Virus record (IMG/VR): IMGVR_UViG_3300031419_000012
Length of the DNA: 64,000 bases
DNA from: a virus
Reading direction: 5' to 3' (one strand)
Shown: positions 1-64,000 of the stretch, one piece after another
Numbering within the stretch: the first letter of the stretch is position 1
Layout: each line of letters starts with the position of its first letter
Position numbers and translations under genes: made by a program
Notes under the pieces: generated by a model
What the model was told of the DNA's origin: nothing
Database searches by the model: none
The model's input: only the letters and a program-made list of their open reading frames with translations

Positions 1-374
1 GCTTCACGCTTGATGCGCTTAATGGCGCGCTGTACGTCTACGTCCAGCAGCAGCTGCGGCAGGCCGCACTGCTTGCACAGCATGTTCATCATGGCGTAGT
101 GCTTTTCGATGGTGCTCGATGCGAGCCCGCTTTCCGACATAGAAAGAAAGTAAATGCGGGCCAGCTCCGGATCGATTGGCAGATACGTCAGGCCGCGCGC
201 GTTACACCACTTCGCCCAGCGGCGGATCACCGAAAGCAGGTCGCGGAAAGTGTTCTCTGAATACGCGCCTTTATCGGCAATAAAGCGGCGCAGGTTATTA
301 GCAACGTCCTGTGGCGTTAATGTGGTTAATTCCGCCGGAATAACGCTGCTTTTAATTTCCGCTAAATGTTTCAT
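1..374 (-). CDS. cre: Cre/Dre-family tyrosine recombinase, N-terminal part (runs off window edge)
   Basis: Manual translation from ATG 374 (RBS GAGGG): MKHLAEIKSSVIPAELTTLTPQDVANNLRRFIADKGAYSENTFRDLLSVIRRWAKWCNARGLTYLPIDPELARIYF...GLASSTIEKHYAMMNML. This aligns with recalled Cre (AFSEHTWKMLLSVCRSWAAWC...GLAVKTIQQHLGQLNML). Position next to c1 as in P1. Confidence 0.9.
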   Translation of the reverse strand, partial: MKHLAEIKSSVIPAELTTLTPQDVANNLRRFIADKGAYSENTFRDLLSVIRRWAKWCNARGLTYLPIDPELARIYFLSMSESGLASSTIEKHYAMMNMLCKQCGLPQLLLDVDVQRAIKRIKRE

Positions 375-575
375 CTATATATTTCCCTCAAAAACAGCAT
401 GACGTCGCTACGCAAAATCTATCAAAACAGCAGGGGGGTCGCACGCCAGATTTCACGTAGCGACGCCTGGCGATGGCGCGCTGCCGAAAAGCACATAATC
501 TGTACAATCAGATAAAATTTGTACAATCAGATCATCTGATCATCGAACTACTGATCAAGCATACATGAAAGCTAT

Positions 576-609
576 CAAACTTTATATAATAGTAATTATT
601 TAAAGTTCC
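576..609. other. lox/rox-like recombination site
   Basis: CAAACTTTATATA-ATAGTAAT-TATTTAAAGTTCC. Inner arms AACTTTATATAAT/ATTATTTAAAGTT around a 4-bp core. The right arm matches the recalled D6 rox arm; the site lies ~200 bp upstream of cre. Confidence 0.85.
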
Positions 610-992
610 AGTTATCGGCAAAAATCGCGCAATGTCTGGTCTGAGGGTAAACTAAATCGAAAGATTTTAGAAAAGACAGTGTTTTTCTACGTGATCGGTT
701 GCATGCCTTCATATATGATCATTTGGCATTCAATTTTGATTGCAGCTGGTAACTGTTACTGATTGTAACCTTTGGGTGATACATCGCGTTCGATGTAGCG
801 GTTCCGGCATAAACCCCGAGCTTATTAAATGACGTGTACAGCAGATATATCCGACAGTTAAAGATTACGGACTATTCTTATTATTGCAATTCTAAGGATT
901 TGCAATTTTACATACCTTTCTTTTCTGTCTATATTCGCGCTCATTAAGTCCAGAGAGACTGTTGGCTCATTACATTTTTTGGAATAACGATT

Positions 993-2072
993 ATGCCTAA
1001 CTTCAGCGACCTAGAATTTGAAAAGCGCTATAAACATTTTCTGCAGGTGCAGCAGGACTGGCTGACTCTCATTACGGACAACAAATTCTTTTCTGATACT
1101 AACGCCGTTGGTGAAGAATGCCGTCCGGCTGGCCTTCTTACTGACTCAGCACAGTTTCAGCATGCTCAGCACCTGCTGGCTGAATGGCAGAGTTTTGCCG
1201 AACTGGCAGAAGAAAAGCGTAAAGAGCGCAGTATCGCCATAACCACGAACCTTTATCTGCCGGTTCCTGTACTGCTGATTAACCCTGCATACGTTCAGAT
1301 TGACCGCTTCCGCGCCACGGCGACCGCTAACCATAAGCGTGAAGATATCCTGATGCGCTATGAAAAGCAGATCAGCAAACTCAAGAAGATTACCCACGCG
1401 TTTGGCGCAATCATGACGCTGGAAGATGAACGTAAATACTTTGAGGCCGCGCCGGTTGCTACTGTGTATCGCGCCCGTACCAGCACCTATACAGATATTC
1501 AGGTGAGCGTGCGTCATACTACAGATCAGCATGAGGTTGATAAGTTCCGCTACGGCGCACACGGTATGCTTATCATCGGTGACGATCTGGCGCTGGGGCG
1601 CAACGTCAAACTCAACGTGAGCGTGACGAACACCAAAAGCTCCCTGTATGACTTTATTCAGCCTGTCCCGTGCTCCGTTCTGCCGTCAGCACAGGTCTAT
1701 ACCCTTGATGATGTTGAACTGGGTAAGAAGATGGTTTCACAGCGTGCATCGGTTGCTTACGCCGTTAAACAGCGTCGCTACCAGTTTGATAAGCGCGCTA
1801 AGGAAAAGATGGCGCGGGCGAAAGACCCTGTTGAGGCGCGTGCTATCAGTCTGGAAATTGAAGCCGGACGCGAAGTGCTGGAACTGATGGACGCTCACGA
1901 TTATGAACTGCTCGACAGGAAATTAGCCGCCGGGGATGAATCACAGCTTACCATGCTGCAGATCCGCGAACGTTACGGCAATGAATCCGACCGTACCGGG
2001 AAAAATATCCGCAACATGCCGGATTTCCTCGCCAAACTGATTGCCAAAGAAGAGAAAAAGGGCAGTAAGTAA
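993..2072 (+). CDS. c1: C1-like primary repressor
   Basis: Segments NLYLPVPVLL and KSSLYDFIQPVPCSVLPSAQVYTLDDVELGKK resemble recalled P1 C1 (ILYPVPNIL; KFSLYDSIEPIICDRWPQAKIYRLADIENVKK). Convergent with pacB as in P1. Confidence 0.8.
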   Translation: MPNFSDLEFEKRYKHFLQVQQDWLTLITDNKFFSDTNAVGEECRPAGLLTDSAQFQHAQHLLAEWQSFAELAEEKRKERSIAITTNLYLPVPVLLINPAYVQIDRFRATATANHKREDILMRYEKQISKLKKITHAFGAIMTLEDERKYFEAAPVATVYRARTSTYTDIQVSVRHTTDQHEVDKFRYGAHGMLIIGDDLALGRNVKLNVSVTNTKSSLYDFIQPVPCSVLPSAQVYTLDDVELGKKMVSQRASVAYAVKQRRYQFDKRAKEKMARAKDPVEARAISLEIEAGREVLELMDAHDYELLDRKLAAGDESQLTMLQIRERYGNESDRTGKNIRNMPDFLAKLIAKEEKKGSK

Positions 2073-2088
2073 GCGATACCGGTTAACG

Positions 2089-2114
2089 AAAAGGGCGCAA
2101 AAGCGCCCTTTTTT
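2089..2114. terminator. Bidirectional intrinsic terminator between c1 and pacB
   Basis: AAAAGGGCGC-AAAA-GCGCCCTTTT hairpin with A/T tracts on both sides between convergent genes. Confidence 0.8.
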
Positions 2115-2130
2115 ATTGCCTGGCTGGTGG

Positions 2131-3642
2131 TCACGCCAGCAGCGCGTCCAGCTCCTCCAGCTCTTTGAGTTTGCTCTCCGCAAAGTCTGCCATGCCCTCG
2201 TCAATCTCTGCCTCTGCCGGACGGTAGCTAATCAGGAAGATGAAGCAATACGTGTCCCAGCGGTCAGGCGATTTGATGTTGAGTTTCTGGCGCATCTGAG
2301 ACTTCGGCACCATCATGATCCGCCCCATTTCATCCATGTAATACGGTATCTTCGATCCCTGCTCAGCAGTATGCTGAGAGGCGTCTATGCGCATTCTGCC
2401 GGACCGGACAGCATCAGCGGCCATGATATTCGCCCAGGCGCGCTGGTTTTTGAAGCGTTCGCGTACCTTCTTACTGAATGGCGGTTGCCCCCAGCGGATA
2501 TTGACTGCATTCACACCCCGGCGCTCCAGCTGCTTGAGCGTGGCAGAGCCCACGCCATCACCATCGACGGCAATCGTGATCCCCGGATAGCGCTCCTGCG
2601 TACACTCGTTAGCGATGAAGTCACCGAAGGATATCGGGTCCATCGTGCCAGGCATTTCCACCAGCTTAAACGACACCACGCGCCGCGCATCGCCATGCCC
2701 GGACACCCTGCAGATGTTGAGTATCGACTTATCGCGCCCGTTACCGACGTCAGCGGTAGCCACCCAGCCCCAGCCTTTCTCCAGGTACACTTTGCGCCGC
2801 GCTGCGCGATCGCACTCGTCACGCCCCAGCAGGTAGCCGCTGATGTTGCGCGGGAAGCGCCCCAGCACCTTCACCATGTATTCCAGCGAGTCGCGCCCGC
2901 CGTACTCCAGCAGCTTTTCCCTGATGAATTTCAGGGTAACGTGCGGCGCTTCCTCTGAGTTGAGCACAATGGCATTCCAGATCCCGTCCGGGTTATCCGG
3001 GTTGCGCGCTAACGAATGGTGCGAGTCATAGAAATAGCCGCTTGGACGCGTGGGCTGCGACATCATCAGCATGCGATTATCGGTCTCTGTCAGTGCTCCA
3101 CGCATGATAGCGATCGCTTTATCAGAGATACCCGACGCTTCATCCAGAATCAGCAGGATATGTGCGGCGTGCTCACCCGCCAGCGCTTCCTCGTTACCTA
3201 GGCGGAACCCCTTACAGAGCACTTCCCATATCCCTTTACGCGACTTCTCATAAAACATGGTGTCCGTCAGGGTGAAGTAGTTCTGCAGCCAGGGATGGCG
3301 TTTAACGGCGTTAGCCCAGTAGGTTTTGACGTACTTGAATACGCCGGTTTTAACCTGCCCGATTTTGTTGGCCACAATGATTACGCGCGCGTCCGGGAAC
3401 ATAATCATGTAGATCAGCAGCATCATGGCCGTCAGGGATGATTTACCGGTACCGTGGCCGGACGTTACCGTAGTCTGGCTTCCGGTCTCCTGTACGGAGT
3501 TAAGTATCTCTTCCTGCTGCCAGGTAGGCAGCATGCCAAACAGCTCAACTACGGCGGTCGCCCAGTCATAGCGGTAGCGGATTACCATGTCACGCCAGCG
3601 CGGGTCCGTGGTGACGCTCCTGATACGTTTTTTGCCGCTCAT
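2131..3642 (-). CDS. pacB: Terminase large subunit
   Basis: Walker A SGHGTGKS, Walker B LILDEASG, nuclease motifs TADVGNGRD and KSPDRWD; 503 aa. Confidence 0.95.
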   Translation of the reverse strand: MSGKKRIRSVTTDPRWRDMVIRYRYDWATAVVELFGMLPTWQQEEILNSVQETGSQTTVTSGHGTGKSSLTAMMLLIYMIMFPDARVIIVANKIGQVKTGVFKYVKTYWANAVKRHPWLQNYFTLTDTMFYEKSRKGIWEVLCKGFRLGNEEALAGEHAAHILLILDEASGISDKAIAIMRGALTETDNRMLMMSQPTRPSGYFYDSHHSLARNPDNPDGIWNAIVLNSEEAPHVTLKFIREKLLEYGGRDSLEYMVKVLGRFPRNISGYLLGRDECDRAARRKVYLEKGWGWVATADVGNGRDKSILNICRVSGHGDARRVVSFKLVEMPGTMDPISFGDFIANECTQERYPGITIAVDGDGVGSATLKQLERRGVNAVNIRWGQPPFSKKVRERFKNQRAWANIMAADAVRSGRMRIDASQHTAEQGSKIPYYMDEMGRIMMVPKSQMRQKLNIKSPDRWDTYCFIFLISYRPAEAEIDEGMADFAESKLKELEELDALLA

Positions 3643-4952
3643 TCTTCGCCGTCCCTGTCCGTCATAACGGATAGCGGGTCGGTCATAACGGATTCATCGC
3701 CGGACATAACGGATATCTCCGGCGGGATATCGTCATCGTACAGGTCAGCCGTAGCCGCATAGTCAAAGTTGCCGCCCAGATTGGCCTCGCCTGCGGTTTC
3801 GCCGGCGCGCAGCTCTCCGTCCGCCTGGACGTCACCAAAGCCCCCCTTATCCACCAGCGCGGCAACCTCAGCGCGACGCGTCTCAACAAATGCGGCGCTG
3901 GTGGCCTGTTGCTGGCGGTACTCCCGCGCCTCCTTATCCAGCTGCGCATCGCTGACCTGACCGCTTTCATCTACCGGTGGCTCAGCGTTCTTCAGCTCGT
4001 TTTCGAGGCGTCTGGACAGTGACTCAGGCAGTTTGATGCCGTGGCGCTCGATGTACTCTGCCGTCTGCAGCAGATCCCAGTCCTCCTCCTCACGCAGCTG
4101 GTAGGCGCGGCTGATAACCTCGCCGGCGTTATGCGTCAGCGCATGCTTTTCATTGTCGCGCCGGTTCTTATCGGTACTGCCGGCGATCGCTGCCACCCGC
4201 GAGGCGTGGTCATTAACCAGATAGCCAACCTCGATCATCAGCTTGGTCATCTTCAGTATGGGGTGCGGTCCTCCGCCGTCGTCGTCATCGCCCTTCTTTT
4301 TGCCATTGGCCATGTTGTCGGCTTCGAGCTCGAACAGCTCTACCGCGCGCGCCGTGGTGCGCTTCAGCAAGTCCATATGCGCCAGCGAGTCAAACAGCAC
4401 CGTCATGGCGCTGGCTTCCAGCCCCTCGCCCAGCACCTCTAACGCCGCCTCATAATCCTGCGGACGCGGGTAGCCGCGCCGGTTTGCTACCAGCCTGGTC
4501 TCATGGCCTTCGTCAAAAGGTTTACCCTCGCCGCGGGGCTTTGGAGTGTGCTTCGGGCGCCCGTCACTTTGATCACCGCCATTTATGATCTTTTTGGCAT
4601 GTGAAGCATTGGGTTTTTTCTTCCCGCCATGCTGAGGCGCTGCGTCAGCGCGTGGTTCCAGCACCCCCTCCAAAGCCGCGCTGTGCCTGAGTTTGCGCCC
4701 GTTGCGGCGTATGGTGAGGTCGTCTTTTCTGGCGTGATCATTTTGATGATCAGAAGCGTGATCACCCGAATGATCATGATTGTGATCACCACTTTGATCA
4801 CTCATCGCGGCCAGCGCTTTGCCGTTCAGCTCCCGGCGCGCGGTGTTGAATGGCAGGCCATAGAACTCACAGTACTCTTTAACGGTTATCCCGTTCTCGG
4901 CCTTCTGCTCTATGAAAGCCCTTCTGTGGTCATCCCAGTTAACTTTGGACAT
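3639..4952 (-). CDS. pacA: Terminase small subunit
   Basis: N-terminal HTH (ITVKEYCEFYGLPFNTARR), directly upstream of and overlapping pacB; contains the TGATCA repeat cluster as in P1 pacA. Confidence 0.85.
   Translation of the reverse strand: MSKVNWDDHRRAFIEQKAENGITVKEYCEFYGLPFNTARRELNGKALAAMSDQSGDHNHDHSGDHASDHQNDHARKDDLTIRRNGRKLRHSAALEGVLEPRADAAPQHGGKKKPNASHAKKIINGGDQSDGRPKHTPKPRGEGKPFDEGHETRLVANRRGYPRPQDYEAALEVLGEGLEASAMTVLFDSLAHMDLLKRTTARAVELFELEADNMANGKKKGDDDDGGGPHPILKMTKLMIEVGYLVNDHASRVAAIAGSTDKNRRDNEKHALTHNAGEVISRAYQLREEEDWDLLQTAEYIERHGIKLPESLSRRLENELKNAEPPVDESGQVSDAQLDKEAREYRQQQATSAAFVETRRAEVAALVDKGGFGDVQADGELRAGETAGEANLGGNFDYAATADLYDDDIPPEISVMSGDESVMTDPLSVMTDRDGEE
4735..4800. repeat. 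Putative pac (packaging initiation) site: six TGATCA hexamers with exact 12-bp period
   Basis: TGATCA at 4735, 4747, 4759, 4771, 4783, 4795; further copies at 4570, 5011 and 5023. P1 pac consists of Dam-methylated TGATCA/G hexamers inside pacA. Confidence 0.8.
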
Positions 4953-4985
4953 GGTTTATCGTTTGAATGAGGCCAATAAACCGGG

Positions 4986-5006
4986 ATGGTAAGCAGTCTG
5001 TAATTT
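4986..5006 (-). promoter_or_regulatory. Late (Lpa-type) promoter of pacAB
   Basis: AAATTACAGAC-tgct-TACCAT; the same architecture occurs at six other late operons. Confidence 0.7.
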
Positions 5007-5052
5007 GCAGTGATCACAATAATGATCACTATGTCAGCAAACAGTTTTAGTT

Positions 5053-5114
5053 GTGCCTTTTTCTGAGCACATCCGTGCTTTTTTGAGTGTACAAGCGTGC
5101 TCTCTGTGGTAAAT
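5053..5114. promoter_or_regulatory. Candidate parC centromere/operator repeats
   Basis: GTGC at 5053, 5075 and 5097 (22-bp period). First two units are GTGC-N10-GCAC and GTGC-N10-GTAC, directly upstream of parM. Confidence 0.45.
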
Positions 5115-5158
5115 TCAATCCCGGACTTTCGACGCGAAATCAACCATTGGACAAATAA

Positions 5159-6286
5159 ATGACTAAGAAAAAAGCAGTTTTAGTAGCAGTGGATGCAGGC
5201 TCCGGTAACATTGCTCTGTCGTTCCTTGATGAAGCAACCGGGAAGATTAAAACCTCTGTGACTCCGGCGCTTGTGCATGAAGGCCACCAGCAGACGCTCG
5301 CTACTGAGTCGCAATCTTCATGGCATACAACTGACGCGCACGGCAAAGAGCGCACGTATACCGTTATGAATGCAGGCTATGACCTGTATGACACCTGTGA
5401 TCCTGATTATCAGGTTTCAGCTGCTCACCGTGTGCTGGTCAATGATGCGCTGGTTCGTGCTGGTCTCGGTGGCCGTGACATTATCCTCGGTGAAACGCTG
5501 CCGGTAAGTCAGTTCTACAGCGGGACAGGCACTATCAACGAAGCACGCATTAAGCAGAAAGCTGACAGCCTTAAAACGCGCGTTGAGAACGTTAACGACA
5601 GCATCAAAGCTGCAAATATCATTCACGTTGAAATCTATCCAGAGGCTGTCCCTGCCATCCTCACGGCGCAAACTGACCTGCCAGAGCTGGCAGACGCAGA
5701 AAAGACGCTGGTTATCGATTTAGGCCGCTTTACCTGTGATATCGCGCTGGTTGACTCCGACCTGATGCCTATCCGCAGAAGTGGCTTTGAGCACGGCGTG
5801 CAGACCATGATTAAGCGCGTGCACACCCTGCTGATTGAATTTGAAAAGACGCTGGATAAGTCGTTTAACGCTTCAGACCTGAGCCTGGACAGCGTTGATG
5901 CAATTATCCGTCAGGGTTATATCGGTTCTCGTCTGGAAAGAGCGAAAGACAAACGTATTAACGTTCTGCCGGTTATCGATCAGGCTGCAGCAGAACTGGC
6001 AGAAACCATCATGAAGGATGTGCGTGCGCTGCACCGTAATACCCATGATATCGATGTTGTGCTGGTTGTAGGTGGCGGTGCTAACTACATTGCAGGCAAA
6101 CTGCCAGGCCTCACAGATCACACTGCTGACTGGCATGATGTGGTTGTTGTGCCTGATAACCCTGAAATGGCAATCGTGCGTGGCGTTCACATGGCGCTGA
6201 CGGCTGCTGAAGAAGAGATCCGCGATGAAATCAGTGAAGCCGCTACCGTGAGCGATATTCGCAGCAGGACTGGCGATAAGGCGTAA
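5159..6286 (+). CDS. parM: ParM/StbA-family actin-like partition ATPase
   Basis: Actin-fold motifs VAVDAGSG, YPEAVPA, VIDLGRFTCD, LVVGGGA. Confidence 0.85.
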   Translation: MTKKKAVLVAVDAGSGNIALSFLDEATGKIKTSVTPALVHEGHQQTLATESQSSWHTTDAHGKERTYTVMNAGYDLYDTCDPDYQVSAAHRVLVNDALVRAGLGGRDIILGETLPVSQFYSGTGTINEARIKQKADSLKTRVENVNDSIKAANIIHVEIYPEAVPAILTAQTDLPELADAEKTLVIDLGRFTCDIALVDSDLMPIRRSGFEHGVQTMIKRVHTLLIEFEKTLDKSFNASDLSLDSVDAIIRQGYIGSRLERAKDKRINVLPVIDQAAAELAETIMKDVRALHRNTHDIDVVLVVGGGANYIAGKLPGLTDHTADWHDVVVVPDNPEMAIVRGVHMALTAAEEEIRDEISEAATVSDIRSRTGDKA

Positions 6287-6288
6287 CT

Positions 6289-6831
6289 ATGGGAAAAATA
6301 CTGCGAATTGCGAGCCTGGAAGAAAGCGGCATTTTAAACAGCCATTTCCAGAAGGAATATGACAAGCTGCCGTCTAATGCTACCCGACGCGCGTGTTTGC
6401 ATTCGGTAGTGCGTACAGGTCACGCTGCCGAACTCATGGGGCTTGCACCGATGATCGCCATGCTTGAGGCGAACTTAGGCCAGCGGTTCCTGAAAATGTC
6501 CAAAGAGGAGCGTCTGCAGCGTCTGCTGGCGCTTATCAGCGCGGTTACGGGTGAGAGTGTGCCAGCTGTATCTGCTGCAGCGGCTCCGGTTGCAGCGCCA
6601 GCCGTAGCAGAACCTGTAACGCCACCAGCTGAGCCAGCCCCGGTTGAGTCAGTACAGGTAGCGCCACCAGCTGAAAAACAGCGTGCTGAGCCAGTACCGC
6701 AAACCAGCGAGCGTCCTGTTGTGGTACGTGACGAAGAGTTGAATATCACAGAGAGGATTGATACCCCTCTGAAACAGGCTCCCCCGGCATTAAGCAAAGC
6801 CCGCAGGCTGCACCGCAGCGGTCAGAAGTAA
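6289..6831 (+). CDS. Putative ParR/StbB-like adaptor
   Basis: Starts 2 bp after the parM stop; folded N-terminal ~90 aa followed by a long Pro/Ala/Glu-rich tail. Function inferred from position. Confidence 0.6.
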   Translation: MGKILRIASLEESGILNSHFQKEYDKLPSNATRRACLHSVVRTGHAAELMGLAPMIAMLEANLGQRFLKMSKEERLQRLLALISAVTGESVPAVSAAAAPVAAPAVAEPVTPPAEPAPVESVQVAPPAEKQRAEPVPQTSERPVVVRDEELNITERIDTPLKQAPPALSKARRLHRSGQK

Positions 6832-6840
6832 GTAAATCAG

Positions 6841-6870
6841 GCACCCCGTTCACATGAGCGGGGTGTTTTC
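6841..6870 (+). terminator. Terminator between the par operon and lpa
   Basis: GCACCCCG...CGGGGTGT hairpin followed by TTTT. Confidence 0.55.
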
Positions 6871-7257
6871 CATTCTCCCCCGCATACACCTGTCCATCAG
6901 TTCCCTTGCCATTATGCATACAGAAAGATGCTCCCGTTCCTTTGACTGGCGGCGGCGTTTCGTTGCGCTGGCCACGATCAGCGAATCGTAGTCAATGTCC
7001 TGACGACCACGCGCTTTGAAAATATAACCATTCACGGCGTCCAGCCTGTATTTACGCGGATAAGCGTCAGGATGTACCTGACACTGCGCGAACGGAGAGC
7101 GGACAAAGGAGCGCAGGATATTAGAGACGATACCGTGGTTTACTTTCAGATGCGGGTATTCCGTTCCCACCAGCCGGGTGACTTCTGCAACCGTCATGTA
7201 GACGCGACGGCGCACTAACAGATCGGCTACCTCAATACTGCTTACCTTTTTGTCCAT
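6850..7257 (-). CDS. lpa: Late promoter activator
   Basis: VSSIEVAD...TVAEV...EYPHLKV...YPRKYRL...MARELM resembles recalled P1 Lpa. Start taken at ATG 7257 (RBS GGAG); located near pacA as in P1. Confidence 0.75.
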   Translation of the reverse strand: MDKKVSSIEVADLLVRRRVYMTVAEVTRLVGTEYPHLKVNHGIVSNILRSFVRSPFAQCQVHPDAYPRKYRLDAVNGYIFKARGRQDIDYDSLIVASATKRRRQSKEREHLSVCIMARELMDRCMRGRMENTPLM

Positions 7258-7609
7258 GTAGCGCTCCGGTTGGATTAAAAACACGCTATTCTAAGGTTTG
7301 TCTAATCCGTGCAAGGCAGAACGTCGTCAATTTTGGATTTTTTGACAGGGCTGGCGTGTTTTCAGGAGCAATCTGACCCGTATTTAAAGATACCTTTACT
7401 GGCTTGTGGTGCAGCATCACGGAATGGCTTTGGCTCTGCCTGGCCTCGCAACAGCAGGGTTAACGCCTTAATTAGTGCCATTGGTTGATATAATAAAGAC
7501 GCCGCTACACGCTGCTTTTGGAAAGTGCGTTTTAGAATTGTGGGCGTTTATGAAGGGTGTAGTACGCCGGATAGCGCTTAATATCCGGCATACAGTGGTC
7601 TGGCGGGTA

Positions 7610-8008
7610 TCAGCGATAGCTTTTCAAGAGGTGGCTGACCGTATTCGACCAGTTAGTTACGGTGTCACGGGCTAAGCGGTGCACAACCTGGCTGTAAATA
7701 TTAACCGGTAACGGTTCCCCGGCTTCATCCTCAAACACTAACCCTTCCGTCGTTCCTGCTTTACTCATATTCACGCTGTAATCAAACTTGCCTGTTGCCC
7801 CATACATGCCTACCTGCTGCTGAGCCTGCCATGTGAAGCGCACGCCACAACCTTTCCTGAGCTCAAACACAACGGTTCCTTCCACCAGCATGGCTGACTG
7901 CTTCTCACCTGTAGGCAATGACTTATTGCGGCACGACACCGATGTGACCTTGCAGTGATCTGCGCGCCAGCCCAGTAATTCCAGTCCTTTGAGCTTTACC
8001 GTTTCCAT
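7610..8008 (-). CDS. Hypothetical phage protein
   Basis: 132 aa ORF translationally coupled to the upstream gene; no recognised motif. Confidence 0.65.
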   Translation of the reverse strand: METVKLKGLELLGWRADHCKVTSVSCRNKSLPTGEKQSAMLVEGTVVFELRKGCGVRFTWQAQQQVGMYGATGKFDYSVNMSKAGTTEGLVFEDEAGEPLPVNIYSQVVHRLARDTVTNWSNTVSHLLKSYR

Positions 8009-8268
8009 TAAATCAGTCTCCAGTCGCTTGCCAGCAGGTCAGCGGTTACGGGTGTCCAGTCAGCCGTAGTCAGCTGCTCGGTATTAGTCAGTACAAACTG
8101 CGGCATACGCGTGACGGATGCCTGCGGATCGTGGTCAAAAAATCGCGCCGGCACGCCGTACATATCGGTGCCGTTCAGTGGGTGGCGTGTGGTGCCTCTG
8201 TTAAGGCGCAGATGCATACTCTCCCCATGCTTTACGCGCCACTTTAGCGCCGTCAGAGAGCCACACAT
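8008..8268 (-). CDS. Small protein with DUF2829/Tad2-like C-terminal motif
   Basis: Ends WTPVTADLLASDWRLI (W-x-P-x3-D-L-L-A-x-D-W). Start uncertain (8268 or 8217). Confidence 0.55.
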   Translation of the reverse strand: MCGSLTALKWRVKHGESMHLRLNRGTTRHPLNGTDMYGVPARFFDHDPQASVTRMPQFVLTNTEQLTTADWTPVTADLLASDWRLI

Positions 8269-8584
8269 GCGCCACGGCCATAGGTGCGCCCTCTTCTCTG
8301 AACCTCAGCATGCCTTCATCAATCAGCTGCTCGCTGCGCAGGATCAAATCGTTGAGTTTGAGCATGGCCAGACAGGTAGCGTGATTAAGCGACTCCCCGC
8401 GGGCGGTCATCGTCAGTGCGCCTTTGCTTACCGTGGCGGACCAGTCTGCAGTCATCTGTGACTGCTCCGTGACGACAAAGCCCAGGTACTCGAGAACGTT
8501 CAGCAGCGCCATGTAGTCGCCGGTATAGTTACCCTTTGCACCGGCAATCATGGCAATCGTCTCGTTTATTTGTTGATCGTTCAT
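8201..8584 (-). CDS. Hypothetical phage protein, possibly phage ABA-sandwich fold
   Basis: 127 aa in operon; WSATVS...ARGESLNHATCLAMLK pattern recalls ABA-sandwich domains (weak). Confidence 0.6.
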   Translation of the reverse strand: MNDQQINETIAMIAGAKGNYTGDYMALLNVLEYLGFVVTEQSQMTADWSATVSKGALTMTARGESLNHATCLAMLKLNDLILRSEQLIDEGMLRFREEGAPMAVAHVWLSDGAKVARKAWGEYASAP

Positions 8585-8589
8585 CGCTA

Positions 8590-8841
8590 TCAGTAACCCC
8601 GCTTTGTTTTGCGCTGGTGGGCGCTCTTTTTACGCTTCCGTATTGCCTGCCGTTTCCGTTCGCGCTGCTGCTGCGCTTCTTCTACGCTGGTGGCCAGCCG
8701 GTGTATTCCTTCCTCAACGGTCAGCTGCGGGCGCTCCGGCAGCTGCAGCGACCTGGCATGCAGCACGGGAACGGTTGGCGGCCGGCGTGCCAGCCAGGTG
8801 AGACTTCCCATTAATGCGCCCATCAGTGCGATCTTTTTCAT
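8590..8841 (-). CDS. Hypothetical protein with hydrophobic N-terminus and basic tail
   Basis: 83 aa, RBS AGAGAGAG, first gene after the RNA array. Confidence 0.55.
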   Translation of the reverse strand: MKKIALMGALMGSLTWLARRPPTVPVLHARSLQLPERPQLTVEEGIHRLATSVEEAQQQRERKRQAIRKRKKSAHQRKTKRGY

Positions 8842-8858
8842 GCTCTCTCTCTGTCGTG

Positions 8859-8949
8859 CAGGCGTGCAGAATCCCCGGCGATTGCCGGTGATTAAAATTC
8901 ACCTGATTAATTCCGGCGCCGGCGGCGCACGGGGATGGTATGACGCCTG
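8859..8949 (-). ncRNA. Cloverleaf-like structure with a Lys(UUU)-like stem-loop
   Basis: Outer stems CAGGCGT/ACGCCTG and ATCCCC/GGGGAT enclose three hairpins, one being GGTGA-ATTTTAA-TCACC (5 bp stem, 7-nt loop). Confidence 0.4.
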
Positions 8950-8981
8950 TCCCGGCGGCTGGCCGGGTGGCTATGTGGATA

Positions 8982-9083
8982 TTGTGCTGACCGGATTTGA
9001 ACCGGCGACCTCACGCTTGTCCCTTTCACCGCCCTCCGGGCTGAATAAAAGAGCGAACGCTGCTGCCACTGAGCTACAACACA
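8982..9083 (-). ncRNA. tRNA-like RNA with long hairpin inserted in the anticodon loop
   Basis: Acceptor TGTGTTG/CAGCACA, D-region TAGCTCAGTGGCAGCAGCG, variable loop AGGTC, T-arm GCCGG-TTCAAAT-CCGGT. The anticodon region is ~30 nt too long and contains CTTTTA; no CCA encoded. Confidence 0.8.
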
Positions 9084-9341
9084 ACGATAAAAGCCCGTCT
9101 GCCGGCGCTCTTACCTGTTGGGCTGTGTCAGCGAGCCACCAGCTGATCGATAAGCCAGCGGTGACCGGCAAACAGTCCGGCATTCAGCAGCAGGTGAAAC
9201 ATTACAAACTGCATCGCTCTGACTGTTTTGGTATACATGCTGGTGTCCATACTGCTTAAATCCTGATTGACTGACTGAATTGCTTAAATCATGCCTGAAT
9301 TTTCATGTCAGCGCTCATGCCTGCAAATCTGCTTTGCGTTA

Positions 9342-9482
9342 GTGGTGGCCGGTGCCATACCCGGCAAGTAACCTCTCAAGCGACTGGTCAACTCGGTTAC
9401 TGGCGGCTTAAACCCCTATGCGGTGCGATTGATGAAGCGGGGGCCAGTCTTGCGATCGCAGCAGCAACTGCGAATGCACCAC
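9342..9482 (-). ncRNA. c4-like RNA (acceptor-like stem plus terminal T-like arm)
   Basis: GTGGTG/CACCAC closing stem with GCCGG-8nt-CCGGC stacked on it, internal hairpins, and a 5' leader CAGTACTCTTTCCGTTGTG of the kind recalled from c4-type elements. Confidence 0.55.
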
Positions 9483-9676
9483 AACGGAAAGAGTACTGAG
9501 CGGCTAATACGCTTTCCTGTTGGGTTGGTAATACTATTTGCGGCGCTTTTTCTTCACGTCTCGGCGACAGGCTTTAATAACCGTTTCAAAGCCATAAATC
9601 ACCACCAGCGTGTAAATGATAGTGAGAGCCGGGTGTTCTGCGGCAAACGCTAAAATCGGCATATCGTGTCCTGTCA

Positions 9677-9825
9677 GTGAGGGAGCTGTCTCTTCCAGCT
9701 GTCAGAACTAATCGCCCAGGCGTTCAACCTTAGATGGCAGCAATTCTCTGCTGGCTGGATGACATTACGTGTAAACCGGATAACCAATCAGACCAAAGGC
9801 ATAAAAGTCCTAGCTCCGCACTCAC
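9677..9825 (-). ncRNA. Structured RNA with acceptor-like stem plus T-like arm
   Basis: GTGAGTG/CCCTCAC (6 of 7 paired) with AGCTG-GAAGAGA-CAGCT adjacent; contains CTTTTA. Confidence 0.4.
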
Positions 9826-9897
9826 ATATCCCAAGTGACCCACTTCCGGCCACCAGCAGGGTGCGCTGGCTCCAATGCAACTGGCCTGTACAGATAC

Positions 9898-9981
9898 TGG
9901 CAGTAACGGCTGGATTTGAACCAGCGACCTTCCGTACTCCTGAGTAAAAGCCGGACGCTCGTGCCACTGAGCTACGTCACC
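9898..9981 (-). tRNA. Atypical tRNA-Lys(UUU)-like RNA with insertion 3' of the anticodon
   Basis: Acceptor GGTGACG/CGTTACT plus GCCA, D-arm GCTC-AGTGGCAC-GAGC, T-arm GCTGG-TTCAAAT-CCAGC. Anticodon region reads TCCGG-CTTTTA-CTCAGGAGT-ACGGA; 84 nt. Confidence 0.8.
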
Positions 9982-10014
9982 ATTAACGGGTTGCTGTGAT
10001 CGGTTTCCGTTAGC

Positions 10015-10151
10015 GCGATTGTTCAATGAGGCGGGAGTTGAACCCGCTTTGCCTTCGCAGCCCATCGCTGACCGCCTGCGTCAATTCGCCGGCAAGGCTT
10101 TCGCCCCGTGGACTCAGATCCACAACTCCTACGGTGTGTTAAAGCAATCAC
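10015..10151 (-). ncRNA. Enlarged tRNA-like RNA with canonical T-arm
   Basis: Closing stem GTGATTG/CAATCGC, T-arm GCGGG-TTCAACT-CCCGC (10031-10047), several internal hairpins. Confidence 0.55.
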
Positions 10152-10342
10152 CACAACGGCTGAGAGCACTGAAAATCTGCCCGGATAACGGCGTCTTTGC
10201 CAGTCGCCGCCAGTGCTCTCACCGTTGTGTGCTGGTCTTTCCCAGCTGCCACGAACTTTTTTAAGGTCTGCCGCTGACCTTGCCCTGCCACCAGCCAAAA
10301 TAGCCGGTAAGCAGCGCGCCGCCTGGTGTTGACGTGTAGTGC

Positions 10343-10446
10343 ATGGGGGGCTGGTGCCTCCAGCTGTCCGATACGGAACCTACGGACGGGTATACCGTAC
10401 AGGAAATATTATTCCGCCCCGCGTGCGCATAGCCGCATTCCCCCAT
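10343..10446 (-). ncRNA. c4-like RNA
   Basis: ATGGGG/CCCCAT closing stem with GCTGG-AGGCA-CCAGC adjacent; begins GGGGAATGCGGCTATGCGCACGCGG, resembling the recalled c4 antisense RNA motif. Confidence 0.6.
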
Positions 10447-10692
10447 TTGTGAGCGTGCTGTCAGAGGCAGTTACACCCGTCGCCAGGCAGCAAGAGGATG
10501 CCAGCACGCTCACAAATGGCGATCCCTTACGAGGATCAGGCGGGAACATATTTAAGCCTCACGGGGCGTTCTATGCGCGGGGTAGTCCATCGACCGCGTT
10601 CACTGCCGTGACAGGAGGGGCTACATGCCGTTCACCCTACTCATAACACGCCCGGAAAATCTGGAGACTACCGGGAGCGGCCCGTTACGAAC

Positions 10693-10756
10693 TGGTGCAG
10701 GTTGGCGGAATTGAACCGCCGACAGTGGAACACTCGACCGACTGAGCTAAACCTGC
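10693..10756 (-). ncRNA. tRNA-like RNA lacking the anticodon arm
   Basis: Perfect acceptor GCAGGTT/AACCTGC plus ACCA, D-arm GCTC-AGTCGGTC-GAGT, T-arm GGCGG-TTCAATT-CCGCC. Only 11 nt lie between D- and T-arm (about 23 expected); 64 nt. Confidence 0.85.
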
Positions 10757-10938
10757 TGAAATTGTGCCGGTGCATAACCCGGCGCGGACACTTAAGCATC
10801 TGGTCAACCTGTCCGCTTGCGTACACAACAGGGAGAAGGAACTAAACCCTGCCAGATTTGCACTGCGTCTGCCTCGCTGCTGAATCCTCTCTCCGATTCA
10901 GCCGTGAGCACACATCATGCACTCACGGGTAAACCTGA

Positions 10939-10962
10939 AAAAAAGCCCGAAAACTATCGGGC
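10939..10962 (-). terminator. Intrinsic terminator in the leader of the RNA array
   Basis: GCCCGA-TAGTTT-TCGGGC followed by a T7 run on the minus strand. Confidence 0.65.
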
Positions 10963-11108
10963 ATAAATGACTACCTACAGCGCAAAACTCACTCGCAAAT
11001 GAGCTTTGCGTTGTAAAAAATTGCGGATTAAACAATAGGTTAATGAGTAACCCGCTAAATACCAATTTGGATACTTTTCAACGATTATGGTCGTTGCCAG
11101 CGGGTAGA

Positions 11109-11169
11109 AATGTACACAATGAGGAGATCTGAATCAATGAAAATCTAAGATATTTCTTAGATTTTCATT
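11109..11169 (-). promoter_or_regulatory. Sigma70 promoter with adjacent perfect palindromic operator
   Basis: TTGATT-17bp-TACATT with extended -10 TG; AATGAAAATCTAAGA-N4-TCTTAGATTTTCATT at 11136-11169 abuts the -35. Confidence 0.7.
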
Positions 11170-11199
11170 TTTAAAAGGTTGCCGGGTAATTGCGTCAGG

Positions 11200-12489
11200 T
11201 TAGCGACGTTTCAGGTTGCCGTTTTTGATAGGTTCAATATCACCGTTGGTTTTTGCCCAGTTGATGCACCAGCTATTAACTGCCATGCGGATCTCTTCTA
11301 CCGTGGCCTCGCTCAGCCCTTTAACCTTTACCAGTTCCGGCGGTAGCTCACCACCCACCGCTGCCACCGTTTCATACCCGGCCTTAATCAGCGCGTTAAG
11401 CGCACGCGCCGGAATAACCAGCTCAGAGACCGGCGCAGCCTTGCCGTCAATTATGCGCTGATGGAGACGCGGGAAGTCCAGCGCCAGGCGGGTCATGATG
11501 CGTTCATGCAGTTCATCGTTGATGGCCGTGTCCCACATAGGGAGTAAATCAGGCAGGATTCGGAATACCGGATTACCCCATACACCCGGCACGACGTCCA
11601 TTGCCAGCATCATTGCGGTGCGGATCTGATAGTGAAAGTTTGCCGTCTCAATGGACACGTCACGCATGCCGTGAAACACGCTAAGACCGAAGTGGTAATT
11701 GTAGATATAGCAGCCCACGTCGCCGCTGCCGTCCGGCAATGGCAGAAGGAATTGCGCCACATCTTCCTGCCCGTCGTGAAACTCCACGCGCTCTTTGAGA
11801 TTGTTATGCAGGGCAGTCAGTTTAATCAGCTCATTAGCCGTCTCACCGCGCAGGCGGCGCTCTTTACCAACCTCTTTATCTGCAATGTTCAGCTTCTGCT
11901 GCAGCTCAAGTTTCAGCGCGCTCTGTTTTTTACGGTCGGCGCGTAGCTGTGAAATGGTTTTATCGCGCTCCTGCAGATCCAGCGCCAGGCGCTCAGGATT
12001 TTTGCGGCGGTACTGTGCAAACTCATTATTCAGAGTGGTCAGCGCCAGCTGTGCAGTAACCAGCGCGCCTGATGCGCGTTCGTGAGCGTTTTCAGCGTTA
12101 ATAGCGCGGCTGTCAGCCTCAGCAGCGTGCATATTGGCCTGCTGAATAGCTTCGTCGGCGGCGTTCTGCGCATCAAGGCGGATCTGCGTTATCTCCAGGC
12201 TCAGCGCTGAATGGCTGTCCAGCTGCTGCTGTACATGCTCCAGTGCGTCTGCCAGCACGTTATAGGTGTCAGCCTCATGATTAAGGCGCTGCCCGATATC
12301 AATCTGCACCTGCTCCAGCGCGGCCAGGCAGTTATCCAGCAGGCGGTTTTCAAGATCGTCAAGTTTCAGGCGCTTGCGGATAGAGGCCAGCTGGCCGTAA
12401 GCCGCTACAAACGTCTGGTGAAGGACTTCATCGTCAACGGGGCATTCAGGGAGTTGCTGCAGCTTCTGGAGAAGATTTTGAGATGACAT
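11200..12489 (-). CDS. Coiled-coil protein with C-terminal RNAP-alpha-CTD-like HhH domain (P1 PmgS-like, tentative)
   Basis: Long heptad-rich N-terminal half; C-terminal ELVIPARALNALIKAGYETVAAV...LVKVKGLSEATVEEI matches the alpha-CTD pattern. Confidence 0.7.
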   Translation of the reverse strand: MSSQNLLQKLQQLPECPVDDEVLHQTFVAAYGQLASIRKRLKLDDLENRLLDNCLAALEQVQIDIGQRLNHEADTYNVLADALEHVQQQLDSHSALSLEITQIRLDAQNAADEAIQQANMHAAEADSRAINAENAHERASGALVTAQLALTTLNNEFAQYRRKNPERLALDLQERDKTISQLRADRKKQSALKLELQQKLNIADKEVGKERRLRGETANELIKLTALHNNLKERVEFHDGQEDVAQFLLPLPDGSGDVGCYIYNYHFGLSVFHGMRDVSIETANFHYQIRTAMMLAMDVVPGVWGNPVFRILPDLLPMWDTAINDELHERIMTRLALDFPRLHQRIIDGKAAPVSELVIPARALNALIKAGYETVAAVGGELPPELVKVKGLSEATVEEIRMAVNSWCINWAKTNGDIEPIKNGNLKRR

Positions 12490-12547
12490 AATAGATTTCA
12501 GATCCGCTATAAATTTGCGGCAGATAATAACCTGAAATTGACCACTG

Positions 12548-12565
12548 TCTAAGATTTTTCTTAGA
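12548..12565. promoter_or_regulatory. Palindromic operator overlapping a promoter
   Basis: TCTAAGA-TTTT-TCTTAGA, same core as 11136-11169, overlapping a TAGACA -35-like hexamer on the minus strand. Confidence 0.65.
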
Positions 12566-12629
12566 TTTTATTTATCAAATAAGAAGGACTGATTCGGTGG
12601 CAAAGCAGAGCGCCCTGCCACCAGCAGGA

Positions 12630-12929
12630 TTACATCAGTTTGAGCGCCACCAGCACGCCAGCTACAGCAGCGGCCATCATCAGCATATGCAGCAGCACGG
12701 ACGGCGTTTTAACCTCTCCGCTTTCATACTCTGCCTGCGACATGCGCCCCAGGTAACTGTGCGAGACCAGAACGGCGTTTTCATCAAAGCCCAGCTGCAG
12801 GCGCACGTTCTGCAGTGTCGGGCGCGTGACCTGACGCGAGACAAGCTGTACCACGCCGGATCGCATCTTACCGTTATCGCCCATATAGCAAATTGAATGG
12901 TAGTGAAGCGGTGTATTGCGCCCCATCAC
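12630..12929 (-). CDS. Hypothetical protein with C-terminal hydrophobic segment
   Basis: 99 aa, coupled to the upstream gene. Confidence 0.6.
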   Translation of the reverse strand: MMGRNTPLHYHSICYMGDNGKMRSGVVQLVSRQVTRPTLQNVRLQLGFDENAVLVSHSYLGRMSQAEYESGEVKTPSVLLHMLMMAAAVAGVLVALKLM

Positions 12930-13444
12930 TGAACGGCCACCCAGTCACTAACGCGCATATCATCGACGCTCAGACAGTGAATTTCTTCACCGCCGTCAGG
13001 GCGAGTAAGCCGCAGCACGTCGTCCCCTTCGTGCTCCTGCTCCAGTGACACCACAAACCCCGCTGGCCACCCCTCGCGGCGCATTAAAAGTTCGGGGTTT
13101 TCTTTCATCTTAAGCAACGCCTCACTGTGACAGCACGCTATGGCACCGATTCCAATTTTCCCCAAACCTTCGATCTGTGCCACCGTCATGCGTGCTCGTC
13201 CTTCTGTAAATGATTTTCGTAAGATATAGCTGATACCTTTAACGCCACCGTAGTAGTTCAGCTGGCGATTGTTCATGCCGCATCGCGCCATGAGTTCATT
13301 TTTCGGTACCCCGAACATGCCTGTTTCCAGTGCCAGTTCGGCAAATACTGCAAGCCCCAGCCCTAAGTTGCTGCGCGTCTTTGCGCGTCGCGCATAGTGC
13401 TCAAACGTGGGGCATCCGGAAAAAAAGTCCGCGTCAAAAAGCAC
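12926..13444 (-). CDS. TetR-like HTH fused to a DUF2829/Tad2-like domain
   Basis: ALETGMFGVPKNELMARCGMNNRQLNYYGGVKG (TetR-like HTH) followed by EALLKMKENPELLMRREGW...LSVDDMRVSDWVAV. Confidence 0.6.
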   Translation of the reverse strand: MLFDADFFSGCPTFEHYARRAKTRSNLGLGLAVFAELALETGMFGVPKNELMARCGMNNRQLNYYGGVKGISYILRKSFTEGRARMTVAQIEGLGKIGIGAIACCHSEALLKMKENPELLMRREGWPAGFVVSLEQEHEGDDVLRLTRPDGGEEIHCLSVDDMRVSDWVAVQ

Positions 13445-14035
13445 TTATTCGCTCCAGAATCCGTCATTTTCGTGCGCGGGCATAACTCCGCCTGCTTCGA
13501 GTGCTGCGTACTGCTCTGTCACCCTGATCGTCTCTTCAGGAGAAAATGATAAAAGCACGTAAAAGCCCTGTGCTTTCAGGCGTCGCATCCACTCTATCTG
13601 CTTCTCAGAGGGCATGCGCTTACCGTGCTTTTGCTCTATCCGCATACCGTGATAAACACCGGACGGAATTTCCAGACACATATCAGGAACGCCACGCTTT
13701 GCCCCTTCTGCCTCAATCGCTGCGGCGGTTTTTTTTAAGCGGAATCCTCCGTTCGGTACAGCATAAAGGTGATCGTAGATAACCCTGTCAGCGCGGTAAA
13801 AATGGTCAAAAATACGAACCTGGTCGTAATGCTCTTTTTTGCCTGCCAGCAGGCCGGGATTTTTAACGAGTGCGGCCAGCGCTTTTGCATGAACCGATAC
13901 GTCTGTCAGTGCGGTTAACCAGGCGGACGCTTTGCCGGATTTACCCGACGCGACACCCTCAGCTTTATCTGCTGGTTTACTGCGTGTTTTAGGTTTTTTC
14001 TTGTAGGAGTGAAACCACTCTTCACTGAAGCGCAT
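13445..14035 (-). CDS. VRR-NUC-family nuclease (P1 PmgM-like)
   Basis: YAVPNGG...AEGAKRGVPDM...HGMRIEQK...Q.EWMRRL motifs; start taken at MRFSEE (14035). Confidence 0.8.
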   Translation of the reverse strand: MRFSEEWFHSYKKKPKTRSKPADKAEGVASGKSGKASAWLTALTDVSVHAKALAALVKNPGLLAGKKEHYDQVRIFDHFYRADRVIYDHLYAVPNGGFRLKKTAAAIEAEGAKRGVPDMCLEIPSGVYHGMRIEQKHGKRMPSEKQIEWMRRLKAQGFYVLLSFSPEETIRVTEQYAALEAGGVMPAHENDGFWSE

Positions 14036-14171
14036 ATCCGGAATTGTCAGCCGATGATTAAGTATTCTAAAAGATGGATTTGCGTCGGGGGGTATTTTTA
14101 ACGCTGAGACGGGAAAAAACAAGCCTGTAATCCGCATCTTTCAAAGATAGTGATTACAGGCCTTTATCAGC

Positions 14172-14336
14172 TTACTGGTGCGCCATCCACATCAGCATGA
14201 GGCAGCAGACGATGCCGATCGTACTGAAACAAAGCGTGAGGAATTTCCCAATCATATTAGTAATGGCGGCGGTGTCGCCGGTATTTTTATTGACTGAGGT
14301 GGTATTAACAAAGTCACGCTGTGCAAAAGTTTTCAT
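14172..14336 (-). CDS. Small membrane protein (54 aa, below the ORF-track cutoff)
   Basis: MKTFAQRDFV...FLTLCFSTIGIVCCLMLMWMAHQ with a purine-rich RBS and a C-terminal hydrophobic helix. Confidence 0.45.
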   Translation of the reverse strand: MKTFAQRDFVNTTSVNKNTGDTAAITNMIGKFLTLCFSTIGIVCCLMLMWMAHQ

Positions 14337-14394
14337 GTTATATTCTCTTCGTTATGTGCAGAGATGACGTCGCCAAACACAGTCTCTGCAGGTA

Positions 14395-14428
14395 AAAAAA
14401 AGCCCGGCCATCTGGTCGGGCTTTTTTC
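14395..14428. terminator. Bidirectional terminator
   Basis: A-run, GCCCGGCC-atct-GGTCGGGC, T-run. Confidence 0.65.
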
Positions 14429-14490
14429 ATGCTCACCGCCTTAGCGGATATGCAAAATCTAAGCTGTTTATAGTTTTCAGTCAACAGATA

Positions 14491-14775
14491 TCAAAAGTTT
14501 TTGTCACTTTTCAGCTGTGGCAAGGCCTCAGCCTCATCTTTAAGGCGTTTCAGCGCGTCGTCCAGGGCTAAAATCCAGCTGGCTTTATCCAGATGGCGTA
14601 TTCTTTCTACCCGGTATTTTGTATACGGATTAAGCACCCATACCCATCTCTTTTCATCCTGCGGATCGCGCAACGTAAACACCCCGCTCGGATGGTAAAA
14701 CTGCAGCTCAGCACCGGCAGCACTGGCGTAAGCCTCTAACTCCTCCAGCTTTAAATATTTGTTTTCTCGTGCCAC
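14491..14775 (-). CDS. Hypothetical protein (P1 PmgL-like, tentative)
   Basis: 94 aa; WVWVLNP...VERI resembles a recalled small P1 protein. Confidence 0.6.
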   Translation of the reverse strand: MARENKYLKLEELEAYASAAGAELQFYHPSGVFTLRDPQDEKRWVWVLNPYTKYRVERIRHLDKASWILALDDALKRLKDEAEALPQLKSDKNF

Positions 14776-14783
14776 GGTGTCTC

Positions 14784-15212
14784 CTAAAATCTTCGTTTCT
14801 CTATGGACTCGTCATAGCTGACGTATAAATACGGCTCTGTATCGTCCGCTGATAACATGACGGGCAGCAGGTGGGTTGCACTGTATACGGCGTCGTTCTC
14901 CGTGCGATCGTCAGCATACAGGTGCGCTGCCACAACCGTCAGGGCTGGCCGGGAAAGCGAGTATATTTCGGCTACGTCGCTTTCGACTACCTGCCCGAAT
15001 TTAGTAATAGCACTTTCCAGCAGCAGTATCTTTAACGCAGGCCACCACGGGCCAAACGCGCGATACGCAAGCCTGGCGCTGCCTGCGCGCTTTACCAGAT
15101 TTTCCAGATAATACGCTACAAACGCCTCTTCGGTGCGCCCGTCCAGGGCAAGCGGCAGCAGGCTTTCAATGTAGGTCTCGGTTGGCTTGATGGTATCAAT
15201 CAGTGTAGTCAT
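14784..15212 (-). CDS. ulx: Ulx antirestriction accessory protein
   Basis: DTIKPTETYIE...YRAFGPWWPALK...RPALTVVAAHLY...YSATHLLPV matches recalled P1 Ulx; follows darB. Confidence 0.85.
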   Translation of the reverse strand: MTTLIDTIKPTETYIESLLPLALDGRTEEAFVAYYLENLVKRAGSARLAYRAFGPWWPALKILLLESAITKFGQVVESDVAEIYSLSRPALTVVAAHLYADDRTENDAVYSATHLLPVMLSADDTEPYLYVSYDESIEKRRF

Positions 15213-15242
15213 GTGTGACGGCCCTTTCGGGCCGCTCCTGTG

Positions 15243-18200
15243 TTATGCGTTTTCGATATCTGCGCGCAGCGCATCGAGATCGTGTGAGGAAGGGATAAGC
15301 CAGGCAGGCTGCGTAAACTCGTTTCCGGCTACCGGATCGGCTTCAAAATTCCAGAACTTCGCGCCGTACTTCTCTTTCATCAGGTCGCGTACCGCTTTGC
15401 GCTTGAGCACCGGCTTATCGCTGGTGTCCGTCAGCACGTAGGCACCGCCGGCCGGAAAGTCGATTTTAAAGGTGCGGTTCTTCCACTTACGCGAGGCCAC
15501 CAGCTCCTGCTCGTTTTTCAGCACCTGGAAGCCGGACGTCTGTTTCTGCGCCTGTTCGGCTCGCACGACGGTTGCCGCCCTGCTGGCCGCAAGGTTTGCA
15601 GAAGCACGGCGCTCCGCCAGTTCTTCAGGGGTGAGTTTGCCGGTCATCAGCGCTTTGTAGTCCGTCCACGTCGGCGCATGATCCCGATATCCGCCCTCTT
15701 CCATCTGCTCTAGGAAGGTATAAAGACCGCCCACCAGCGCCTTGACCGTCCGGGAGGACAGGAAGGTTTCAGCCGTCACCTCTGATTCGCTGAGATCGCC
15801 CAGCGCCACGCTGGCGCGCAGGAACTGTGCCGCAGGCGACTCGGTAACGTTGGCCGCGTTATCAATATCGCTCATCGCTTCGTGGCGCGTTTTATCCAGC
15901 ACCGTGGCAATGGTCGCCTGGATGCTTTCCGGGGTGTACTGGCGGAACTGCTGCAGCGCTGCAGCGGCGTACTGATCAGCCAGCGCCCTGACGGCTTTAA
16001 CCTTGCTTTGCCCCATCCCGTCGCGCAGCTGGTTAAACATCGCCTCGTACTCGTTGCTGTTGGAAAAGCCCGACATGGCATTACGGAACTGACGGATGCT
16101 GATGCTGTTGCTCCAGAAATAACTGTCCTGGCTGGTGCCTAAGAAGTAAGCCTTTGCCTCAGCGTCCGTTGCGCCGGTCACTTTGCGCCCCTGTGCGTCG
16201 CCTGCCTCAAATTCCGCTACCAGCTGGCTGAACACCTTAACGACGTCCTCCATGCCCGCCTGCTCGCCGTAGCCCTGCATTGCCGTGTTGTAGTTACCGC
16301 CAAATACAGCCTTAAATACGGCCTGCACTGAATACAGGTTTCTGGTCAGGCTGTACTGGTATAGCTCGCGCTTCAGCTGCTCGTCGCTGTGATCCGGATA
16401 GAGCCAGTCCTCGGCTTTAATGCTCTCCCGGACGGTGATCCCGGCGTGGATATATTCATGCTTCAGCTCGCCGGCGGCGTCGCGGTACATCCAGGCGTCT
16501 GCCTTCACGTTCATCACGCCGGCGCGAATGGCGGCGTAGAAGTCCGCGCGGCTCAGCGTGTCGGCCAGCGATATCGGCTCAAGACCTCTTGCGGCCTTCT
16601 GCAGTGCTTTAGCCTGGTCGGTTGTGATCTCCACGCGGTCGCCAACCAGCTCCGCCGGCATTTCTGCAAATCCGCCGATATCCGGCCTCGTATAGCAACG
16701 CAGCGGCTTGTGGATCAGCTCAGCCTCTACCGTGCCTTTCTCCGGGAAGAATTTCCGGATCTGGAATACGCCTTTATCGTGCTTATCGTCATCCATCCAG
16801 ATTTCATAGCACGCCCCGATGCGCACCAGCTGCCCGCCGGCCAGCTTCATGTACTGCTCTGGCGCACGCAGCACGTCAGGATCGACTTCCAGCGCGCCGG
16901 ACAGAATGGCACGCTCAACCTCACCGCGTGAGCGCTTAATGGTGCTGGCGGCGCTTTTAGAGCGCGTCAGCGCCTTGCGTGCGCCGTTCAGCTCCTGCTC
17001 CAGCTTCTTCTGCTTCGCCAGGCCTTCTTTAAGTGCCGCACGCGCGTTGCGGCGGTCCTGCCCGCGCCAGTTGTCCGCAGACCGCTTGCCGTCTCTTTCG
17101 AGCTCAATGTTATAAGCCGTTTCGGCGTCTGTGACGTCTGCACGCAGCCCGTCAATGCTGCCGTTGATTTCGTCAAAAGCGGCTGACAGGTCAGTGATAT
17201 TCGCTTCCAGTACCTCTGTCGGCGTGGCAGCGGCAACGCTCGCTTTCAGGTAGATATCCAGCGCGGCGGCGGCTTCGCGCTCGGCCTGCTGGCGCTCCGC
17301 TTCGCGTTTTGCCTTCAGCTGTGCGTCCACGCGCGCGCGGCGTTCTTCCGGGTTTGCGGCCAGCAGCAGGCTCTGCTCCTCTTTGGATTCCACATCGCCA
17401 TTCTTCATGCTGGACACGTCGGACTTCATGACGTCGTTGATCCAGTTTTTCTTGCGCTGCAGCGTCTCCAGGCGGAACTCGTCAAACGAACCCTTGCCGC
17501 AGTAGTAATGCACGCGCATGCTGTCGCGCTCGGAGCCTACGCGGGCGCCGCGCCCGTTGCGCTGGTCAATACTGGCCGGCGTCCAGGGCAGCGTAAGATG
17601 GTGCGTGTCAGCGGTGCCTTTGTGCAGGTTGATCCCCACTTCGGCTTTTTTGTTGCAGATGATGATTGGCGTGCGGCCTTCGTTGTAGTCGGCGGCGATC
17701 CCCTCCATCCCGGCAAGCGAGGCGTCATTCAGCGCGGCCTGATAGTCCTCATAGCGCGCCAGCTCCTGATAGTACTTATCCCACGCGCCCTCCTTAAAGC
17801 TGCCGTCCGCTTTCTCCACCGGCTCCACCGGCTTCTTCACGGGCTTCACCTTCACGCCGGATGCTTTCGCTACCGTTGTGGCGTTGATGATGCCTATCTG
17901 CTGCTCCTGCAGGCCCAGGGCACTTGCGATGATGCGGCGCAGTTTATTGTGCTGCGTCTTTTCATCCATGAAGATGATCTGCTTACCGTCCGACAGGCCA
18001 GCTTTAAGGTTTTCTATCAGCGCGGCGTACTTCGGCGGGACCGGGTGCGAGACGTGCTGCATATCAATGCCGGCGGCAGCGATCGCGTCCAGCACCTGCT
18101 GCTCCAGCGTGTCGCTTACCACCAGCTCCACGACGCCCCCGCGGTTCTTCAGCGTGGTTTTGACAACCTTGCTGGTGCGCGTGTCGGTCAGGCCACTCTC

Positions 18201-21200
18201 TGCGTCCTCCGCCACTTCCTCCTCGTCGCCCGCCAGCAGCACGCCGCCCGCTTCGCCCGGGAGCGCGCGTGCAACCTGCTTCACCTTTTCAAGATCCTCT
18301 TCACGGAAGCGGAACGTGATAGCGGAGCGATACAGATCCGGGTCAATCACCACCTTATCCATGTCGCGGATCACGGAGAAAATGAAGTCATCATCGTTCT
18401 GCACGATGGACACGGTGCCGTCGCCGTTATCCTGCACGCTCTCTTTCTGCCCGATGCGGCTGGCGCGCACGCGCAGCTCCTCATAGAGCGCCTGTTGATC
18501 GCGCGTCATCGGCACGCCCACGGTTTTCTCGTCCAGACCGGGGATTTTCACGCTGTCTTTCACGTCAGCAGCAGATTTAAGCGTCGTCCAGCGGTGGAAG
18601 ATGCCGCGCAGGCCATCAAGGTTTTTAAAGCCCACCAGCCCCTGCTTATCCTCGAGCTCGCCGGAAATTTTCTGCACGGTTACGGTGTCGGTTTCCCCGA
18701 ACACCCGCACAAAGTCATCCGGCGTCAGAATCCCCATCGCCTTCCACTCTTCCAGCGACACAACGTGGGAGAGCATGTTGAATGCGTCGATCGGAGAGTT
18801 AACCAGCGGCGTTGCGGTCAGCATCACCACCCCGCGCCCGTTGTACTTTTTCATCATGTACTGGCTTTTCACGGCCATATCTCGGGCTGTTTTGGAGACG
18901 GACGGATTAGGCAGGTAAGCCAGCTGGCCAGCTTCACGGCCGGCGCTGTGCGAGTTGCGGTAGTTATGGCCTTCGTCTGCGATTACGCTGTCAAAGTGCA
19001 TATCTTCAAAGTAGGGGATCTGGCTCTTTTTCTTAGTGCCGGTATCGGCGGCTTTATCGCGGAGTTTGTTGCGGGACGTGGCGGCGCGGTGCGTGGACTT
19101 CATCAGATCCGTGCGGCCATTCTCAATCTGGTTAAAGACTGCTTGGCTGGAGTTTTCTTCAATCGTCTCCGGGCGCATCGGGATATCGCCAAACTGCTCT
19201 TTGGTCATCACCACGGCGCGGTAGTTGGAGACCGGGATCATGTTCATGCGCTCAAGCACGGTCGCGGCAGCGGACTCTTTTACCACGTTGCGCATGACCG
19301 GCTGGCCATCTTTGTCCAGCTTAGGCTCGTTGTTTTCGTCGCGCTCCGGCGCCTGCATGATCTGGCCATCATCGCCGCGCACTTCGTCCAGGCCAACAAA
19401 CAGGATTTTCTCAAACGCCTCGGCGCTGTAGAAACCGTGGGCTTCGTGATACCAGTTCTGCAGCACGGCTTTAGGCACGACGTACACGGTACGCTTGCTG
19501 CGCCCCACCTCGTAGTTATAGGCCTCCAGCGCCAGCGCGGTTGTGGTTTTACCCAGCCCGGTACCGAATCCCATAATGCCCCGGCCATCTTCCGACAGGC
19601 GGCGCACTTCGGCGTTCTGGTAGCTCAGCGGAATGCGCTTGCCGCTGATCTGCTGCAGCAGCAGGGACGAGGACGAATGCTCAAACGGCACGTAGCCGTT
19701 AAACGCGTCGTTGTAGTCGCTGACAACCGATTCAACGTCCGGATGCGTGCGCAGCCAGTGGTTAAACTGCGCCTCCAGGCCGCTGATGCGCTTCAGATAG
19801 ACGTTAGCGTTCACGCCGCGCGGCTTCACGCCGTTCAGGTAGTTTTCCAGCTGGTTGTAGAAGCCGTCTTTGTAGCTGGCGCGCTTAAATTCAGTCACGC
19901 CACCTTTGCCGGTGACGGAGCGCACCTGATAGCCGGAAAATACGCCGTCCTTCCCCGCGTAGTTGTCCTCTGCGGTCAGGTAGCCGTTTTCGTTTTCCAG
20001 ATCCTGCGTGTACTTGAAGTCGTCAAAGCCCTGGTCAATCAGGAACTCTTTAATCAGCCGGCGATCCAGCCAGCGGGCGTTAAGGTTGACCGTAATATCT
20101 TCAATCGGCGTGTGGTTGCGCTTCTCGTTGATCGTTTCCAGCTGGCGGACGTAGTTAGCCTTAACCGGCCCGTCCGGCGCGTCGTTAATCAGCGCCGCCA
20201 GACGGGACACCTTGCCGCGCACGTTGCCGGTTGTGGCGCGCGCCAGCGGCATAATGTTGCCGTTACCGTCGAGCGCAATCTCCGGGAAGGTCGCCAGGTG
20301 CGCCAGCAGCGCCTCGTCATCTTCCGGCAGCTCGCCTTTAAACGCGGCGCGGAAAGCGGCCAGCGCCACCGGTACCAGATCCACGTCGCTGAAAAGGTGC
20401 GATACCACCTGCTCCGGGCTGGCAAAGTCCACCGCCACCGCCTCGCTGCGGTCAATGGTCCCGCTCAGCAGCGCGGACAAATCCCCCTCGCGGCTGACGT
20501 TGGCCTGAAAACTCAGCCAGCCTTTGGCGCTCGCATCAGAGAGACCGGCCAGCTTCAGGCCTTTCGGCGTGCCGTACTGCCCGACTTCCTCACTCACCAG
20601 GCGCGCGGCGTCAGCAATAATGCCGCTGGCGTCGCCGCCCAGCATCTGCGTATCGAGCGCGTCGTTGATGCGCAGGCCGATGATTGATGCGCGCATCACA
20701 CGCCAGCGATGCCCCGGCTTCTGCTGCATCGCAAAGCGAATGGCCGCGTGAATGCGATCGTCAAACAGCTGCGGGTATTCCACGCTGGCCGCGTACAGGG
20801 CGCGGCTGTCCAGCGAGAGCATGCCGTTAATCGTGCGCGTTTTCGTCTGCAGGTCGCCAAACGTGGCGGCACCGAACCGCTCCGCGTCGATCCCGCTTGA
20901 TGCCGTGGTGGAATCCTTAATAAACCGCGTGCCGTCGTAGGTGTGCCAGACGCCGGCCATCAGCCGCTTATCACCTTCTACCGGTGACTGCCACACGGCA
21001 GCAGGCGTACCCAGCTGATCCCAGTCAATACGGCTGTCAAAGCGGCGCGACAGCGCGGCTTTCATGGCCGCATTGGTCAGCTGGCCATCTTTTTTGACCA
21101 CCAGGATGTTATTGAAGTCAGACCGCTCGGTTTCGCCGTGAACGAAGCGCCGCCCCTCGGTTTCAAACCACTTGCCCCGGATAAACGTTGGCCACAATAC

Positions 21201-22184
21201 GCTTGCCGCCTCAAGTGACTGTTCATCGCTGTCATGCACCAGCTGCGTCAGCGCCTCGGTGTGCTTTCGCAGCACCCACACATCTACTACTGTTGCGGTA
21301 CCGCTCTCGGCAAACGTGCCGGACGGCATGCGGTGTGCGCCCAGGAACTCCGCCACACGGGAGACGCGATCGCGCAGCTTTTTGTTGGCGCCGCCGCCAT
21401 CGGTCATGCCGTTTGGCACCACCAGCACCACCAGCCCGCCGTATTTCACCTTGTCGATAGTGCGCATCACGAAGTAATGCCCGACGTTGGTTTCATCCCG
21501 GTAGGCCGGATCGAGCTCGGCAAAGCCCGTGCGCGAGTCGCCAAACGGCACGTTGCCAACGGCGTGGTCATAGCTGTTGTCCGGTACAGACGCGGCCAGC
21601 TTCTCAAACGCGCCCATGCGCACGTCATCTTCCGGGTGCAGCAGCTGGTTAATGCGCCCTGACGTGTCGGAGATCTCTGCAGACGTCATCATTGCGCCGG
21701 CGGGCTTGGTTTCCTGAAAAACGCCCGTGCCGGCGGACGGCTCCAGCATGTGACCGCCGGTAATGCCGTAGTCCGCAAACAGATCCCATATTCCCTCCGC
21801 CATAAACGGCGGGGTGTAATATTCGTACTGACTGCCGCCGCCGCCCTCCAGACCGCCCTCACCGCTGTACCCGGCCAGAATCCGGCGCTGTTCATCGGTG
21901 AGTTTGTTCCCGTCAAAACCCGCCGGCAGCGAGTTAAGCAGGCTGACCGCATTATCATTAGCGGCGCGGCGTTCGCGCTGCAGGCTCACCCCTTCCCGTT
22001 TTGTCACGCCAAACGCCACAACCGTTCGCTGTTTGTGCAGGCGCATTACCAGGCGGATCAAGTCCTCAACGGACCCTGCTTCCTGGACCGCCCTGTTTTC
22101 TCTTTTTTCCACTGTGTGAATTTTCCCCGGATTGCATAAAGCGGTTATGGTTATATAAATTCTAAGGGTTTGTAAAAAGGACAC
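15243..22184 (-). CDS. darB: DarB antirestriction protein (N6-MTase plus SF2 helicase)
   Basis: LEPSAGTG and GNVPF MTase motifs, GFGTGLGKT, DEGH, LTATP, QRNGRGAR helicase motifs; ~2300 aa. Real start probably GTG 22112. Confidence 0.95.
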   Translation of the reverse strand: MSFLQTLRIYITITALCNPGKIHTVEKRENRAVQEAGSVEDLIRLVMRLHKQRTVVAFGVTKREGVSLQRERRAANDNAVSLLNSLPAGFDGNKLTDEQRRILAGYSGEGGLEGGGGSQYEYYTPPFMAEGIWDLFADYGITGGHMLEPSAGTGVFQETKPAGAMMTSAEISDTSGRINQLLHPEDDVRMGAFEKLAASVPDNSYDHAVGNVPFGDSRTGFAELDPAYRDETNVGHYFVMRTIDKVKYGGLVVLVVPNGMTDGGGANKKLRDRVSRVAEFLGAHRMPSGTFAESGTATVVDVWVLRKHTEALTQLVHDSDEQSLEAASVLWPTFIRGKWFETEGRRFVHGETERSDFNNILVVKKDGQLTNAAMKAALSRRFDSRIDWDQLGTPAAVWQSPVEGDKRLMAGVWHTYDGTRFIKDSTTASSGIDAERFGAATFGDLQTKTRTINGMLSLDSRALYAASVEYPQLFDDRIHAAIRFAMQQKPGHRWRVMRASIIGLRINDALDTQMLGGDASGIIADAARLVSEEVGQYGTPKGLKLAGLSDASAKGWLSFQANVSREGDLSALLSGTIDRSEAVAVDFASPEQVVSHLFSDVDLVPVALAAFRAAFKGELPEDDEALLAHLATFPEIALDGNGNIMPLARATTGNVRGKVSRLAALINDAPDGPVKANYVRQLETINEKRNHTPIEDITVNLNARWLDRRLIKEFLIDQGFDDFKYTQDLENENGYLTAEDNYAGKDGVFSGYQVRSVTGKGGVTEFKRASYKDGFYNQLENYLNGVKPRGVNANVYLKRISGLEAQFNHWLRTHPDVESVVSDYNDAFNGYVPFEHSSSSLLLQQISGKRIPLSYQNAEVRRLSEDGRGIMGFGTGLGKTTTALALEAYNYEVGRSKRTVYVVPKAVLQNWYHEAHGFYSAEAFEKILFVGLDEVRGDDGQIMQAPERDENNEPKLDKDGQPVMRNVVKESAAATVLERMNMIPVSNYRAVVMTKEQFGDIPMRPETIEENSSQAVFNQIENGRTDLMKSTHRAATSRNKLRDKAADTGTKKKSQIPYFEDMHFDSVIADEGHNYRNSHSAGREAGQLAYLPNPSVSKTARDMAVKSQYMMKKYNGRGVVMLTATPLVNSPIDAFNMLSHVVSLEEWKAMGILTPDDFVRVFGETDTVTVQKISGELEDKQGLVGFKNLDGLRGIFHRWTTLKSAADVKDSVKIPGLDEKTVGVPMTRDQQALYEELRVRASRIGQKESVQDNGDGTVSIVQNDDDFIFSVIRDMDKVVIDPDLYRSAITFRFREEDLEKVKQVARALPGEAGGVLLAGDEEEVAEDAESGLTDTRTSKVVKTTLKNRGGVVELVVSDTLEQQVLDAIAAAGIDMQHVSHPVPPKYAALIENLKAGLSDGKQIIFMDEKTQHNKLRRIIASALGLQEQQIGIINATTVAKASGVKVKPVKKPVEPVEKADGSFKEGAWDKYYQELARYEDYQAALNDASLAGMEGIAADYNEGRTPIIICNKKAEVGINLHKGTADTHHLTLPWTPASIDQRNGRGARVGSERDSMRVHYYCGKGSFDEFRLETLQRKKNWINDVMKSDVSSMKNGDVESKEEQSLLLAANPEERRARVDAQLKAKREAERQQAEREAAAALDIYLKASVAAATPTEVLEANITDLSAAFDEINGSIDGLRADVTDAETAYNIELERDGKRSADNWRGQDRRNARAALKEGLAKQKKLEQELNGARKALTRSKSAASTIKRSRGEVERAILSGALEVDPDVLRAPEQYMKLAGGQLVRIGACYEIWMDDDKHDKGVFQIRKFFPEKGTVEAELIHKPLRCYTRPDIGGFAEMPAELVGDRVEITTDQAKALQKAARGLEPISLADTLSRADFYAAIRAGVMNVKADAWMYRDAAGELKHEYIHAGITVRESIKAEDWLYPDHSDEQLKRELYQYSLTRNLYSVQAVFKAVFGGNYNTAMQGYGEQAGMEDVVKVFSQLVAEFEAGDAQGRKVTGATDAEAKAYFLGTSQDSYFWSNSISIRQFRNAMSGFSNSNEYEAMFNQLRDGMGQSKVKAVRALADQYAAAALQQFRQYTPESIQATIATVLDKTRHEAMSDIDNAANVTESPAAQFLRASVALGDLSESEVTAETFLSSRTVKALVGGLYTFLEQMEEGGYRDHAPTWTDYKALMTGKLTPEELAERRASANLAASRAATVVRAEQAQKQTSGFQVLKNEQELVASRKWKNRTFKIDFPAGGAYVLTDTSDKPVLKRKAVRDLMKEKYGAKFWNFEADPVAGNEFTQPAWLIPSSHDLDALRADIENA

Positions 22185-22190
22185 TATACA

Positions 22191-23885
22191 TTGGCTAAAA
22201 GAAACAAGGCGCTTTCTGTACTCGGCGCACTCAGGCAGGCATTCAGAGGCTCAACCGCCGACGCGCCTGATTCACTTGCGTGGACTAACGGACAAAACGT
22301 TGTGGTGTCCCGGTCCGGGCTGGCGGCACTGGCGTATCAGGAAGGTAAGGCAGGTGAAATGACCACGGCCGGCGACAGCCTGTACCTCGGCGCAGAGCTG
22401 CCGCTGGACCGGCTGCAGCGCTACGCCATTCTTGAGGAAATGGCTAACAGTCCGACCTGCTCCGCCGCGCTGAATATCCACATTGGCCACGCGCTCGCGC
22501 CGGACAAAAAGACCGGGCTGGCGTTCTGCATTGCCCCGGTTGACCCGTCGGACAAAGAAGGCGCGGCGCGCGCAAAAGAGCTGCAGGATGATTTGGGGGC
22601 GATGATCAATAAACATTTGCCGTCGCTGGCTATGACTATGGCGATTTTTGGCGTCTCCTACGTGCGTCCTTATGCCCGGACCGGCAGCGGGATCACCAGC
22701 CTGGAAAACAGCTATTACTCGCTGCCCTACTTTGTGCAGGAGTTTTATAAGGGCGATCAGCTGGTGGGCTTCGGCGGGGATTACGTGCTGTCACCCGATA
22801 CGCATACGCGCACGCTTTCCTCGCCGTGGTCTCTGGTACCCATGAAAAACCCGTACTGGACACCCACGCGTAACGTGCAGCCGCTCACATCCGGCAACCG
22901 GGGCTATTCGCTGCTGACTGAGGAGGAGGATAAGGAAATCGCGGAGACGCAGAACTACGGAACCAGCTTCCTCGCGCACGCCTATGAGCCGTTCCTCAAT
23001 CTGACGGGCGCCCTGAATGCGCTGAAAGCCACGCGCTACAACGCCGCCAAAATTGACCGCCTGATTGCGCTAACTACCAACTCACTTGACCCGGTTGTGG
23101 GTGCCAACTACACCCGAACCGTATCGCAGACGCTAAAACGTCACGGCGAGGCGCTGCAGAAAAAGGCGGTGAACGGGAACACCATGCCTACCGTGATGAA
23201 CCATGTGATTCCGGTTATGGGGGATGGTAAAAACGGGATCACGATTGATACGCAGTCGATACCCGCGGACATTACCGGCATCGAGGACGTGATGTTTCAC
23301 CTGCGCCAGCTGTGCGCCGCGCTCGGGATTGATTCAACGATGCTGGGCTGGGCGGATCAGATGGCAGGCGGGCTGGGGGAAGGTGGCTGGATTCAGACGG
23401 CCATTCAGGCGGCGCTGCGGGCGCAGTGGCTCCGCCAGGGCGCGCAGGAGATGATTTACCGGCTTATAGATATTCACCTGGCGTTTAAATATGGCAAGGT
23501 ATATCCGGAGAATGACCGGCCCTACGTCGTACAGTTTAACTCCATGAACACGGCGATTCAGGAAGAAGAAAGCCGTGAAATGGACGCCCGCGCCAACTTT
23601 ATTACGCTCATGGTGCAGGTCATGGACGCGCTGCAGGCCAACAACAAGCTGGCGGAGAATGACACGTTCATGCGCTACCTGTTCAGCGATCAGCTGAAAA
23701 TGGACGGCGGAACGCTGGATAAGATGCTGGCGGAGTTCAGCAAAAGCCGTGACAAGGCCGATGCGCAGGAGGATGACGCCGGCAGCATGATGAACGAGTC
23801 AGCGCCAGAAAGCGACGATCCGGCCAGCTGGACGCATGAGGAGCTGGTGGCGTTTGCCCGCTATGTTGTCAGGCCGGAAAGTTAA
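22191..23885 (+). CDS. prt: Portal protein
   Basis: 564 aa, divergent from darB as in P1; LEEMA.SPT.SAALNIHI motif typical of P1 Prt. Confidence 0.85.
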   Translation: MAKRNKALSVLGALRQAFRGSTADAPDSLAWTNGQNVVVSRSGLAALAYQEGKAGEMTTAGDSLYLGAELPLDRLQRYAILEEMANSPTCSAALNIHIGHALAPDKKTGLAFCIAPVDPSDKEGAARAKELQDDLGAMINKHLPSLAMTMAIFGVSYVRPYARTGSGITSLENSYYSLPYFVQEFYKGDQLVGFGGDYVLSPDTHTRTLSSPWSLVPMKNPYWTPTRNVQPLTSGNRGYSLLTEEEDKEIAETQNYGTSFLAHAYEPFLNLTGALNALKATRYNAAKIDRLIALTTNSLDPVVGANYTRTVSQTLKRHGEALQKKAVNGNTMPTVMNHVIPVMGDGKNGITIDTQSIPADITGIEDVMFHLRQLCAALGIDSTMLGWADQMAGGLGEGGWIQTAIQAALRAQWLRQGAQEMIYRLIDIHLAFKYGKVYPENDRPYVVQFNSMNTAIQEEESREMDARANFITLMVQVMDALQANNKLAENDTFMRYLFSDQLKMDGGTLDKMLAEFSKSRDKADAQEDDAGSMMNESAPESDDPASWTHEELVAFARYVVRPES

Positions 23886-24018
23886 TTTCCGGGAAAACTA
23901 AAAAGGCCGCACACAAATTCACAGGGGGGTGTGCGGCTTGATGAAATCCGTCATCAAAAGCAGATATAAAAACTGAAGGAAAATATATCTGCGCTCCGGG
24001 ATGATTAATGCCCTGCCG

Positions 24019-24327
24019 TTAACTGTTATCCAGATGCTTCACCGGTCTGAATATCTTTTTTTCGGCATGTTTTTTAGGTTTCTTCGGGGTATTAAGTACC
24101 AGGTATTCTTCCTGCCCTTCTTTTTCATCCGGTCTGGTAATACAGAACGGACAAACCTTAACGCCCGAGAAGTGTATTCCGGCTACAGTCAGCGCCTGAT
24201 TCAGCGTGTAGCAGCTGCCGATAAAGGTGCGCTCCTCAATGGACGGCAGCTGCGGGCAGTCTGCGCGGTGCAGGAGCAACCCGGACGGGAAATGGTCACT
24301 GACATAAAACTTCATAGCTTTGTACAT
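24019..24327 (-). CDS. Small Cys/His-containing hypothetical protein
   Basis: HRADC...CPFC pattern suggests a metal-binding site; located in an AT-rich insert. Confidence 0.5.
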   Translation of the reverse strand: MYKAMKFYVSDHFPSGLLLHRADCPQLPSIEERTFIGSCYTLNQALTVAGIHFSGVKVCPFCITRPDEKEGQEEYLVLNTPKKPKKHAEKKIFRPVKHLDNS

Positions 24328-24873
24328 GTTTCATCCTCTTGCTGCGTGCATAAAACTTCCATGTTGAATATGAAACTTTTCAGCGTAAATTTACGCGTAA
24401 AAAGTTTCCGCAAAAGCTACGTGATGTTTATTTAACCTCTTCAACACATTAACTAATTTGCGTTAATAGAAAATAACATCATTAATTTAATTTAATGAAG
24501 AACTTTTTACGGACTAAATTAATGCCCAGCCCTTCAGCAGAGAGGGTTAAAATGTCTCTTTTAGTGGTACACCATCTGTAAGCGTATGATTTTTACCGCC
24601 TCGATTACAATTACAGGTAAAAGGCATCCGGAAGCATTAGGAAAACCCTCGCTGAAAAAAACCAGACGTTTTCTGAGTGCTTTATTTCCCCTCTCGCGCC
24701 ACGGGCTCACTCCCTCAGTATTTCTGACTGAAACGCAGGATTATACGCAGAATATTTGCCGCTTCGCCTTTTTCAGACAACCGTGATAATCCACCGTGGC
24801 AACAATCTGTAAGTAAAGCCGCTGTGTGGTCTGACCATCTGATTAAAAAAACTTCTGACTCCAGCAGTCAGGC

Positions 24874-25125
24874 TCAGAGCGCGATAATCTGCCAGTCAGC
24901 AGAAAGCATATCTTCAGGCGATGGACAGTAGAAATTCAGCGCCCCGGCTTCATTCATGAAAACATGCTGCATATCAGAGTCTGCATCCGGCTCAATGTAA
25001 ACGTGGGAAGCCGTATTGCCCCACTTTGCACGGCGGCAAATGGCGTCACTATTCTGACTGATGGTTAACATGGCATAAGCGAAAGTGTGCGCTGCAGGGG
25101 ATGGCGCGCGAGGGATGTCAGGCAT
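24874..25125 (-). CDS. DUF2829/Tad2-like protein
   Basis: FAYAMLTI...ICRRAKW...YCPSPEDMLSADWQII fits the DUF2829 pattern; RBS GGGAG. Confidence 0.7.
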   Translation of the reverse strand: MPDIPRAPSPAAHTFAYAMLTISQNSDAICRRAKWGNTASHVYIEPDADSDMQHVFMNEAGALNFYCPSPEDMLSADWQIIAL

Positions 25126-25141
25126 GGTGTGCTCCCTGTGC

Positions 25142-25400
25142 TTAAAGAAGCGTCACTACAGGAGGTTCCAATCTCCGGGTGGTGACGTTGACAGGGTTGG
25201 AACTACCGGCGCACAAGAAAACCGGCCTACCCGAAGGTAGCCCCACCAACGCCACCATAGATACGCCCGGAATAATCCGGACGTGGTAGCGCCGAAGGCA
25301 CTATGTGCCAGCTCTCATGCTTTTTCAGGGTTCCAATCCCGACCGCTGTTTTGCAGCGGCGCGCACACTATATCCGCCGCGCTGATAAATTCAATATGTC
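25142..25400 (-). promoter_or_regulatory. c4/P4-CI-type antisense attenuator leader with Ash/Icd-like leader peptide
   Basis: GATTGGAACC twice (25329-25338, 25164-25173) with a complementary GTTCCAACCC between (25194-25203). Encodes MVALVGLPSGRPVFLCAGSSNPVNVTT (25142-25258), an Ash-family-like motif. Confidence 0.65.
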
Positions 25401-25461
25401 TAATGTGAAATTATCCACTGGTCATTAGATCCACGTATGGATCAAGAAAAGTTACCTACGC

Positions 25462-25482
25462 AAATTACAACCTTTCTACCAT
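25462..25482 (+). promoter_or_regulatory. Late promoter of pro
   Basis: AAATTACAACC-tttc-TACCAT. Confidence 0.65.
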
Positions 25483-25551
25483 CAGTCCGCGCAGGCAACC
25501 GCCAGCGCTGCCGCCGCTTTGCGGGGCATCCATTGGAGTTATGAGGACAAT

Positions 25552-26556
25552 ATGAAAGCACTCCGCACGGTAACGGATCGTTTTTCACTCATTGATAAAA
25601 TTCGCCGTTTTACGCCGCAAAACGATCGTAACTACCTGTTGCGCTCGGTCCGCGAAACGTTCAGCAACCCGGAAACGCAGGAACGTATTCAGCTGGGGGA
25701 AATGTTCGGCTACTACGGCCACGGGCGACGCGCCGCCTACTATGCGAAAACCGGACGGCTGAACCTGCCGGAATTTGCCGTTGTCATGGTGGATGGTAAG
25801 CCGGTGACGATCGAAAACGTGCCTTCTAACCGGACGCTTGAAGTGAGCCTGGACGATAACGGCGTAGTCACCCACGTTCAGGAGATTCTGGACACCGATC
25901 CGGGCAACATTGTTGATGGCATGAGCCGTTCACGCGCCGGCGGCTGGTCATGGGCGACCGGCGGCGACGATAACGCCGTGTCAAAAGTCACCAGCTTTCA
26001 CGGGTTCGACTATGTGACCGTTCCCAATTACATCAGCCTGGAGCATCCATCAGCCATGCTGGAATCAGCCAGCGATCGTGAAAGTATGATTTGCGCAGGG
26101 CTGGTGGAAAAAGGGTATTCGGAGAATCAGGCAGCGGACATTTTTCAGCACTTTGAAAGTATGCGCGGCCAGGCGGCAATGTTTGAATCGGGAGACGCGT
26201 CACTGCTGGAATCGGCGCTGCACATTGAGCACGGTAAGCGGCTGGAGCTGGAGGATCGGCTACGCAGCGCCAACCTGATGATTGAGAGCGCCGGCAACGT
26301 GGCAAAGTCCCGTCGTAAAATCATGAAAGAGGCGCTGGCCAACATGCCGCTGTTTTTCAGTAAAGAGCAGACTGCTGCGCTGTGCCGGATGGACACGCCG
26401 GAAGATGCGATGATTGTTGCGTCCATTCTGAAATCTATCGGAGCAAAAGCAACTGCTTCACTGCCTATGGGCGCAGGAAAACAGCATGCTCTGCCGCAAA
26501 AAAAGAGTACGACTGCAGAAGAAGGACCGCTTTTCTGGATTACAACAGGGAAATAA
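25552..26556 (+). CDS. pro: Prohead protease
   Basis: TVTDRF...GEMFGYYGHGRR...RAGGWSWATGG...SFHGFDYVT.PNYISL.HP matches recalled P1 Pro; start ATG 25552 after RBS GAGGA. Confidence 0.9.
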   Translation: MKALRTVTDRFSLIDKIRRFTPQNDRNYLLRSVRETFSNPETQERIQLGEMFGYYGHGRRAAYYAKTGRLNLPEFAVVMVDGKPVTIENVPSNRTLEVSLDDNGVVTHVQEILDTDPGNIVDGMSRSRAGGWSWATGGDDNAVSKVTSFHGFDYVTVPNYISLEHPSAMLESASDRESMICAGLVEKGYSENQAADIFQHFESMRGQAAMFESGDASLLESALHIEHGKRLELEDRLRSANLMIESAGNVAKSRRKIMKEALANMPLFFSKEQTAALCRMDTPEDAMIVASILKSIGAKATASLPMGAGKQHALPQKKSTTAEEGPLFWITTGK

Positions 26557-26813
26557 ATTAGAGAGGAGATACCGCGCCCGGTGAAGGGCGCGGTTATGGT
26601 TTCTCTAAAATTAAGAAAAACCTTAATCTTGATCCTTTAGCGGATCAAGTTTATTATCCGCGCTCTGACCAAGCCGGCAAGCCTGGTCAGAACAAAAAAA
26701 ATCGCCTGCTGGTAACAGCCGATTTTTCTACAACTTTATGTGGTTAGCGCCACAACGGCATTGCGCCGTACAACAAAAAAACGATAAATACTTACAAGGA
26801 GTAAGTAGAGATT

Positions 26814-27695
26814 ATGGTAGCTAAAAACAGCGATCACGGCAACTCTTTTCCCTTGCATCGCTCAGATAATAAGCAAATTCCTGTACGAATTACCGGGTAT
26901 GATTTCACCCACGTTATTGAGCTGTCACCTCTCCCTAAGTCACTCACCCGCGTACTAAAATTCGCGTGTAATCTGGCGTGCTCTACGTCCAGATTCGAGA
27001 TCATCAAATCCCTCAGCACCCTGGCAGAAGAAGCAGGCGTGAGCGTTTCTACCGTACAGCGCGCTTATCGCCTGGCGGTTAAACTCGGCATCCTCACTCA
27101 TGAGGAGCAGCGCTGCAAAAATAACCACAAATGGAGTAAGCCCAGCAAGTACACGTTCACCAGCAAAGCACTGGCTTTTGTACAGGCGAGTCTGGCTGAA
27201 CTGAAAGCGGCTAATCTTCAGCCTGCGGGGCGTCAGAGTCTCGTCCGGAAAATCGTTGCTGACACCTTCTCAAAATTAAATTTCACCCTCGCTACCCCTG
27301 GTCAGAATGAACAGGCTACCCCTGGTCAAAATGACCAACAAGAAGTAAGAGATCTCTCCAGAACAAGAGAAACACAATACAGTGAGTCAGCAATTTCGGA
27401 ATCGAAAGAGATTGCGCCAGAGCCACCAGCACCAGAGAAAAAATTCGGGATTTATCAGGAATCACTGCAAAGCCTGGCAGCAGGATCAGCAGCAGCAGAC
27501 AAAGAGCGCCGCGCAGAGGCATACCAGCGCAACGGCCAGCTGATGCACAAGGTGTACGGCTACATCAAATCCACTTTTAAGCCCAAAGCAGCTGCGGGCC
27601 GGAAACCAGAAAGACGCCGCCAGACGGGTGATTTCGCCGGCGACGGCCTGAAGCATGATAACTACGCGATCCCGGAAGGGTTTAAAGGCGCTTAA
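26814..27695 (+). CDS. repL: Lytic replication initiator
   Basis: wHTH LAEEAGVSVSTVQRA, TPGQN repeat and C-terminal YAIPEGFKG match recalled P1 RepL (TPPCQN; WGIPAGFRG). Confidence 0.85.
   Translation: MVAKNSDHGNSFPLHRSDNKQIPVRITGYDFTHVIELSPLPKSLTRVLKFACNLACSTSRFEIIKSLSTLAEEAGVSVSTVQRAYRLAVKLGILTHEEQRCKNNHKWSKPSKYTFTSKALAFVQASLAELKAANLQPAGRQSLVRKIVADTFSKLNFTLATPGQNEQATPGQNDQQEVRDLSRTRETQYSESAISESKEIAPEPPAPEKKFGIYQESLQSLAAGSAAADKERRAEAYQRNGQLMHKVYGYIKSTFKPKAAAGRKPERRRQTGDFAGDGLKHDNYAIPEGFKGA
27291..27334. repeat. Tandem 20-bp direct repeat inside repL (candidate oriL element)
   Basis: GCTACCCCTGGTCAGAATGA-ACAG-GCTACCCCTGGTCAAAATGA. Confidence 0.6.
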
Positions 27696-28183
27696 TCGGT
27701 AACTGTGCCACCAGCATCACGATAGGCAGTCAGCAGCGTTTCGATAGCGTGCGTTTTCTGACCATATGGCGAGCCGGTGAGCGACGCCCAGATATCGTTG
27801 GTTTTGCCAATAGCCGTGCGGATTCGTCCGGCGTGGACGTCGGCATACGCGCCCTGCTCTTTCAGCAGCTGGTCAAGCAAGCGCTCCTGTGACGCGGGGC
27901 TGAAGTCGGGCAGTTTCAGCTGTTTTTTGTAGACCGGCCAGTAGCGGCAAAGCTGCTGATAGCGCCCTGCTGCAGTCGAGGCCAGACCATGCTTATTGAG
28001 CTTTTTCGGGCTGCGATTTGTGAACGGGTGATCGGTGAAGTCGGTGAAGATTTCGCCCAGCTTGTCGCCCAGCCCGGTCACGATAACGTCATAGCCACGC
28101 ATGCGGGTTAACGGGTGAGTACTGGTGCCTTCTGAGAACGCCAGCATGTCGCCAAAGGCTTTACGGTTTGCGGATTGCTCCAT
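27692..28183 (-). CDS. Lambda R-type endolysin (lytic transglycosylase)
   Basis: RKAFGDMLAFSEGT...GYDVIV...STAAGRYQ...DFSPASQ...WASL.GSPYGQ; start ATG 28183. Confidence 0.92.
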   Translation of the reverse strand: MEQSANRKAFGDMLAFSEGTSTHPLTRMRGYDVIVTGLGDKLGEIFTDFTDHPFTNRSPKKLNKHGLASTAAGRYQQLCRYWPVYKKQLKLPDFSPASQERLLDQLLKEQGAYADVHAGRIRTAIGKTNDIWASLTGSPYGQKTHAIETLLTAYRDAGGTVTD

Positions 28184-28215
28184 TGTGATACCACTCTGTA
28201 ATGACTGAGAGCGGG

Positions 28216-28236
28216 ACTGTATGGAGTTTGTAATTT
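28216..28236 (-). promoter_or_regulatory. Late promoter of the endolysin
   Basis: AAATTACAAAC-tcca-TACAGT. Confidence 0.7.
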
Positions 28237-28305
28237 GCGGTGGGAAGAAAAGCCGCATGATGCGGCCATTGTGTGTTAGCTCATAACGTACATTAAGCAC
28301 CTACA

Positions 28306-28329
28306 GTCCGCTCTGTGCCAGGAGCGGAC
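28306..28329 (-). repeat. Palindromic element at left edge of cargo cassette
   Basis: GTCCGCTCCTGGCACAGAGCGGAC on the minus strand; related copy at 32003. Confidence 0.6.
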
Positions 28330-28379
28330 GTTGTTTTTCAACTATTACCCAGGCCTGCGAACCACCTCATCTTTATCCC

Positions 28380-29267
28380 TTAAATTCTCAATGTATCGAT
28401 AACCGCTCTTAGAGCGGGTGACACATTGCGGTGCGGATAATAGATATATGAACCTTCCAGGCGCTGACTGTAGCATTGCAAAACTCTGATCAGCGCCCCC
28501 TGTTCTATATCATCAGAAACTAATTCCTCCGGAACATAAGCCAGTCCCAGGCCTAGCCGGGCTGCTTTGGCTTCCATATAGCTGTCAGCAAAGGCCCATT
28601 GTCCCTGAGGCTGATGGGTTATCTTTTTACCGTCTTGATTGAGTTCCCATGCATACAGGCTGCCGTCTCCAAACTGGTAAGCGATGCAGGGATGAATAAC
28701 TAAATCGGAGGGAGTTTGCGGAAATCCGTAGCGACGAAAGTGCTCGGGCGTGCCGACAACGGCCATCTCCATATCGGGCGAAATGCGCACAGCGACCATA
28801 CCGCTACCTACTTCCGAGCCCAGACGTATACCGGCATCGAAGCGCTCAGCAATAATATCGACAAACCGGCTTTCGCTGATGAGCTCCAGCCGAATATCTG
28901 GGTAGCGTTGTTTAAACACCGCCAGCTTCGGCAGCAGCACTTTATCAATGGCGTGCTGACTGGCATTAATACGGACCGTACCCGATGGGGTATGGCGATA
29001 ATGGGCCAGCGTGGCAAGCCCCATATCTAAAGCGTCAAATCCAGATTCGACGGTTCGATAGAGCAACTCGCCGGCATGGGTGAGCGATAACTTGCGCGTG
29101 GTACGCACCAGAAGCTGCACGCCCAGTCGTTCTTCCAGCTCGCGCACTGCACGACTAATTCCTGACTGCGCCAGGCCAAGCCTCTGCGCGGCGGCAGTAA
29201 AACTCCCTTCTCGCACGACCTGCATAAACAGATAGAGATCGTTATAGTTTTCCCGTTTCGCCATCAT
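28380..29267 (-). CDS. LysR-family transcriptional regulator
   Basis: N-terminal GSFTAAAQRLGLAQSGISRAVRELEERLGVQLLVRTTR; divergent from the hydrolase. Confidence 0.95.
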   Translation of the reverse strand: MMAKRENYNDLYLFMQVVREGSFTAAAQRLGLAQSGISRAVRELEERLGVQLLVRTTRKLSLTHAGELLYRTVESGFDALDMGLATLAHYRHTPSGTVRINASQHAIDKVLLPKLAVFKQRYPDIRLELISESRFVDIIAERFDAGIRLGSEVGSGMVAVRISPDMEMAVVGTPEHFRRYGFPQTPSDLVIHPCIAYQFGDGSLYAWELNQDGKKITHQPQGQWAFADSYMEAKAARLGLGLAYVPEELVSDDIEQGALIRVLQCYSQRLEGSYIYYPHRNVSPALRAVIDTLRI

Positions 29268-29437
29268 CCTTCCCATGCTGCCGCATCACAATTCAGAACA
29301 ATATGTTATCAATCTTAGCATTTTTCACCCTCTAATCAGTACTATTTCTGCTAACTATAATGTGCGCATTGCAACAAAGCACAGCAGCGTTGTCCGTAGG
29401 AAACCTGTTTCTGGCACGTTTTATGAAGGGGATTTTG

Positions 29438-30574
29438 ATGACTGCTTTCACCCAAAAATTGACAACTGCGATACCCGCCCTGTTGTTATGCGCATCATTA
29501 AGTGGAGTCACAAATATGAGTTACGCTGATACAGCCAATCCGAACGCGCCCGTTTCGCTGGTCGAGAAATGGGATAAAACTTTTGCTGAGAGCACGAAAG
29601 TTGATCACCGTAAGGTGACCTTTCCGAACCGATACGGGATCACCTTAGTCGGGGATCTCTACATCCCGAAGGATCGTGGGGATCGCAAGCTGGCAGCTAT
29701 TGCTGTTAGCGGCCCCTTCGGGGCGGTGAAAGAGCAATCCAGCGGCCTGTATGCGCAGACGCTGGCTGAACAGGGATTTGTCACTCTGGCTTTCGACCCT
29801 TCATACACGGGCGAAAGCGGCGGCTACCCGCGCAACGTCGCATCTCCGGATATCAACACCGAGGATTTCAGCGCGGCGGTTGATTTCTTAGGCCTGCAAA
29901 AAGAGGTGGATCGCAACCGTATCGGGCTGCTCGGTATCTGCGGATGGGGCGGCATGGCCTTAAACGACGCCGCGATGGACACGCGTGTCAAGGCGGTGGC
30001 GACCAGCGTGATGTATGACATGAGCCGTGCGATGGGGCATGGCGTGGGCGATGGCAAAGACCGCTATACCACTGCCGATCGTCGTGCCGTATTGCAGTAT
30101 CTGAACAAGCAGCGCTGGAAGGATGCGGAAAATGGCGCTTTCGCGCCAGGCGGGCATGACATTTATGTTGATGAGAAGGGCAACGTCACCGCTTCCGATC
30201 GTATTCTGCCGGAAACTCTGCCCGCGAATCCTAACCCAGTATTGAAAGAGTTCTTTGATTATTACCGCATGCCGCGTGGTTTCCATGAGCGTTCGGTCAA
30301 CTCAACCGGTGCCTGGAATGCAACCATGCCGCTGTCATTTATGAATATGCCGCTGCTGAGTTACGCCAATGAAGTTACTATCCCTACACTCATCGTGACC
30401 GGCGAAAAAGCCCATTCACGCTATTTTGCTGAAGATGCCTTTAAGGCAATCGGCAGCAAAGAGAAAGAGTTAGTGATTGTCCCTGGGGCAAACCATGTTG
30501 ATCTGTACGACAACGTTGCGGGTAAGATCCCATTTGCCAAATTTGAGCAATTTTTCAAAGCAAACTTAAGGTAA
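29438..30574 (+). CDS. Alpha/beta-fold hydrolase with signal peptide (YcjY/COG1073-like)
   Basis: GICGWGG nucleophile elbow, HVDLYD catalytic His, N-terminal signal-like segment; start ATG 29438. Confidence 0.9.
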   Translation: MTAFTQKLTTAIPALLLCASLSGVTNMSYADTANPNAPVSLVEKWDKTFAESTKVDHRKVTFPNRYGITLVGDLYIPKDRGDRKLAAIAVSGPFGAVKEQSSGLYAQTLAEQGFVTLAFDPSYTGESGGYPRNVASPDINTEDFSAAVDFLGLQKEVDRNRIGLLGICGWGGMALNDAAMDTRVKAVATSVMYDMSRAMGHGVGDGKDRYTTADRRAVLQYLNKQRWKDAENGAFAPGGHDIYVDEKGNVTASDRILPETLPANPNPVLKEFFDYYRMPRGFHERSVNSTGAWNATMPLSFMNMPLLSYANEVTIPTLIVTGEKAHSRYFAEDAFKAIGSKEKELVIVPGANHVDLYDNVAGKIPFAKFEQFFKANLR

Positions 30575-30742
30575 CCCGAAAGGTTTACCAGGCCACCTGT
30601 CATAAACGGGTGGCTTTTACCTGCCTGGTGTGACGCAGAATATGTCACATCGCCCCATATTCTCACCCACCTATTATGTCGTTATTCCCTGAATAACTTC
30701 TGACCCGACTGCGCCTGAATCTGGCTGGTTCGATATTAAGGG

Positions 30743-31945
30743 ATGCTAATAATGTCTACTGTAAGTCTAAAACCATCATACGAAAAAAAGCATGCATACT
30801 GGAGCGGCGTATTTGCCATGACGCTTTGCGTGTTTGTGCTGATCGCTTCTGAGTTTATGCCAGTCAGCCTGCTTACGCTCATTGCCCGCGATTTGCACGT
30901 TACCGAAGGGTTGGCAGGGCAAGGAATTGCCGTCTCTGGCGCACTGGCAGTGCTGACCAGTCTGACTATCTCCCATATTGCCGGAGACCTGAATCGTAAA
31001 TATCTTCTGCTTGGGCTAACGGTCTTAATGGCCATATCAGGGTTAGTTATCACCATGGCGCCTGACTATCCGATTTATATGCTGGGGAGGGCTCTGATTG
31101 GCGTCGTCATCGGAGGGTTCTGGTCAATGTCGGCTGCAACCGCCATTCGGCTCGTGCCACAGCACCAGGTTCCCCGCGCACTGGCAATTTTTAACGGCGG
31201 TAACGCGCTGGCCACCGTTGTGGCTGCGCCGCTTGGTAGTTATCTGGGGACAACGGTCGGTTGGCGTGGGGCCTTTTTATGTCTCGTCCCTCTTGCGATA
31301 GCTGCGTTCTTCTGGCAATGGTTCAGCCTGCCTTCAATGGAAAGCGATAAAACACAAAAACCACAGGGGTCTGTGCTTCGTCTGTTCAGCGTTGCCATCG
31401 TACCAACGGGAATGCTTGCCTGCGGGCTCTTCTTTATGGGACAGTTTGCTTTGTTTACCTACGTGCGCCCCTTTCTGGAGAGCGTCACCAGAGTGGGACC
31501 TTCTAACCTTTCTCTGATTTTGCTTGCAATAGGCATAGCAGGTTTTGTCGGCACAATGATCGTCTCAACATTCCTGAACGCCAAATTTTACAAGACCTTA
31601 ATCATGATCCCGTTGCTTATGGCCGCGATTACTGGTGCGTTACTGCTGGTCGGACACCACATCTGGGCCGTTGCCGTATTATTAAGCCTGTGGGGGCTAC
31701 TTGCGACGGCTGCGCCAACAGGATGGTGGACATGGATAGCACGAGCGTTACCCGAAGATGCAGAGAGGGGTGGTGGCCTCATGGTTGCGGTGATCCAGCT
31801 ATCGATTGCGCTTGGTTCAACGGCTGGAGGTCTGGCATTCGACAGTCTGGGATGGAGAAGTGCATTTGGTTTAAGTGGTTTGTTACTACTGGGGGCGGTA
31901 GTGATGACATATGCAACATCCCGTCAAAATAGGAAGGTACACTAA
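30743..31945 (+). CDS. MFS transporter (NepI/DHA1-like)
   Basis: About 12 hydrophobic helices; ASEFMPVSLL and LGRALIG motifs. Confidence 0.93.
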   Translation: MLIMSTVSLKPSYEKKHAYWSGVFAMTLCVFVLIASEFMPVSLLTLIARDLHVTEGLAGQGIAVSGALAVLTSLTISHIAGDLNRKYLLLGLTVLMAISGLVITMAPDYPIYMLGRALIGVVIGGFWSMSAATAIRLVPQHQVPRALAIFNGGNALATVVAAPLGSYLGTTVGWRGAFLCLVPLAIAAFFWQWFSLPSMESDKTQKPQGSVLRLFSVAIVPTGMLACGLFFMGQFALFTYVRPFLESVTRVGPSNLSLILLAIGIAGFVGTMIVSTFLNAKFYKTLIMIPLLMAAITGALLLVGHHIWAVAVLLSLWGLLATAAPTGWWTWIARALPEDAERGGGLMVAVIQLSIALGSTAGGLAFDSLGWRSAFGLSGLLLLGAVVMTYATSRQNRKVH

Positions 31946-32002
31946 CGCAATTCTTTTATATCTGGTGTGCGCTCTTTAAGGACATACGACAGAGGGGCGA
32001 AT

Positions 32003-32026
32003 GTCCGCTCCTCGCTCAAAGCAGAC
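32003..32026 (+). repeat. Palindromic element at right edge of cargo cassette
   Basis: GTCCGCTCCTCGCTCAAAGCAGAC, inverted relative to the 28306 copy. Confidence 0.6.
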
Positions 32027-32128
32027 GGTTAGATTTAATGATGTGCAGCCAGTGAAAACCGTCAGCTCAAGTCTGAGCTGACATATTATGAGCCAGCTGA
32101 ATTAGTTCGTTGCAGGCGTGCAGACAGA

Positions 32129-33478
32129 CTAAAACATGGCAAAGTTTAACCCCTTACCTTCGCCAAATTCCTCCTCAATTTCTCCTGATACCGCCGCCAG
32201 CACGTCATTAAGCGTCAGCTCACCGCCGCCGAACATATCCCCCAGCGCCTGCTGCTGGTGGAACAGTTCGTCGTTGATCTTCTGCGCCATCTTTTTAAAC
32301 GCTGCGCCGATCCGCTTCGCGCTGCGGTTGTTGGCCACGATAAACAGCGCCAAGGCTTCGGCCTCTTTGCTGGCCTCTTCAAAAAGCCCCTGCTGCGCCA
32401 GCACTTCCTGTATCGCCTGCCCGCTGTCCTTCGCCTGGCGCACCAGCTTAATAGCCTCCTGCAGCGCGGCTATCGCCTGCTGATCCAGCCCGTTCACCGA
32501 CTGCACGCCGTCCACCAGCCCGGTAACCGCCTGGCGGTGAACGTCTCCGGAGAGGGTCTGCATCTGTGCAAACTCACTGGCCGCGGTATTAAGCGCCGTC
32601 AGGATGTTGCGCATATCCGAATCGGGTTCCTCAGATACCAGCTTTACCAGCCGTTCATCCTTATAGGCGCGGGCAAAGATCGCATTCTGGATGCGGTCAA
32701 TCAGCTGCTTTGTCGGGCGCCCGTCGTCGGTCAGCAGGCCTGCCGTTGCGGTGTCGCCTATCTCTTTCATGAATGCCCGGATAAAGCCATCATTTGAGCG
32801 CGCCAGCAGGTTGCCGTCGTCGGACGGATTGAAGATGGCCATCAGGCGTTCGTCGAGCATTTCCGCATCCACAAACGCCTTTTCGCTCGCCGCCATTTCC
32901 TGCAGATCTGAGAGGTTGGAGTCCTTCGCAAACTGCGCCCGGTCAACGTCCGTCAGGCGCTCACGCACCAGCACGGGCATATCCATCTGCGCGATATCTG
33001 ACGCCTTCAGGCCGTAGTCTTTCGCGTGCTCAATCAGGTACTGCCGGTATTCATCGGCCTGCCCCTGCTCATACGCGCGCGTGATCCCCATTGAGCGCCC
33101 GTTGCCTGACTCCACCACGTTATCCGCGCCCACGATGGGCGCGCCGTTGCTGCTCATGCCGGAGTCGGTCAGCTTCGCCGGCCGCAGGTTGCCCGCAATT
33201 TTTGAAACCTGCACTTTACTGGTCATGCGCGTGCGGTCGCGCGGCTGCAGCTCTGCCGGGAACGCCGGATTAATGGTTCCGTCGAGGTTGTTTGAGATAA
33301 TCAGGTCGCGGGCATCCACCACCTTAAACGCAGTTTTCACTTCCTGACCTTTGCCTGTCACGACATAGGACGATCGCCCGGTTTGGGTCTCTATTTTGCG
33401 CAGTGAACCAACGAGCCCAATCAGGGCAAAAATGCTGCCGGCGTCGCCCAGCAGGCTCTTTAATTTCTCGTTAAGCAT
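32129..33478 (-). CDS. ddrB: DdrB N-terminal (ParB-like) part, truncated relative to P1 DdrB
   Basis: ELQPRDRTR...GAPIVG.DN.VESGNGR...DSNLSDLQEMAASEKAFVDA matches the recalled P1 DdrB N-terminal half; stops at AMF-TAG-SV. Confidence 0.85.
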   Translation of the reverse strand: MLNEKLKSLLGDAGSIFALIGLVGSLRKIETQTGRSSYVVTGKGQEVKTAFKVVDARDLIISNNLDGTINPAFPAELQPRDRTRMTSKVQVSKIAGNLRPAKLTDSGMSSNGAPIVGADNVVESGNGRSMGITRAYEQGQADEYRQYLIEHAKDYGLKASDIAQMDMPVLVRERLTDVDRAQFAKDSNLSDLQEMAASEKAFVDAEMLDERLMAIFNPSDDGNLLARSNDGFIRAFMKEIGDTATAGLLTDDGRPTKQLIDRIQNAIFARAYKDERLVKLVSEEPDSDMRNILTALNTAASEFAQMQTLSGDVHRQAVTGLVDGVQSVNGLDQQAIAALQEAIKLVRQAKDSGQAIQEVLAQQGLFEEASKEAEALALFIVANNRSAKRIGAAFKKMAQKINDELFHQQQALGDMFGGGELTLNDVLAAVSGEIEEEFGEGKGLNFAMF

Positions 33479-33493
33479 TGTGATCCCGGTAAT

Positions 33494-33517
33494 AAAAAAC
33501 CCCGCTGAAACGGGGTT
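33494..33517 (-). terminator. Terminator between ddrA and ddrB
   Basis: AACCCCG-tttcag-CGGGGTT followed by T run on the minus strand. Confidence 0.6.
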
Positions 33518-33522
33518 GCTGA

Positions 33523-33942
33523 TTAAGCTGCGAGGCCGCTGGCGGCTATCCAGCTGGCGGTTTGCTCTTTCGCGTCGTCCAGCGCCAGATAAACGCCGAT
33601 GTAGTCACCGACTTTGCGCAGCGTCTCCACAAAATCCAGCTGTGTCTGTTGCGTGAATTTTCCGGCCAGAAAGTCTTTAACCACTTCCGGGACGGGCTGA
33701 TCCTCTTTAACAGGGTCCGGCTGTGGCTCCGGTTCCGGCGCCGGGGCGGGCGCTGGCTTCGGTACCGGATCGGGAGCGCTGGTGGCTGGTGCCGGCGCTG
33801 CGCCATAACCCAGCTGCAGCATGATTGCTTCCATCTGGTCATTAAGATCCAGAAGGTCCAGCCCCTTTACCGTCGGGGCTTTGATAATCAGTTCGTCCAG
33901 CTGGTCGGCTAAATCCAGCTTTTCAAGGGCGGTTAACGTCAT
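33523..33942 (-). CDS. ddrA: DdrA-like protein
   Basis: MTLTALEKLDLADQLDELI N-terminus, Pro-rich linker, position between darA and ddrB. Confidence 0.7.
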   Translation of the reverse strand: MTLTALEKLDLADQLDELIIKAPTVKGLDLLDLNDQMEAIMLQLGYGAAPAPATSAPDPVPKPAPAPAPEPEPQPDPVKEDQPVPEVVKDFLAGKFTQQTQLDFVETLRKVGDYIGVYLALDDAKEQTASWIAASGLAA

Positions 33943-36152
33943 GCTGCTACCCCTTTACGCTGCACGGCCACCAGCAGATCGCTCAGGTGCTGCACCGCGC
34001 CGTTCACCAGCGCTTCGTTTTCATCAAACACGCCTGCAGCCGTCAGCGCGGCAATCGCCTCGCGCACCTGATTGCGGCCGGCGCGGATCACGTCCATGTC
34101 GTCGGTATCAAGTGAGGTCAGCCCCTGCAGGTAGTCGATCGCCTTCTGCGCTTCAGAGTCTGCTTCCGGCACGGGCTCCGGTTCCGGCTGTGGTGCTGGC
34201 TCAGGCTCTGGCTGTGGTTCTGGTGCCGGTTCCGGGGTGTTCAGTTCCTCCACCAGCGGAATACGCTTGCCGGTGATCATCGCGGTTTGTGCTGCCTTCA
34301 GATATTCAGGACTCTGATTAGCTTCCACGTAGTCCGCCGCCTGCTTCAGCTGCTCACTGCCATAGCCCAGCGTCTCAGCCCAGGCGTTTACCAGGTCAGA
34401 TGCCCAGCCCACCAGGTCGCCTAGGCGTTTAGCAGCAATCCAGAACGGGTCTGTAGTTTCACGATCGTCAGTCACGTCGGTCTCTTCTTCTTCACCTGCT
34501 GCCAGCTGCTGCAGCATGGTTTTGATAGCGCCCGTGAAATAGGCCTCATCTTCACCTTCCGGATATGCCACGCCGGTCAGCTGCTTACGGGCCACCATGC
34601 GCACCTGTTTGGCGTAGGTGTCCGGATCTTCTTCTGACATTTCCAGATACTGCGCGGCGTAATCGCTCATTTTCTCCGCCACGATTGCGGCCAGCGCATC
34701 GAGATCCGCATGCGTCGGGATCAGCTTCAGCTCAAAGTCAGCAATCTCTTTGTCAGTCAGCGGACGGTCATAGGAAATGATGCCGTTACGGGCAACGCCG
34801 CTGTACGGCTCGCCTGCTGCTGGCTGATCCGCCACGGCGGCAAAGTTCGGCGGTACCGCCCCGATACCTGCAGGACGGTTAACCAGCGCATAGCGCCAGA
34901 CGGTTGCCGGCGTAACGGGTTCCGGCTGTGGCTCAGGGGCTGGTGCTGGCTCAGGTTCCGGCTGTGGCTCTGGTACTGTCTCTGGTTCCGGCTGTGGCGC
35001 GGGTTCCGGCGCCGGGGCTGGCTCAGCAGCAACGCGGTACTTTTCCGCCGCGCCGGTGCGGTAGGCTTTCAGCATCTTTGTTGCCGTTTTACCCATCCCC
35101 GCACCCTGGCTGGATTTAGAGGGCATTTCATACGTGGTGCCGTCGGCTTCGGTGATGATCACTTTGCCTTCCAGTTCGCCGTTCTGGTCATCGACGTGAT
35201 AACGAACCGTCGCGCCGTTGCTCAGCGTGGCCTGCCCGTCCATGTGCAGGCGCGCTTTAACCTGAATAGTGCGATCGCTGAAGGTGTCCGTGTTTTCCGG
35301 CTCGCTGGCTTTTGCCTGCTGCAGCGCGGCCAGCTGGCCGGTAAGGTCGGCATTCAGCTGTTTCTGGCTGGCGAGTTTGCAGCGCAGCGTCTGCTCATTG
35401 CCCTGCATCTGCTGCGCGCGTGCGGTCTGTGTGTCCACCTGCTCCAGCAGCGCTGACTGCTGCTCCGCCAGCTGATCGGTCTCAGCCTGCGTGGTTTCCA
35501 CTTCCGCGCGCAGCTTCGCCTGTGCGTCCTTCTGCTTCGTGAATTTGCCGCTGTTCTTCTCGATCAGGTTGGAAAGCGCCTGCGTCACCTGCTGCAGCGA
35601 TACGTCACGCCCGCCAATCGGCGCAACGATGTGCGTCACGTCGCGCTTGTTGATCAGGAACTGGAAGGCTACCAGCGTGTCCTGGTTACGGATCTTGCCG
35701 TTGTCAGCGGTCGGTGAGTGGAACACCAGCGACACGGTTTGCCCGTCGGATAACGGGATAAGCGCGCTCAGAACCGGAATGCTGGCCACGCGGCGCACTT
35801 TGCCGATCACCGCGCCGCCCACGGTTTTTTGCCCGGTCGTGTCTGCGCCGGCATCGTCGGTCCCGGCAGTAATGTCGGTGCCGTTCAGGCCACGGTTCAG
35901 CGCCTTCACAAATGCGCGCATGGTCTGCGCCAGGCGCATACGCTCCGTGCTGATCGCCTCAAACATCGCGCCCGGTAACACGCTTTCTTCACCCAGGTAG
36001 GCGTGATCGATATCGTCGATAGTGGCGCTTTCCAGCATCATATCCGCGCTGCTGCCGGTCATCAGGCCGTCGTACACCGCCTGCGCCAGCTCTGCGCCCT
36101 GCGTGCGGCGCTGGAAGTCCAGCACCATACGATTTTTAAGGATCTCACTCAT
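33939..36152 (-). CDS. darA: DarA antirestriction/head protein
   Basis: PLSDGQTVSLVFHSPTA...VAFQFLINKRDVTHIVAP matches recalled P1 DarA; coiled coil and PEP repeats. Confidence 0.9.
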   Translation of the reverse strand: MSEILKNRMVLDFQRRTQGAELAQAVYDGLMTGSSADMMLESATIDDIDHAYLGEESVLPGAMFEAISTERMRLAQTMRAFVKALNRGLNGTDITAGTDDAGADTTGQKTVGGAVIGKVRRVASIPVLSALIPLSDGQTVSLVFHSPTADNGKIRNQDTLVAFQFLINKRDVTHIVAPIGGRDVSLQQVTQALSNLIEKNSGKFTKQKDAQAKLRAEVETTQAETDQLAEQQSALLEQVDTQTARAQQMQGNEQTLRCKLASQKQLNADLTGQLAALQQAKASEPENTDTFSDRTIQVKARLHMDGQATLSNGATVRYHVDDQNGELEGKVIITEADGTTYEMPSKSSQGAGMGKTATKMLKAYRTGAAEKYRVAAEPAPAPEPAPQPEPETVPEPQPEPEPAPAPEPQPEPVTPATVWRYALVNRPAGIGAVPPNFAAVADQPAAGEPYSGVARNGIISYDRPLTDKEIADFELKLIPTHADLDALAAIVAEKMSDYAAQYLEMSEEDPDTYAKQVRMVARKQLTGVAYPEGEDEAYFTGAIKTMLQQLAAGEEEETDVTDDRETTDPFWIAAKRLGDLVGWASDLVNAWAETLGYGSEQLKQAADYVEANQSPEYLKAAQTAMITGKRIPLVEELNTPEPAPEPQPEPEPAPQPEPEPVPEADSEAQKAIDYLQGLTSLDTDDMDVIRAGRNQVREAIAALTAAGVFDENEALVNGAVQHLSDLLVAVQRKGVAA

Positions 36153-36769
36153 TACGCTGCCTCCTCCAGTTGGGCGATCTGCTCTTTAAGCTGGCGCGTC
36201 AGTGCCTGCTCCTGATTAAGCTCCGTCTGCAGGCTGTCCGCACTTTTCTGCGCGTCGTCCGCGCTGCGCGTCAGCTGCTCCACCTTCGCTTTGGTTTCCG
36301 CGATGCCTGACTTATAGGCGTCACGCTGCTGGCGCACTTCGGCCAGCAGCTGCACTGAGGATTTCACGCCGCGCTTAGGCTGCGCAGTGTCATCGCTGGT
36401 GGCAGCAGCGCGCGCCATCTTGCGCGCCAGGGCTTTCTGAAAAGCCGTTGAGCCTTTGCTGAATAGCGTGGCCAGCTGGCGCCCGAGCTCAGGGATCGTG
36501 GTGACGTGGGTAAACGGCACGTTTTTCCCGTTCAGCTTCAGGCCGGAAATGTCGCCGCTGTCGTTGACCTGCACGGTCATAACCTGCTCGTCCATGCCAG
36601 TGAGGCTGAAAGTTTTGGTAGGTACGCCGTCTTTCCTGCGCGCGGTGCCGGCGGCGGTGACTTTGGCAATCTCATAGCCGCCGGTGCCGATCGCCTTCTT
36701 CAGCTTCGCCAGGCCCTTATCGTTCAGTTCGTCAAAATTCAGCAGCACGTAGCCTTTAGGATTCGACAC
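36152..36769 (-). CDS. hdf: Hdf (DarA N-terminal homologue)
   Basis: NFDELNDKGL...QVNDSGDISGLKLNGK matches recalled P1 Hdf. Confidence 0.85.
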   Translation of the reverse strand: MSNPKGYVLLNFDELNDKGLAKLKKAIGTGGYEIAKVTAAGTARRKDGVPTKTFSLTGMDEQVMTVQVNDSGDISGLKLNGKNVPFTHVTTIPELGRQLATLFSKGSTAFQKALARKMARAAATSDDTAQPKRGVKSSVQLLAEVRQQRDAYKSGIAETKAKVEQLTRSADDAQKSADSLQTELNQEQALTRQLKEQIAQLEEAA

Positions 36770-37211
36770 TGAATACCCCCTGCTCTGACTTGCTCAGCTG
36801 GTACTTCCTGGAAATGGTGTCCTGCAGCGGGAAGATCCGGTAAAGCGGGTTCAGGCGGCTGTTTCCGTGCGTCACGCGCACGGTAAGCAGCCATTCACCC
36901 GGCTCAAGATAACGCGTGTCAATCAGCAGAAATTCCTCGCTCACGCCTTTTGGCGAGAGGTCGAGCGTGCGCTGCTTGCCGGAAATAACCACCGTCGGAT
37001 CATTGCTGTCGCGCAGCCAGTACTCAATTTTTGCGCCCGCCAGCTTGCCGGCGCAGGCGATGTTAAGCCGGGCCGGGAACGCCAGCGCGTTATCGCGCAC
37101 CACGGCGGTACCGCACCCCAGCAATTCCACCTTTTTACGGGCAAATACGCAGCGATCCGCCACCATTGCTGCAGCCATCGCCGTAATAAACAGGTTCTGA
37201 TAATCAATCAT
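36756..37211 (-). CDS. lydB: Antiholin
   Basis: VTHGNSRLNPLYRIFP matches recalled P1 LydB; follows lydA. Confidence 0.8.
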   Translation of the reverse strand: MIDYQNLFITAMAAAMVADRCVFARKKVELLGCGTAVVRDNALAFPARLNIACAGKLAGAKIEYWLRDSNDPTVVISGKQRTLDLSPKGVSEEFLLIDTRYLEPGEWLLTVRVTHGNSRLNPLYRIFPLQDTISRKYQLSKSEQGVFSVES

Positions 37212-37525
37212 TGGCCGGAGCCTCCTTTTGACCCAAGCACGCCGTTTATTGCCGCAATGAGTCGTTCTTTGAATACAGTTGAAAGTTCACGCCAGTTGTT
37301 GCTCGCCACCAGCACGGCGAGGTAAATCACGATTTCGTCCAGTCCCTGCTGCCGCGCAAAAAAGTAGGCCGTGAGGCCGGTAATCAGCGCCAGCACCAGC
37401 TCAGTGACAAAGTTGAATACGTTCGGTTTGATCCGGTATTCGCGCACTCCCAGCAGGAAAACGCCTGTGCCACTCAGCAGGGAAAGAAGAAGCGAAACCG
37501 CGAGCATTTTTTCTACATCGGTCAC
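37208..37525 (-). CDS. lydA: Holin
   Basis: 105 aa with hydrophobic helices, LLLSLLSGTGVFL...ASNN similar to recalled P1 LydA. Confidence 0.85.
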   Translation of the reverse strand: MTDVEKMLAVSLLLSLLSGTGVFLLGVREYRIKPNVFNFVTELVLALITGLTAYFFARQQGLDEIVIYLAVLVASNNWRELSTVFKERLIAAINGVLGSKGGSGQ

Positions 37526-37561
37526 ATACCCCCCTTTGATACCTGGTTATCAGGTGGCGAG

Positions 37562-37582
37562 AGGGTAAGCAGTCTGTAATTT
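37562..37582 (-). promoter_or_regulatory. Late promoter of the lydA-dar operon
   Basis: AAATTACAGAC-tgct-TACCCT. Confidence 0.7.
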
Positions 37583-37594
37583 AGAGGGGTAAAG

Positions 37595-37622
37595 AAAAAC
37601 AGCGCCCGGTGGCGCTGTTTTT
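37595..37622. terminator. Terminator after the tail fibre operon
   Basis: AAAAACAGCGCC-cggt-GGCGCTGTTTTT. Confidence 0.75.
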
Positions 37623-37631
37623 TTGAGGAGG

Positions 37632-38246
37632 TTAGCTGGTGGGCGGCACTTCCGGCCAGGCGGCACTGTCAACCGGTCCCGGCTCTATGCCTTTAAGCTC
37701 ACGGATATAACTCAGCCAGCGAACAAGCAGCGCCTTTTCATCGTCGGGCAGAATGCCCAGCGACAGCTCTGCCTGCCATTCGGTAATGACCGCACGAGCC
37801 TCTTTTATCAGGCGATCACGCTGCTTATTAAAACGCTCAATAGCTTCATCCTGAAGCAGCGTGCGCAGGGATATCGCGCCTTCTTTATAAGCCCACTCTC
37901 CGTTAGGCTGAATATCATCAGGAACCAGGCTTTCATCAACTTCTACGACGGAATATCCTTCTGGCCACATTCTGGAAGCATCTTTATCCAACGCCCAAAT
38001 GCGGCCATCGGCACACAACATAAGCTTAACGGTATGCTCAGAAAAATGCTTTTGAGCTTCATACCAGCAAACGTTATTTGCATCTCGGGCAAAGACAACG
38101 TTATGAGAAAGCAGCACACTCATATGCTCAAAGTGAGCCTTTTCTTGATCAGTTGCGTCTTCACCAACAGCAGGGATATCGGGTGTATAACTGGTAAAAT
38201 CAGAATAAATCATCTTATTTCTCATACTGAGGCCGCCGTATACCAA
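37632..38246 (-). CDS. Tail fibre assembly chaperone (Tfa/gpU-like)
   Basis: C-terminal WQAELSLGIL...WLSYIREL...WPEVP signature. Confidence 0.9.
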   Translation of the reverse strand: MVYGGLSMRNKMIYSDFTSYTPDIPAVGEDATDQEKAHFEHMSVLLSHNVVFARDANNVCWYEAQKHFSEHTVKLMLCADGRIWALDKDASRMWPEGYSVVEVDESLVPDDIQPNGEWAYKEGAISLRTLLQDEAIERFNKQRDRLIKEARAVITEWQAELSLGILPDDEKALLVRWLSYIRELKGIEPGPVDSAAWPEVPPTS

Positions 38247-41200
38247 CCACCTTTAATGCAATATTGAAGCGGGCGCGCATAAATGGAGTCGATATATTCA
38301 TCTTTATTCCCGTTTGTAGCGGCGGTTAATACATATCCACCAGTATCATTCCACGCCGGCCCTTTCCAGGCCGTCGAAGCACGCGCAGTTCCAAGCCGAA
38401 CAGAGGTAACCATGCGAGCCATAATCCAGTCATAAAGCCAGGTATTGCCCCATTTTGTGCCATACAGGTTTCCGTCAGGCGGGACGCGTGCAGCACCAAT
38501 ATATAATCCATTAGAGCCTCCTACAGTAACAGCACCATCATGTAGGGTTACCGAGCAGTTACCGATGTAATTAGTAAAGGCGACGTTATTGGAGTTAGCC
38601 GAACCCTGCCCCAAATACCAGTGATTTGTGCCGTCGTACTTCTCCCCCTTTATCCAGTAACCCTGATCAGCAGTCGCGGGCTTGAGCATTATGCTCTCGC
38701 CATTTCTCGTGTGAGTTGTATGGCCGGTAACAGTTAGTTCTTCACGCATAAGAACTCTGTGGCCAAATGTAGTTTCACCTGTAGCAATGTTAATAGCCAT
38801 CGGCCTTAATTGATTCCAGGTACCTTTCTGATCGCCTTGATCTGTGAATAAGAGATAAAAAGTTGTGCCATCGTTACGGAAAAAAGAACCATAGTTGCCG
38901 TAGACAATTCGGTAATTATTTGGGGTCGTACCAATAACCTCCAGACTCGTTTCAGCACGCGGCCCATCAGCATTGCTAAAGCTGAAGTACTTAGAATTGT
39001 TGAGATAGAGGTCGATGGTTCCATCACCAGAGCCAACAAATCCGCTGTCAGCATCACCAATATTTATCGACGATGCTGAATCAGCAAATACCCCCGTACC
39101 AGTCTTGCCAAGACTGATGCTGTTGCTTTTCAGATTGCCTCTGACTTCCATTGCTAACGAACTGTCAGGCAGGCTATAGCCGGTGCCACCAACGATTGTC
39201 TGTCCCATCAGGAGGTTTGGCGCAGTACCCTGCATGCAAAGGTTCCAGCGGGTTACGCCGTCGCGCGCATTCAGGCGTCCGTCAAAGGCGACAGCCGAAA
39301 GGATATTCGTGCTGGCTTTATCGTATGCACGAAACGACGAAAAATTGCTGATCTGTGTAGTGCTGTTGACGGTACCGGAGTTCGCCCAGAACTCTACCGC
39401 ATCACTCATCGTTTGCGCCGTTACCCCGTCGCCAAACGTTACTTCAGCGCCAAAGCCTATGGCGCGTGTCGTTGCGTCTGAGCCGATATTGGCATAAGCC
39501 ATCGCCACCAGCTGCGTGGTACCCGTCAGATTGCCGTTGCCGGCGGCACCGCTACCCAGCGTCAGCAAACGTGCAGCGGACGCGCCAGCCCCCAGGCCAA
39601 TTGACAGTTGGCCTTTAGAGCCAAAGGCTGCGCAATACTTGTTCCAGGTCTTACCGTTATCCCGGTTATCCGCCTCCAGCAGCAGATTAGTGCTGTAGGT
39701 TCTCCAGCGGTATGACGGATTGTTTGCAGTACGATCGACGAGCGCCAGCGCCGGCGAAAAGCTGTTAACGGTAATGCCCTGACTGCCGTCGCTGTTGCTG
39801 CCGTTCACCACCAGCGCCGCATTAGTAAGATCGCCAATGGCAGTTGAGCCTTTCGCCAGCACGGTCACGGGTCCGGTAAAGTCAGCGCCGGCCGCAACAG
39901 TCAGGCTACCGGCGACTGAAGCCCCGCCGCGAAACTTCATTGTCGAGACGTTGGTATCGCCCGTGCCGTCGGCTGAGAGGCTGATCCATGTATTCGGGAT
40001 CGAATTTCCCCAGGTTACGGTATCGGTGCTATCAACTGACTGGCCAAGATACCAGTGCAGCGTATTATCCTGCTTACGCCCGCGCAGGTAATATGCCTTG
40101 TCTTTGGTTGCAGGCTTCAGCTGCAGCGCGATTTCATTAGCCGTAAACAGGCCTGCGCCATCTGACCGGAGACCACCGCCGCCGAGCACTGAAAGCCCGC
40201 CGGACCCCTGCAGCGTGGCGGTACCGTCGCCGCTGTTGAGAGCAAAGCGCGCTGTGGTCGCGCCGGAACGCGCGCGCGCATCGAGCGCAAGCTGTCCGCC
40301 ACCGTGCGTCATGTTCGTGATAGTGATACTGCCGAGCACCCTGCCGCCCCAGGTATCGGTCGTCGTGGACGCCAGACGCCCGAAGATGTTCATCACGTCG
40401 GTATCATACGCCGTCGGCGTATCTTCAGGCTGATCGGTGCGCACAAACGTCATGACAGGTGTTGACGGCTCAGAGCGGATCACACCGATACGGAATCCGG
40501 CCTGAATCTGTGAATTAACCTCCAGATTCTTCGCCAGCCTCACCTTTGCCGTATTGATATCGGTCAGGCTGTTCAGGCTGGTAATGTCGTTGTTCCAGCC
40601 CGCCCTTGCGGCGCCCAGGTTCAGCAGATCGGTCAGCGTCATGCTGGCCGAGTCCATCTGTTTACGCCAGCCGTTTGCATCAGCGCCGCTTGTCAGGCCA
40701 TGCCACGCCCAGGAGCCGTTACCGCCGCCTGCGGTGCGGATATACACCGTGCCGTTTTGCGCGGCCAGCAGCTGCACCAGCGACGCGCCGGTATCATACT
40801 GTCGGCGGACGTTGATAAGCTGCCCGCTCAGCGCCAGTGGCGCTTTACCAAGTTCAGCCGGACCGTCCGTAAAGCTGCCGCTCAGCGTCCAGAAGGCATT
40901 CTTTCCGGTTACCATCACGTCAGCCAGCGACGTGATTTTGCTGTCCAGCACGGCAGACGTTCCGCCCAGGCCAAACGCCCCTACCGCCATCAGCGCGCCG
41001 GCCGTCATATCGATCGGGGATTTCTGGACGTTCGCCAGCGCAGCGTCTCCAAGCCCAAGATGTTTGCGGGCTTCCGGTACGTCCTGAAGATCTCCCAGGT
41101 TCTCAGCGGCTTTCAGCTGCTTGTCATTGGTTACCTGGTCGAGCTCAATGTTCTGACGAAAAAGCGCTTTATCCTCAATATCCGACCCGTTGTTAGCGCT

Positions 41201-41827
41201 GACCATGTTCTTATCGATCATGCCCTTCAGGATTTTCAGCCCCTTCAGGTTAGCTGCGATCAGCTCGTCATCGCTGGTGAGTATGGAATCCAGCGTGATA
41301 CCTACCTGCCGGTTGATGCGGTAGTTTGTAACGATCATCGCCTGCGTCACCTGCGTGGTGCCGGTTGGCACGAGAACGCGGCAAAGCTCCAGCTGGTTTG
41401 GTGCCAGTGCAACCGACAGATCCTGCGCAAAGACGCGCGCGGCCTTAACGGCGGACTCGCGCTTAACCTGCTCTGTCACCACGCCGACTTTGTAGTTCGC
41501 CTCCAGCACGATGCGCGTGGTCTTGCCCGCCACCACTGGCAGCGTCAGATCGGCCAGGTGCTGCACCGTTATCTGGTGCGCGTTAACGTCGATGGAAGCC
41601 GAGCCCTGCCCGCTGTCAGCGCCTTTTGAGGTGACGACGACGCTCAGCCCGGTACCGGCCACCGGAGAAAAGCCCAGGTAGAAGCCGGGACGCACGATCC
41701 CTTTTAATTTCCGGTTAAGCGCGGAACTGGTGTAAGTCTCCAGGTACTGCATATCCGCCGACAGCGGCGCGGTACCGTATGGAATGCCCGACATAACGCC
41801 TACGTCAGTGATTTCGTTATCAGTCAT
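38222..41827 (-). CDS. Tail fibre protein (P1 gpS-like N-terminus)
   Basis: 1201 aa; N-terminus PLSADMQYLETYTSSALNRK typical of P1 S; fibre repeats (HWYLGQ twice, SINIGDADSG) and P2-H/Mu-S-like C-terminus. Confidence 0.9.
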   Translation of the reverse strand: MTDNEITDVGVMSGIPYGTAPLSADMQYLETYTSSALNRKLKGIVRPGFYLGFSPVAGTGLSVVVTSKGADSGQGSASIDVNAHQITVQHLADLTLPVVAGKTTRIVLEANYKVGVVTEQVKRESAVKAARVFAQDLSVALAPNQLELCRVLVPTGTTQVTQAMIVTNYRINRQVGITLDSILTSDDELIAANLKGLKILKGMIDKNMVSANNGSDIEDKALFRQNIELDQVTNDKQLKAAENLGDLQDVPEARKHLGLGDAALANVQKSPIDMTAGALMAVGAFGLGGTSAVLDSKITSLADVMVTGKNAFWTLSGSFTDGPAELGKAPLALSGQLINVRRQYDTGASLVQLLAAQNGTVYIRTAGGGNGSWAWHGLTSGADANGWRKQMDSASMTLTDLLNLGAARAGWNNDITSLNSLTDINTAKVRLAKNLEVNSQIQAGFRIGVIRSEPSTPVMTFVRTDQPEDTPTAYDTDVMNIFGRLASTTTDTWGGRVLGSITITNMTHGGGQLALDARARSGATTARFALNSGDGTATLQGSGGLSVLGGGGLRSDGAGLFTANEIALQLKPATKDKAYYLRGRKQDNTLHWYLGQSVDSTDTVTWGNSIPNTWISLSADGTGDTNVSTMKFRGGASVAGSLTVAAGADFTGPVTVLAKGSTAIGDLTNAALVVNGSNSDGSQGITVNSFSPALALVDRTANNPSYRWRTYSTNLLLEADNRDNGKTWNKYCAAFGSKGQLSIGLGAGASAARLLTLGSGAAGNGNLTGTTQLVAMAYANIGSDATTRAIGFGAEVTFGDGVTAQTMSDAVEFWANSGTVNSTTQISNFSSFRAYDKASTNILSAVAFDGRLNARDGVTRWNLCMQGTAPNLLMGQTIVGGTGYSLPDSSLAMEVRGNLKSNSISLGKTGTGVFADSASSINIGDADSGFVGSGDGTIDLYLNNSKYFSFSNADGPRAETSLEVIGTTPNNYRIVYGNYGSFFRNDGTTFYLLFTDQGDQKGTWNQLRPMAINIATGETTFGHRVLMREELTVTGHTTHTRNGESIMLKPATADQGYWIKGEKYDGTNHWYLGQGSANSNNVAFTNYIGNCSVTLHDGAVTVGGSNGLYIGAARVPPDGNLYGTKWGNTWLYDWIMARMVTSVRLGTARASTAWKGPAWNDTGGYVLTAATNGNKDEYIDSIYARPLQYCIKGGWYTAASV

Positions 41828-41832
41828 GTGCG

Positions 41833-42276
41833 TTACGCCGTTTTCTGTTCAATGGTAACCAGCAGGTTGTAGGCCTTGCCGCGGAATACACTGTCCTGCT
41901 GCAGACAGAGCACGGCAAATGCGTTGCCGTCACCGTCCACCAGCGTGAGGGTATTCAGGTCATAGGACTTATCAGCGGCCAGCGCAGAGTCATTCAGCTG
42001 GATAGAGATAGAGATATCCGCGCCCGTGCTTGTCAGGATCAGCGGGGTTTCCGTGAATTTGCCCGTCAGGTTGGCGTTGCTGAAGGTGGAAGGAATATCC
42101 GCAATGTTCCAGCCGCCGGCCGGGTTGCTGGTAACCAGTGCAGACTTGCCCCAGTAGGCTTTAACCATCAGGAAGCGGTTACCCGTTCCGATGGATGATT
42201 CAGCGCGACGGATGTAGTAGTAGTCCAGCAGCTTCGCCTTAAACAGCTTGCTGCTGACGGAGATTGTATCAGCCAT
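41833..42276 (-). CDS. R: gpR tail fibre/baseplate protein
   Basis: KLLDYYYIRRAESSI matches recalled P1 gpR. Confidence 0.85.
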   Translation of the reverse strand: MADTISVSSKLFKAKLLDYYYIRRAESSIGTGNRFLMVKAYWGKSALVTSNPAGGWNIADIPSTFSNANLTGKFTETPLILTSTGADISISIQLNDSALAADKSYDLNTLTLVDGDGNAFAVLCLQQDSVFRGKAYNLLVTIEQKTA

Positions 42277-42305
42277 AAAAAAGCCTCTCAGAGTTAAGAG
42301 GCCAG

Positions 42306-42326
42306 AGGGTAAGGAGTTTGTAAAAT
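42306..42326 (-). promoter_or_regulatory. Late promoter of the R-fibre operon
   Basis: ATTTTACAAAC-tcct-TACCCT. Confidence 0.6.
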
Positions 42327-42337
42327 CCGCAGGTCAA

Positions 42338-43429
42338 CTATGAGACAAATTGCTCATAAAAAAGGTTTGTGATCGCGCTTGTGCCGCTGTCGTCGGCAGG
42401 CAGCGCCAGAATAAACTCCGGCATGCCGTCGAAGGAAAACGCCACCGTTTCGCTGCTGCCATCGGCGCGGGAAACTGTGATGCCCTGGCTGTCGCCCTTC
42501 TGGACAGCGATGTACTGCACGTCGTCCTCCGTGAACAATCGCGCGCGACTGTCATCGGCGGCGCTGGCAATTACAACCGGCGCCGGAGCGGCGTCCGGCC
42601 TGCTCCGGTAGTCATTCCACCATGCGTCCGCCGCAAACATATCGTAACGCTCGCAACGTTTAACCTCCCGCACCGGCACGGCAGGAACAGCATACTGATG
42701 CTGTGTGGCCATGCGCAGGTTTTTAATCTCCGACTGAAGATCCGCGAAGGACATTTTGGCCTGGTAGTCGATGCCGGCGCTGATAAGCCGAATGCGATCC
42801 CGGTCCGCGGTCATTTCAAACGAGATAAAGAGCGCTACCCCGTCAAACACGATGTGCAGCGGCAGCAGCGGCTCGATAATCTGGTCAAACTGGCTCAGCA
42901 GCTTGTTGACCGCCTCTGTCTGCTCCTGATAGCCGTAACGCTCGTACAACTCGTTGAGCGCCACGGAGATTTGCGCGCGCGACGTCAGGAAAAACTCGCC
43001 GTAATGCTCCTGCGCGACGTCCACGCCCTCTTTTGTGGTAAAGAATGAGCCGTAAGGCGCTTTCTCCTGATCCACCGGCGCATAGAGCGGCTGCCAGGTC
43101 ACGGGCAGGTTATCGAACTCGCGCCAGAACGTTGACGTGATCGGCTTATCGGTCCCCTTAAAATGCACTTCGTCCAGGCGCTGCGCCAGCAGCACCGGCC
43201 TGCTGGTGTCCGTGGTTTCCGCCACGATGAAAAAGCGGCCATATTCGCTCATGCGCAGCGTCAGATCGTCTTTGTTCATCGTGAAATAGCTTTTGCGGTT
43301 GGTTATGCGCTCAAGCGTTGGCTCTACCACCTGCTCAAATACTGACTGCAGGATATTTGCAAAGCCCGACCACAGCTCTGACGTGCTTTTCTCTTTAGTG
43401 AGCCGGTCTTTTACCCAGTTTCTGATCAT
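42338..43429 (-). CDS. 16: Baseplate protein gp16-like
   Basis: LERITNRKS...QRLDEVHFKGT...PLLPLHIVFDG matches recalled P1 gp16. Confidence 0.85.
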   Translation of the reverse strand: MIRNWVKDRLTKEKSTSELWSGFANILQSVFEQVVEPTLERITNRKSYFTMNKDDLTLRMSEYGRFFIVAETTDTSRPVLLAQRLDEVHFKGTDKPITSTFWREFDNLPVTWQPLYAPVDQEKAPYGSFFTTKEGVDVAQEHYGEFFLTSRAQISVALNELYERYGYQEQTEAVNKLLSQFDQIIEPLLPLHIVFDGVALFISFEMTADRDRIRLISAGIDYQAKMSFADLQSEIKNLRMATQHQYAVPAVPVREVKRCERYDMFAADAWWNDYRSRPDAAPAPVVIASAADDSRARLFTEDDVQYIAVQKGDSQGITVSRADGSSETVAFSFDGMPEFILALPADDSGTSAITNLFYEQFVS

Positions 43430-43438
43430 GGCTCAGCC

Positions 43439-44872
43439 TCAGAGATAGTTAATTTCGATGCTGGAGTTAGCAACGTCGAGATAGATAAAGTCATTCAGCT
43501 GGACGGCAGTTTTCAGATTGTTTGTCTGCACGTCATAGGAGATAAACAGACCAAGCTCCTCAATGACGCGCCACAGGTCTTTTACCTGCACCTGCGCAAA
43601 CTGTTTGCCGGCGGCGACATCACTCTGATAGCTGTCGCCAAACGTAGTCGCGTCGCGCCCGAATTGTGCTTCCAGCAGCTTCTGCACCTCATCTTTCGCA
43701 TCAGAGAGAATGACGTTCTTCTTCGCCACGGCGTTGATGCTTACCGTGAAAGGCTCCTCCTGCGTGCGCACGTAGCGGAAGGTTTTATTAAGCTCGTTGG
43801 GTACCGACAGAACGGCGGTCATGATCAGTTCTTCGAGCTCTGCCTGCGTGTAACCTGGTTTATGGCCGCAAAAGAAAATCGTGTTGATGTTGGAAAGCGA
43901 TTTTACGCCGGTTGACTTCTCCTGCTCCTGCTCACCCCAGGCGCTGATCCACGACATACCTGGCACTTTACGATTCAGGAAATATTTATAATCACCGCCC
44001 CACACAACCTGCTCGTCATAAGCAACGTAGTACTGCGCCCGGTTGCGGGTTTCTTCAGTCGTTTCAAAGCCGCTGCCTCCCGTTATTGGCGTGGTTGTCA
44101 CTACCTCAATTTTGCCGCTCAAATCGGCAATATTGCCCGCCGGCGTCAGCTTCTGGCCCTGCGTCAGCGTGGTATCGCCCCGGCTGCACCAGACGTCCAG
44201 ATCGACCTTGCTGCCGGTTGTTGGCATTTTGCCGATTGCACCGTCGCCAAAGCGAACGCCCAGCTGTTCGGACGGTTTATAAACCATCACATAATGCTTA
44301 CTGGAGCCGCGCGACAGGCGAAACAACGGATTATTTGTCCACTGCGTTTTGTCCTCGTTTTCCGTTACAAAAACGTCGAGTGAAACGGCCTCCTCGGTAA
44401 TGTCACGCGGCAACATAACCGTGTAAAACGCCGATTCAGCCTCAATTGTGGTAGACACGTTGACGTACTCCATCTGGCGCACGTCATTCACAGTCACGCT
44501 TTTACCTGCGGGGATATAAATCACGTCGGTTGTGACATAGGGCAGCTGCGCCAGCGACAGTAATTCTGCATAAATCGGCAGCTGAATATCCTGATCCGTT
44601 TTATTGGTGATCTTCACGCTGCCCCAGGACGGCGTGATTAAGTGGCCAATGTAGTTACGATCTTCGGCTGCGGCCAGAATGCTTGAACGCTTCGTTGCCG
44701 TGGATATAAAACCTTCCGTAAGGCCGCGATCAGCGGTGCTCTGCGCGGCGTAGATGATCTGCGCACCAAATACGGCCATCATCTGAATAAACTGGCTGTT
44801 GGTGAATTTTCTCCACCAGCTGTTAGCCTGCAGCAGCCCGTTAAATTTGTCCTGTAATGCCTGAATGTTCAC
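43439..44872 (-). CDS. bplA: Baseplate wedge protein (J-like)
   Basis: 477 aa; FISTAT.RSSILAAAEDR, VRFGDG, GGSGFET motifs. Confidence 0.85.
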   Translation of the reverse strand: MNIQALQDKFNGLLQANSWWRKFTNSQFIQMMAVFGAQIIYAAQSTADRGLTEGFISTATKRSSILAAAEDRNYIGHLITPSWGSVKITNKTDQDIQLPIYAELLSLAQLPYVTTDVIYIPAGKSVTVNDVRQMEYVNVSTTIEAESAFYTVMLPRDITEEAVSLDVFVTENEDKTQWTNNPLFRLSRGSSKHYVMVYKPSEQLGVRFGDGAIGKMPTTGSKVDLDVWCSRGDTTLTQGQKLTPAGNIADLSGKIEVVTTTPITGGSGFETTEETRNRAQYYVAYDEQVVWGGDYKYFLNRKVPGMSWISAWGEQEQEKSTGVKSLSNINTIFFCGHKPGYTQAELEELIMTAVLSVPNELNKTFRYVRTQEEPFTVSINAVAKKNVILSDAKDEVQKLLEAQFGRDATTFGDSYQSDVAAGKQFAQVQVKDLWRVIEELGLFISYDVQTNNLKTAVQLNDFIYLDVANSSIEINYL

Positions 44873-44884
44873 GATATCCCCCGG

Positions 44885-45244
44885 TTAACTTTTGTTCATG
44901 GACACGCTCAGCGTGCCGTTTGATGTGACGAATGTGATTTGCCAGGTATCAACGTTCTCCGGGGCGCAGCGGATAGCACGCAGCCCCAGCCCCGGCAGAT
45001 CGATACGCAGCTTGCGCAGCAGCGCCGCTTCTATGGCGACTTCGGTTAAATGGCCGGTCTCCGATCCGACCGGCTCATGTTTGTAGTCCTGCATGGTGTT
45101 CCCCCAGCCAGGCAGGCCATAGACGCTGCCCTGCGGGGTTCTCAGCCACTCCTCAAGGCGGGCAAGCCACGCCTGAGAATCGCCCTCTTTCAGCACGACG
45201 CCGCCCTGATCCACGCGCATCAGGCAGTCAATTTCGTTTTGCAT
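44885..45244 (-). CDS. pmgA: Baseplate gp25-like protein
   Basis: 119 aa; WLRTPQGSVYGLPGWG; position between sit and bplA. Confidence 0.75.
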   Translation of the reverse strand: MQNEIDCLMRVDQGGVVLKEGDSQAWLARLEEWLRTPQGSVYGLPGWGNTMQDYKHEPVGSETGHLTEVAIEAALLRKLRIDLPGLGLRAIRCAPENVDTWQITFVTSNGTLSVSMNKS

Positions 45245-45247
45245 GCG

Positions 45248-48200
45248 TTAGTCCCTCAGTAGTTCATTGAGCGCCGGATCGCTGATGCTCAGCGACGACG
45301 ACTGGCGCGGCGCCGGCTGCGCGGTGTTAACCACTTTGTCCGGTGCTTCTTCGCCTTTCTTTTTGGTGACGCCCAGCAACGCCTCCAGCTGCGTGCGCAT
45401 GCCTTTCAGCTCTTTGAGCATGTCTGAATCCTGACCGGCGCTGTCGCCCTTCATCATCGGGCGCACGCCGCTGGCGCCTAAGTCGGTGACGTTCGGGATT
45501 TGTGCCGGGTGACTCAGCAGCGGCTGCTGCAGAGCGGCCTGTGGCGCAGTCGCGCTGCCACCACCAAAGAATGACTGGCCGGCGCTGGCCAGCGACTCAA
45601 TGCCGCTATCCAGAAAACCGCCCGCTTTGCTGGTGAGCGGTGACACGGCCCTGAGAATCCCCGGATCTGTTATGCCCGCCTGACCCAGCACGCCGCTTAT
45701 CATGTCGTTGCCGCTGAAGCCGCCCAGCGTCTGACTGAACGTGTCGCCCAGGGCAGGCATGACGGCAGAGCCAACGGCTTTCACGCCGTCCATTGCGCCG
45801 CCCATCATGCGATCAAAAAAGCCGGTATCAGAGGCTGGCTGTCTTGCGGCGGCAGGCTGCGCCGGCGCGCTGTCAGCCTCCATAGCGCGGTTGATAACCT
45901 GTCCGGTAGCTGCATTTACAGCCCTGGCGGACGTGGCAGAGTTCGGACGGGTGCGGGCGCGGCCAAACGATGCGCCTGACGTTGCTGCGGGACGTGAACG
46001 GGTAGCAATCTGCCCCGGTGAAAGCGCCGCCAGCTGCAGGCCAGCCGGAAGCGAATCACCCGCAGGCAGGGATAACCCGCTGGTTGGACGATTGCGGGCC
46101 AGCCCTTCCACGCCCAGAGATTCAGCTGCGCCCTGTAATTTGCCGTCAGCCCACTGATTGAGGTTCTTCACTCCGCCCCAGGCGGACGCCGCTCCCTGCT
46201 TGAGTTTGTCGGTTAAGCCCGTAGCAGACGTGTCTTTGCTCTCAGATTTTGCGGCGGCTGCAGCAACCTGTGAGCCGGTTGGCGCAGCGGGTGCATTTAC
46301 CACTACGGCGGGTGCGGCCTGGACAGGTGCAACAGCGGCATTCGCCGGTGCTGCAGGCGTCGCCGTTCCAGGCATCACTTTTACTTTGTCGCCGGCAGAA
46401 TAAAGCGAATCGGCGGCAACGGGTGCCAGCCCCTGCTTTGTCCGCGCTTCGTTTACCGATTTCAGGGATTCATCGCTGAATTTGCCCCCTACCCACTTGC
46501 CGTTTTCGTTGTGGCCAATGGCATTCATCATGAAGTCATTCGTCACCTGCGGGTTGCCGCCCTCGATGGTGGCGATACCCCGCATCATCTGCGTCATGAC
46601 TTTCGGATCTTTGAGGTCAAGCTGCTGATTACTTTTCACACCCAGCTTTTTAGAAAGTGAATCGACGTAATTCGACGTGTCATTTTCACTCTGCGGGGCA
46701 TACAGCTTGATAATGTCCTCAACGGTATTGAGCTTCTTGTAACCGGCAGCTTTAGAGGTGCCTTCGGAATAGCTGGTAAGCTGGTTGGCCAGCGCCCTGA
46801 AACCTTCCTCCGGCGTGTTGAATTTGGCAAAGCGCGCCTCGCCTTTGGCGTTCTTCGCTTCCAGGCTTGCGCCCTCCTGCCCGACAAAATTCAGGTTACC
46901 AAAATTGTTGTTGCGGAAGGATCGGGTTTTCGCGTTGGCGCCGCCGATGTTGAGATCCGCGCCGATGCTGTTTTTCGCCACGTCGGCATAGTCAGCCGTG
47001 CTTTTACCCTGCGCACCTACGCCATCCTCACCCCATGTGCCGCCCTGCAGCTGTGAGCCCAGCCGGTTGATCGCCGTAACGGTTTTTTCGGTTCCGTCCG
47101 TGATCGCTTTCGTCTGCTCAGCGCTGGTGCCGGTGAGCTTGTCATAGGCGCTGACGGCGCTGGTGGAAAACGAGGTGAACACGTCACCTACCTTGCTCAG
47201 CCCCGAATCCAGCCCCTTAGCCATATCCCCCGTGTTAAACGTCAGCGCCTTAGCTGCGCCATCCATACCCAGCGCGCTTGCGCCCTTCGCCAGCAGCCCG
47301 GCGCCGCCCGACAGCAGCCCGCCCATATTCAGCACGTTGGCAGCGGTGTATTCGCCTTTCTGTCTGCCGCTGACAGCCTGATTCTCTTTCAGGCCAAACG
47401 CCTTTTTCTGGCCTTCGGTATCGTGGAAGCCTTCATAAGCGTCCATACCCGCGCTGATTGCGGTACCCACCAGCGGGATCGCTTTCAGCGCGGTTTTTCC
47501 GGCAACCTTCCCGGCCACTTTAAGGCCACCTTTCTCAGCAGTTTGCTCAGCGGCGGCGGCAGCGGCTTTCTCAGATACGGCAATACCCTCTTTGGCCGCA
47601 ACCTTCCCGGCGGTGTCCGTGGCAGCTTTAGTTCCTTCCTTTGCTGCGGCTTCGCCTGCTGCTTTCGTACCGGCGAGCACGGCTGCGCCGGTCGTTGCTG
47701 CTGCCGCGCCAGCGCCGGCAACGGTTGCCGCTTTTTTGCCGCCTTTCAGGGCTTCCATTGCCTTTGTCAGCAGGCTTTTCTTTTTCGGCTCAGGCCGGGT
47801 TTTTTCCCCATGAGGCTTTTTCTTGCCGTCCGGCAGCAGATCGCCTGCGGTTTCAAGCGCCCCTGCAGCGGCAGTAAGCGCACCACGCTTGCGCCCGCGG
47901 GAGCGTCGTTTACGTCTGCCGGGTATGAGCGAGTCCAGCAGCCCGCCATCTTTGCCACCCGACGCATGCGCGAGCTTTTTGATTTCGTCGCGCACGTCGT
48001 CCAGGCCGCTGATGATACGATCGTCATTGGCGGCGAGTATTTTGGTTTGCTCCTGCGTGACCTGTACGGCCTTTGCCTGCTGCGCGCTCTTATAGCCATC
48101 AGCTGATTTTGGCTTGCCGACGGCCGGCGGCTGCTTCGCTGCTGCGGTAACTGGCGGGTGCGTCACCGGCGGTTCTATTTTCAGCGCGGCGTTGCCTTCG

Positions 48201-48886
48201 GTTTTTCCCTGCATGAAGTTTTTCAGCGAGACGACGTTTTTACCGACTTCGGCGGAAATGTCGTACATGCCTTTACCCATCATCCAGAGCGGCCCCCCTG
48301 CGGCGGTACCGGCAATGTCTGTCCCTGATGACATGGCATCGCTGTTTGTTTCAGTAGCAGATTTCATCATGCTGGTAAGCGATCGATAGAAGCCCTGCTG
48401 CTGCTGCTGTTCGGCGCGACGGGCATTTTTTTCCTGCTGCGCAGCCAATGCATCGCCTGATTCAGTACGCGATTTGAAGCGCCCGCTTGCGTCCCTGCGC
48501 GGGTTTTCTATTGTGATGCTTTCCTGCTTTAGTTGTGACTTATTTTTATTTCCTGCGTGACTTTTTTGAGGTTCTTGTGTGCTTTTTTTTGCCTCTTCTG
48601 TGACTTTTACCTGTTCTTTTTTCGGTTGTGTCTTTTTATCGCTTCTACTGTGCTCTTTTTTAATCACATTAGTGCTTTTTCCAGAGCGCTTATCCGCATC
48701 TTCTGAAGCGCGATTGCGTCCGGTAACAGAGCGTCTGACTGTGAGGCCTGAACCATTGCTGTTGCTGGCTTTATCAGGTTTTGAATCTCCAGTAAGCGCT
48801 TTGCGGATAAGTGTCAGTTGCTTTAATTCAGCTTCGCTGGCGTCCTGAATGGCGTCTATTATCCGAGCCTGACTTTGAAGATTCAT
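45248..48886 (-). CDS. sit: Tape measure protein with internal cell-wall-lytic-like domain
   Basis: 1212 aa Ala/Gly-rich; internal RNNNFGNL...FNTPEEGFRAL...YAPQSENDT domain. Confidence 0.85.
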   Translation of the reverse strand: MNLQSQARIIDAIQDASEAELKQLTLIRKALTGDSKPDKASNSNGSGLTVRRSVTGRNRASEDADKRSGKSTNVIKKEHSRSDKKTQPKKEQVKVTEEAKKSTQEPQKSHAGNKNKSQLKQESITIENPRRDASGRFKSRTESGDALAAQQEKNARRAEQQQQQGFYRSLTSMMKSATETNSDAMSSGTDIAGTAAGGPLWMMGKGMYDISAEVGKNVVSLKNFMQGKTEGNAALKIEPPVTHPPVTAAAKQPPAVGKPKSADGYKSAQQAKAVQVTQEQTKILAANDDRIISGLDDVRDEIKKLAHASGGKDGGLLDSLIPGRRKRRSRGRKRGALTAAAGALETAGDLLPDGKKKPHGEKTRPEPKKKSLLTKAMEALKGGKKAATVAGAGAAAATTGAAVLAGTKAAGEAAAKEGTKAATDTAGKVAAKEGIAVSEKAAAAAAEQTAEKGGLKVAGKVAGKTALKAIPLVGTAISAGMDAYEGFHDTEGQKKAFGLKENQAVSGRQKGEYTAANVLNMGGLLSGGAGLLAKGASALGMDGAAKALTFNTGDMAKGLDSGLSKVGDVFTSFSTSAVSAYDKLTGTSAEQTKAITDGTEKTVTAINRLGSQLQGGTWGEDGVGAQGKSTADYADVAKNSIGADLNIGGANAKTRSFRNNNFGNLNFVGQEGASLEAKNAKGEARFAKFNTPEEGFRALANQLTSYSEGTSKAAGYKKLNTVEDIIKLYAPQSENDTSNYVDSLSKKLGVKSNQQLDLKDPKVMTQMMRGIATIEGGNPQVTNDFMMNAIGHNENGKWVGGKFSDESLKSVNEARTKQGLAPVAADSLYSAGDKVKVMPGTATPAAPANAAVAPVQAAPAVVVNAPAAPTGSQVAAAAAKSESKDTSATGLTDKLKQGAASAWGGVKNLNQWADGKLQGAAESLGVEGLARNRPTSGLSLPAGDSLPAGLQLAALSPGQIATRSRPAATSGASFGRARTRPNSATSARAVNAATGQVINRAMEADSAPAQPAAARQPASDTGFFDRMMGGAMDGVKAVGSAVMPALGDTFSQTLGGFSGNDMISGVLGQAGITDPGILRAVSPLTSKAGGFLDSGIESLASAGQSFFGGGSATAPQAALQQPLLSHPAQIPNVTDLGASGVRPMMKGDSAGQDSDMLKELKGMRTQLEALLGVTKKKGEEAPDKVVNTAQPAPRQSSSLSISDPALNELLRD

Positions 48887-49068
48887 AGTTCAGCCCTGTA
48901 TTGTGTTCTTTTCAGTTGCTCAATAAGCGTGTTGTTCATCTGGATAGCTCGCCACAATGGTAAATTGTCCACATCTCCGATAGGCTGGCGCGCGACCAGC
49001 GTCAGGTTGTCAATGATGGTTAGCCATCCACTGAGTTGAAAATTTCGGAATAAATAATCCAGAGCGAA
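48883..49068 (-). CDS. Start-less +1-frame ORF, probable frameshift extension of the upstream chaperone
   Basis: Open +1 frame after CCC-TTT-CGC (49064-49072): FALDYLFRNFQLSGWLTIIDNLTLVARQPIGDVDNLPLWRAIQMNNTLIEQLKRTQYRAEL. Its TGA overlaps the sit ATG (ATGA). Confidence 0.6.
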   Translation of the reverse strand, partial: FALDYLFRNFQLSGWLTIIDNLTLVARQPIGDVDNLPLWRAIQMNNTLIEQLKRTQYRAEL

Positions 49069-49828
49069 AGGGAATAAACAGTTGAGTGGTATTCATCTGC
49101 ATGCCCTCCTTTTCACATGGTGTTGGCGGAAGCAGCAGACGTACCTGACCCTGCGTAATTTGCATGCGTAACCCGTGACGCAGGTTCCTCTGCATCAGCT
49201 GGATATGTGCCACCAGCGGCGCAAACTCCAGATCGGGGATCATGTTTTCCATAATGTCGAAACGGCGGTTAGCGGCTGCTTCAAAATCCTCCGGATCGTC
49301 ATCGAGCGCGGTACAGAGCGCGAACTCAGCAATGCGCATGCGCACCAGCGCTGCCTCATATTCCGGGGCGTCTGTTTCCGGCAGGCTCACGCGCAGGCGC
49401 TCCAGCATTTCCTGTCCGCGCCCGGTCAGAGGCTTGAGCGTCCAGTCAGTCGGCACGCCGTTGACTGGTACGCTCACACGCTCAAAGGGTTCGATGGTCA
49501 GCAGTTCAACGGTTTCCGCCAGGTCAGACAGGTCAAAGTCATAGGTATGCACCTGGCCACAGTGTTCGCAGGAGTAGTGAAACGCCTCAAGGTTATCGGC
49601 GCGGCTGTTAATCATGATCCACCACAGCGCGGTCCGGCGTTCCTGCGCGGTCCAGTCACGGCTGTCGCTAAGCGTGCCTTCCTGCAGGTGGTTGAGGTAT
49701 TCCGTCACGCGGCGTTCATCACTGATTTCATCAGGCGTGCTGTATTTAAGCGCGTCTTTCATGATCGGCTGGCGAAACTGGATTTCGGTACCGGGGCGCG
49801 AGGCCAGAGGAAGCAGGGGAATATTCAC
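49010..49828 (-). CDS. Tail/baseplate assembly chaperone (P1 PmgB-like)
   Basis: PL.SRP...IQFRQP...WTAQERRTALWWI...CEHCG; directly upstream of the tape measure gene. Confidence 0.75.
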   Translation of the reverse strand: MNIPLLPLASRPGTEIQFRQPIMKDALKYSTPDEISDERRVTEYLNHLQEGTLSDSRDWTAQERRTALWWIMINSRADNLEAFHYSCEHCGQVHTYDFDLSDLAETVELLTIEPFERVSVPVNGVPTDWTLKPLTGRGQEMLERLRVSLPETDAPEYEAALVRMRIAEFALCTALDDDPEDFEAAANRRFDIMENMIPDLEFAPLVAHIQLMQRNLRHGLRMQITQGQVRLLLPPTPCEKEGMQMNTTQLFIPFRSGLFIPKFSTQWMANHH

Positions 49829-49839
49829 GGTTTGACCTT

Positions 49840-50562
49840 TCAGAATTTAATGAGGTTTGATGCGGACGATTGAACCTGGTTTGTAATTCCTCCTGTTAAT
49901 CCTTTTACCAGTCCGTTTACGGCGCCGCCGGCGCTGGTGTACTTCACGAAGGTCACAGGGAAGGTGGCGAACTCGCCCACGGCGTCGCGCGCGCGGGAGA
50001 TTTCGCCAATCGTGGTAATGAACCCCTTCATTTCCTCTTCCTGTGAGGCCTGACCATCCTGCGTCACCCGGTAGATGCGGACATTCAGCAGGTAGGAGGG
50101 TGGAAGGTTAAACGTGCCGTCGCCGTTAGAAATGCGGGCGCGCCGCTCTTTGAACTTCTGCAGGAGCTCGCCGCTCTCGTTATCACGGAGCGTCATGGTC
50201 ACGGAGCCCGCCGTAACGTGCGTGGGCTTCACAAACTCCACGCCGCCGATCAGCTTGCTCTCGGTTTCCACGTTGTTAGCGCTGTAGGTGATATCTTTCA
50301 CGTACATATCCACGCGCGAAAAGCCGTCTATCTCAATGTTCCATTGCCAGCCCTGCGCGTAGCGAATGCGCATTGCCATTTCCAGAATGGCTTTGGCGCT
50401 GGATAGCTCAGGTGGCAGGCCTGCATAAGACGCACCGCCACCGCCGCTCATGTTTGAGGAGGCACGCGCCAGAATGTTCGATATCAGGCTGTTACCGGCC
50501 TGTCTGGCCGTGCTGGAAGCAAAGCCTTTGATGTTCCCGGCCAGCCCGTCAAAAAAGCTCAT
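49840..50562 (-). CDS. tub: Tail tube-fold protein (P1 Tub-like)
   Basis: AQGWQW.IE, YVKDITY, TMTLRD tube-fold pattern; P1 synteny. Confidence 0.7.
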   Translation of the reverse strand: MSFFDGLAGNIKGFASSTARQAGNSLISNILARASSNMSGGGGASYAGLPPELSSAKAILEMAMRIRYAQGWQWNIEIDGFSRVDMYVKDITYSANNVETESKLIGGVEFVKPTHVTAGSVTMTLRDNESGELLQKFKERRARISNGDGTFNLPPSYLLNVRIYRVTQDGQASQEEEMKGFITTIGEISRARDAVGEFATFPVTFVKYTSAGGAVNGLVKGLTGGITNQVQSSASNLIKF

Positions 50563-50571
50563 AACGCCTCC

Positions 50572-51123
50572 TTACCAGGAACTCATTGCAGGGATAATTG
50601 CGCGGTTAGCGGAGATCTGCGCTTCCAGATCGGCTTTGCGCTGGTGCAGCGTGGCTTCATCCGGCAGAAAGGTTGCGTCAAACTTTCCGGCGATGTGCAG
50701 GCGGCGCAGGCGTTCAACGTTGGGAATGGCGATCAGCGCTTCAAGGTAATCTTCGATCAGGCCGGTAATGTCCGGCGGCAGCTGCGCGTTGTCATAGTCG
50801 CAGTCGCGTATATTGCGGAAGTAGAGCAGGGTAAGCGGCCATTTCTCACGGCCCGTCAGTTCAAGCTCAATGGTGGATTCCCACGGATCGGCGTACACCA
50901 GCGCGCCATTGAAGTCGTTCACGTTTACCAGCGAGAGGTAATCAGACGGAAACGGGAGGCTTGCGCCCCCCGTTTTTTCAATGCGTGTGCGGCCTGGTAC
51001 GCCGGCCCGATCCTGATAGACGCCCAGTGCCTGGCGGAGAAGGCTTTGCAAAAGCGGTGCCTCGTCCACCAGCAGCGTCGTGAAGCGCGCTTTTACGGCT
51101 TCAAGCAGTTCGGCCGGCGTCAT
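50572..51123 (-). CDS. pmgC: Head-tail adaptor/neck protein (P1 PmgC-like)
   Basis: MTP.ELLE.VK.RFT.L..DE..LL.SLLRQALG.YQDRAG matches a recalled P1 neck protein. Confidence 0.7.
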   Translation of the reverse strand: MTPAELLEAVKARFTTLLVDEAPLLQSLLRQALGVYQDRAGVPGRTRIEKTGGASLPFPSDYLSLVNVNDFNGALVYADPWESTIELELTGREKWPLTLLYFRNIRDCDYDNAQLPPDITGLIEDYLEALIAIPNVERLRRLHIAGKFDATFLPDEATLHQRKADLEAQISANRAIIPAMSSW

Positions 51124-51125
51124 GA

Positions 51126-51614
51126 TTATTCAGCCCAGTTGTACACTACGCGCAGCGGCAGCTTGACGGCTGCAGTCGTGTCCTCAGAGCCAAAATCAAC
51201 GGCGTCTGAGTAGATTTTGCAGTGCAGGTAGTTGCGCGTCAGGCCAGCGTCAGCGCCGCTGTTTGACTCGGCGGCGGCGGCAAACGTGAGATCCAGATAC
51301 TCTTTGTTGAGCACCATCTTGCGGACGGCTGCAAACACGTCGCCCTTAATGGTTTCAACGCAGGTCATCTGAAACTCACCGGAGTTTTTCAGCACGCCGT
51401 GCTGGTTAAACTTCATGCCGCCAGGTGCGACGTCCTCAACATCCTCGCGCGCCATTTCTGGCAGCTGAGTGGTGCGGATCAGAATGGACAGGTTCGGATA
51501 GCCCTTAACGGTCATCCAGTATTCGGAGCCGATAAGTTTTTCACCGGCGGCAACGTTCTGGTTAAAGCGCTTTTTCAGAAATGCCACATCGGATTTTGTG
51601 TTGGAAAAGCCGGA
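51126..51614 (-). CDS. bplB: Tail tube protein BplB
   Basis: PEMAREDVED..P.GMKFNQHG...CKIYSDAVDF...VYNW matches recalled P1 BplB; start MSGFSN (51614). Confidence 0.85.
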   Translation of the reverse strand, partial: SGFSNTKSDVAFLKKRFNQNVAAGEKLIGSEYWMTVKGYPNLSILIRTTQLPEMAREDVEDVAPGGMKFNQHGVLKNSGEFQMTCVETIKGDVFAAVRKMVLNKEYLDLTFAAAAESNSGADAGLTRNYLHCKIYSDAVDFGSEDTTAAVKLPLRVVYNWAE

Positions 51615-51627
51615 CATAAATTGTTCC

Positions 51628-52218
51628 TCAGATAAACATATATGGAATATCAGACTGGTTCTGGACGCTCTGGCCGGAGCACTGCAGCGTGACGGTGTTG
51701 TGCGTGTAATACCCCTCAGCGGTGCGGGGCGCGTCAAGCTGGTAGCTGACACTTTTGATCACAACGTCCATGATTTTCAGGCGGCGCCCGATATCCAGAA
51801 TGACGGGAAGAGGACGGCGACCGCCGGGAAGGGCGGCATTCAGTTCTGGCGAGGCCATCTGCTGCAGCGACATGATCGCGTCCATCACTTCGATCTTCGC
51901 GTTCACGGTGGCCATCAGGTCTACAACGATGCTGAACTCTGGCGGCTGCTGGCCTTCCCAGATAAGCAGGGAGTTAAACTCCGACTTTGATGTATTCCCG
52001 GTTGCTGCCTGCGTTCCGCTCGCCAGCTTGCCCGCTGCCGTGCTGACCGCGCCGGCAACGCCGCCAAGCGAGTCATTGGAAAAAGGGGATTCCCACATTG
52101 ATTCGAGACTGGCGCTCGATCCTTCCCCGATATAGCCCACAACCATCGCCGTCTGAGACGTGATATAGAGCTTCAGGAAAGGACTCACCCCGTCCGGCAT
52201 GATTGCACCGCAGATCAT
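51628..52218 (-). CDS. pmgG: Tail tube-associated protein PmgG
   Basis: DGVSPFLK...WESPF...WEG..PP...IGRR...LDAPR...NTV.LQ matches recalled P1 PmgG. Confidence 0.8.
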   Translation of the reverse strand: MICGAIMPDGVSPFLKLYITSQTAMVVGYIGEGSSASLESMWESPFSNDSLGGVAGAVSTAAGKLASGTQAATGNTSKSEFNSLLIWEGQQPPEFSIVVDLMATVNAKIEVMDAIMSLQQMASPELNAALPGGRRPLPVILDIGRRLKIMDVVIKSVSYQLDAPRTAEGYYTHNTVTLQCSGQSVQNQSDIPYMFI

Positions 52219-52261
52219 CGCACTATCCTCATTGCCGCCGGCGCTAACCGGCGGCTATCCC

Positions 52262-52966
52262 TTACAGGCCGCGCTTTTTACGCAGCTTCATCGACTTTTT
52301 ACGGTGCGCGTTAGCCATAGAGCTGTGCGCCTTCATGCGGGCTTTTTTGAGCGCCTGCTTCTGCAGCGACGTCATGCGGCGCTTCTTCGGACGTTTGCGG
52401 ATCAGCGTAACCACGCCATCGCGCACGGCTTTGAACGTCGCAGACTCCAGCATGGCCTCGCCGCCTTTGCCGCCGGCAACGGTGTAATCAGCAATAGCTT
52501 CGTCGTCGTCGCTCAGACCGGAAAGCGCCTCGAAAACGCTCTCAGCGGCGCTGTCGTCGTCGTCATCGATCATGCTGGTGATGTCATCCTGATCTGCACC
52601 CAGGGCAACGGCGGCATTGGCCAGCTGGCCCAGTGCGTCGTTAAACTGATCAATCTGGTCATCAGTCAGATCGTCGTCCTCTCCAATGCCATCCAGACCG
52701 GCCAGCACCAGCGCCAGCGCTTCAAAGCTGTCAGCGTCGGCTTCGCCATCGGCAATCCAGCCCGCCAGCAGGGAAGCGGCCACGGAGCGCGCATCCTCGC
52801 CAGCGCGGCGCTCCACGGCTTCAAACATCGCAATGACGCGCGACTCAGCCGCTTGACCGTCGTTAACGCTTTCCGCCATAAAGTCCTGTTTAGCAGGCTC
52901 TGCTGCCGGCGCGGCAAACGCTGCACCCAGCAGGCCGTGAGAAGCGTGGTTAAAAATGTTGTTCAT
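52262..52966 (-). CDS. 21: Prohead core/scaffold-like protein gp21
   Basis: Acidic body with basic C-terminus RKKSMKLRKKRGL; between sheath and pmgG. Confidence 0.75.
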   Translation of the reverse strand: MNNIFNHASHGLLGAAFAAPAAEPAKQDFMAESVNDGQAAESRVIAMFEAVERRAGEDARSVAASLLAGWIADGEADADSFEALALVLAGLDGIGEDDDLTDDQIDQFNDALGQLANAAVALGADQDDITSMIDDDDDSAAESVFEALSGLSDDDEAIADYTVAGGKGGEAMLESATFKAVRDGVVTLIRKRPKKRRMTSLQKQALKKARMKAHSSMANAHRKKSMKLRKKRGL

Positions 52967-52977
52967 AATTTCCTCTG

Positions 52978-54555
52978 TTAGCGGAACAGCGTTGGCTTAC
53001 CGACGATGCGGCGTGAAGAACCGGTAGGGCAGACAGACCAGGTGGCTTCCCACAGGTCGATATCTTTCTGCACAACGGTGATAACGAACGGCTCTGTACC
53101 CTGCGTGGCGTCACGCGGCTTAACCAGCGCCTCAGCTGCAACGAAGCGCTCCAGCAGGTCTTTTAAGCCATTAGTCAGGCCTTCAAAGGTGATGCCGTCC
53201 GGTTCATGCTTGAGCGCTTCGGCCACGTCATAAAAACCGCGCGCGATCGCGTTCATCAGCGAACTGATGTGTTGCAGGCGCAGATAGTTATTTTTGGCGA
53301 AGGTGGTCAGAGAATCGTCAATGTACATATTCCCGTTTTTATCGAGGCTGACCGGGTTAATGCGCGCGCCAACAAAGGCTTCACGGTCAATTTCATCCAG
53401 GTTCGGGATAGGCTTGATGTTCTGACGCGAGATGATCGCGCGCGATACGCCAGCCGGCGCGTAGTGCCAGCCGCCAACGTCAGAGACCAGGGCAACGCCT
53501 TTCGCTTTCGCTACAAACGCGTCGCAGGAGATCCCCCAGCTGACGTTAGTGCCGGTAAACGCGTCGCGTGCGGTGTACGGCCAGTAGTAACGCGCCGCCT
53601 GATGTGAACCGCCGAAACTATGGCTCTGCGCTTCGGCAATAGCAGCGGCTGACAGCTGCGCCCCGTGAATGTCATAAAACATATCGGTACGGGTATCTTC
53701 GGCCAGCTTCACCAGCGCGGCGAGGATAGTCGGGTCGTAGCAGCCCAGCGACAGTACAGCGGTCCAGGTAAACATTGATTTGCGCAGCACGGTCAGCGCT
53801 TTGGTGTAATCCGCTGTTGCGATAGCAGACAGATCGCCGTCGGTACCGCCGCTGAACTGCATATCATCGAAGCCTTCGGTGATCTGCAGCATCTGCGTTT
53901 CAACGTCGTCAGCCACAACAGCACGCAGGCGGGTAGAGCCGTTTTCCAGCGCGGTCGGCAGAAACGCCGGTGATCCCATGTCGCTGGTGGCGTCCGGATT
54001 AAAGGAGATCTGGTGTGACTCCAGCTGCGTTTCACCGCCGGCCGCATCAACCTGCTTCAGCGTCAGGATGTAGAAGCCCGGAGCGGTTTTATCCGCCTCC
54101 ATGCTCAGCGTGCGGTCTGCAGAGGCGTCGCCATCCTCGATGTAAATCATGGCCGCAGCGCCAGCCGCCAGAACCGGGTCGGTTCCCGGCGCGAAGTTGG
54201 TGGCAACAACGCTCAGCTCCTGCATGGTGGTATCAGCAGTCAGGGACAGGGCGGGGATCTTCATTCCCGGCGCCGGCACGCGTACCACATAACCGTCGCC
54301 GCCGTTTACCGCCGTTGCAACGTGGCGCAGAGGTTCAAAGGCTGCGCCGCTGCGCGGGTGGATAGCCGCGCCCAGCACCGACTGAAAGTTATCAGCGGTT
54401 ACGCGCAGCACGGAGCCTATTTTGCCGCGGCGGGAGATAACCAGACCGGCAAAGACGGACGCGCCGCCGGATGCAACGGAAGTCGTTGCGTCAGCATTGA
54501 CCTCCGCCACGCCGACGCCGGCCGCCTGGCCTACTGCAAAAGGGATCTTATTCAT
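52978..54555 (-). CDS. 22: Tail sheath protein
   Basis: 525 aa; RYYWPY, HYAPAG..RA, RINPV sheath motifs. Confidence 0.9.
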   Translation of the reverse strand: MNKIPFAVGQAAGVGVAEVNADATTSVASGGASVFAGLVISRRGKIGSVLRVTADNFQSVLGAAIHPRSGAAFEPLRHVATAVNGGDGYVVRVPAPGMKIPALSLTADTTMQELSVVATNFAPGTDPVLAAGAAAMIYIEDGDASADRTLSMEADKTAPGFYILTLKQVDAAGGETQLESHQISFNPDATSDMGSPAFLPTALENGSTRLRAVVADDVETQMLQITEGFDDMQFSGGTDGDLSAIATADYTKALTVLRKSMFTWTAVLSLGCYDPTILAALVKLAEDTRTDMFYDIHGAQLSAAAIAEAQSHSFGGSHQAARYYWPYTARDAFTGTNVSWGISCDAFVAKAKGVALVSDVGGWHYAPAGVSRAIISRQNIKPIPNLDEIDREAFVGARINPVSLDKNGNMYIDDSLTTFAKNNYLRLQHISSLMNAIARGFYDVAEALKHEPDGITFEGLTNGLKDLLERFVAAEALVKPRDATQGTEPFVITVVQKDIDLWEATWSVCPTGSSRRIVGKPTLFR

Positions 54556-54601
54556 GCGATATATCCAGAAAATGCCCCCTTAACGGGGGCGTTAAAGGGG
54601 A

Positions 54602-56341
54602 TTAGCTGGCGGTGCCGGTGGTCGCAGTTTCAGGCGCGGTTTCGCCCTGAATCTTCTCGCCGGTCAGCATGTTGTATGCGCCAGTTTTCGCGTTGGTCAG
54701 CGTCAGCTTGGCGAAGTAGTTCTCACCATTACGCGGGTGCAGCTCGTTAAGGGAAGAGCCCCAAAGCGTGGTGCGGTTGACCAGTGACGGGTTGGTTTCG
54801 TGGACATACGGAATTGCCGGAACGGCGTCACCCGCGATCAGACCTGCGTCACCGATGGAATCGCCGCGGCCATAGAAAAGAATGTCCTCTTTGCTCAGCG
54901 CTACGCCGTTTGCCACGAACTGATCGCAGATAGCGGTCGGTACTTCGTAGATCGGATAGGTGCCAAACAGCGTGCCGATACGCTGGATGTACGGCGACTG
55001 GACGAAGTTCGGATCGGCCTGGAACACGGTAGCCGGGAGGCTTTTCAGGAAGTTTGCCGCCTCGCCACCCGCAAAGCCGCCACGGATGCCCGCCTTGCGG
55101 GTACGGTTCACCATGTCGGTGCTCAGCTGCGTAACGGCGTGCTTCAGCAGCGTCACCCACGATTCATAGGTCTGGCCTTCCGGCAGCGCCACGTCGAACT
55201 TGCTGCCGTAAACGGTGTGGAATGCCATTGTGCGCAGGCGCATCATGTCCTGCTCATGGCTCAGCCAGTTACGCATAGCGGTGAACTGCGTGGACGACAG
55301 GCTGATGCCAAATTCACGGCTCAGATCGGATGCGGCCATCACGGTGTGCTCGGACGCAATGACAAACTGCGACGGCTTGATGGTGAACTCACGCATTGAC
55401 TGGTTGATGACCGGGATCAGGCCTGGCGCTTTTTCAACGTTGATCTCAACCTGTGCAGCCAGCTCAGTGCCTTTAGCCGGTGCGTCGGTAAAGGTTACGG
55501 CGATGGTGCCTTTGTCATAATCGACTTTACAGGTAGCCTGGAACTGATTGCCCTTAACGTCTTTGTCAGAGAAAAACAGGTTGCCGTCGGTGTCATCGAC
55601 CTTGCTCGGGCGACGGTTAATCAGCAGCTTGGTGCGGCCAGCACGGATCGGCATATCGGCGTTCTCAATCGCCTTAATGCTGAAGTTAAACACTTTCTTG
55701 GTACCGTCCGGCTGCGCAGCGGCAGGGAACAGATACAGGCGCTTCATCTGCGAGTAAACCGCCGCAGACTGCATGTGCATTTCATCGCCCTGCTGGAAGG
55801 TGCCAAAGCTGGTACCGGCCACGTTCAGCAGCTCATAAATCTTCGCTTCGTCGCGCTCGCACGGAACAAAAGTACACGCGTCGCTGGTGGCAGCGCCAAG
55901 CACCGCAGGCAGGATCAGCGCGGCAAACTGTGCCTGACGCATAACGCCGTCAGAGGTGCGCATATCAGCGGCCACTGACTCAAACATCGCTTTGCCGTTG
56001 CCTTCATGCTTCTCAGCTGCTGATTCAATCATCAGGTTTTCAAGCGCGCGGCTGGCGTTCGCCAGCTGGTCAGCTGGTGGATAGCAGCCATTACGCTCTT
56101 TGTATTCGATCATGCTCGACGCCCACGCGGTACCTACCAGACGGCAGAAATCCGGGTTAACGCCTTCAAACATCGGATCACGCCCAGCTGCAGCACCGAT
56201 GCTTACAGACATATCGTGGCGATTAGAAATCATTGAGCCATCTGCGTTGCGCTGTGCATCAACGGTGAAAGCCATAACGCGCGATGCACGCTGCATAACG
56301 TCCTGCTCGCGCTGGCGAGCCGGGGCAATATCTTTACTCAC
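54602..56341 (-). CDS. 23: Major capsid protein
   Basis: 579 aa; AMFESVAADMRTSDGV resembles the recalled P1 gp23 maturation region; followed by a hairpin at ~54574-54590. Confidence 0.9.
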   Translation of the reverse strand: MSKDIAPARQREQDVMQRASRVMAFTVDAQRNADGSMISNRHDMSVSIGAAAGRDPMFEGVNPDFCRLVGTAWASSMIEYKERNGCYPPADQLANASRALENLMIESAAEKHEGNGKAMFESVAADMRTSDGVMRQAQFAALILPAVLGAATSDACTFVPCERDEAKIYELLNVAGTSFGTFQQGDEMHMQSAAVYSQMKRLYLFPAAAQPDGTKKVFNFSIKAIENADMPIRAGRTKLLINRRPSKVDDTDGNLFFSDKDVKGNQFQATCKVDYDKGTIAVTFTDAPAKGTELAAQVEINVEKAPGLIPVINQSMREFTIKPSQFVIASEHTVMAASDLSREFGISLSSTQFTAMRNWLSHEQDMMRLRTMAFHTVYGSKFDVALPEGQTYESWVTLLKHAVTQLSTDMVNRTRKAGIRGGFAGGEAANFLKSLPATVFQADPNFVQSPYIQRIGTLFGTYPIYEVPTAICDQFVANGVALSKEDILFYGRGDSIGDAGLIAGDAVPAIPYVHETNPSLVNRTTLWGSSLNELHPRNGENYFAKLTLTNAKTGAYNMLTGEKIQGETAPETATTGTAS

Positions 56342-56392
56342 AAGTGAACCCTTCTTTAAGGGCGCGGCTGCGAGGGAACTTTTGACGGGGTG

Positions 56393-56413
56393 AATTTAAG
56401 CGGTTTGTAATTT
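56393..56413 (-). promoter_or_regulatory. Late promoter of the capsid-tail operon
   Basis: AAATTACAAAC-cgct-TAAATT. Confidence 0.7.
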
Positions 56414-56510
56414 GTATGGATCGGGATGCAAGAGATTTATTTAAATTCTAAGGAAAATTTTAGTGAAATGGTGTACCTTGCTCGCATGAATTTGACCACT
56501 GGTAAACCTC

Positions 56511-56945
56511 ATGGCTTATAAGCTCTACTTTCAGTACGCCAACGGCTCCAAATCGCACGCGATTGCGACCGGCAGCCGGCGCGACGCCCAGCAGCATCTT
56601 GATTACCTTCTGAGTGAGGCCGAACCCCGCTCACTGGCGCAGCAGATCATCATCATGTACGGCTCAGAAATCATCATGGAAGTCAGCCCAACATTAGGCG
56701 ATGACGAGATCCGCGCACTGCCTCGCTGGCGCAAAGCCGGGAATACGCAGCAGATGCACAACCCGGTAACGGCGTCTATTTACATGCCGAGTGCGGCGCG
56801 TGATTTTCTGTTACGGACAGGCGAGGGCAGTCTGGCGGCAGGCATGCGTAAACTCATGCTTAAAGTAGGCGGGCCGGATATAGCAGCAGCGTATATGGCA
56901 GACACAGCGGGTAATTCTGAAACTGCAGCGCAGCCAGTGAATTGA
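56511..56945 (+). CDS. Hypothetical protein with possible C-terminal ribbon-helix-helix
   Basis: SIYMPSAARDFLLRTGEGSLAAGMRKLM; preceded by a TTCTAAGG operator-like site. Confidence 0.6.
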   Translation: MAYKLYFQYANGSKSHAIATGSRRDAQQHLDYLLSEAEPRSLAQQIIIMYGSEIIMEVSPTLGDDEIRALPRWRKAGNTQQMHNPVTASIYMPSAARDFLLRTGEGSLAAGMRKLMLKVGGPDIAAAYMADTAGNSETAAQPVN

Positions 56946-57046
56946 AAGTCTGAATAAAATAAAATAGCCCCACACTAATAAATCATAAGCCGCTATGTAA
57001 GCGGCTTTTTTTTGCGCACTTTGCTCAGCACAAGGAAAAAAGGTCT

Positions 57047-57628
57047 ATGTTTCCAGGCGATAATGGTAAAAAAACCTTCCGTAAGAACTGCCGTAGCTTT
57101 TTCCTAATGGCGTCAGTAATAATAGCAAGCACAGCAAATCCAACCATTTCAATAGCTGCTCAGAGTAATATACCCGCCAAATCTCTGGAACATTCAAAAA
57201 CAAAAACGTTCACTTGGACAAACCTTGATACGAAAAAAACGGTTGAGATACCTTCAGGCTGGACTGTTACTATGTCACTACATAACAACGAAATATTCAC
57301 AATTTTTCATGAAACTTTAAGTGGGGCAGAGATCACTGTGTATCATGAAAAAACTACAGATGACGTCCATGCCTTTGCTGCGGACATGCTTAAAATTTAT
57401 CCCAAAAGGCATATTGAAATTACTCAGTCTGAATTTTACACGGCTGATGCAGGTACTTTCTGGCTGGCAAGCGGGAAAGTAGAAAGTGAACCAAACAAGC
57501 AATATGAAGTCGCAATTCATAATAAGGATGGACGGATGTGGCTTGTTTCAAGTCTATATCCAGAGTGGATGATGACTAACAGTGAATGGAATAAGGTTTC
57601 ATCAGCTGTAAATGCAAGTACGTTATAA
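57047..57628 (+). CDS. AT-rich exported protein, unknown function
   Basis: Signal-peptide-like N-terminus, low GC, flanked by terminators (~56988 and ~57745). Confidence 0.65.
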   Translation: MFPGDNGKKTFRKNCRSFFLMASVIIASTANPTISIAAQSNIPAKSLEHSKTKTFTWTNLDTKKTVEIPSGWTVTMSLHNNEIFTIFHETLSGAEITVYHEKTTDDVHAFAADMLKIYPKRHIEITQSEFYTADAGTFWLASGKVESEPNKQYEVAIHNKDGRMWLVSSLYPEWMMTNSEWNKVSSAVNASTL

Positions 57629-57761
57629 GAAAGCTAAATTTATAAAAAAATGGGCGCAAATCCAGAATAGGTTGAAGGGTAGCAGCTACTTCTCCATAAC
57701 TAATCACCTTACCGCCTATTATATTCCCATGATTTTAGTAAACAGCCCCGAAGGGCTGCTT

Positions 57762-58064
57762 TTAGCGACTGGCGTTATAGTCTGATATCAGACTATAACG
57801 CCGGTTGCATTCATCGACTGAGGCCAGTATTCCCGCCACGTAAGCGGGTAGCCTGTCGGTGAATCCAGGAATGTTTTCATCCACCTGGCATGGCTGGTAG
57901 CTCAGCGCCTTTTGCGGCGGCAGCTCCACCAGCTTTGTGACCGTCACGACTTCGGGCGTTAACGGCGCGGGCTTTGTCCCGGAGCATGCGAATAACGCTG
58001 GCAGGCAAAGCAGTATGATTAACGCCGGCAAGCAATATCGCCCGGTTAATTTCATCAATTTCAT
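57762..58064 (-). CDS. Outer-membrane lipoprotein spanin (Rz1/Mlp-like)
   Basis: Lipobox LFAC followed by a Pro-rich segment; overlaps the i-spanin 3' end. Start uncertain. Confidence 0.75.
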   Translation of the reverse strand: MKLMKLTGRYCLPALIILLCLPALFACSGTKPAPLTPEVVTVTKLVELPPQKALSYQPCQVDENIPGFTDRLPAYVAGILASVDECNRRYSLISDYNASR

Positions 58065-58401
58065 TCTGACTATCCTCTTTAAGTTTCTGCAGATCCTGCT
58101 CAAGCTGCGCCTGTTTCTGCGCGTAGTCCTGTCGCTCCTTTTCCCGCTTCTCCAGCGCCTGCTGCAGCGTCTGCAGCTGCGCCTGCTGCTCAGAGAGCGA
58201 GGTTTTAAGCGTGCTGTTATTACCGATCAGCGTTTTGTTGTTAGCGGTAAGCGTGCTGTTTGCCGCCTCCAGCTGTGCAACGTGCGCAAAGTGACTGGTG
58301 ACAATCACGTATCCCTTATGGCCTGCGGTCAGCAGTACGACGCAGAACGCCACGGCCACGGCGCGCTTGAGCCAGCCGGTCAGGGTGATTTGACTGAACA
58401 T
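57877..58401 (-). CDS. Inner-membrane spanin (Rz-like)
   Basis: N-terminal TM helix plus coiled coil; overlapping lipoprotein gene. Confidence 0.75.
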   Translation of the reverse strand: MFSQITLTGWLKRAVAVAFCVVLLTAGHKGYVIVTSHFAHVAQLEAANSTLTANNKTLIGNNSTLKTSLSEQQAQLQTLQQALEKREKERQDYAQKQAQLEQDLQKLKEDSQNEIDEINRAILLAGVNHTALPASVIRMLRDKARAVNARSRDGHKAGGAAAAKGAELPAMPGG

Positions 58402-58403
58402 AG

Positions 58404-59153
58404 TTACTCCTCGTTGAGCGCAGCCAGAACGGCTGCGGGCATAATGGCGCTGACGGCCTGACCCATTACCGGATCGCCATGCAGGCCGGACGTAAGCGCG
58501 ATGGCTACCGCATCTGACATGGCTTTTTTTGCCGTGCTGGTGGATGCGTTGACCTGATCCGCCAGGTGAGCGAGTGCTAATGTGCTGGCCGGTACCGGAG
58601 ACAACAGCGCATCAAGCGCGCTGGTGGCATCCTTCAGCGCGGCTATCTCCTCGTCGGTAAGCGCCGGCGCGATTGCACCCGGTGCTGCAGCGCCAGCTTT
58701 GGCGTTAACTGCCCCCATAGCTCCGGAGAGCGCGGAGAGCGATACGGCCTGCAGCAGATCGCCCACTGCGCCCGTAATGGCTTCATCCCCCATTGCGGCC
58801 ACCAGCGCGAACGCCGGCGCCGGAGAGAGACGATTACCCTTTACGTGACACTCCCATCCGGTTTTCAGCTGCAGCAGCTCAGACGGGCTGCTGAAGGGCT
58901 TAACCGCTGCTACGAATCCAGCAGCAGCGCCTGCTGCAGCGTCCAGGCTCGCCGCATAGCCTGACAGCTTACCGGTATAACCGGAGACGTCCGCCGGATA
59001 GGTGACGTCCGGCAACAGCAGCGCCCTGACAGATGCGGCCAGCTGCTCAGCGCGCGCCTGCGCCCCCTCGCATATCACGACCGGCGCTGGCGTAACCATG
59101 CCGGAGGCGGAGAGGGCAGCGAACGCGTTGATCTGTTTGTCGTTGTCGAGCAT
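58404..59153 (-). CDS. Ala-rich virion-associated protein (P1 UpfB-like, tentative)
   Basis: 249 aa; LLQLKTGW...AMGD...ALTDEEIAAL similar to a recalled P1 protein next to the PAAR gene. Confidence 0.65.
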   Translation of the reverse strand: MLDNDKQINAFAALSASGMVTPAPVVICEGAQARAEQLAASVRALLLPDVTYPADVSGYTGKLSGYAASLDAAAGAAAGFVAAVKPFSSPSELLQLKTGWECHVKGNRLSPAPAFALVAAMGDEAITGAVGDLLQAVSLSALSGAMGAVNAKAGAAAPGAIAPALTDEEIAALKDATSALDALLSPVPASTLALAHLADQVNASTSTAKKAMSDAVAIALTSGLHGDPVMGQAVSAIMPAAVLAALNEE

Positions 59154-59437
59154 TACTTAACCTCAAACCCGGCTTCGCCCGTGGCGACCACCGATCCGCA
59201 CGAAACCGGATCGTTGACGCACACAATGCCTTTGCCGTTGATGGTGAACCACGGACGGCCAGTAACCGCCGTGCCGTTGTGAGTACTGCTGCCGTCTGTG
59301 TGATCCGGAAACAGCTTGCCGTCCACCAGCACGGGCTTGCCATTGATGGTGAGCCCCGCGTCAGCCTCAGCAGTCTGACGCGAGGGGAAGCCATCGTGTC
59401 CGGAACAAACGGAATCCAGCGTGCCGGCGGCAGGCAT
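59153..59437 (-). CDS. upfC: PAAR-repeat spike tip protein
   Basis: CSGHDGFP...INGKPV...H...H...INGKGIVCVNDPVSCG with Zn ligands. Confidence 0.9.
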   Translation of the reverse strand: MPAAGTLDSVCSGHDGFPSRQTAEADAGLTINGKPVLVDGKLFPDHTDGSSTHNGTAVTGRPWFTINGKGIVCVNDPVSCGSVVATGEAGFEVK

Positions 59438-59464
59438 CAGCCCGCCCCGGCGCCGGAGCGCGTT

Positions 59465-59662
59465 TTATTCGTCATCAGGTATCAGCTCCAGATCCCCGCG
59501 GGTGTAGTTGAGCGGGCAGATGTAGTAGGGATGTTTCAGCACGTAGCGCTGCCCGTTCTCCAGCCAGTCCACCCGGTCCACTACGCACACTTCACCGTTA
59601 AACAGGTTGCCGCGTATGCGCACGCGGGAGCCTTTACGGATTGGCTTCTCAGCTGCGTCCAT
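59465..59662 (-). CDS. Small KOW/SH3-like protein
   Basis: KGSRVRIRGNLFNGEVCVVDRVD. Confidence 0.55.
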   Translation of the reverse strand: MDAAEKPIRKGSRVRIRGNLFNGEVCVVDRVDWLENGQRYVLKHPYYICPLNYTRGDLELIPDDE

Positions 59663-60240
59663 CAGGATTCCAGCAGCTCGTAAAAGTCATCAGGGATATC
59701 GCTGAACGACATGAACATACCCAGCCAGACGGCGCGGCTTGCGTCGGTGATATAGCGCGACATTTTGACGGTAGACAGCACGTTGCTGACCCATTTGGTC
59801 TGCGTGCGCTGGTCAAGCGGTGACATTTCATCCCACTTATCCGTAGCCATTTCGCGGGCCAGGTTAAGGGCGTACATGGTGGCCCACATTACCGGCATCA
59901 GATCGACGGTTTCCGGCTCGTCCGGCAGCTCTGCCTGCACTTCCAGATAGAACTCATATGCGACCTGGCAGACGTAGGTTGGTGTCAGCATGTAGCGCGA
60001 TTCCGGGCGCATGGCCATCAGGCGCACGCGGGTATCTTCTGCCGTGGCGTTTGCCATGATCTGCTCAATCATGATGTTGCGCGTGGCGCGCTGTGACGGG
60101 GTAAAACGCCAGTAAGGCGTTTCAAGCAGCACGCGGGTTTCAGGAGAGTAGTTATATTCGTACTGGAACTGCGGATCTTCGCGCAGCGCCATGCTCAGGT
60201 TGTGGAAAAGCTCAAATGCGGTGGGCTTACGGTTGCTCAT
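59662..60240 (-). CDS. Hypothetical late protein
   Basis: 192 aa; first gene after the late promoter at 60271-60291. Confidence 0.65.
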   Translation of the reverse strand: MSNRKPTAFELFHNLSMALREDPQFQYEYNYSPETRVLLETPYWRFTPSQRATRNIMIEQIMANATAEDTRVRLMAMRPESRYMLTPTYVCQVAYEFYLEVQAELPDEPETVDLMPVMWATMYALNLAREMATDKWDEMSPLDQRTQTKWVSNVLSTVKMSRYITDASRAVWLGMFMSFSDIPDDFYELLES

Positions 60241-60270
60241 AATTCACTCAGTGGTGTTAAAGGAAGAGGC

Positions 60271-60291
60271 ACCTTAATCAGTTTGTAATTT
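60271..60291 (-). promoter_or_regulatory. Late promoter of the PAAR-spanin operon
   Basis: AAATTACAAAC-tgat-TAAGGT. Confidence 0.65.
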
Positions 60292-60435
60292 GCTGAGAGC
60301 ACCCGGCATTGATGTTTTTGGTTACTTAATATCTAAATTTTATAAAAATAATAATGGAAGTTTTTGACACTTTTCCCGTATAGTCTGGCCTGCGGGCATG
60401 TAGTGCCTGCGCATAAGAAAAATAAGGATCATCAG

Positions 60436-60828
60436 ATGAAAACCATTTTTGGAAAAGTTATCCCGGCAAATGGGTTGCCTATCGACAAAACCGTGCTGGC
60501 GTCGTCCGGCAAATCCGGCGTGCAGCTGCTGGACTGCGGCGAAGAGTTTCAGGGGCGTTATGAGGTGGTTTCTCAGAGCGTGCTGGTGGCCTGCACCGAC
60601 AGCTACGCGAAAGCGAGCGACTTTTACTTTAAAGAGAGCGCACGGGTCAGCGCTGAAAGCCAGGCCAGCTATAACGCTAAGGTCAGAGAGGCAGAGTCAG
60701 CAGGGCTAAGCGGGTATCGCGTGCGGGACTATGCCAATGACCGCATTACCCTCAAAGATGCGCTGGCGCAGCAGAACACACCTCTCGGCATCCCGGCAGA
60801 GTTCCTGCCAGCTCACAATCCAATGTGA
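60436..60828 (+). CDS. Hypothetical protein
   Basis: Start ATG 60436 after AAGGA; followed by terminator AACCCCGC-acaga-GCGGGGTT (~60847-60870). Confidence 0.6.
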   Translation: MKTIFGKVIPANGLPIDKTVLASSGKSGVQLLDCGEEFQGRYEVVSQSVLVACTDSYAKASDFYFKESARVSAESQASYNAKVREAESAGLSGYRVRDYANDRITLKDALAQQNTPLGIPAEFLPAHNPM

Positions 60829-60875
60829 CGCACCGCGAATACAAAGAACCCCGCACAGAGCGGGGTTTTTTCGTT

Positions 60876-63506
60876 TCAGAGCACGGCAATTATGTCGTCT
60901 GCCGTTTTGCGCGTGTCGCCCTTGCATGACACGGATCGGCGTGCGGCCAGCGGCATGATCCTGAAGCCGTTGCGCGTGTACAAATCCACGACCGACGGCG
61001 CGCTGCTATTGGTAATGACTACCTTAGCGCCGCGCTTGCGCGCTGCCACCAGGCACTCCACCAGCCGCGTCTGATGCTCAAACGTAAAGGCGTTGCCGCT
61101 GTAGGCAGTAAAGCCGTTTTCGTCCGGCATCGGCTCATAAGGCGGATCGCAGAAAATCACGTCACCTTCGCCCGCCTGGCCGATCACATCCTCAAACCCG
61201 GCGCAGACAAACGTCATTTCTTTCTGCAGGCCAGCGAAGTGCTGCAATTCATCCAGCGGAAAGTAGTTTGCCCCTGCCTTTTTGTTCCAGCCCACGTTAA
61301 ACAGGCCTTTAAGGTTATACCGGCACAGCCCGTTAAAGCAGGTGCGCATCAGCGCCAGGAACAGTGCCGCATGCCGCACCGCGTGCGCCTGGCGTCCGTT
61401 AAATTCATTGCGCATGGCCACATAGGCTTCGTTAGTGAAACAGCCCTTTTCCAGCTGGTGAGCCGTATTAATCACGGCGTCCGGGTTGCCCTGCAGCTGA
61501 TTGAAGAGGTTAATCAGATCCGGGTTGATATCCCCCAGCAGGTTGCGCTTAAAGCCTGCGTTGATGAATACGGTACCGCTGCCAACAAACGGCTCAATCA
61601 GGCGCTTCCCGGCTGGCATTACCGCCAGTATTTCATCAAGCACGGAGTGTTTGCCGCCCGCCCATTTCAGGAACGATCGCGGATATTTATCCTCTGCAAC
61701 CTTTCGCGCCGGCGCACGCTTTTTCTTTGCCGCGGGTACTTCTCGGACGTAGGCCACGCCGTGACGGTCAGCAGCAGTAAGGCAGGGTGCTATGTCGATC
61801 ATCGGCTCAGTAGCGTTACCGCCGCTGCCCGGAGCGCGGCCTATCCAGTTGCCCGGAATACCGTAAATCGTGCCATCCGTATCGGCGCTATTTTTTGTCG
61901 GTGCTTCCGCCTGCGTGGTTGTGGCCACCAGCATGATCTGATTGGCAATGCGATCGCCAATCCAGCGCATAACCGGTACCGCCATTGAATTGCCAATCGC
62001 TTTATAACGCGGACCATCAGCCGCCAGGCGGTGTGCCTCTTCTTCCGGCATGTCAGGGTGCATCAGGCGCAGGTAAGCCAGTTCGTCAGCAGCAAGCGCG
62101 TTGCGTTTCTTCTCCGGTATCAGTGTCCAGCCATCCGGGAAGCCCTGCAGGCGCTCACATTCTTTGGGCGTCAGGCGCCGGACTTCGCAGCGGGTGACAA
62201 CTGACGGATAACCTTGCCCCGGCTTTCCGCCGCCGGCCGACAGTGCGCCCGTTATCTGTCCGTCGCCGTTGACCAAGCGGACTTCACCACGGGTGTTTTC
62301 AGCAAATGCTGCGTGCTCCTCACAGCGGGCAACACATGGCGCTGCATCACCTTTTCCCGTTTCGCCGGATTCAGCGTTCAGCGTATGGCACAGTTCGCCC
62401 ATATCCCCGCGCCCGTTGCGCGCTATTCGTGTCTGGAAACCATAGGCAATAGTAGGTGTGCCGCGTCCGGTACCATCTTCTGAGGCATCATGCCCTTCAG
62501 CCGTCAGGGTATGGCTTACTTCGCCCGTAGCGCTCTGTACTGCGAATGTCTCAACGTCGAAGTCATTACGCTGGCCTTTAGCCGTCAGGCACGCTGCCAC
62601 ATCCAGTGCGCCGGAACAGTTGCCGCCGCCAAACGCAACAGGAGGGGAATAGCTCCCGTCGCATTCAGCCGATTTCATACCGTTATCGCATTCAGAAATT
62701 AAATGACCGGCTGCGGCGTGTGCGAAGTCAGGGCCACCGACTCCAATGCCACTTGCAGTAAGGGAGGCAATTGCCTGCCCCGTTTTTCGGCTCGGCGGAG
62801 AATCCCGGCGCACGCCGTCGAACTCAAGAAGTATTTCTGCGGGATCAACATCGTTTCGAGCACTTGCGATAACGAAGATACGACGGCGGCGTTGGGCCAC
62901 TCCGAAGTATTGGGCATCAAGGAGCCGCCAGGCGAGTTTGCGCTGTCGTCCATAAACGCAACCAGACTTCGGCCACTTCGGAACATGCTTACCTTCGCTT
63001 TTGTTCCAGCGCCAGCCCGGTCCGCTTTTGCCGTATTCAGGTCTTGGACCAGGCTCAAATGCTTCATCTTCGCCAGCCATTCCGGCAAGGAAGAATCCAA
63101 AGGCATTGTCAGGTGTGCTGAGACTTCCTGGCACGTTTTCCCAAAGGTGGACGGCAGGCTGCTCGCCGTTTTCAATTCGTTTTTCATCAATGGCGTTCGC
63201 TAAATCTACATAAGAAAGGGTGAGCTGACCGCGCGGGTCATCGAGGCTTTTACGGAGCCCGGCGATAGAAAACGCCTGGCAGGGGGTGCCGCCAACCATG
63301 ACGGCTGGCGCCGGTATGGAACCGGCGCGTACGCCGGCCGCGATCTTTGTCATGTCCCCCAGGTTAGGCACATCCGGGTAGTGATGCGCCAGAACGGCGG
63401 CGGGAAACTTTTCAATCTCTGCAAACCAGGCTGCTTTCCATCCCAGCCCGTCCCATGCGACGCTGGCTGCTTCAATGCCCGAACAAACGGAGCCGTAATT
63501 AATCAT
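60876..63506 (-). CDS. dmt: Bifunctional C5-cytosine plus Dam-type adenine DNA methyltransferase
   Basis: C5 motifs SVCSGIE, GGTPCQAFS, WENVPG, QRRRR, YKAIGNS; D12 motifs LKWAGGK, IEPFVGSG, FCDPPY. Start ATG 63506. Confidence 0.93.
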   Translation of the reverse strand: MINYGSVCSGIEAASVAWDGLGWKAAWFAEIEKFPAAVLAHHYPDVPNLGDMTKIAAGVRAGSIPAPAVMVGGTPCQAFSIAGLRKSLDDPRGQLTLSYVDLANAIDEKRIENGEQPAVHLWENVPGSLSTPDNAFGFFLAGMAGEDEAFEPGPRPEYGKSGPGWRWNKSEGKHVPKWPKSGCVYGRQRKLAWRLLDAQYFGVAQRRRRIFVIASARNDVDPAEILLEFDGVRRDSPPSRKTGQAIASLTASGIGVGGPDFAHAAAGHLISECDNGMKSAECDGSYSPPVAFGGGNCSGALDVAACLTAKGQRNDFDVETFAVQSATGEVSHTLTAEGHDASEDGTGRGTPTIAYGFQTRIARNGRGDMGELCHTLNAESGETGKGDAAPCVARCEEHAAFAENTRGEVRLVNGDGQITGALSAGGGKPGQGYPSVVTRCEVRRLTPKECERLQGFPDGWTLIPEKKRNALAADELAYLRLMHPDMPEEEAHRLAADGPRYKAIGNSMAVPVMRWIGDRIANQIMLVATTTQAEAPTKNSADTDGTIYGIPGNWIGRAPGSGGNATEPMIDIAPCLTAADRHGVAYVREVPAAKKKRAPARKVAEDKYPRSFLKWAGGKHSVLDEILAVMPAGKRLIEPFVGSGTVFINAGFKRNLLGDINPDLINLFNQLQGNPDAVINTAHQLEKGCFTNEAYVAMRNEFNGRQAHAVRHAALFLALMRTCFNGLCRYNLKGLFNVGWNKKAGANYFPLDELQHFAGLQKEMTFVCAGFEDVIGQAGEGDVIFCDPPYEPMPDENGFTAYSGNAFTFEHQTRLVECLVAARKRGAKVVITNSSAPSVVDLYTRNGFRIMPLAARRSVSCKGDTRKTADDIIAVL

Positions 63507-64000
63507 GCAAATGCTCCGGCTTCTGCGTATTCGGTAAAGAAATTTGAGTCGATCCACTCACTGATGGATGGCGGAGTAACCTTTTCGATAGCGGCTTTAA
63601 GGATTGAACAGCGCCCTCTAAGAACGAGGCGCTTTACTTCCTGCTCAGAGAGCCCACGGCAGTAGTCAGCTGTCTCAATTGAGGTGGTGATGTCAGGGTA
63701 CTTTTCCCGCGTTTTTGGGATGTTGCATGCCAGATTTGTACTATCAGCCGTATCGAGGGGATAGTTACCCAGGACGCGGCCATCCAGCATTCGCAAGCCG
63801 TGTATTTTGGTCGCAAACTGGCGCTTAACGTAAATAGCTTCAAACGCCTCTTTCATGCGGGCATGCCACTGCATTGTACGGATAACCGCATACTGGCCAG
63901 ACGATCCGAAACAGACGCGTGGCCATTCGCTGCAGAGCTCCACCAAACGATCAATGCTTTCGTGCAGGTGCCATACCGGCGCTGCCTTATCGCGCAGGTG
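63503..64000 (-). CDS. TIM-barrel/TGT-like phage protein, C-terminal part (5' end outside window)
   Basis: APVWHLHES...RVCFGSSG...KIHGLRMLD...TADSTN; stop overlaps the dmt start (ATGA). Confidence 0.6.
   Translation of the reverse strand, partial: HLRDKAAPVWHLHESIDRLVELCSEWPRVCFGSSGQYAVIRTMQWHARMKEAFEAIYVKRQFATKIHGLRMLDGRVLGNYPLDTADSTNLACNIPKTREKYPDITTSIETADYCRGLSEQEVKRLVLRGRCSILKAAIEKVTPPSISEWIDSNFFTEYAEAGAFA

Follow-up and report, generated by a model that had tools for sequence, protein, structure and literature searches.

The window, which is the whole 64,000-nucleotide (64 kb) stretch of viral DNA analyzed here, contains what is probably an early transcription unit of the repressor type, in which a mostly non-coding chain of independently folding RNA modules makes up the first ~2.3 kb (Table 1). 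As an earlier note on this DNA had proposed, all units of the array are co-oriented, and the array follows a leader terminator and a palindrome that resembles an operator. Its units lie on the minus strand, and its structured RNAs are conserved. For the operator-controlled promoter described there, the palindrome and the terminator were found, but no promoter passes a strict sigma-70 scan; there is no consensus promoter, and the TTGATT-N17-TACATT element alone is present. The palindrome is a candidate operator or, alternatively, a candidate weak terminator of the upstream gene, and its core occurs a second time at 12568-12546, upstream of a 429-aa gene.

The earlier view that the region holds no credible ORF needs partial correction, as two small ORFs of 42 and 40 codons are open and conserved in length among relatives. 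Downstream of the array lie small ORFs together with lpa and a Tad2-like gene, whose anti-defence domain belongs to the same operon as the array.

Table 1. Features of the non-coding RNA array and its leader, listed in the direction of the minus strand.
Feature	Position	Strand	Evidence
Perfect 15+15-nt palindrome, core TCTAAGA-N4-TCTTAGA	11136..11169	-	Repeat search; conserved in relatives
Putative promoter TTGATT-N17-TACATT	11109..11137	-	Read from sequence; conserved in alignment of relatives
Intrinsic terminator closing ~150-nt leader RNA	10938..10962	-	Terminator scan (10962-10945); stem and U-run invariant in six relatives
DicF-locus-type two-hairpin module, copy 1: 6-bp stem, conserved 21-nt loop AGGUUGACCA..UAAGU, then GCCGG/CCGGC hairpin	10766..10816	-	
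Unit 1: 64-nt tRNA-Thr-derived RNA with 7-bp acceptor, D arm, T arm and ACCA, no anticodon arm	10693..10756	-	Rfam tRNA RF00005, 43.6 bits (10756-10696); fold z = -3.2
174-nt pseudoknotted RNA, starting right behind the unit 1 CCA	10519..10692	-	Alignment A3; no Rfam family
Long hairpin with 21-nt arms and variable tip	10443..10519	-	Inverted repeat I1; arms conserved and tip variable in alignment of relatives
Diverged STnc100/PasD-type prophage sRNA: 7-bp closing stem abutting 5-bp hairpin, AGGCA loop	10343..10446	-	Alignment A5
Short hairpin with GAAAGA loop (10246-10231), then long hairpin starting ACACAACGG and ending CCGUUGUG	10152..10246	-	Inverted repeat I8; compensatory changes in relatives
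Conserved module: GNRA hairpin, covarying hairpin, T-arm-like hairpin (10047-10031)	9990..10139	-	91-92% identity between subclades; fold
Unit 2: 84-nt tRNA-like RNA with GCCA, anticodon arm a 10-bp helix with tetraloop	9898..9981	-	Rfam tRNA RF00005, 52 bits (9981-9901), 9-nt insertion; ARAGORN; fold
42-codon ORF, small membrane-type protein with basic tail	9534..9662	-	Conserved; RefSeq-annotated in relatives
DicF-locus-type two-hairpin module, copy 2	9348..9400	-	Repeats D9, D10; homologue alignment
40-codon ORF	9128..9250	-	Conserved; RefSeq-annotated in relatives
Unit 3: 9-bp acceptor-type stem, D and T arms, no CCA, ~20-bp rod for anticodon arm	8979..9085	-	Rfam tRNA RF00005, 38.7 bits (9083-8982), 35-nt insertion; alignment A4
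Structured 5' region of 83-codon gene, holding hairpin 8903-8887	8855..8975	-	Fold z = -3.9; 20 homologues aligned

The modules change order between phages and occur as duplicates within the array (the two-hairpin module and other repeats), and they are found joined to sRNA parts that end in terminators, RprA-like and STnc100 units among them. A single giant RNA of the ROOL/GOLLD type, considered for the ~1 kb of conservation, was rejected because from phage to phage the modules turn up reordered, duplicated and recombined, and because no Rfam large-RNA family matches.

tRNA-derived units

Eight tRNA-shaped units had been claimed for the array. Three of them match the Rfam tRNA model, while the other five give no match to it at E up to 10, and ARAGORN calls unit 2 only. 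Membership was defined by the RF00005 gathering threshold of 29 bits together with acceptor, D and T arms, and units 1, 2 and 3 all score above it and possess the three arms. The claimed units at 10015, 9677 and 9342 are indeed structured, but they belong to other modules that are not tRNA-like by model. The one at 10343 does have a closing stem stacked on a hairpin, but it is identified as a diverged STnc100/PasD-type sRNA rather than a tRNA.

For the three units that match the model, the anticodon region is deleted, extended or replaced just as had been read: the RF00005 alignments place four nucleotides where 15 are expected in unit 1, nine additional nucleotides in unit 2, and 35 additional nucleotides in unit 3. 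Predicted folds show no arm at this position in unit 1, a 10-bp helix with a tetraloop in unit 2, and a ~20-bp rod in unit 3. A decoding-capable anticodon stem of 5 bp with a 7-nt loop is absent from the alignments and folds of all three; with the anticodon arm lost or rebuilt, units 1-3 therefore cannot decode. The acceptor-like stem with its stacked T-like arm was also read correctly, as the tRNA-shaped members keep exactly the parts that are read by RNase P and the CCA enzyme. Units 1 and 2 carry the features of an RNase P substrate, namely a 7+5 bp acceptor/T stack, a UUCAAUU or UUCAAAU loop, and an encoded 3' ACCA (unit 1, A-CCA) or GCCA (unit 2, G-CCA); unit 3 has no CCA.

D- and T-arm sequence is common to units 1-3 at 73-95% identity (repeat families D1-D3). 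Unit 1 can be aligned to trnT of phage P1 except for the cleanly lost anticodon arm, the body of unit 2 resembles P1 tRNA-Asn (trnA) in its discriminator G, its CCA and the same T loop, and the T arm of unit 3 is Ile-like. The best explanation for these Thr-like, Asn-like and Ile-like sequences is that the three units descend from tRNA genes that the ban operon of P1 has kept intact. Unit 2 is restricted to subclade 1; being missing from one subclade, it is therefore dispensable for the operon. A function of unit 2 as an ochre suppressor was also considered, given the UUA found in relatives, and its weak anticodon stem and alternative 10-bp helix speak against decoding.

The 174-nt RNA and the hairpin modules

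In the 174-nt RNA, the helices are 97-100% paired and four of them contain compensatory pairs. The pseudoknot includes a covarying pair (CG 13, UA 8, UG 1), while the CGCGG/CCGCG pairing of helix 5 is invariant. Model R1, built on this RNA, finds one copy in the window (178.7 bits). The motif was detected in 47 viral and 18 metagenome stretches, and among species genomes it is rare (one of 151). It is carried by P1-like phage-plasmids, 42-kb temperate phages and E. coli prophages; a search of P1 itself with model R1, at E up to 1, gave no match. This widespread, covariation-supported RNA is present in no RNA catalogue. Known self-cleaving ribozymes and riboswitches were considered for it, with no Rfam match at E up to 10 and an HDV-like topology that misfits by eye. 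In one relative (L069), the identical ACCA|GUUCG junction joins the pseudoknotted RNA to a true tRNA-Met (71.8 bits).

The two-hairpin module of the DicF-locus type has 33 distinct homologues, in which 196 of 198 stem cells are paired and four of six pairs are compensatory. P1 has the same hairpin within the part annotated as its 'dicF-like region', and another relative (L058) has it immediately before a DicF-like match. The DicF model RF00039 has no match in the window, and there is no DicF seed; only the locus-type upstream hairpin is common. In the STnc100-type unit (10446-10343), all 208 of 208 cells are paired and 10 of 16 pairs are compensatory across the 13 sequences of alignment A5, which include the L058 member. 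With RF02076 at 47 bits, the window copy gives no match at E up to 10, and its homologues score 48.1 bits (L058, which reaches the gathering score), 36.4 bits (L043) and 33.4 bits (P1). Junction words of the module at 10152..10246 recur in P1 and in 42-kb phages. The module at 9990..10139 is not a tRNA by any model, and its Tymo tRNA-like match is at chance level (E = 6.5).

Between subclades, the non-coding modules are 88-97% identical, in comparison to 62-73% for the flanking genes. Covariation in homologues had been named beforehand as one of the checks, and compensatory pairs were found in every module tested. The anatomy of the array, its homology to the P1 locus, the conservation of its structures and the purifying selection acting on them are matters of observation.

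Processing of the array and other readings

RNase P requires only a stacked acceptor and T stem and an RCCA end, and the P1 C4 and P4 CI regulatory RNAs are released from longer transcripts by this enzyme. The locus probably encodes a processed polycistronic non-coding RNA array, in which the tRNA-like units serve as cutting and stabilizing handles for neighbouring small RNAs. A long transcript would read through the leader terminator, an assumption of this scheme, and RNase P would cut in front of every tRNA-like unit, with RNase E or exonucleases cutting on the 3' side. These cuts would release and stabilize the neighbours, namely the 174-nt RNA, the STnc100-like sRNA, the DicF-locus-type modules and the downstream mRNAs, and the tRNA-like units themselves may accumulate as stable RNAs. 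From the array we infer its transcription, its processing and the roles of the RNAs it would release.

Several observations bear on this explanation as a whole. The tRNA-model matches with abnormal anticodon regions, the junction of tRNA-Met with the pseudoknotted RNA in L069, the true tRNA-Met genes inside the arrays of Enterobacter and Leclercia relatives, the repeats from unit to unit, the likeness of units 1 and 2 to P1 tRNAs, the P1 layout, and the conservation and compensatory pairs of the modules speak for it. The missing consensus promoter, the strong terminator upstream of the array, and the absence of unit 2 from one subclade speak against it. Punctuation alone leaves unexplained that the D arm is kept and that the long rod of unit 3 is maintained by compensatory change.

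It is possible, though unlikely, that the modules instead form a cis-acting leader, affecting terminator read-through, attenuation, or the stability and translation of the downstream small genes, the Tad2-like gene and lpa on their own transcript, rather than acting as free RNAs. Such a leader would fit the position of the array, which matches where nut/put elements stand, following the early promoter in 42-kb phages and Pban in P1, as well as the three hairpin-plus-U-run sites in the leader and the structure at 8855-8975 that adjoins the ribosome-binding site of the 83-codon gene. However, the shuffled order of the modules, their duplication and their combination with terminator-ended sRNA parts are better suited to free-standing RNAs, and in the window the terminator precedes the pseudoknotted RNA. 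Conserved antisense pairing between leader and array, as in P4 seqA/B/C, was sought and none was convincing, the only pairing being that of duplicated hairpin strands.

The tRNA-like bodies, together with a Lys-type hairpin, might also act as decoys that titrate tRNA-targeting nucleases or tRNA-modifying toxins (RloC, PrrC, PARIS AriB, acceptor-end toxins), or as uncleavable competitors, made at lytic onset; this reading is doubtful. The (C/A)UUUUA motif, which had been described as recurring in the units, is enriched on the minus strand, with six copies in the region against ~0.9 expected from the window-wide density, but only two copies lie at a tRNA anticodon position, and one lies in a Lys-like hairpin loop. 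A tRNA-Lys theme, as suggested earlier, finds little in the units themselves. In unit 2, CUUUUAC is seen only in the window copy and CUUUAAC in four other distinct homologues, so that four of five distinct copies carry UUA, while in unit 3 the CUUUUA is paired inside a helix and is replaced by GUUUCAUUG in the other subclade. Furthermore, unit 1 is a tRNA-Thr derivative and the body of unit 2 is Asn-like.

The hairpin at 8903-8887 is more favourable to a decoy: in its stem and UUUAA loop it reproduces the anticodon arm of host tRNA-Lys at 12 specified bases, a match chosen post hoc among about 40 tRNA species. It is the sole match in the window to TGANTTTTAATCA, and across 20 homologues its UUUAA core is kept between subclades, although position 33 varies and the stem shows no compensatory change. 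An insert containing CAUAACCC is present in L058. The early, promoter-proximal position of the array and the Tad2-like domain within its operon would be in keeping with decoys, as would the RloC carried by a published Pantoea agglomerans strain (PMC10999674). A broader proposal, in which enterobacterial temperate phages and phage-plasmids carry an early RNA arsenal whose remodelled tRNA bodies and copied anticodon arms (of tRNA-Lys here) neutralize tRNA-targeting nucleases and toxins, with the 174-nt RNA as a further effector, is speculative and has a low probability. A search of the literature on tRNA-like decoys, or on an array of this kind, found nothing specific.

The suggestion of c4-like regulators was rejected because the Rfam C4 model RF01695 gives nothing in 8000-11500 at E up to 10. 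A true C4 is present elsewhere in the window (25262-25175, 84 bits), and its sequence has no obvious likeness to the array.

It is very improbable that the units are functionless, decaying tRNA pseudogenes or fragments of cassette recombination, even though they descend from genes intact in P1, unit 1 comes in two interchangeable versions (61-64 nt and 73 nt), and the homology between subclades breaks right beside unit 2, where cargo genes swap: unit 1 is 97% identical in a relative of the other subclade (L004) despite the divergence of neighbouring genes, unit 3 shows no variation in its acceptor, D and T stems and has all five compensatory pairs among its 33 in the new rod, the acceptor stem of unit 2 stays paired through one-sided changes, and all three units are full tRNA top halves rather than 3' att-type fragments. 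Neutral decay is excluded by the conservation of the modules in combination with their compensatory changes, and the alternative of decayed tRNA genes, which the earlier note had kept, is largely refuted.

The usual accounts of tRNA genes in phages invoke either codon supply or the replacement of host tRNAs that defences have cleaved. In the window, units descended from the tRNAs of the P1 ban operon can no longer decode, and purifying selection on them is nonetheless clear. The top half of a tRNA therefore has a second use in phages, one on which selection can act.

Comparison with known systems

Bacterial Y RNA-like YrlA (RF02553) also joins a tRNA-like D/T/acceptor module to a long helix at the place of the anticodon arm, as in unit 3. 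It differs in that unit 3 RNA ends at the acceptor stem instead of the long helix, there is no RF02553 match in the window, and no rsr or rtcB lies nearby. T4 species 1 and 2 RNAs and the MHV68 tRNA-miRNA units are tRNA-linked viral small RNAs. In these, as in P1/P7 C4 and P4 CI, a tRNA-like fold excises and stabilizes RNAs that are not tRNAs, as processing in the window would do. Unlike the C4 and CI class, the units of the window derive from real tRNAs and retain D and T arms, and the C4 model does not match them.

At the DicF locus of the dicBF operon in the Qin prophage (RF00039), sRNAs are cut from a long repressor-controlled early transcript, as is probable for the window, and the two-hairpin module lies directly upstream of the L058 DicF-like match and inside the P1 'dicF-like region'. 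The window differs in having neither the DicF seed nor a model match. With STnc100/PasD (RF02076; bioRxiv 10.64898/2026.05.13.724894), the unit at 10446-10343 shares the GUGAAUGCGGCU..GCGCACGCGG box, the GGAGGCACC hairpin and the closing stem found in the L058, L043 and P1 copies. However, the window copy is below any Rfam score and lies inside the array, not beside Q or lysis genes.

The closest counterpart is the leader of the P1 ban operon, where C1-controlled Pban is followed by the 'dicF-like region', trnA, trnT, an STnc100-like match (33 bits), tciA (TerB), tciB, tciC and trnI (NC_005856). In P1 all three tRNAs have the canonical form (65-75 bits), whereas the three of the window cannot decode; module order and operator sequence also differ, P1 is without the 174-nt RNA, and the window's downstream genes do not include ban. 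In both, an early operator-bearing promoter (Pban with the C1 operator Op72 in P1, a putative one in the window) precedes a short terminator-ended leader and a long non-coding RNA stretch. Common to both are the AGGUUGACCA-loop hairpin, the STnc100-like unit, the ACAACAGG/ACAACGG junction words, and tRNA-type genes of Thr, Asn and Ile ancestry, and relatives of the window (L002 and L003) have TerB and DUF3927 genes at the position matching P1. The locus is best explained as the counterpart of the ban-operon leader in a Pantoea P1-like phage-plasmid, with a transcript processed at its tRNA-like units, and to this reading as a whole we give about an even chance. It ties the long-unexplained 'dicF-like region' of P1 to the STnc100/PasD and DicF sRNA families and, as part of an inducible phage-plasmid, offers a concrete and cheap experimental system for studying how operons of non-coding RNA are assembled and processed in phages.

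Architecture of the RNA array

The array belongs to a P1-like phage-plasmid, lies on the minus strand, and is best read, on present sequence evidence, as a processed polycistronic non-coding operon. The RNA strand is fixed by the G·U pairs, which arise only in the minus-strand reading. The nearest relatives comprise non-mobilizable Pantoea plasmids of ~90 kb and IMG/VR contigs (87-95 kb). In each, the array is flanked on one side by a gene whose 429-aa product carries an RNA polymerase alpha C-terminal domain, and on the other by a short row of genes leading to lpa and pacA. Of the operator-controlled promoter and leader terminator proposed in the earlier note, the terminator is present, and the operator is represented by an operator-like palindrome in two copies. 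Because the same palindrome precedes both the 429-aa gene and the array, a single repressor over both is suggested. The absence of any credible ORF, also claimed earlier, holds for 11100-9663 and shorter gaps only, since two small ORFs (42 and 40 codons) are kept in length and sequence elsewhere in the array.

Matches to the Rfam tRNA model lie at three places in the array, restricting to these the claim that eight units are tRNA-shaped without a normal anticodon arm; ARAGORN reports the second only. In the predicted folds, unit 1 comprises acceptor, D and T arms alone and ends in ACCA, unit 2 ends in GCCA with its arm as a 10-bp helix and tetraloop, and unit 3 contains a long rod. D- and T-arm sequence is common to all three (73-95%). 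Scaffolds of ~127 nt resembling tRNAs, with a multi-hairpin insert in the anticodon region, occur in two homologous stretches (L058 9084-9210; L042 3801-3928); the L058 insert includes a CAUAACCC hairpin resembling the initiator-tRNA anticodon arm.

Features of the array and its surroundings (identity: window versus second Pantoea subclade)
Feature	Position	Strand	Remarks	Identity
C4 antisense RNA, true	25262-25175
TCTAAGA-N4-TCTTAGA palindrome	12546-12568; 11141-11164		two copies
Leader terminator	array leader	minus
Two-hairpin module	10816-10766; 9400-9348	minus	two copies
Unit 1	10756-10696	minus	Rfam tRNA 43.6 bits; anticodon region 4 nt (15 expected)	97% (in L004, a homologous stretch)
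174-nt RNA	10692-10519	minus	begins immediately 3' of unit 1 CCA	90%
STnc100-like unit	10446-10343			88-90%
Segment	10139-9990			91-92%
Unit 2	9981-9901	minus	Rfam tRNA 52 bits; anticodon region +9 nt
Unit 3	9083-8982	minus	Rfam tRNA 38.7 bits; anticodon region +35 nt
tRNA-Lys-like hairpin	8903-8887
Tad2-like gene, two overlapping frames	8584-8201; 8268-8008	minus	127 aa; 86 aa
Flanking protein genes				62-73%
Border hairpin	10364-10350; 10246-10231; 9699-9685
14-nt word	10166-10179; 10650-10663; 11134-11147	plus	spacing exactly 484 bp

The tRNA-like units retain the 7+5-bp stack, T loop and RCCA needed by RNase P and the CCA enzyme, and they stand at module borders where relatives have true tRNAs; for these reasons they would act as handles for cutting and stabilisation, and may themselves accumulate as stable RNAs. 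Transcription into the array presumes read-through of the leader terminator. A purely cis-acting leader is a less likely alternative.

Resemblance to tRNA-Lys

That the array RNAs act as decoys for tRNA-targeting defences, as proposed earlier from a Lys(UUU)-type motif, (C/A)UUUUA, is likewise a less likely alternative. The motif is enriched on the array strand (6 copies versus ~0.9 expected), but the key cases fail: unit 2 reads UUU in the window alone and UUA in the four other distinct copies, while in unit 3 the motif is base-paired and is replaced in the other subclade. In favour of decoys, one hairpin reproduces the host tRNA-Lys anticodon arm, is the sole match in the window to the 12-base pattern of that arm, and has a conserved UUUAA core. 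However, its position 33 varies, its stem is without compensatory support, and tRNA-Lys was picked as the comparison after the fact. An anti-defence role gains mild contextual support from a Tad2-like domain encoded within the array operon and from RloC, carried by a P. agglomerans strain (PMC10999674). The Tad2-like (Thoeris anti-defence 2) domain is the C-terminal part of the window's homologue (8008-8584) of a 194-aa 'MW1434 family' protein present in relatives; the split of this homologue near 8210-8268 is either a frameshift or a sequencing error.

Conservation of the RNA modules

The modules are maintained by selection. Neutral decay of tRNA genes, the alternative held in the earlier note, is excluded by non-coding modules that are 88-97% identical versus 62-73% for flanking protein genes, by five compensatory pairs in the unit 3 rod, and by a unit 2 acceptor stem kept paired through one-sided changes. 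The acceptor, D and T stems of unit 3 are invariant.

Among 22 sequences of the 174-nt RNA, helices are paired at 97-100%, with compensatory changes in four helices and one pseudoknot pair (CG 13, UA 8, UG 1); sliding the partner columns lowers pairing to 34-54%. It matches no Rfam family, is absent from P1, occurs once in the window, and is rare in species genomes (1/151). Its core word was found in 47 viral and 18 metagenome stretches, including 42-48-kb temperate phages, one E. coli prophage and one sewage phage, where it heads the early-left operon, just downstream of a repressor-type gene. Directly behind it in Enterobacter phage-plasmids and 42-kb phages (L042 3394-3496; L064 8897-8985; L050/L065, after the core) is an RprA-like sRNA, which at 63 bits falls slightly below the Rfam cut-off and contains the RprA 3' seed region and a terminator.

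The unit at 10446-10343, in which the closing stem stacks against a hairpin, is paired in 208/208 cells across 13 sequences from six lineages, with two-sided changes in 10 of 16 pairs. The window copy has no Rfam match; the unit is read as a diverged STnc100/PasD-type sRNA because its L058 homologue reaches the STnc100 gathering score and those of L043 and P1 score 36 and 33 bits. In the two-hairpin module, the first hairpin's 6-bp stem is paired in 196/198 cells across 33 distinct sequences, with four of six pairs compensatory, and encloses a conserved 21-nt loop.

Short boxB-like hairpins (GACAG-stem-GAAAGA or AGGCA loop-stem, then ACA..) recur at many loci, at module borders of Pantoea, P1 and 42-kb phage arrays, and could be protein or RNase sites. 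A 14-nt word (..GAAAATCTG/A) is probably a chance recurrence, as two copies sit in variable hairpin tips.

Descent and comparison with the P1 ban operon

By sequence, units 1-3 derive from functional phage tRNA genes that have been remodelled, because they align to P1 tRNAs and relatives keep a true tRNA-Met. Either side of a cleanly lost anticodon arm, unit 1 aligns with P1 trnT; unit 2 and trnA have the G discriminator, CCA and T loop in common, and the T arm of unit 3 is nearest to that of trnI. True tRNA-Met is retained in the arrays of Enterobacter and Leclercia relatives, and in L069 adjoins the 174-nt RNA at the junction used by unit 1.

Directly after a conserved ~1-kb block, 9985-9663 is a hotspot of cargo swapping, holding TerB and DUF3927 genes (L002, L003), an SPFH-type 'serine protease' (L001), or unit 2 with 230 nt (window). 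The TerB and DUF3927 genes lie exactly at the homology break beside unit 2.

The literature search found no description of anticodon-less tRNA descendants in P1-like elements or of the 174-nt RNA; STnc100/PasD and DicF are already known, as are the tRNAs of the P1 ban operon. In P1, Pban, under C1 control at operator Op72, comes first. Behind it lie a 'dicF-like region' with a terminator at its end, the tRNA genes trnA (Asn) and trnT (Thr), a stretch resembling STnc100, then tciA (TerB), tciB, tciC, trnI and ban. The hairpin of the two-hairpin module also lies within the annotated 'dicF-like region' of P1, and in L058 just upstream of a DicF-like match. The palindrome of the window differs in sequence from the P1 C1 operator. 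The window resembles the ban operon in its operator-like palindrome, leader terminator, dicF-region hairpin and STnc100-like unit.

Follow-up and report, generated by a model that had tools for sequence, protein, structure and literature searches.

A conserved tRNA-shaped RNA with a long, covarying anticodon arm in Pantoea P1-like phage-plasmids

A tRNA body whose anticodon loop is replaced by additional paired sequence may be a precursor of a spliced tRNA, a gene in decay or an RNA with another use, and an element of this kind, here called E3, raises the question in a viral sequence of 64,000 nt (IMG/VR record IMGVR_UViG_3300031419_000012; the whole stretch is referred to as the window). A preliminary description had placed a tRNA body at 8982-9083; this was confirmed with exact ends, on the minus strand, and 35 nt were found to replace the anticodon loop (Table 1). 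The generic tRNA model of Rfam scores E3 at 38.7 bits (gathering score 29), there being no specific Rfam family for it, and the covariance model R1 gives 100 bits. ARAGORN does not call E3 at this position. Folded as a single sequence, E3 alone is modestly better than its shuffles (z -2.29).

The tRNA features found are the acceptor stem, the T-arm, the D-loop GG and U8/A14, together with an AGGUC variable region and a U3-A70 pair in the acceptor. The acceptor, the variable loop, the T-arm and the inserted sequence quoted in the preliminary description are thus all present. The D-region, described there as intact, has only a short conserved stem and a linker, and A14 and the equivalents of G18G19 are invariant despite the reduction. 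In the 27 orthologues the acceptor stem is 100% paired, with one compensatory change, in the outgroup, a pairing that is partly fixed by the search pattern. CCA is encoded in none of the 27; tRNA-Pro and tRNA-Ser of phage T4 likewise lack it (PMC11143913).

Table 1. Coordinates of E3, its parts and its neighbours in the window
Feature	Position	Strand	Details
E3, tRNA-shaped RNA	8982-9083	minus	102 nt; discriminator A at 8982; no encoded CCA
Acceptor, 5' strand	9077-9083	minus	pairs with 8983-8989; 7 bp; U1-A72
Shortened D-arm	9062-9074	minus	3-bp GCU/AGC stem, then 4-nt linker
Lower anticodon-arm helix, 5' strand	9052-9057	minus	pairs with 9012-9017; 6 bp
Middle helix, 5' strand CUUUUA (former anticodon)	9046-9051	minus	pairs with 9023-9028
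Terminal hairpin	9031-9041	minus	3-4 bp; loop sequence variable
5-nt bulge GGAC(A/G)	9018-9022	minus	3' strand; GGACA in window copy
T-arm	8990-9006	minus	GCCGG-UUCAAAU-CCGGU
RNase III-type hairpin	9080-9122	minus	3' arm overlaps acceptor 5' strand of E3
E2, sister tRNA-like RNA	9898-9981	minus	9 extra nt in anticodon loop; G73 and CCA
E1, tRNA-like RNA	10693-10756	minus	no anticodon arm; CCA; resembles P1 trnT
Promoter-like TTGATT-17-TACATT	11109-11169	minus	putative; abuts palindromic operator, heads island
Downstream 83-aa ORF, conserved	8590-8841	minus	
Tad2-like (PF11195) anti-defence gene	8008-8584	minus	split by frameshift

The insertion point had been likened to the intron position 37/38 of tRNAs. 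As a present function, this would make E3 an intron-bearing pre-tRNA that is spliced by proteins at 37/38 into a working tRNA-Lys. A fold resembling the bulge-helix-bulge (BHB) can be drawn in the clade of the window, where excision leaves a Lys loop, and putative introns have been reported in tRNAs of Lak phages (PMC6784885). The BHB has a 3-nt bulge on either side of a 4-bp helix (PMC4090602), whereas the drawing comprises a 4-bp helix (CUUU/AGGG), a 3-nt ACA bulge and a 5' bulge of only 2 nt, and the third pair of this register is kept in only six of the 27 orthologues and broken in 21, without double changes. Every single excision was then scored for a canonical anticodon arm across the 27 orthologues: in 16 of them no excision yields one, and the rest have no anticodon in common. 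Excision at 37/38 leaves a Lys loop in 6/27 and U33 in 7/27, on a stem of 6 bp rather than the canonical 5. The EndA family (PF01974) was found in 0/75 Pantoea genomes and 0/4 phage-plasmid records, with positive controls detected, in keeping with the earlier remark that bacteria lack the endonuclease; RtcB was found in none of five sets (the nearest host, 97% complete, and four phage-plasmid records), and among the copies collected there was no insert-free allele. The insert also proved too short for self-splicing, as had been stated, being under 30 nt, with no Rfam intron match and no group I core (200 nt or more). Protein splicing into tRNA-Lys is extremely improbable on this evidence. The likeness to a 37/38 intron does not hold as a present function, no product being shared, but as history it may, and the case indicates that what convincingly resembles a 37/38 intron can arise by coincidence within one clade.

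In archaeal BHB introns at 37/38 (PMC4090602) and in the Lak tRNAs (PMC6784885), extra sequence 3' of the anticodon pairs back, as it does in E3. E3 differs from the archaeal introns in that covariation gives a bulge of 5 nt, not 3, and in that there is no conserved product; for the Lak introns alleles with and without the insert are known, whereas E3 is found only with it. A tRNA with an apparently true BHB intron, after a CCA (Trp) anticodon, was observed elsewhere, in a large viral contig (L145, 3777-3902).

The long paired arm of the preliminary description is upheld by covariation, with a different register. The second pair of the proposed UUCA/UGAA helix occurs in only six of the 27 orthologues, and this pairing is replaced by CUUU(UA) with (UG)AAAG, which leaves the 5-nt GGACA bulge; the GCCC/GGGC cap is supported as the terminal hairpin, separated from the middle helix by a variable internal loop. 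Double-sided changes were found at four of the six pairs of the lower helix. The middle helix spans 4-6 bp, with 107 of 108 cells paired in its first four pairs over the 27 orthologues, and its variants CUUU/AAAG, CUAU/AUAG, CCAU/AUGG and UCAU/GUGG are compensatory. The structure is 95.8% paired, against 30-51% in slid controls. By parsimony, the two arm helices underwent 19 events, of which 17 keep pairing (22% expected of random single changes) and six are double-sided, with the reservations that much of this covariation comes from a few deep branches, that the tree was made from E3 itself and that two double changes are possibly an alignment slip in the outgroup. The earlier argument that compensated pairing speaks against random decay is borne out in the homologues, which keep the paired arm and do not carry random unpaired insertions. 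Covariation fixes a long anticodon arm in which the former anticodon is paired and drifting. There is no 5-bp stem with a 7-nt loop and the anticodon is not conserved; as it is locked in a hairpin, E3 cannot read codons.

The bulge is the invariant part of this arm: GGAC is found in 27/27 orthologues, though unpaired and between helices that vary, and it was not among the patterns used to find the copies. It is a candidate handle for protein binding. It could possibly pair, by 4 bp, with GUUC of the T-loop, which is likewise invariant. A CsrA/RsmA site (GGA) was also considered and set aside as weak, being a single site without the conserved ANGGA context.

Motif searches recovered 27 distinct orthologues of 99-102 nt, one copy each, in Pantoea P1-like phage-plasmids. 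Because these searches demanded the T-loop and the acceptor, loci were also fetched through flanking proteins. E3 is present in all 18 PmgS-anchored loci of the Pantoea clade that are of sufficient extent (three contigs that end early and one undetermined locus were left out) and in 19/19 loci fetched through the 83-aa ORF. Six loci of Citrobacter/Leclercia type, in which PmgS identity is 42%, lack it. The covariance model found single copies in five of 75 Pantoea genomes, the internal motif occurred in one of 401 family genomes, that one being Pantoea, and a scan of viral contigs for the hairpin pattern gave no match. No description of E3 was found by full-text search of the literature, a search outside which subscription journals mostly lie.

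Identity of E3 to distant orthologues is 0.70-0.86, compared with about 0.38-0.65, mostly 0.45-0.55, at four-fold sites of the flanking genes. The rest of the surrounding non-coding island is about as conserved as E3; the outgroup plasmid is the exception, E3 alone being conspicuous there. In this most distant relative E3 retains 0.74 identity amid unrelated flanks at 0.42-0.60, the 83-aa ORF is missing and an intrinsic terminator comes next, as expected of a free RNA module. No conserved reading frame overlaps E3; two overlapping ORFs (8971-9183 minus, 8609-9259 plus) were rejected in view of the 99-102-nt lengths and of stops in the three sense frames of type-B copies.

These data also bear on the reading of E3 as a decaying pseudo-tRNA that is held by linkage alone. 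Its D-arm is irregular, the first T-stem pair is mismatched in about half of the copies, the window copy has a U.U mismatch inside the lower stem, and in one copy (G002) U8, A58 and one T-stem pair are gone while the arm is kept. G002 is the sole copy with core damage, and the T-loop is intact in 18 of the 19 protein-anchored copies. Against decay stand a conservation well above that of synonymous sites, the 17 pair-keeping events, the invariant bulge and the universal presence of E3 in the clade; the relic reading is very unlikely and already largely refuted. E3 is a real, conserved and uncatalogued element, a further form of tRNA mimicry and not a new intron class, and with high confidence it can be described as a conserved, unspliced, non-decoding RNA element.

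The origin of E3 can be approached through its anticodon position. In a 5-bp register, 20 of the 27 orthologues, the outgroup among them, have CAU as the triplet; one has UAU and six have UUU, which is confined to the clade of the window; position 33 is C in 23. The variable loop and T-arm match a phage-plasmid tRNA(CAU) at 20-21 of 22 nt, the best match among 104 canonical tRNAs compared, excision at 37/38 still gives a canonical CAU arm in the outgroup E3, and tciA/tciB-like genes lie upstream of E3 in some orthologues. The CAU majority, the match to tRNA(CAU) and these neighbours make descent from a trnI-type gene probable. On sequence comparison, the tRNA(CAU) of the P1 trnI slot is the probable ancestor of E3, which may have arisen by an insertion directly 3' of the anticodon, most likely CAU; given such descent, the window copy would have come to look like a lysine tRNA late and by chance. 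The source of the U1-A72 acceptor is not trnI; the hairpin repeat has this acceptor too.

The window is a P1-like phage-plasmid, with PmgS, Lpa, PacA/PacB, a DarB-like protein and C4 RNA, and its nearest relatives are Pantoea plasmids of 87-96 kb. E3 sits between pmgS and lpa in a non-coding island of 2.4 kb, together with E1 and E2. The "anticodon" of E2 is UUU in the window and UUA or UUG in orthologues, and E2 is present in only four of the 18 PmgS-anchored loci; ARAGORN labels it tRNA-Lys, and close orthologues are read as having a stop anticodon. The slot of E1 holds two exchangeable alleles, of 61 nt (trnT-like) and 70 nt, with CCA changed to UCA in one subclade. All three tRNA-family elements have altered anticodon arms, and no canonical tRNA is encoded in the complete Pantoea plasmids examined.

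Two further units were observed in the window, both on the minus strand. One, at 10344-10444, is cloverleaf-like and has a CCA end; its middle arm is branched, its T-like loop is non-standard, and it matches phage P1 over 27 nt; the other, at 10030-10047, is an exact 18-nt copy of the T-arm of host tmRNA within a longer structured unit. A "type C" family of tRNA-like RNAs of 124-128 nt (L016 3972-4096, L007 5801-5928, L157 4364-4488), in which the anticodon hairpin is short and capped and the variable region is giant, is fused to the same RNase III-type hairpin as E3 and occurs in enterobacterial prophages and P1-like plasmids. It was considered as a relative of E3, as the acceptor and slot are common to both; its arm is unlike that of E3, and as the 125-nt form scores 30 bits against about 100, the family was kept apart. 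The equivalent island of an Enterobacter phage-plasmid contains an RprA-like small RNA (L007 5394-5496; 63 bits, below the gathering score). A plasmid labelled Acinetobacter venetianus (CP060164.1) has an island of the Pantoea type, with scores identical to those of the Pantoea PSNIH1 plasmid; contamination or mislabelling is possible.

The putative promoter at the head of the island has hexamers conserved in 21/21 loci, in 19 of which the operator is also found; a sigma-70 scan gave nothing at its threshold, below which TTGATT-17-TACATT falls. The palindromic operator-like sequence occurs twice, at 11137-11169 and about 12548-12565, flanking pmgS on both sides. An intrinsic terminator (10945-10962) separates the putative promoter from E3, and on this model a transcript would have to read through it to reach E3.

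A long hairpin of the Qin dicF type lies directly 5' of E3, as judged by sequence and fold, and is conserved in the main-clade orthologues examined and weaker in the outgroup. In the dicBF transcript of Qin, an RNase III cut makes the 190-nt DicF precursor (bioRxiv 10.1101/2023.04.14.536235), and when 190 nt are counted back from the dicF end, this cut falls within a hairpin whose 3' arm is similar. The predicted pair probability of the E3 acceptor is 0.0 in the uncut precursor and 0.89 with an 11-nt leader. The acceptor being predicted to stay blocked until a cut is made, this fold and the Qin precedent suggest the order RNase III, RNase P, 3' trimming. E3 would be transcribed within a repressor-controlled island between pmgS and lpa; RNase III would cleave the upstream hairpin and so release the 5' strand of the acceptor; acceptor, T-arm and D/T elbow, which make up the top half of the tRNA, would fold next; RNase P would generate the 5' end, and 3' trimming would halt at the acceptor, CCA possibly being added. 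In the resulting stable RNA, the long anticodon arm would offer the GGAC(A/G) bulge to a protein partner, as in the YrlA RNAs. We give about an even chance to this reading of E3 as an unspliced, non-decoding tRNA mimic that is released as a stable RNA and displays a protein-binding arm. One core-damaged copy, an island conserved about as well as E3, the terminator upstream and the failure to find a partner protein such as Ro60/TROVE count against this reading.

The same processing could be an end in itself. E3 would then be a cis-only signal for processing or punctuation, similar to a t-element, whose cuts determine where the orf83/tad2-like mRNA starts and how stable it is, the released RNA being inert. 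Its fusion with an RNase III-type hairpin, the missing CCA and the position of the 83-aa ORF, always about 140 nt downstream of E3 in the main clade, agree with such a role. A cutting signal alone, however, would not obviously need a covarying arm or an invariant bulge, both of which it leaves unexplained, and in the outgroup E3 precedes a terminator without the ORF; these points favour a released mimic, and we consider the cis-only role rather unlikely. The armless E1 further suggests that the tRNA-like units of the island need no such arm merely for tRNA shape.

The comparable island of P1 (NC_005856) comprises dicF-like/trnA/trnT/tci with the same hairpins, and tciABC stands before trnI (tRNA-Ile2 CAU); it lies before ban in P1 and between pmgS and lpa in Pantoea. 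The three tRNAs of P1 are canonical 76-mers with CCA, whereas E3 has 102 nt, a paired and drifting anticodon and no CCA. The Qin dicBF site releases an Hfq-dependent sRNA precursor, while the hairpin of E3 is predicted to release a tRNA-shaped RNA. A tRNA shape used for maturation is common to E3, the C4 RNA of P1/P7, the t-elements of plant mitochondria (PMC1920247) and the tRNA-like domain of tmRNA, from all of which E3 differs by a full cloverleaf with a lengthened arm. E3 is also unlike tmRNA in having U3-A70 rather than G3.U70 and no tag frame, and ARAGORN finds no tmRNA in the window.

A C4-like role, as an antisense or guide RNA on a tRNA-like scaffold, gains some interest from a C4 RNA in the same genome and from the fact that C4 is a substrate of RNase P (PMC11143913). 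The C4 antisense RNA of the window (25175-25373, minus strand), with its a1/b1 target, is ordinary for P1-like phages. E3, unlike C4, has no antisense loops: its loop sequences vary freely, no conserved loop complementary to another site was found within the window, and the best complement there is one 12-mer, which is at chance level. An antisense function is highly improbable.

The Y RNAs known as YrlA, found in bacteria and phages (Chen et al. 2014, PMC4201824), resemble E3 in combining a tRNA module with a long stem, which in YrlA binds protein. The RNA of Mycobacterium smegmatis is processed by RNase P and has CCA added (PMC4201824). The GNCGAA motif is missing from the E3 alignment, there is no Rfam Yrl match, E3 ends at an ordinary acceptor stem, and no Ro60/TROVE gene was found in the host or the plasmid. 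By analogy, YrlA would be closest to E3 in its working, though E3 does not qualify as a YrlA RNA.

E3 could be a decoy or inhibitor of host nucleases that target tRNAs (PrrC, AriB of PARIS, OLD, retron PtuAB), titrating them with its elbow and an uncleavable arm without an anticodon. Its location would suit this role: it neighbours a Tad2-like gene in an accessory island, at the site that canonical tRNAs occupy in P1 and in Enterobacter/Leclercia relatives. The altered anticodon arms of E1, E2 and E3 in plasmids without a canonical tRNA would suit it as well. Compared with an intact orthologue of 192 aa, the Tad2-like gene itself lacks 2 nt and is thereby split, through either a mutation or a sequencing error. 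In published screens, however, phage tRNAs counter OLD, PARIS and retron-Eco7 by restoring decoding (PMC12445682), no precedent for a non-decoding decoy was found in the literature, and the sequence of the anticodon arm, which such nucleases read, is not conserved. The decoy is decidedly unlikely. A broader form, in which the tRNA genes of the clade have turned into non-decoding mimics and E3 inhibits in trans a host defence protein that handles or cleaves tRNA, through its elbow and the GGAC bulge, is speculative and in our estimate unlikely.

Phage tRNAs are usually explained by codon supply or by the replacement of host tRNAs cut by nucleases, and both explanations require a working anticodon. 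The present clade gave up decoding in all of its tRNA-family genes and selection retained them, an indication that the tRNA shape has a third use. For such a use E3 is a suitable test case, being small and single-copy, located on complete plasmids of cultured Pantoea strains, with CP009882 and NZ_CP141613 as examples, and available as a natural allelic series with one invariant bulge. If the trans-inhibitor reading is true, the phage would be protected without decoding being restored.

Follow-up and report, generated by a model that had tools for sequence, protein, structure and literature searches.

The 64,000-nt stretch of DNA analyzed here (the window) carries an 84-nt gene that has the shape of a tRNA and extra bases after its anticodon, and we asked whether its product (the 84-mer) is a tRNA-Lys or a tRNA-shaped RNA of another kind. 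The only tRNA that ARAGORN called in the entire window is a minus-strand tRNA-Lys(ttt) (9898-9981) with an encoded CCA end. The Rfam tRNA model (RF00005) matched the same residues over its full length (model positions 1-71) at 52 bits, relative to a gathering score of 29, with an E-value of 2.7e-8 for a search of the whole window, and the acceptor, D and T arms were all present. In the numbering used below, RNA position i equals 9982 minus the coordinate, and all parts lie on the minus strand. The 5' acceptor strand GGUGACG (9975-9981) pairs with CGUUACU (9902-9908) and includes G1.U72 and G4.U69 wobbles. The D arm GCUC-AGUGGCAC-GAGC (9957-9972) was recovered by both the Rfam alignment and folding, and its loop holds three of the six positions that vary among relatives. 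The variable loop AGGUC and the T arm GCUGG-UUCAAAU-CCAGC occupy 9909-9930 in the Rfam alignment, followed at the 3' end by the discriminator G73 and the CCA (9898-9901). The core tertiary positions U8, A14, G15/C48, G18G19, U54U55C56 and A58 were kept, while the normally conserved A21 was C in the window and C or U across the copies. The anticodon region consists of UCCG...CGGA around CUUUUA-CUCAGGAGU-A, with UUU at nominal positions 34-36 (9946-9948). Relative to the Rfam model, the cmscan alignment placed nine extra bases, CUCAGGAGU, after A37 (9936-9944), and these were the same in 11 of 11 copies. Within the arm only position 9946 varies, being U in the window and A in all relatives. A sequence-only reading of this DNA had described a CCA-ended tRNA-shaped RNA with extra bases after the anticodon, and both ARAGORN and Rfam (52 bits, 9-nt insertion) bore that description out. 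Its view that all arms outside the anticodon loop are canonical held for the acceptor, D and T arms and the AGGUC loop, with the qualification of the two wobbles and the A21 to C change.

The assignment to lysine fared less well. We found 10 further copies of the 84-mer in plasmids, a Pantoea MAG, IMG/VR contigs and metagenomes, representing about three sequence variants, and all ten carried UUA (CUUUAAC) with an identical insert, so that UUU was private to the window and had not been kept in orthologs. ARAGORN labeled the UUA copies 'tRNA-Stop, tta'. When the parts outside the anticodon (the top half) were scored against known tRNAs, the tRNA-Asn of fHe-Yen9-03 reached 42 and that of phage D6 reached 30, while the best non-Asn tRNA scored 27 and phage tRNA-Lys only 20. 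A 24-nt string, GGTCGCTGGTTCAAATCCAGCCGT, which takes in the variable loop and T arm and the first bases of the 3' acceptor strand, was identical in jumbo-phage tRNA-Asn, and about 22 of 26 positions in the 5' half matched phage tRNA-Asn as counted from the alignment. A blastn search of the 84-mer against phages returned matches to tRNA-Asn only. In E. coli the LysRS identity discriminator is A73, and G73 suits Asn. The 84-mer thus has the discriminator and body of a tRNA-Asn(GUU) in place of A73 and a Lys-type body, and differs from that tRNA in its anticodon, which is UUU or UUA where G34-U35-U36 would be expected. Since the rest of the molecule is Asn-like, the 'Lys' call comes down to three bases, one of them private to the window. 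On sequence comparison, the body of the 84-mer is of the tRNA-Asn type. The label tRNA-Lys(UUU)-like is therefore right about the UUU in the window, and is contradicted by the UUA of the relatives, by G73 and by the tRNA-Asn(GUU)-like top half. The gene-finder labels, tRNA-Lys in the window and a 'tRNA-Stop' suppressor in the sister plasmids, are probably both wrong. Charging by GlnRS was also considered, prompted by G73, the weak 1-72 pair, UUA and the glnS gene of D6-like phages. The gene was present in D6 and absent from 4 of 4 Pantoea-type records searched, and the idea was dropped.

We then examined the anticodon arm by folding. In the ViennaRNA MFE structure and pair probabilities, residues 9931-9955 form a lengthened arm in which the UCCG/CGGA stem is continued by an extension and capped by ACUC. 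The extension consists of G31.U46, C32-G45, U33-A44, U34.G43 and U35.G42, with U36-A41 added in the window form (P 0.59), which gives a predicted stem of 9-10 pairs. The extended helix was the MFE structure at -27.4 kcal/mol, and the pairs from C32-G45 to U35.G42 had P ~0.95. The UUA form in the close relative L001 was also closed, with a six-base loop AACUCA. A separate hairpin after the anticodon, UACU-CAGG-AGUA, had been suggested from the sequence; this fold came out at -23.7 kcal/mol and P 0.03, and a coaxial extension of the anticodon stem is favored in its place. Because C32 to U35/36 pair with A41/G42 to G45, the predicted molecule exposes no anticodon. A 7-nt loop with U33-UUU-A37, as in a decoding tRNA-Lys(UUU), is absent from the predicted fold, where U33 to U36 are paired. 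By this modeling, the anticodon is most likely buried in the lengthened stem, and the 84-mer would hence be non-decoding. The proposal of a non-decoding tRNA-Lys mimic is thus supported by the fold prediction in its first half and loses its second to the private UUU, G73 and the Asn-type body. The long-arm structure is a thermodynamic prediction, since the extended helix is invariant and two-sided covariation was not seen. Pair counting over 4 distinct copies gave 100% pairing and 0 two-sided changes, which is uninformative on the helix in a family too shallow for covariation, and the invariant pairs speak neither for nor against it. With gapped sister sequences in the alignment, RNAalifold returned a distorted consensus fold, which we disregarded. 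An intron-bearing tRNA was rejected, the insert being 9 nt and the predicted arm having one single-base bulge and no bulge-helix-bulge. Contigs omitting the nine bases were not found among four runs, whose contigs are probably DNA.

The distribution of the 84-mer was analyzed next. The family splits into two lineages: the window stands alone in one, and the ten other copies cluster closely in the other, so that the UUU/UUA contrast is a contrast of one lineage with another. Among six close relatives, 6 of the 84 positions (7%) were variable, relative to ~14-15% in most spacers. All six substitutions fell in loops or exchanged one standard pair for another; in the acceptor, for example, C6-G became U.G and G4.U became G-C with pairing retained. 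The adjacent spacers, however, diverge by 2-7% and are as conserved as the 84-mer or more so, as is a neighboring minihelix, and for this reason the low divergence may be a regional effect. Scans for exact patterns in contigs from genomes, viruses and metagenomes yielded near-identical copies and no distant homologs, and a T-arm pattern scan yielded ordinary phage tRNAs (Asn, Ile and others) with no intermediate forms. Blastn against plasmids and phages added no distant homologs either, and no close host tRNA was found in E. coli genomes. In contigs from two runs of one sample (X16, X17), position 9684 was joined to 9865 with loss of 180 nt (9685-9864), and the 84-mer was kept; the region thus has a further structural variant.

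Blastn break points and annotation delimited a cassette at 9871-9984. Alignment with the more distant sister plasmids (~78% identity) ran to 9870 and resumed at 9985; the slot held tciB and tciA (638 nt) in two of them (L002, L006) and was empty in two others (L003, L005). The 84-mer was thus missing from 4 of the 6 sister plasmids compared. Since these carry tciA/tciB, or nothing, at exactly this place, the sequence comparison indicates that the 84-mer is a cassette in the tciAB slot that can be exchanged or dispensed with. It had been anticipated that relatives with an ordinary tRNA-Lys would point to recent decay; the relatives instead either had the identical insert or lacked the gene altogether. 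One close relative, L004 (CP060164.1), is labeled an Acinetobacter venetianus plasmid. It gave the same query coverage, identity and score as the Pantoea plasmid pPSP-26e and was identical to it across the aligned segments, which suggests that the replicon is mislabeled or a contaminant, or else that its host range is wider than expected.

The window itself is a P1/D6-like phage-plasmid whose relatives are Pantoea plasmids of 87-95 kb. It encodes Lpa, ParM, a DarB-like methylase-helicase (2313 aa), DarA and DdrB, and Rfam identified a C4 antisense RNA (RF01695) at 25175-25262. A cargo island at 28380-31945 carries a LysR regulator, an alpha/beta hydrolase (PETase/DLH-like) and an MFS transporter. 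The 84-mer lies in a region of ~2.3 kb between a pmgS-like gene (11200-12489) and lpa (6850-7284) that contains short peptide ORFs and no other annotated protein genes. Two further tRNA-like RNAs were found here in the same orientation. One (10693-10756, minus strand; Rfam 43.6 bits) has 61 nt plus CCA and no anticodon arm, and shows a compensatory change from U6-A55 to C6-G55 in relatives (10751, 10702). The other (8982-9083, minus strand; Rfam 38.7 bits) is 102 nt long, has a loop that starts with CUUUUAU and continues with ~28 extra nt, and lacks CCA. Homologs of the 102-mer with differing arm sequences occur in all Pantoea sister plasmids, and a Serratia plasmid carries a 125-nt homolog with a 69-nt insert (L037:4380-4504, minus strand); because of these homologs its family is wider than that of the 84-mer. 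The three co-oriented members keep the top half and have an anticodon arm that is longer, substituted or missing. At the site of the 61-mer, L002 and L006 have a different, 73-nt odd tRNA-like RNA with the acceptor GCAUGGG, and a Leclercia plasmid has an 83-nt odd tRNA-like relative (L035:2406-2488). The minihelix (10024-10067, minus strand) consists of an acceptor-like 7-bp stem, CGAUGGG/CUCAUUG, and a T arm without D arm, anticodon arm or CCA; it was present in all Pantoea relatives, including those at 78% identity, and its T-loop alone varies.

Just downstream of the 84-mer lies a gene for a 42-aa membrane-type peptide (9534-9662, minus strand), whose homolog in phage D6 is the small ORF that follows tciB (BLASTP E 3e-9). 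The syntenic region of D6 contains an ordinary tRNA-Asn(GUU), tRNA-Thr(UGU), a class-II Ser-like tRNA, tciA/tciB and a tRNA-CAU. Just after the tRNA-Thr, D6 also has an unannotated tRNA-like unit (L007:3862-3935, plus strand) in which a 10-bp stem, GGUAAGGGUA/UACCCUUACC, surrounds a T-arm-like hairpin, with a weak YrlA match nearby. In the closest relatives, L001 (3158-4214) and L004, an additional pair of SPFH/'serine protease' (NfeD-like) genes separates the 102-mer from the 84-mer, and this pair marks the tRNA region as a cargo hot spot. A box at 10419-10443 (minus strand) also occurs in the STnc100-like RNA of D6 (L007:4519-4543), and D6 has the same long inverted repeat that we found at 10150-10236 (minus strand); there are probably more structured RNAs between the tRNA-like units. 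The array stands behind a terminator-like site at 10945-10962, and a promoter scan of 8500-11400 found no sigma-70-like promoter.

What remains to be weighed is which role, if any, such an RNA would have. If the cloverleaf drawn by ARAGORN were the true fold, the 84-mer would be a decoder, reading Lys codons in the window and UAA in the relatives, and might serve as a nuclease-resistant replacement tRNA like that of T5. ARAGORN accepts a cloverleaf with U33 and A37, CUUUUACUCA resembles CUGUUAAUCA of the D6 tRNA-Asn, and the change from UUU to UUA is the classical one by which ochre suppressors were derived from lysT. The T5 tRNA provides a precedent (PMC11464382). This cloverleaf, however, has a weak stem, UCCGG/UCAGG, in which a C.A mismatch is flanked by no more than two Watson-Crick pairs, a loop CUUUUAC and a 13-nt variable loop without a stem. 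At -16.6 kcal/mol it was 10.8 kcal/mol less stable than the MFE structure, with P 0.000. Moreover, G73 with an Asn-type body suits neither the LysRS nor the AsnRS identity set, and since the window genes are open under the standard code, recoding of UAA is unneeded. We consider a decoder very improbable. The UUA form as an ochre suppressor was likewise rejected, its loop being closed in L001 too and the long ORFs being open under table 11. A far more serious rival is a relic, that is, a tRNA-Asn-type gene disabled recently by a small insertion and the change of G34, serving no purpose and being lost from the plasmid family. The two shallow lineages, the sister plasmids with tciAB or nothing in its place, the lack of covariation, the replacement of a universally conserved A21 by C or U, the equal conservation of nearby spacers and a position 36 that differs between lineages as if unconstrained are all in keeping with decay. 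The pattern of damage is less so: six of six substitutions spare the stems, the core tertiary positions and the CCA end are intact, the insert is invariant in 11 copies, and the damage is limited to the anticodon arm, as in two other array members, at least one of which has a compensatory change. We regard the relic as somewhat unlikely.

The tRNA-shaped units could also act in cis, with no role in trans, as punctuation marks at which RNase P/RNase E would divide the array transcript into separate RNAs and short mRNAs (for the tciC-like peptide and others) with protected ends. The co-orientation of the units, their interleaving with short peptide genes and hairpins behind the terminator-like site, and the minihelix, which has the shape of a minimal RNase P substrate and occurs in all relatives, would fit such a role, as would the release of P1 C4 RNA by RNase P. 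Punctuation would not require an intact D arm and elbow or a particular shape of the anticodon arm, though, and in sister plasmids the same peptide gene downstream is expressed in spite of the missing 84-mer; this account is decidedly unlikely in our view. A C4-type antisense RNA was rejected when the reverse complement of the remodeled arm, with up to 3 mismatches, matched only the element itself. No antisense target was thus found in the window, and ~26 kb of the plasmid lies outside it. The reading that we tentatively prefer, at somewhat less than an even chance, is that the 84-mer is a tRNA-Asn-derived, non-decoding tRNA-shaped RNA with a selected role, as a decoy or otherwise. It would belong to an array of tRNA look-alikes, transcribed together, that lies between the pmgS-like gene and lpa, and like a tRNA it would be excised by RNase P, with trimming down to the CCA end. 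The extra bases would zip C32 to U35/36 into an anticodon helix of 9-10 bp so that no anticodon is presented. With G34 lost, AsnRS would be expected to leave the RNA uncharged, and it would read no codons. The sister plasmids that do without the 84-mer count against a selected role, and a random insert that matches CUUU by chance would not be rare (~0.1-0.2, a rough estimate).

A decoy for tRNA-cutting defense nucleases is the leading candidate mechanism, itself doubtful. The DUF4435 Toprim domain, which we take to be the domain of AriB, was present in 5 of 75 genomes of the nearest genus searched, and RloC has been reported in P. agglomerans L15 (PMC10999674). AriB of the PARIS system cuts tRNA-Lys(UUU), Thr(UGU) and Asn(GUU) after C40 within the string U36AAUC|A41 (PMC12409363). 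The insert of the 84-mer falls within this recognition and cleavage string, which reads UAAUCA in the D6 tRNA-Asn and is altered to UACUCA (AACUCA in relatives) followed by the insert. Because the insert lies inside the AriB string, a link of the 84-mer to anticodon-arm nucleases is plausible by analogy. P2 OLD cuts at CNG in positions 28-30/40-42 (PMC12445682), and the 84-mer has C28C29G30 and C40G41G42; this motif is common in many tRNAs and for that reason is no evidence alone. The defense-related matches (the AriB string, CNG, DUF4435 and RloC) are correlations only. In the decoy mechanism, the 84-mer would be a stable L-shaped mimic for proteins that grip the upper half of a tRNA, most likely the anticodon-arm nucleases of ANN-reading tRNAs, of the Toprim AriB/OLD type or PrrC/RloC, and the remodeled arm would remove their cleavage site. 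In an extended form, which we judge unlikely, the 84-mer and its array mates would all be RNase-P-matured, CCA-ended decoys that titrate AriB/OLD and PrrC/RloC without being inactivated, each unit descending from an ANN-reading phage tRNA (Asn, Thr, possibly the CAU type) by lengthening, replacement or deletion of the arm. It counts against decoys that the published phage counters to AriB and OLD are replacement tRNAs: T5 escapes PARIS through decoding tRNA variants (PMC11464382, PMC12409363), and a phage tRNA-Thr escapes OLD by replacement, competitive inhibition having been tested and not seen (PMC12445682). The T5/PARIS precedent that had been invoked for this locus is real, then, and acts through a decoding replacement tRNA, which the 84-mer is unlikely to be. 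Phage tRNAs have recently been found to overcome tRNA-cutting immunity by standing in for the host tRNA that is cleaved. Should a phage-plasmid instead keep non-decoding tRNA shells, this would be a second, decoy-type use of the tRNA shape, embodied in a small, testable RNA, and a true array of decoys would be a strategy distinct from that of T5. If the 84-mer is a mere relic, it documents the decay of a phage tRNA cluster and the swapping of tRNA units and tciAB as cassettes.

Among known systems, the phage tRNA-Asn(GUU) genes of D6 (NC_050154) and of the jumbo phages fHe-Yen9-03 and GAP32 are closest, sharing the G73-CCA end and the 24-nt T-arm string, and the D6 tRNAs also lie within the pmgS-lpa region. 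The 84-mer differs from them by the loss of G34, the nine bases added after A37 and a predicted pairing of the anticodon, and from the D6 gene in that it sits in the tciAB slot and not beside the Thr-derived unit. Two other sets of phage tRNA-cluster products likewise combine a tRNA frame with additional sequence at or close to the anticodon loop: the species 1 and 2 RNAs of T4, and those tRNAs of Lak megaphages that contain 'enigmatic introns' (PMC6784885). Neither has any sequence relation to the 84-mer, whose 9-nt insert is too short for a self-splicing intron and whose host is an enterobacterium without a tRNA-splicing endonuclease. Like the tRNA-Lys(UUU) variant of T5 that counters PARIS (PMC11464382, PMC12409363), the 84-mer is phage-borne, has UUU (in the window only) and is altered in the 36-41 region. 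The T5 molecule is a normal decoder with a 7-nt loop that replaces the cleaved host tRNA, whereas the 84-mer has an anticodon predicted to be inaccessible, an Asn-type body, G73, and relatives with UUA. The C4 RNA of P1/P7 (RF01695) is also an RNA of a P1-family phage-plasmid with a tRNA-like acceptor/T end and CCA. That of P1 is described as an RNase P substrate (Hartmann 1995, as cited in PMC4919922), and the 84-mer would be expected to be released in the same way; unlike C4 RNA, it has a full D arm and tRNA core and no complementary target in the window. Related oddities on other D6-like plasmids are the Serratia homolog of the 102-mer with its 69-nt insert and the 83-nt Leclercia RNA.

Follow-up and report, generated by a model that had tools for sequence, protein, structure and literature searches.

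How does a phage genome come to carry a tRNA that has lost the part of the molecule that reads codons, and what might such a unit be kept for? The question is raised by a 64-nt unit in a 64,000-nt stretch of viral DNA (IMG/VR record IMGVR_UViG_3300031419_000012; the whole stretch that was analyzed is referred to here as the window). A sequence-only reading of the window had described this unit, designated t1 here, as a tRNA with no anticodon arm. The unit is found exactly where that reading placed it, and on the minus strand (Table 1). The window represents a P1/D6-like Pantoea phage-plasmid, with a C4 antisense RNA, a 2313-aa darB-like open reading frame (ORF), and a pmgS homologue directly upstream of t1. 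Its relatives are Pantoea plasmids of ~90 kb and additional IMG/VR contigs.

Table 1. Positions in the window of t1 and of the features that accompany it
Feature	Position	Strand	Basis
C4 antisense RNA	25175-25262		
pmgS-like head-morphogenesis gene, upstream neighbor of t1	11200-12489	minus	tblastn to D6/P1/P7 PmgS; Pfam RNA_pol_A_CTD tail
Intrinsic-terminator-like hairpin and U-run, 180 nt upstream of t1	10937-10962	minus	terminator scan; weak Rfam sRNA-terminator matches
t1 5' leader: hairpin GCCGG-loop-CCGGC (10784-10767), short variable A/T-rich tract, TTCA abutting G1 (A at -1)	10757-10784	minus	
t1 (type A), 64-nt anticodon-armless tRNA-like unit	10693-10756	minus	Rfam; fold z; alifold consensus; identity to D6 tRNA-Thr(UGU)
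t1 3' trailer: constant start, then hairpin CCCGG/CCGGG (10675-10651) with variable loop	10651-10692	minus	13-locus alignment
Conserved noncoding RNAs downstream of t1	10343-10650	minus	87-97% identity across plasmids; no conserved ORF
t2, 84-nt tRNA-Asn-derived unit with G73 and CCA	9898-9981	minus	Rfam, 52 bits with a 9-nt insert; 56/76 identity to D6 tRNA-Asn
t3, ~105-nt tRNA-like unit	8979-9083	minus	Rfam, 38.7 bits

Read from the sequence, the t1 RNA runs from a 5' end at 10756 to a 3' end at 10693. The acceptor stem, GCAGGTT (10756-10750) with AACCTGC (10703-10697), and the stem of the T-arm (GGCGG/TTCAATT/CCGCC, 10720-10704, with a canonical UUCRANY loop) are Watson-Crick paired at 7/7 and 5/5 positions, and the 3' end is a discriminator A followed by an encoded CCA (10696-10693), all of which agrees with the sequence-only reading. 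That reading had also called all three arms perfect, a description that holds for the acceptor and T-arm but slightly overstates the D-arm (10747-10732). There the stem, GCTC/GAGT, has three Watson-Crick pairs and a G10.U25 wobble, and position 21 of the loop (AGTCGGTC) is C here rather than the A of most relatives; A14 and G18G19 are present. U8 and A9 lie between the acceptor 5' strand and the D-arm. The D- and T-arms are joined by a linker of no more than 11 nt, as had been reported (10731-10721, GTTCCACTGTC), which replaces the 17-nt anticodon arm and the variable loop.

At 43.6 bits (E = 2.3e-7; 2.6 kb searched with relaxed filters), t1 clears the gathering score of 29 set for the Rfam tRNA model (RF00005). 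Where that model has its 17-nt anticodon arm, counted as the closing pair and 15 collapsed consensus positions, the alignment places only 6 nt of t1. Thus, t1 scores above the family threshold and has the acceptor, D-arm, and T-arm features of a tRNA, but it has neither a 5-bp anticodon stem nor a 7-nt loop with an anticodon. The unit is easily overlooked: it was filtered out of a default gathering-mode Rfam run over the 64 kb, surfacing with relaxed filters only, and ARAGORN makes no tRNA call at t1. A match to "Plastid-ycf2" on the opposite strand was set aside as a tRNA look-alike artifact, leaving RF00005 as the only model that scores for t1. YrlA (RF02553) RNAs have no match at t1 and have the opposite topology, with the 5' and 3' ends forming a Ro-binding stem rather than the acceptor stem that those ends make in t1.

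The minimum free energy (MFE) of t1 is -22.6 kcal/mol (z = -3.17), and none of 200 shuffled sequences folds as well. For the eight variants of the 64-mer, referred to as type A, the RNAalifold consensus consists of the acceptor, D-arm, and T-arm with the linker unpaired. In the MFE structure of the window's own variant, part of the D-loop pairs with the linker instead (CAGU.GG with CC.ACUG), replacing the D-stem; this alternative is slightly favored in the window variant and is absent from the consensus over variants. Decoding by t1 is structurally excluded, as the earlier description had concluded from the missing arm. What is present is a tRNA-like acceptor/T-arm fold without decoding capacity, the feature expected of a t-element.

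Assembly error or a strain-specific deletion would be the simplest explanations for an armless tRNA, and the sequence-only reading had named a full-arm relative as the observation that would point to them. Both are rejected, because an identical copy is present in sequencing run X1 and the same armless form recurs in ~20 related loci. In run X1, from an isolate, a single contig at a depth of 78 matches the 2.3-kb stretch throughout, with 0 differences (X1 may be the source of this DNA). Contigs X16/X17, from another organism, cover 10629-10804 with 2 differences. The eight type A variants come from ~20 loci on related Pantoea phage-plasmid contigs. Among about 31 to 45 plasmid or phage loci examined, the slot holds either type A or a second form, type B, which is described below. 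Viral, genome, and metagenome collections were scanned twice by trailer pattern, and no complete tRNA turned up at this slot; the patterns pulled ~56 stretches, ~31 of which are related plasmid or phage loci and the remainder chance matches. In the cultured-phage collection, a near-match DNA search returned nothing, and a distant-match search yielded no more than weak tRNA-Asn hits for t2, all in three jumbo-phage records.

The origin of t1 can be read from phage D6, in which the gene order is darB-ulx-pmgR-pmgS-tRNA-Asn(GUU)-tRNA-Thr(UGU)-Ser/Sec-like tRNA-STnc100-like sRNA-tciA-tciB-tRNA(CAT)-lpa-pacA and the tRNAs of the cluster are canonical. The pmgS neighbor of t1 fixes the synteny with D6 and P1. 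Aligned with the D6 tRNA-Thr(UGU), t1 is identical at 52 of 64 positions (81%) with a single 12-nt gap, which falls over the anticodon arm. The D6/P1 gene and t1 share neighborhood and orientation, and t1 retains the acceptor, D-arm, variable loop, T-arm, and ACCA. In contrast, where the D6/P1 tRNA has a 17-nt anticodon stem-loop, t1 has ~5 nt and no anticodon. By this alignment, t1 descends from the tRNA-Thr(UGU) gene that P1/D6-type phages carry in the cluster between pmgS and lpa, and its anticodon arm was removed by a clean, almost exact excision. The remnant between the D-stem and the variable loop comprises G26, 5 nt, and position 44. G26 is invariant and can pair with the C or T at position 44, and linker position 32, opposite G26, varies between C and T.

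A tRNA gene that has lost its anticodon arm might simply be decaying. In that case, the cluster tRNAs would have become dispensable after a host shift, the arm would have been deleted, and t1 would have no function of its own, an explanation that we regard as unlikely. In the same explanation, the rest of t1 would look intact because the deletion was recent and the remnant hitchhikes in a conserved region. Several observations are nevertheless what decay would predict. Type A diversity is low (mean column identity of 96%). The covariation evidence within type A alone is thin: the one compensatory pair is acceptor pair 6:67, which changes from T-A to C-G in two variants, and 22 of 500 shuffles are as good. 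Some metagenomic variants are disruptive, with a T-stem mismatch or G19C, and the encoded ACCA has become ATCA in four loci. Nor is t1 consistently better conserved than its flanks; in the comparison of the window with L001, for example, the element is 86% identical and the flanks are 96% identical.

Against decay, the armless form is common to plasmids in which the hairpin loops next to t1 and the core of a downstream sRNA have diverged beyond alignment. All eight type A variants, across ~20 loci, have the identical armless length with no insertions or deletions. Apart from the compensatory pair, their substitutions are located at variable D-loop positions, in the linker, at R57, and at position 60, avoiding the stems and the bases that make tertiary contacts.

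The second allele provides further evidence on this point. Type B is 73 nt long and occupies the same slot in ~24 loci (~16 sequence variants). The Rfam tRNA model gives it 40.4 bits; the D-loop is class-II-like, and the anticodon arm is replaced by 14 unstructured nucleotides. Its T-stem has a compensatory change (C-G to T-A) in L014. ARAGORN reports type B as "Phe GAA at position 28," that is, as a decoding tRNA without a D-arm. This interpretation was rejected, because position 33 is A rather than U, the stem that it requires excludes a D-arm, and the Rfam alignment favors a D-arm with an unstructured 14-mer. Types A and B share only G1-C72, C2-G71, A3-U70, A73, and CCA. Each of three downstream sRNA cores is nevertheless found with either allele (L001 with A and L008 with B; L004 with A and L003 with B; L019 with A and L021 with B). 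Thus, allele type and variable sRNA core assort independently, and A and B behave as interchangeable modules. Together with the shared acceptor end, this independent assortment suggests that shape and acceptor end matter and that internal sequence does not. Retention of two independent non-decoding alleles in one slot is difficult to explain by decay, although type B appears degraded in its Enterobacter copy and the copies of both type B and t2 in L025 visibly are.

The sequences that flank the slot are also constrained. Every type A and type B locus has the conserved leader, in which no more than 4 or 5 bases vary. Beyond the CCA, the first 9 nt (GTTCGTAAC) are identical in 13/13 aligned loci, and the first 16 nt (GTTCGTAACGGGCCGC) have a single G-to-A change, in L008 only, across the same 13 loci. 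The stem of the trailer hairpin covaries, becoming CCTGG/CCAGG in L014 and L019, and the loops adjoining the leader and trailer have diverged beyond alignment across plasmids.

The surroundings resemble a noncoding operon. The ~2.2 kb between pmgS and the small genes before lpa are 75-97% conserved and have no conserved ORF except two annotated mini-ORFs. The units downstream of t1 are co-oriented, conserved, noncoding, and without ORFs, and t1 is the first tRNA-like unit of this co-oriented array, as had been noted earlier. The segment directly after the trailer contains a ~130-nt conserved block, a small hairpin (GATCC..GGATC), an 18-bp perfect hairpin (10519-10443) that covaries between T-A and C-G, and an sRNA-like unit (~10446-10343) with an acceptor-like closing stem and a hypervariable core. 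By BLAST, the 5' part of this last unit matches the STnc100-like region of D6. STnc100 is a prophage family of base-pairing sRNAs (bioRxiv 10.64898/2026.05.13.724894). Neither C4 (RF01695) nor STnc100 (RF02076) matched anywhere in 8700-11300 at E values up to 10, and the sRNA-like unit of the window has no Rfam match.

The other two tRNA-like units of the array have remodeled anticodon arms. The anticodon region of t2 is enlarged and noncanonical, with an "anticodon" that is UUU here and UUA in relatives, and its outer stem changes from U-A to C-G in L025; in many relatives the t2 slot holds tciA-tciB or nothing. The most distant unit, t3, is present in all related plasmids as two divergent groups. 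It has a long three-part helix in place of the anticodon arm, no encoded CCA, and an invariant acceptor (TGTGTTG/CAGCACA). Compensatory changes are found in its outer stem (TCGC/GCGA versus CCGT/ACGG) and its middle stem (CTTT/AAAG versus CCAT/ATGG), and such strong covariation in a novel arm within the same array is another argument against decay. The type B allele, the independent assortment of the alleles, the conserved leader and trailer, and the t3 covariation collectively indicate that the array consists of maintained non-decoding tRNA-shaped RNAs rather than rubble. A dead gene is therefore the less likely description of t1, which is probably a tRNA-shaped RNA module that does not decode.

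What t1 retains suggests what it might do. The acceptor/T-arm stack, the elbow, and RCCA are what bacterial RNase P requires; it can dispense with the anticodon arm, whereas ribosomes and most synthetases need that arm. The acceptor and elbow shape kept in t1 is what RNase P, 3'-end nucleases, and the CCA enzyme recognize, and a t-element-like role is therefore proposed. Specifically, t1 may be a module that host tRNA-processing enzymes cut from a noncoding RNA operon, leaving a stable mini-tRNA by-product. We favor this proposal tentatively, putting its chances slightly short of even. In this model, t1 would be the first transcribed unit of a ~2-kb noncoding RNA operon between pmgS and the lpa/terminase genes; RNase P would release its 5' end at G1 (10756), and RNase E or exonucleases would cut just past ACCA (10693). 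Cleavage of t1 would set the 5' end of the conserved downstream RNAs (the hairpins and the STnc100/C4-like sRNA), and a stable by-product of 61 to 64 nt would remain. E. coli RNase E cuts 1 to 3 nt past an encoded CCA (PMC2190699).

Of the functions listed in the sequence-only reading, a processing signal is the best fit to the operon-like noncoding context, the constant leader and trailer, and the interchangeability of alleles with nothing in common but shape and acceptor end. Charging, EF-Tu binding, interaction with acceptor-end toxins, and sensing of uncharged tRNA, which are also on that list, are speculative. The t-element proposal accounts for the retained body of t1 but not for the loss of the arm, on which it is silent because a complete tRNA could provide the same signal just as well. 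Furthermore, no sigma-70-like promoter was found in 8700-11300, and the terminator-like hairpin upstream of t1 closes a short sRNA-like region 3' of pmgS. These two findings leave transcription of t1 without an evident source, which counts against the proposal.

The conserved acceptor end might instead serve charging. G1-C72, C2-G71, A73, and CCA are conserved in both alleles, and G1-C72 and C2-G71 are determinants for threonyl-tRNA synthetase (ThrRS). Some synthetases charge minihelices and anticodon-less tRNAs, and there are users of aminoacyl-tRNA other than the ribosome. It is conceivable, then, that t1 is aminoacylated through its acceptor-stem identity and used off the ribosome as an aminoacyl donor or sensor ligand. 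We consider this highly improbable. Recognition by ThrRS relies heavily on G35 and U36 of the anticodon; the four loci with ATCA do not fit; and the annotation of the related plasmid pEuc3 contains no tRNA-related enzyme or aminoacyl-tRNA-dependent transferase. The acceptor end shared by types A and B may simply mark recombination boundaries.

The armless form extends beyond these plasmids. IMG/VR was scanned for a pattern consisting of a canonical D-arm followed within 8 to 17 nt by a GGTTCRANTCC T-arm; in the class as defined here, a 7-bp acceptor stem encloses the two. The scan found at least 119 loci, and the pattern also matches homologues of t1 (L010, and L194, which is the G001 copy). 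Among the matches listed, at least 96 units have at least 6 of 7 acceptor pairs, and 94 of those also have at least 4 of 5 T-stem pairs; the units are 57 to 68 nt long. ARAGORN calls none of these 96 listed units. Within the same listed set, ordinary tRNAs are present within 1 kb of 22 of the 96, the other 74 being solitary; most of the units are situated between co-oriented ORFs on contigs of uncultured phages, and 88 have a same-strand ORF downstream at a median gap of ~150 nt. At least 11 armless units lie 16 to 43 nt upstream of terS-terL, and another is 12 nt before an Sf6-type terS. The Rfam matches of the armless units elsewhere are to RF00005 only, at 41 to 52 bits.

In an alignment of 14 armless units, 97% of cells are paired and 10 of 16 pairs have double changes, a result equaled by none of 500 shuffles; this covariation may come in part from independent derivation of the units from different tRNAs. 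The same pattern gave 2 matches in 401 bacterial genomes, one of them in a relative of this plasmid, and these counts do not convert the viral total of at least 119 into an enrichment figure. One of the terS-upstream units from IMG/VR has no match in the cultured-phage collection, and our literature search found no description of a class of anticodon-less or armless phage tRNA-like units. Armless tRNA mimics are a widespread, uncatalogued phage feature, and t1 is one member of the class rather than a singular oddity. That clean excision recurs across at least 96 phage loci, with their 7-bp acceptors intact, is also not what would be expected if t1 were a decaying pseudogene.

Such a class could also act in trans. 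On this view, t1 would be a decoy or sponge for tRNA-targeting defenses or toxins, its body binding the effector without being cleavable and without disturbing translation. Candidate effectors are an anticodon-arm nuclease of the PARIS AriB type, toxSAS, MenT, and acetyltransferase toxins. Three tRNAs, Lys(UUU), Thr(UGU), and Asn(GUU), are cut by AriB in the anticodon stem (C40|A41); the enzyme touches U16-U17 of the D-loop as well, and the authors of that work raised the possibility of competition by viral tRNAs (bioRxiv 10.1101/2025.02.04.636281). Thr(UGU) and Asn(GUU), two of these three substrates, are the tRNAs from which t1 and t2 derive, and it is exactly the anticodon arm that t1 and t2 lost or remodeled, whereas the body and D-loop, including U16, were kept. 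Thus, a decoy does address the loss of the arm. Tad2-like and darB/ulx anti-defense genes are nearby, and an acceptor end common to types A and B would also be suitable for a decoy.

However, the type B D-loop differs, and many armless units are directly upstream of terS and inside operons, positions that a role in cis fits better than a decoy in trans. Furthermore, DUF4435, which we take to be the Pfam family of AriB-type proteins, was not found in 31 genomes, 19 of the host genus and 12 of related genera, with one genome per species. On balance, we consider a decoy function of t1 quite unlikely. In a broader form, P1/D6-type phage-plasmids would have turned the PARIS-attacked tRNAs, Thr-UGU and Asn-GUU, into trans-acting uncleavable decoys, and the at least 96 armless mimics would constitute a general RNA-based counter-defense class. 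This broader form appears very doubtful.

If expressed, t1 would amount to a naturally occurring "minimal tRNA body" on which RNase P, the CCA enzyme, and T-loop modification enzymes could act but which is barred from decoding. It offers several comparative handles: a parent tRNA that can be traced in D6/P1, an interchangeable second allele, and two sister units with differently remodeled anticodon arms. Together with the at least 96 similar units from uncultured phages, t1 points to an unannotated class of RNA that tRNA finders skip and that Rfam files under "tRNA." Members of the class might punctuate phage operons, stabilize transcripts, or blunt tRNA-targeting immunity, and any of these roles would be a new element of phage gene expression or counter-defense. 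For annotation, the implication is that armless units should be treated neither as tRNAs nor as junk.

The principle of a tRNA-like processing or mimicry element is already known, whereas the anticodon-armless class of phages has no dedicated Rfam family. The tRNA-like 3' module of MALAT1 (mascRNA) and the bacterial 3'ETS-leuZ exemplify how tRNA-processing enzymes can define the ends of other functional RNAs, with the tRNA-shaped piece as a by-product or stability element, to which t1 may be compared. Unlike t1, mascRNA is eukaryotic and has an anticodon arm, if a short one; 3'ETS-leuZ comes after an ordinary decoding tRNA. Another precedent is the C4 precursor (RF01695) of P1 and P7, with which the same phage family already matures a small regulatory RNA from a longer transcript via host RNase P; the C4 precursor is reported to be an RNase P substrate (Hartmann et al. 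1995). C4 is an antisense regulator, whereas t1 has neither sequence or model similarity to C4 nor an evident target.

Further analogues are the t-elements of plant mitochondria, which are non-decoding tRNA-like folds within longer transcripts, have a conserved GGTTCRANYCC T-arm, and direct cleavage by RNase P and RNase Z, from which a stable small RNA results (Forner et al. 2007, PMC1920247). Those t-elements are organellar and their termini have been mapped experimentally; t1 is a phage element with predicted termini that keeps a canonical D-arm and an encoded CCA.

Both remodelled tRNA-like units that follow t1, the 64-nt unit without an anticodon arm, differ from ordinary tRNAs in the region where the anticodon arm would be. 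The "anticodon loop" of t2 is 17 nt long and holds a mini-hairpin. Its anticodon-like triplet is UUU in the window and UUA in relatives, and ARAGORN labels the UUA-bearing relatives "tRNA-Stop." The t2 slot is occupied by tciA-tciB or is empty in many relatives. The third unit, t3, is kept in all related plasmids, with sequences that split into two divergent groups. Comparison of these plasmids revealed compensatory changes in the helix that replaces its anticodon arm and zero variation in its acceptor stem (TGTGTTG/CAGCACA). CCA is not encoded in t3.

Positions of features in and around the tRNA-like array and of related units in other phages
Feature	Location	Strand	Remarks
DUF2829/Tad2-like gene	window 8008-8584	-	2-nt deletion at about 8220
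t3	window 8979-9083	-	tRNA-like; three-part helix (~35 nt) in place of anticodon arm
t2	window 9898-9981	-	tRNA-Asn-derived; G73-CCA
Strongly conserved block	window 10015-10160	-	88-94% conservation
18-bp perfect hairpin and adjoining structured RNA	window 10343-10519	-	
Short sRNA-like region	window 10937-11135	-	between pmgS terminator hairpin and t1
Third tRNA of phage D6	L028 9033-9119	+	anticodon UGA
Armless unit upstream of terminase gene (example)	L145 406-463	+	
125-nt tRNA match that includes a large insertion	L137 135-259	+	uncultured phage
Armless unit	L137 303-359	+	immediately after the insertion-bearing match

The strongly conserved block terminates in a T-arm-like hairpin (GCGGG-TTCAACT-CCCGC), for which no convincing acceptor partner was found, and Rfam returned a weak match (15 bits) to a viral tRNA-like element. 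The 18-bp hairpin shows T-A/C-G covariation across plasmids. Directly 3' of it lies a structured RNA of ~100 nt whose ends are conserved (GGGGGAATGCGG ... CAGCTGGAGGCACCAGCCCCCC) and whose core is hypervariable. This RNA matches the STnc100-like RNA of phage D6 in its 5' part and has the look of an sRNA of the antisense or immunity type, equipped with a specificity region. Upstream of t1, a strong intrinsic terminator (10962-10937) closes the sRNA-like region, and the opposite strand carries a 29-codon ORF, an arrangement that recalls antisense pairs. Plasmid pPSP-26e of Pantoea sp. PSNIH1 carries an intact Tad2-like gene of 192 aa; compared with it, the gene of the window is broken by its deletion into two overlapping frames. 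Either the gene is a pseudogene, or a sequencing error or a frameshift accounts for the split.

The third tRNA of phage D6 received no assignment from tRNAscan, according to a note in the D6 record, and its best model was tRNA-Sec, at 43 bits, below threshold. This tRNA is a possible counterpart, at canonical length, of type B, the class-II-like, 73-nt non-decoding allele that occupies the t1 slot in related plasmids.

Armless units also form a family in uncultured phages, in which elements of 55 to 63 nt precede the terminase small-subunit gene by 16 to 43 nt (L084, L110, L118, L139, L145, L154, L165, L186, L187, and L190 among the IMG/VR matches listed). Members of this family differ in linker length (6 to 14 nt) and show covariation in their acceptor stems. 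In another uncultured phage (L137), "expanded" and "armless" tRNA forms are paired, as they are in the array of the window.
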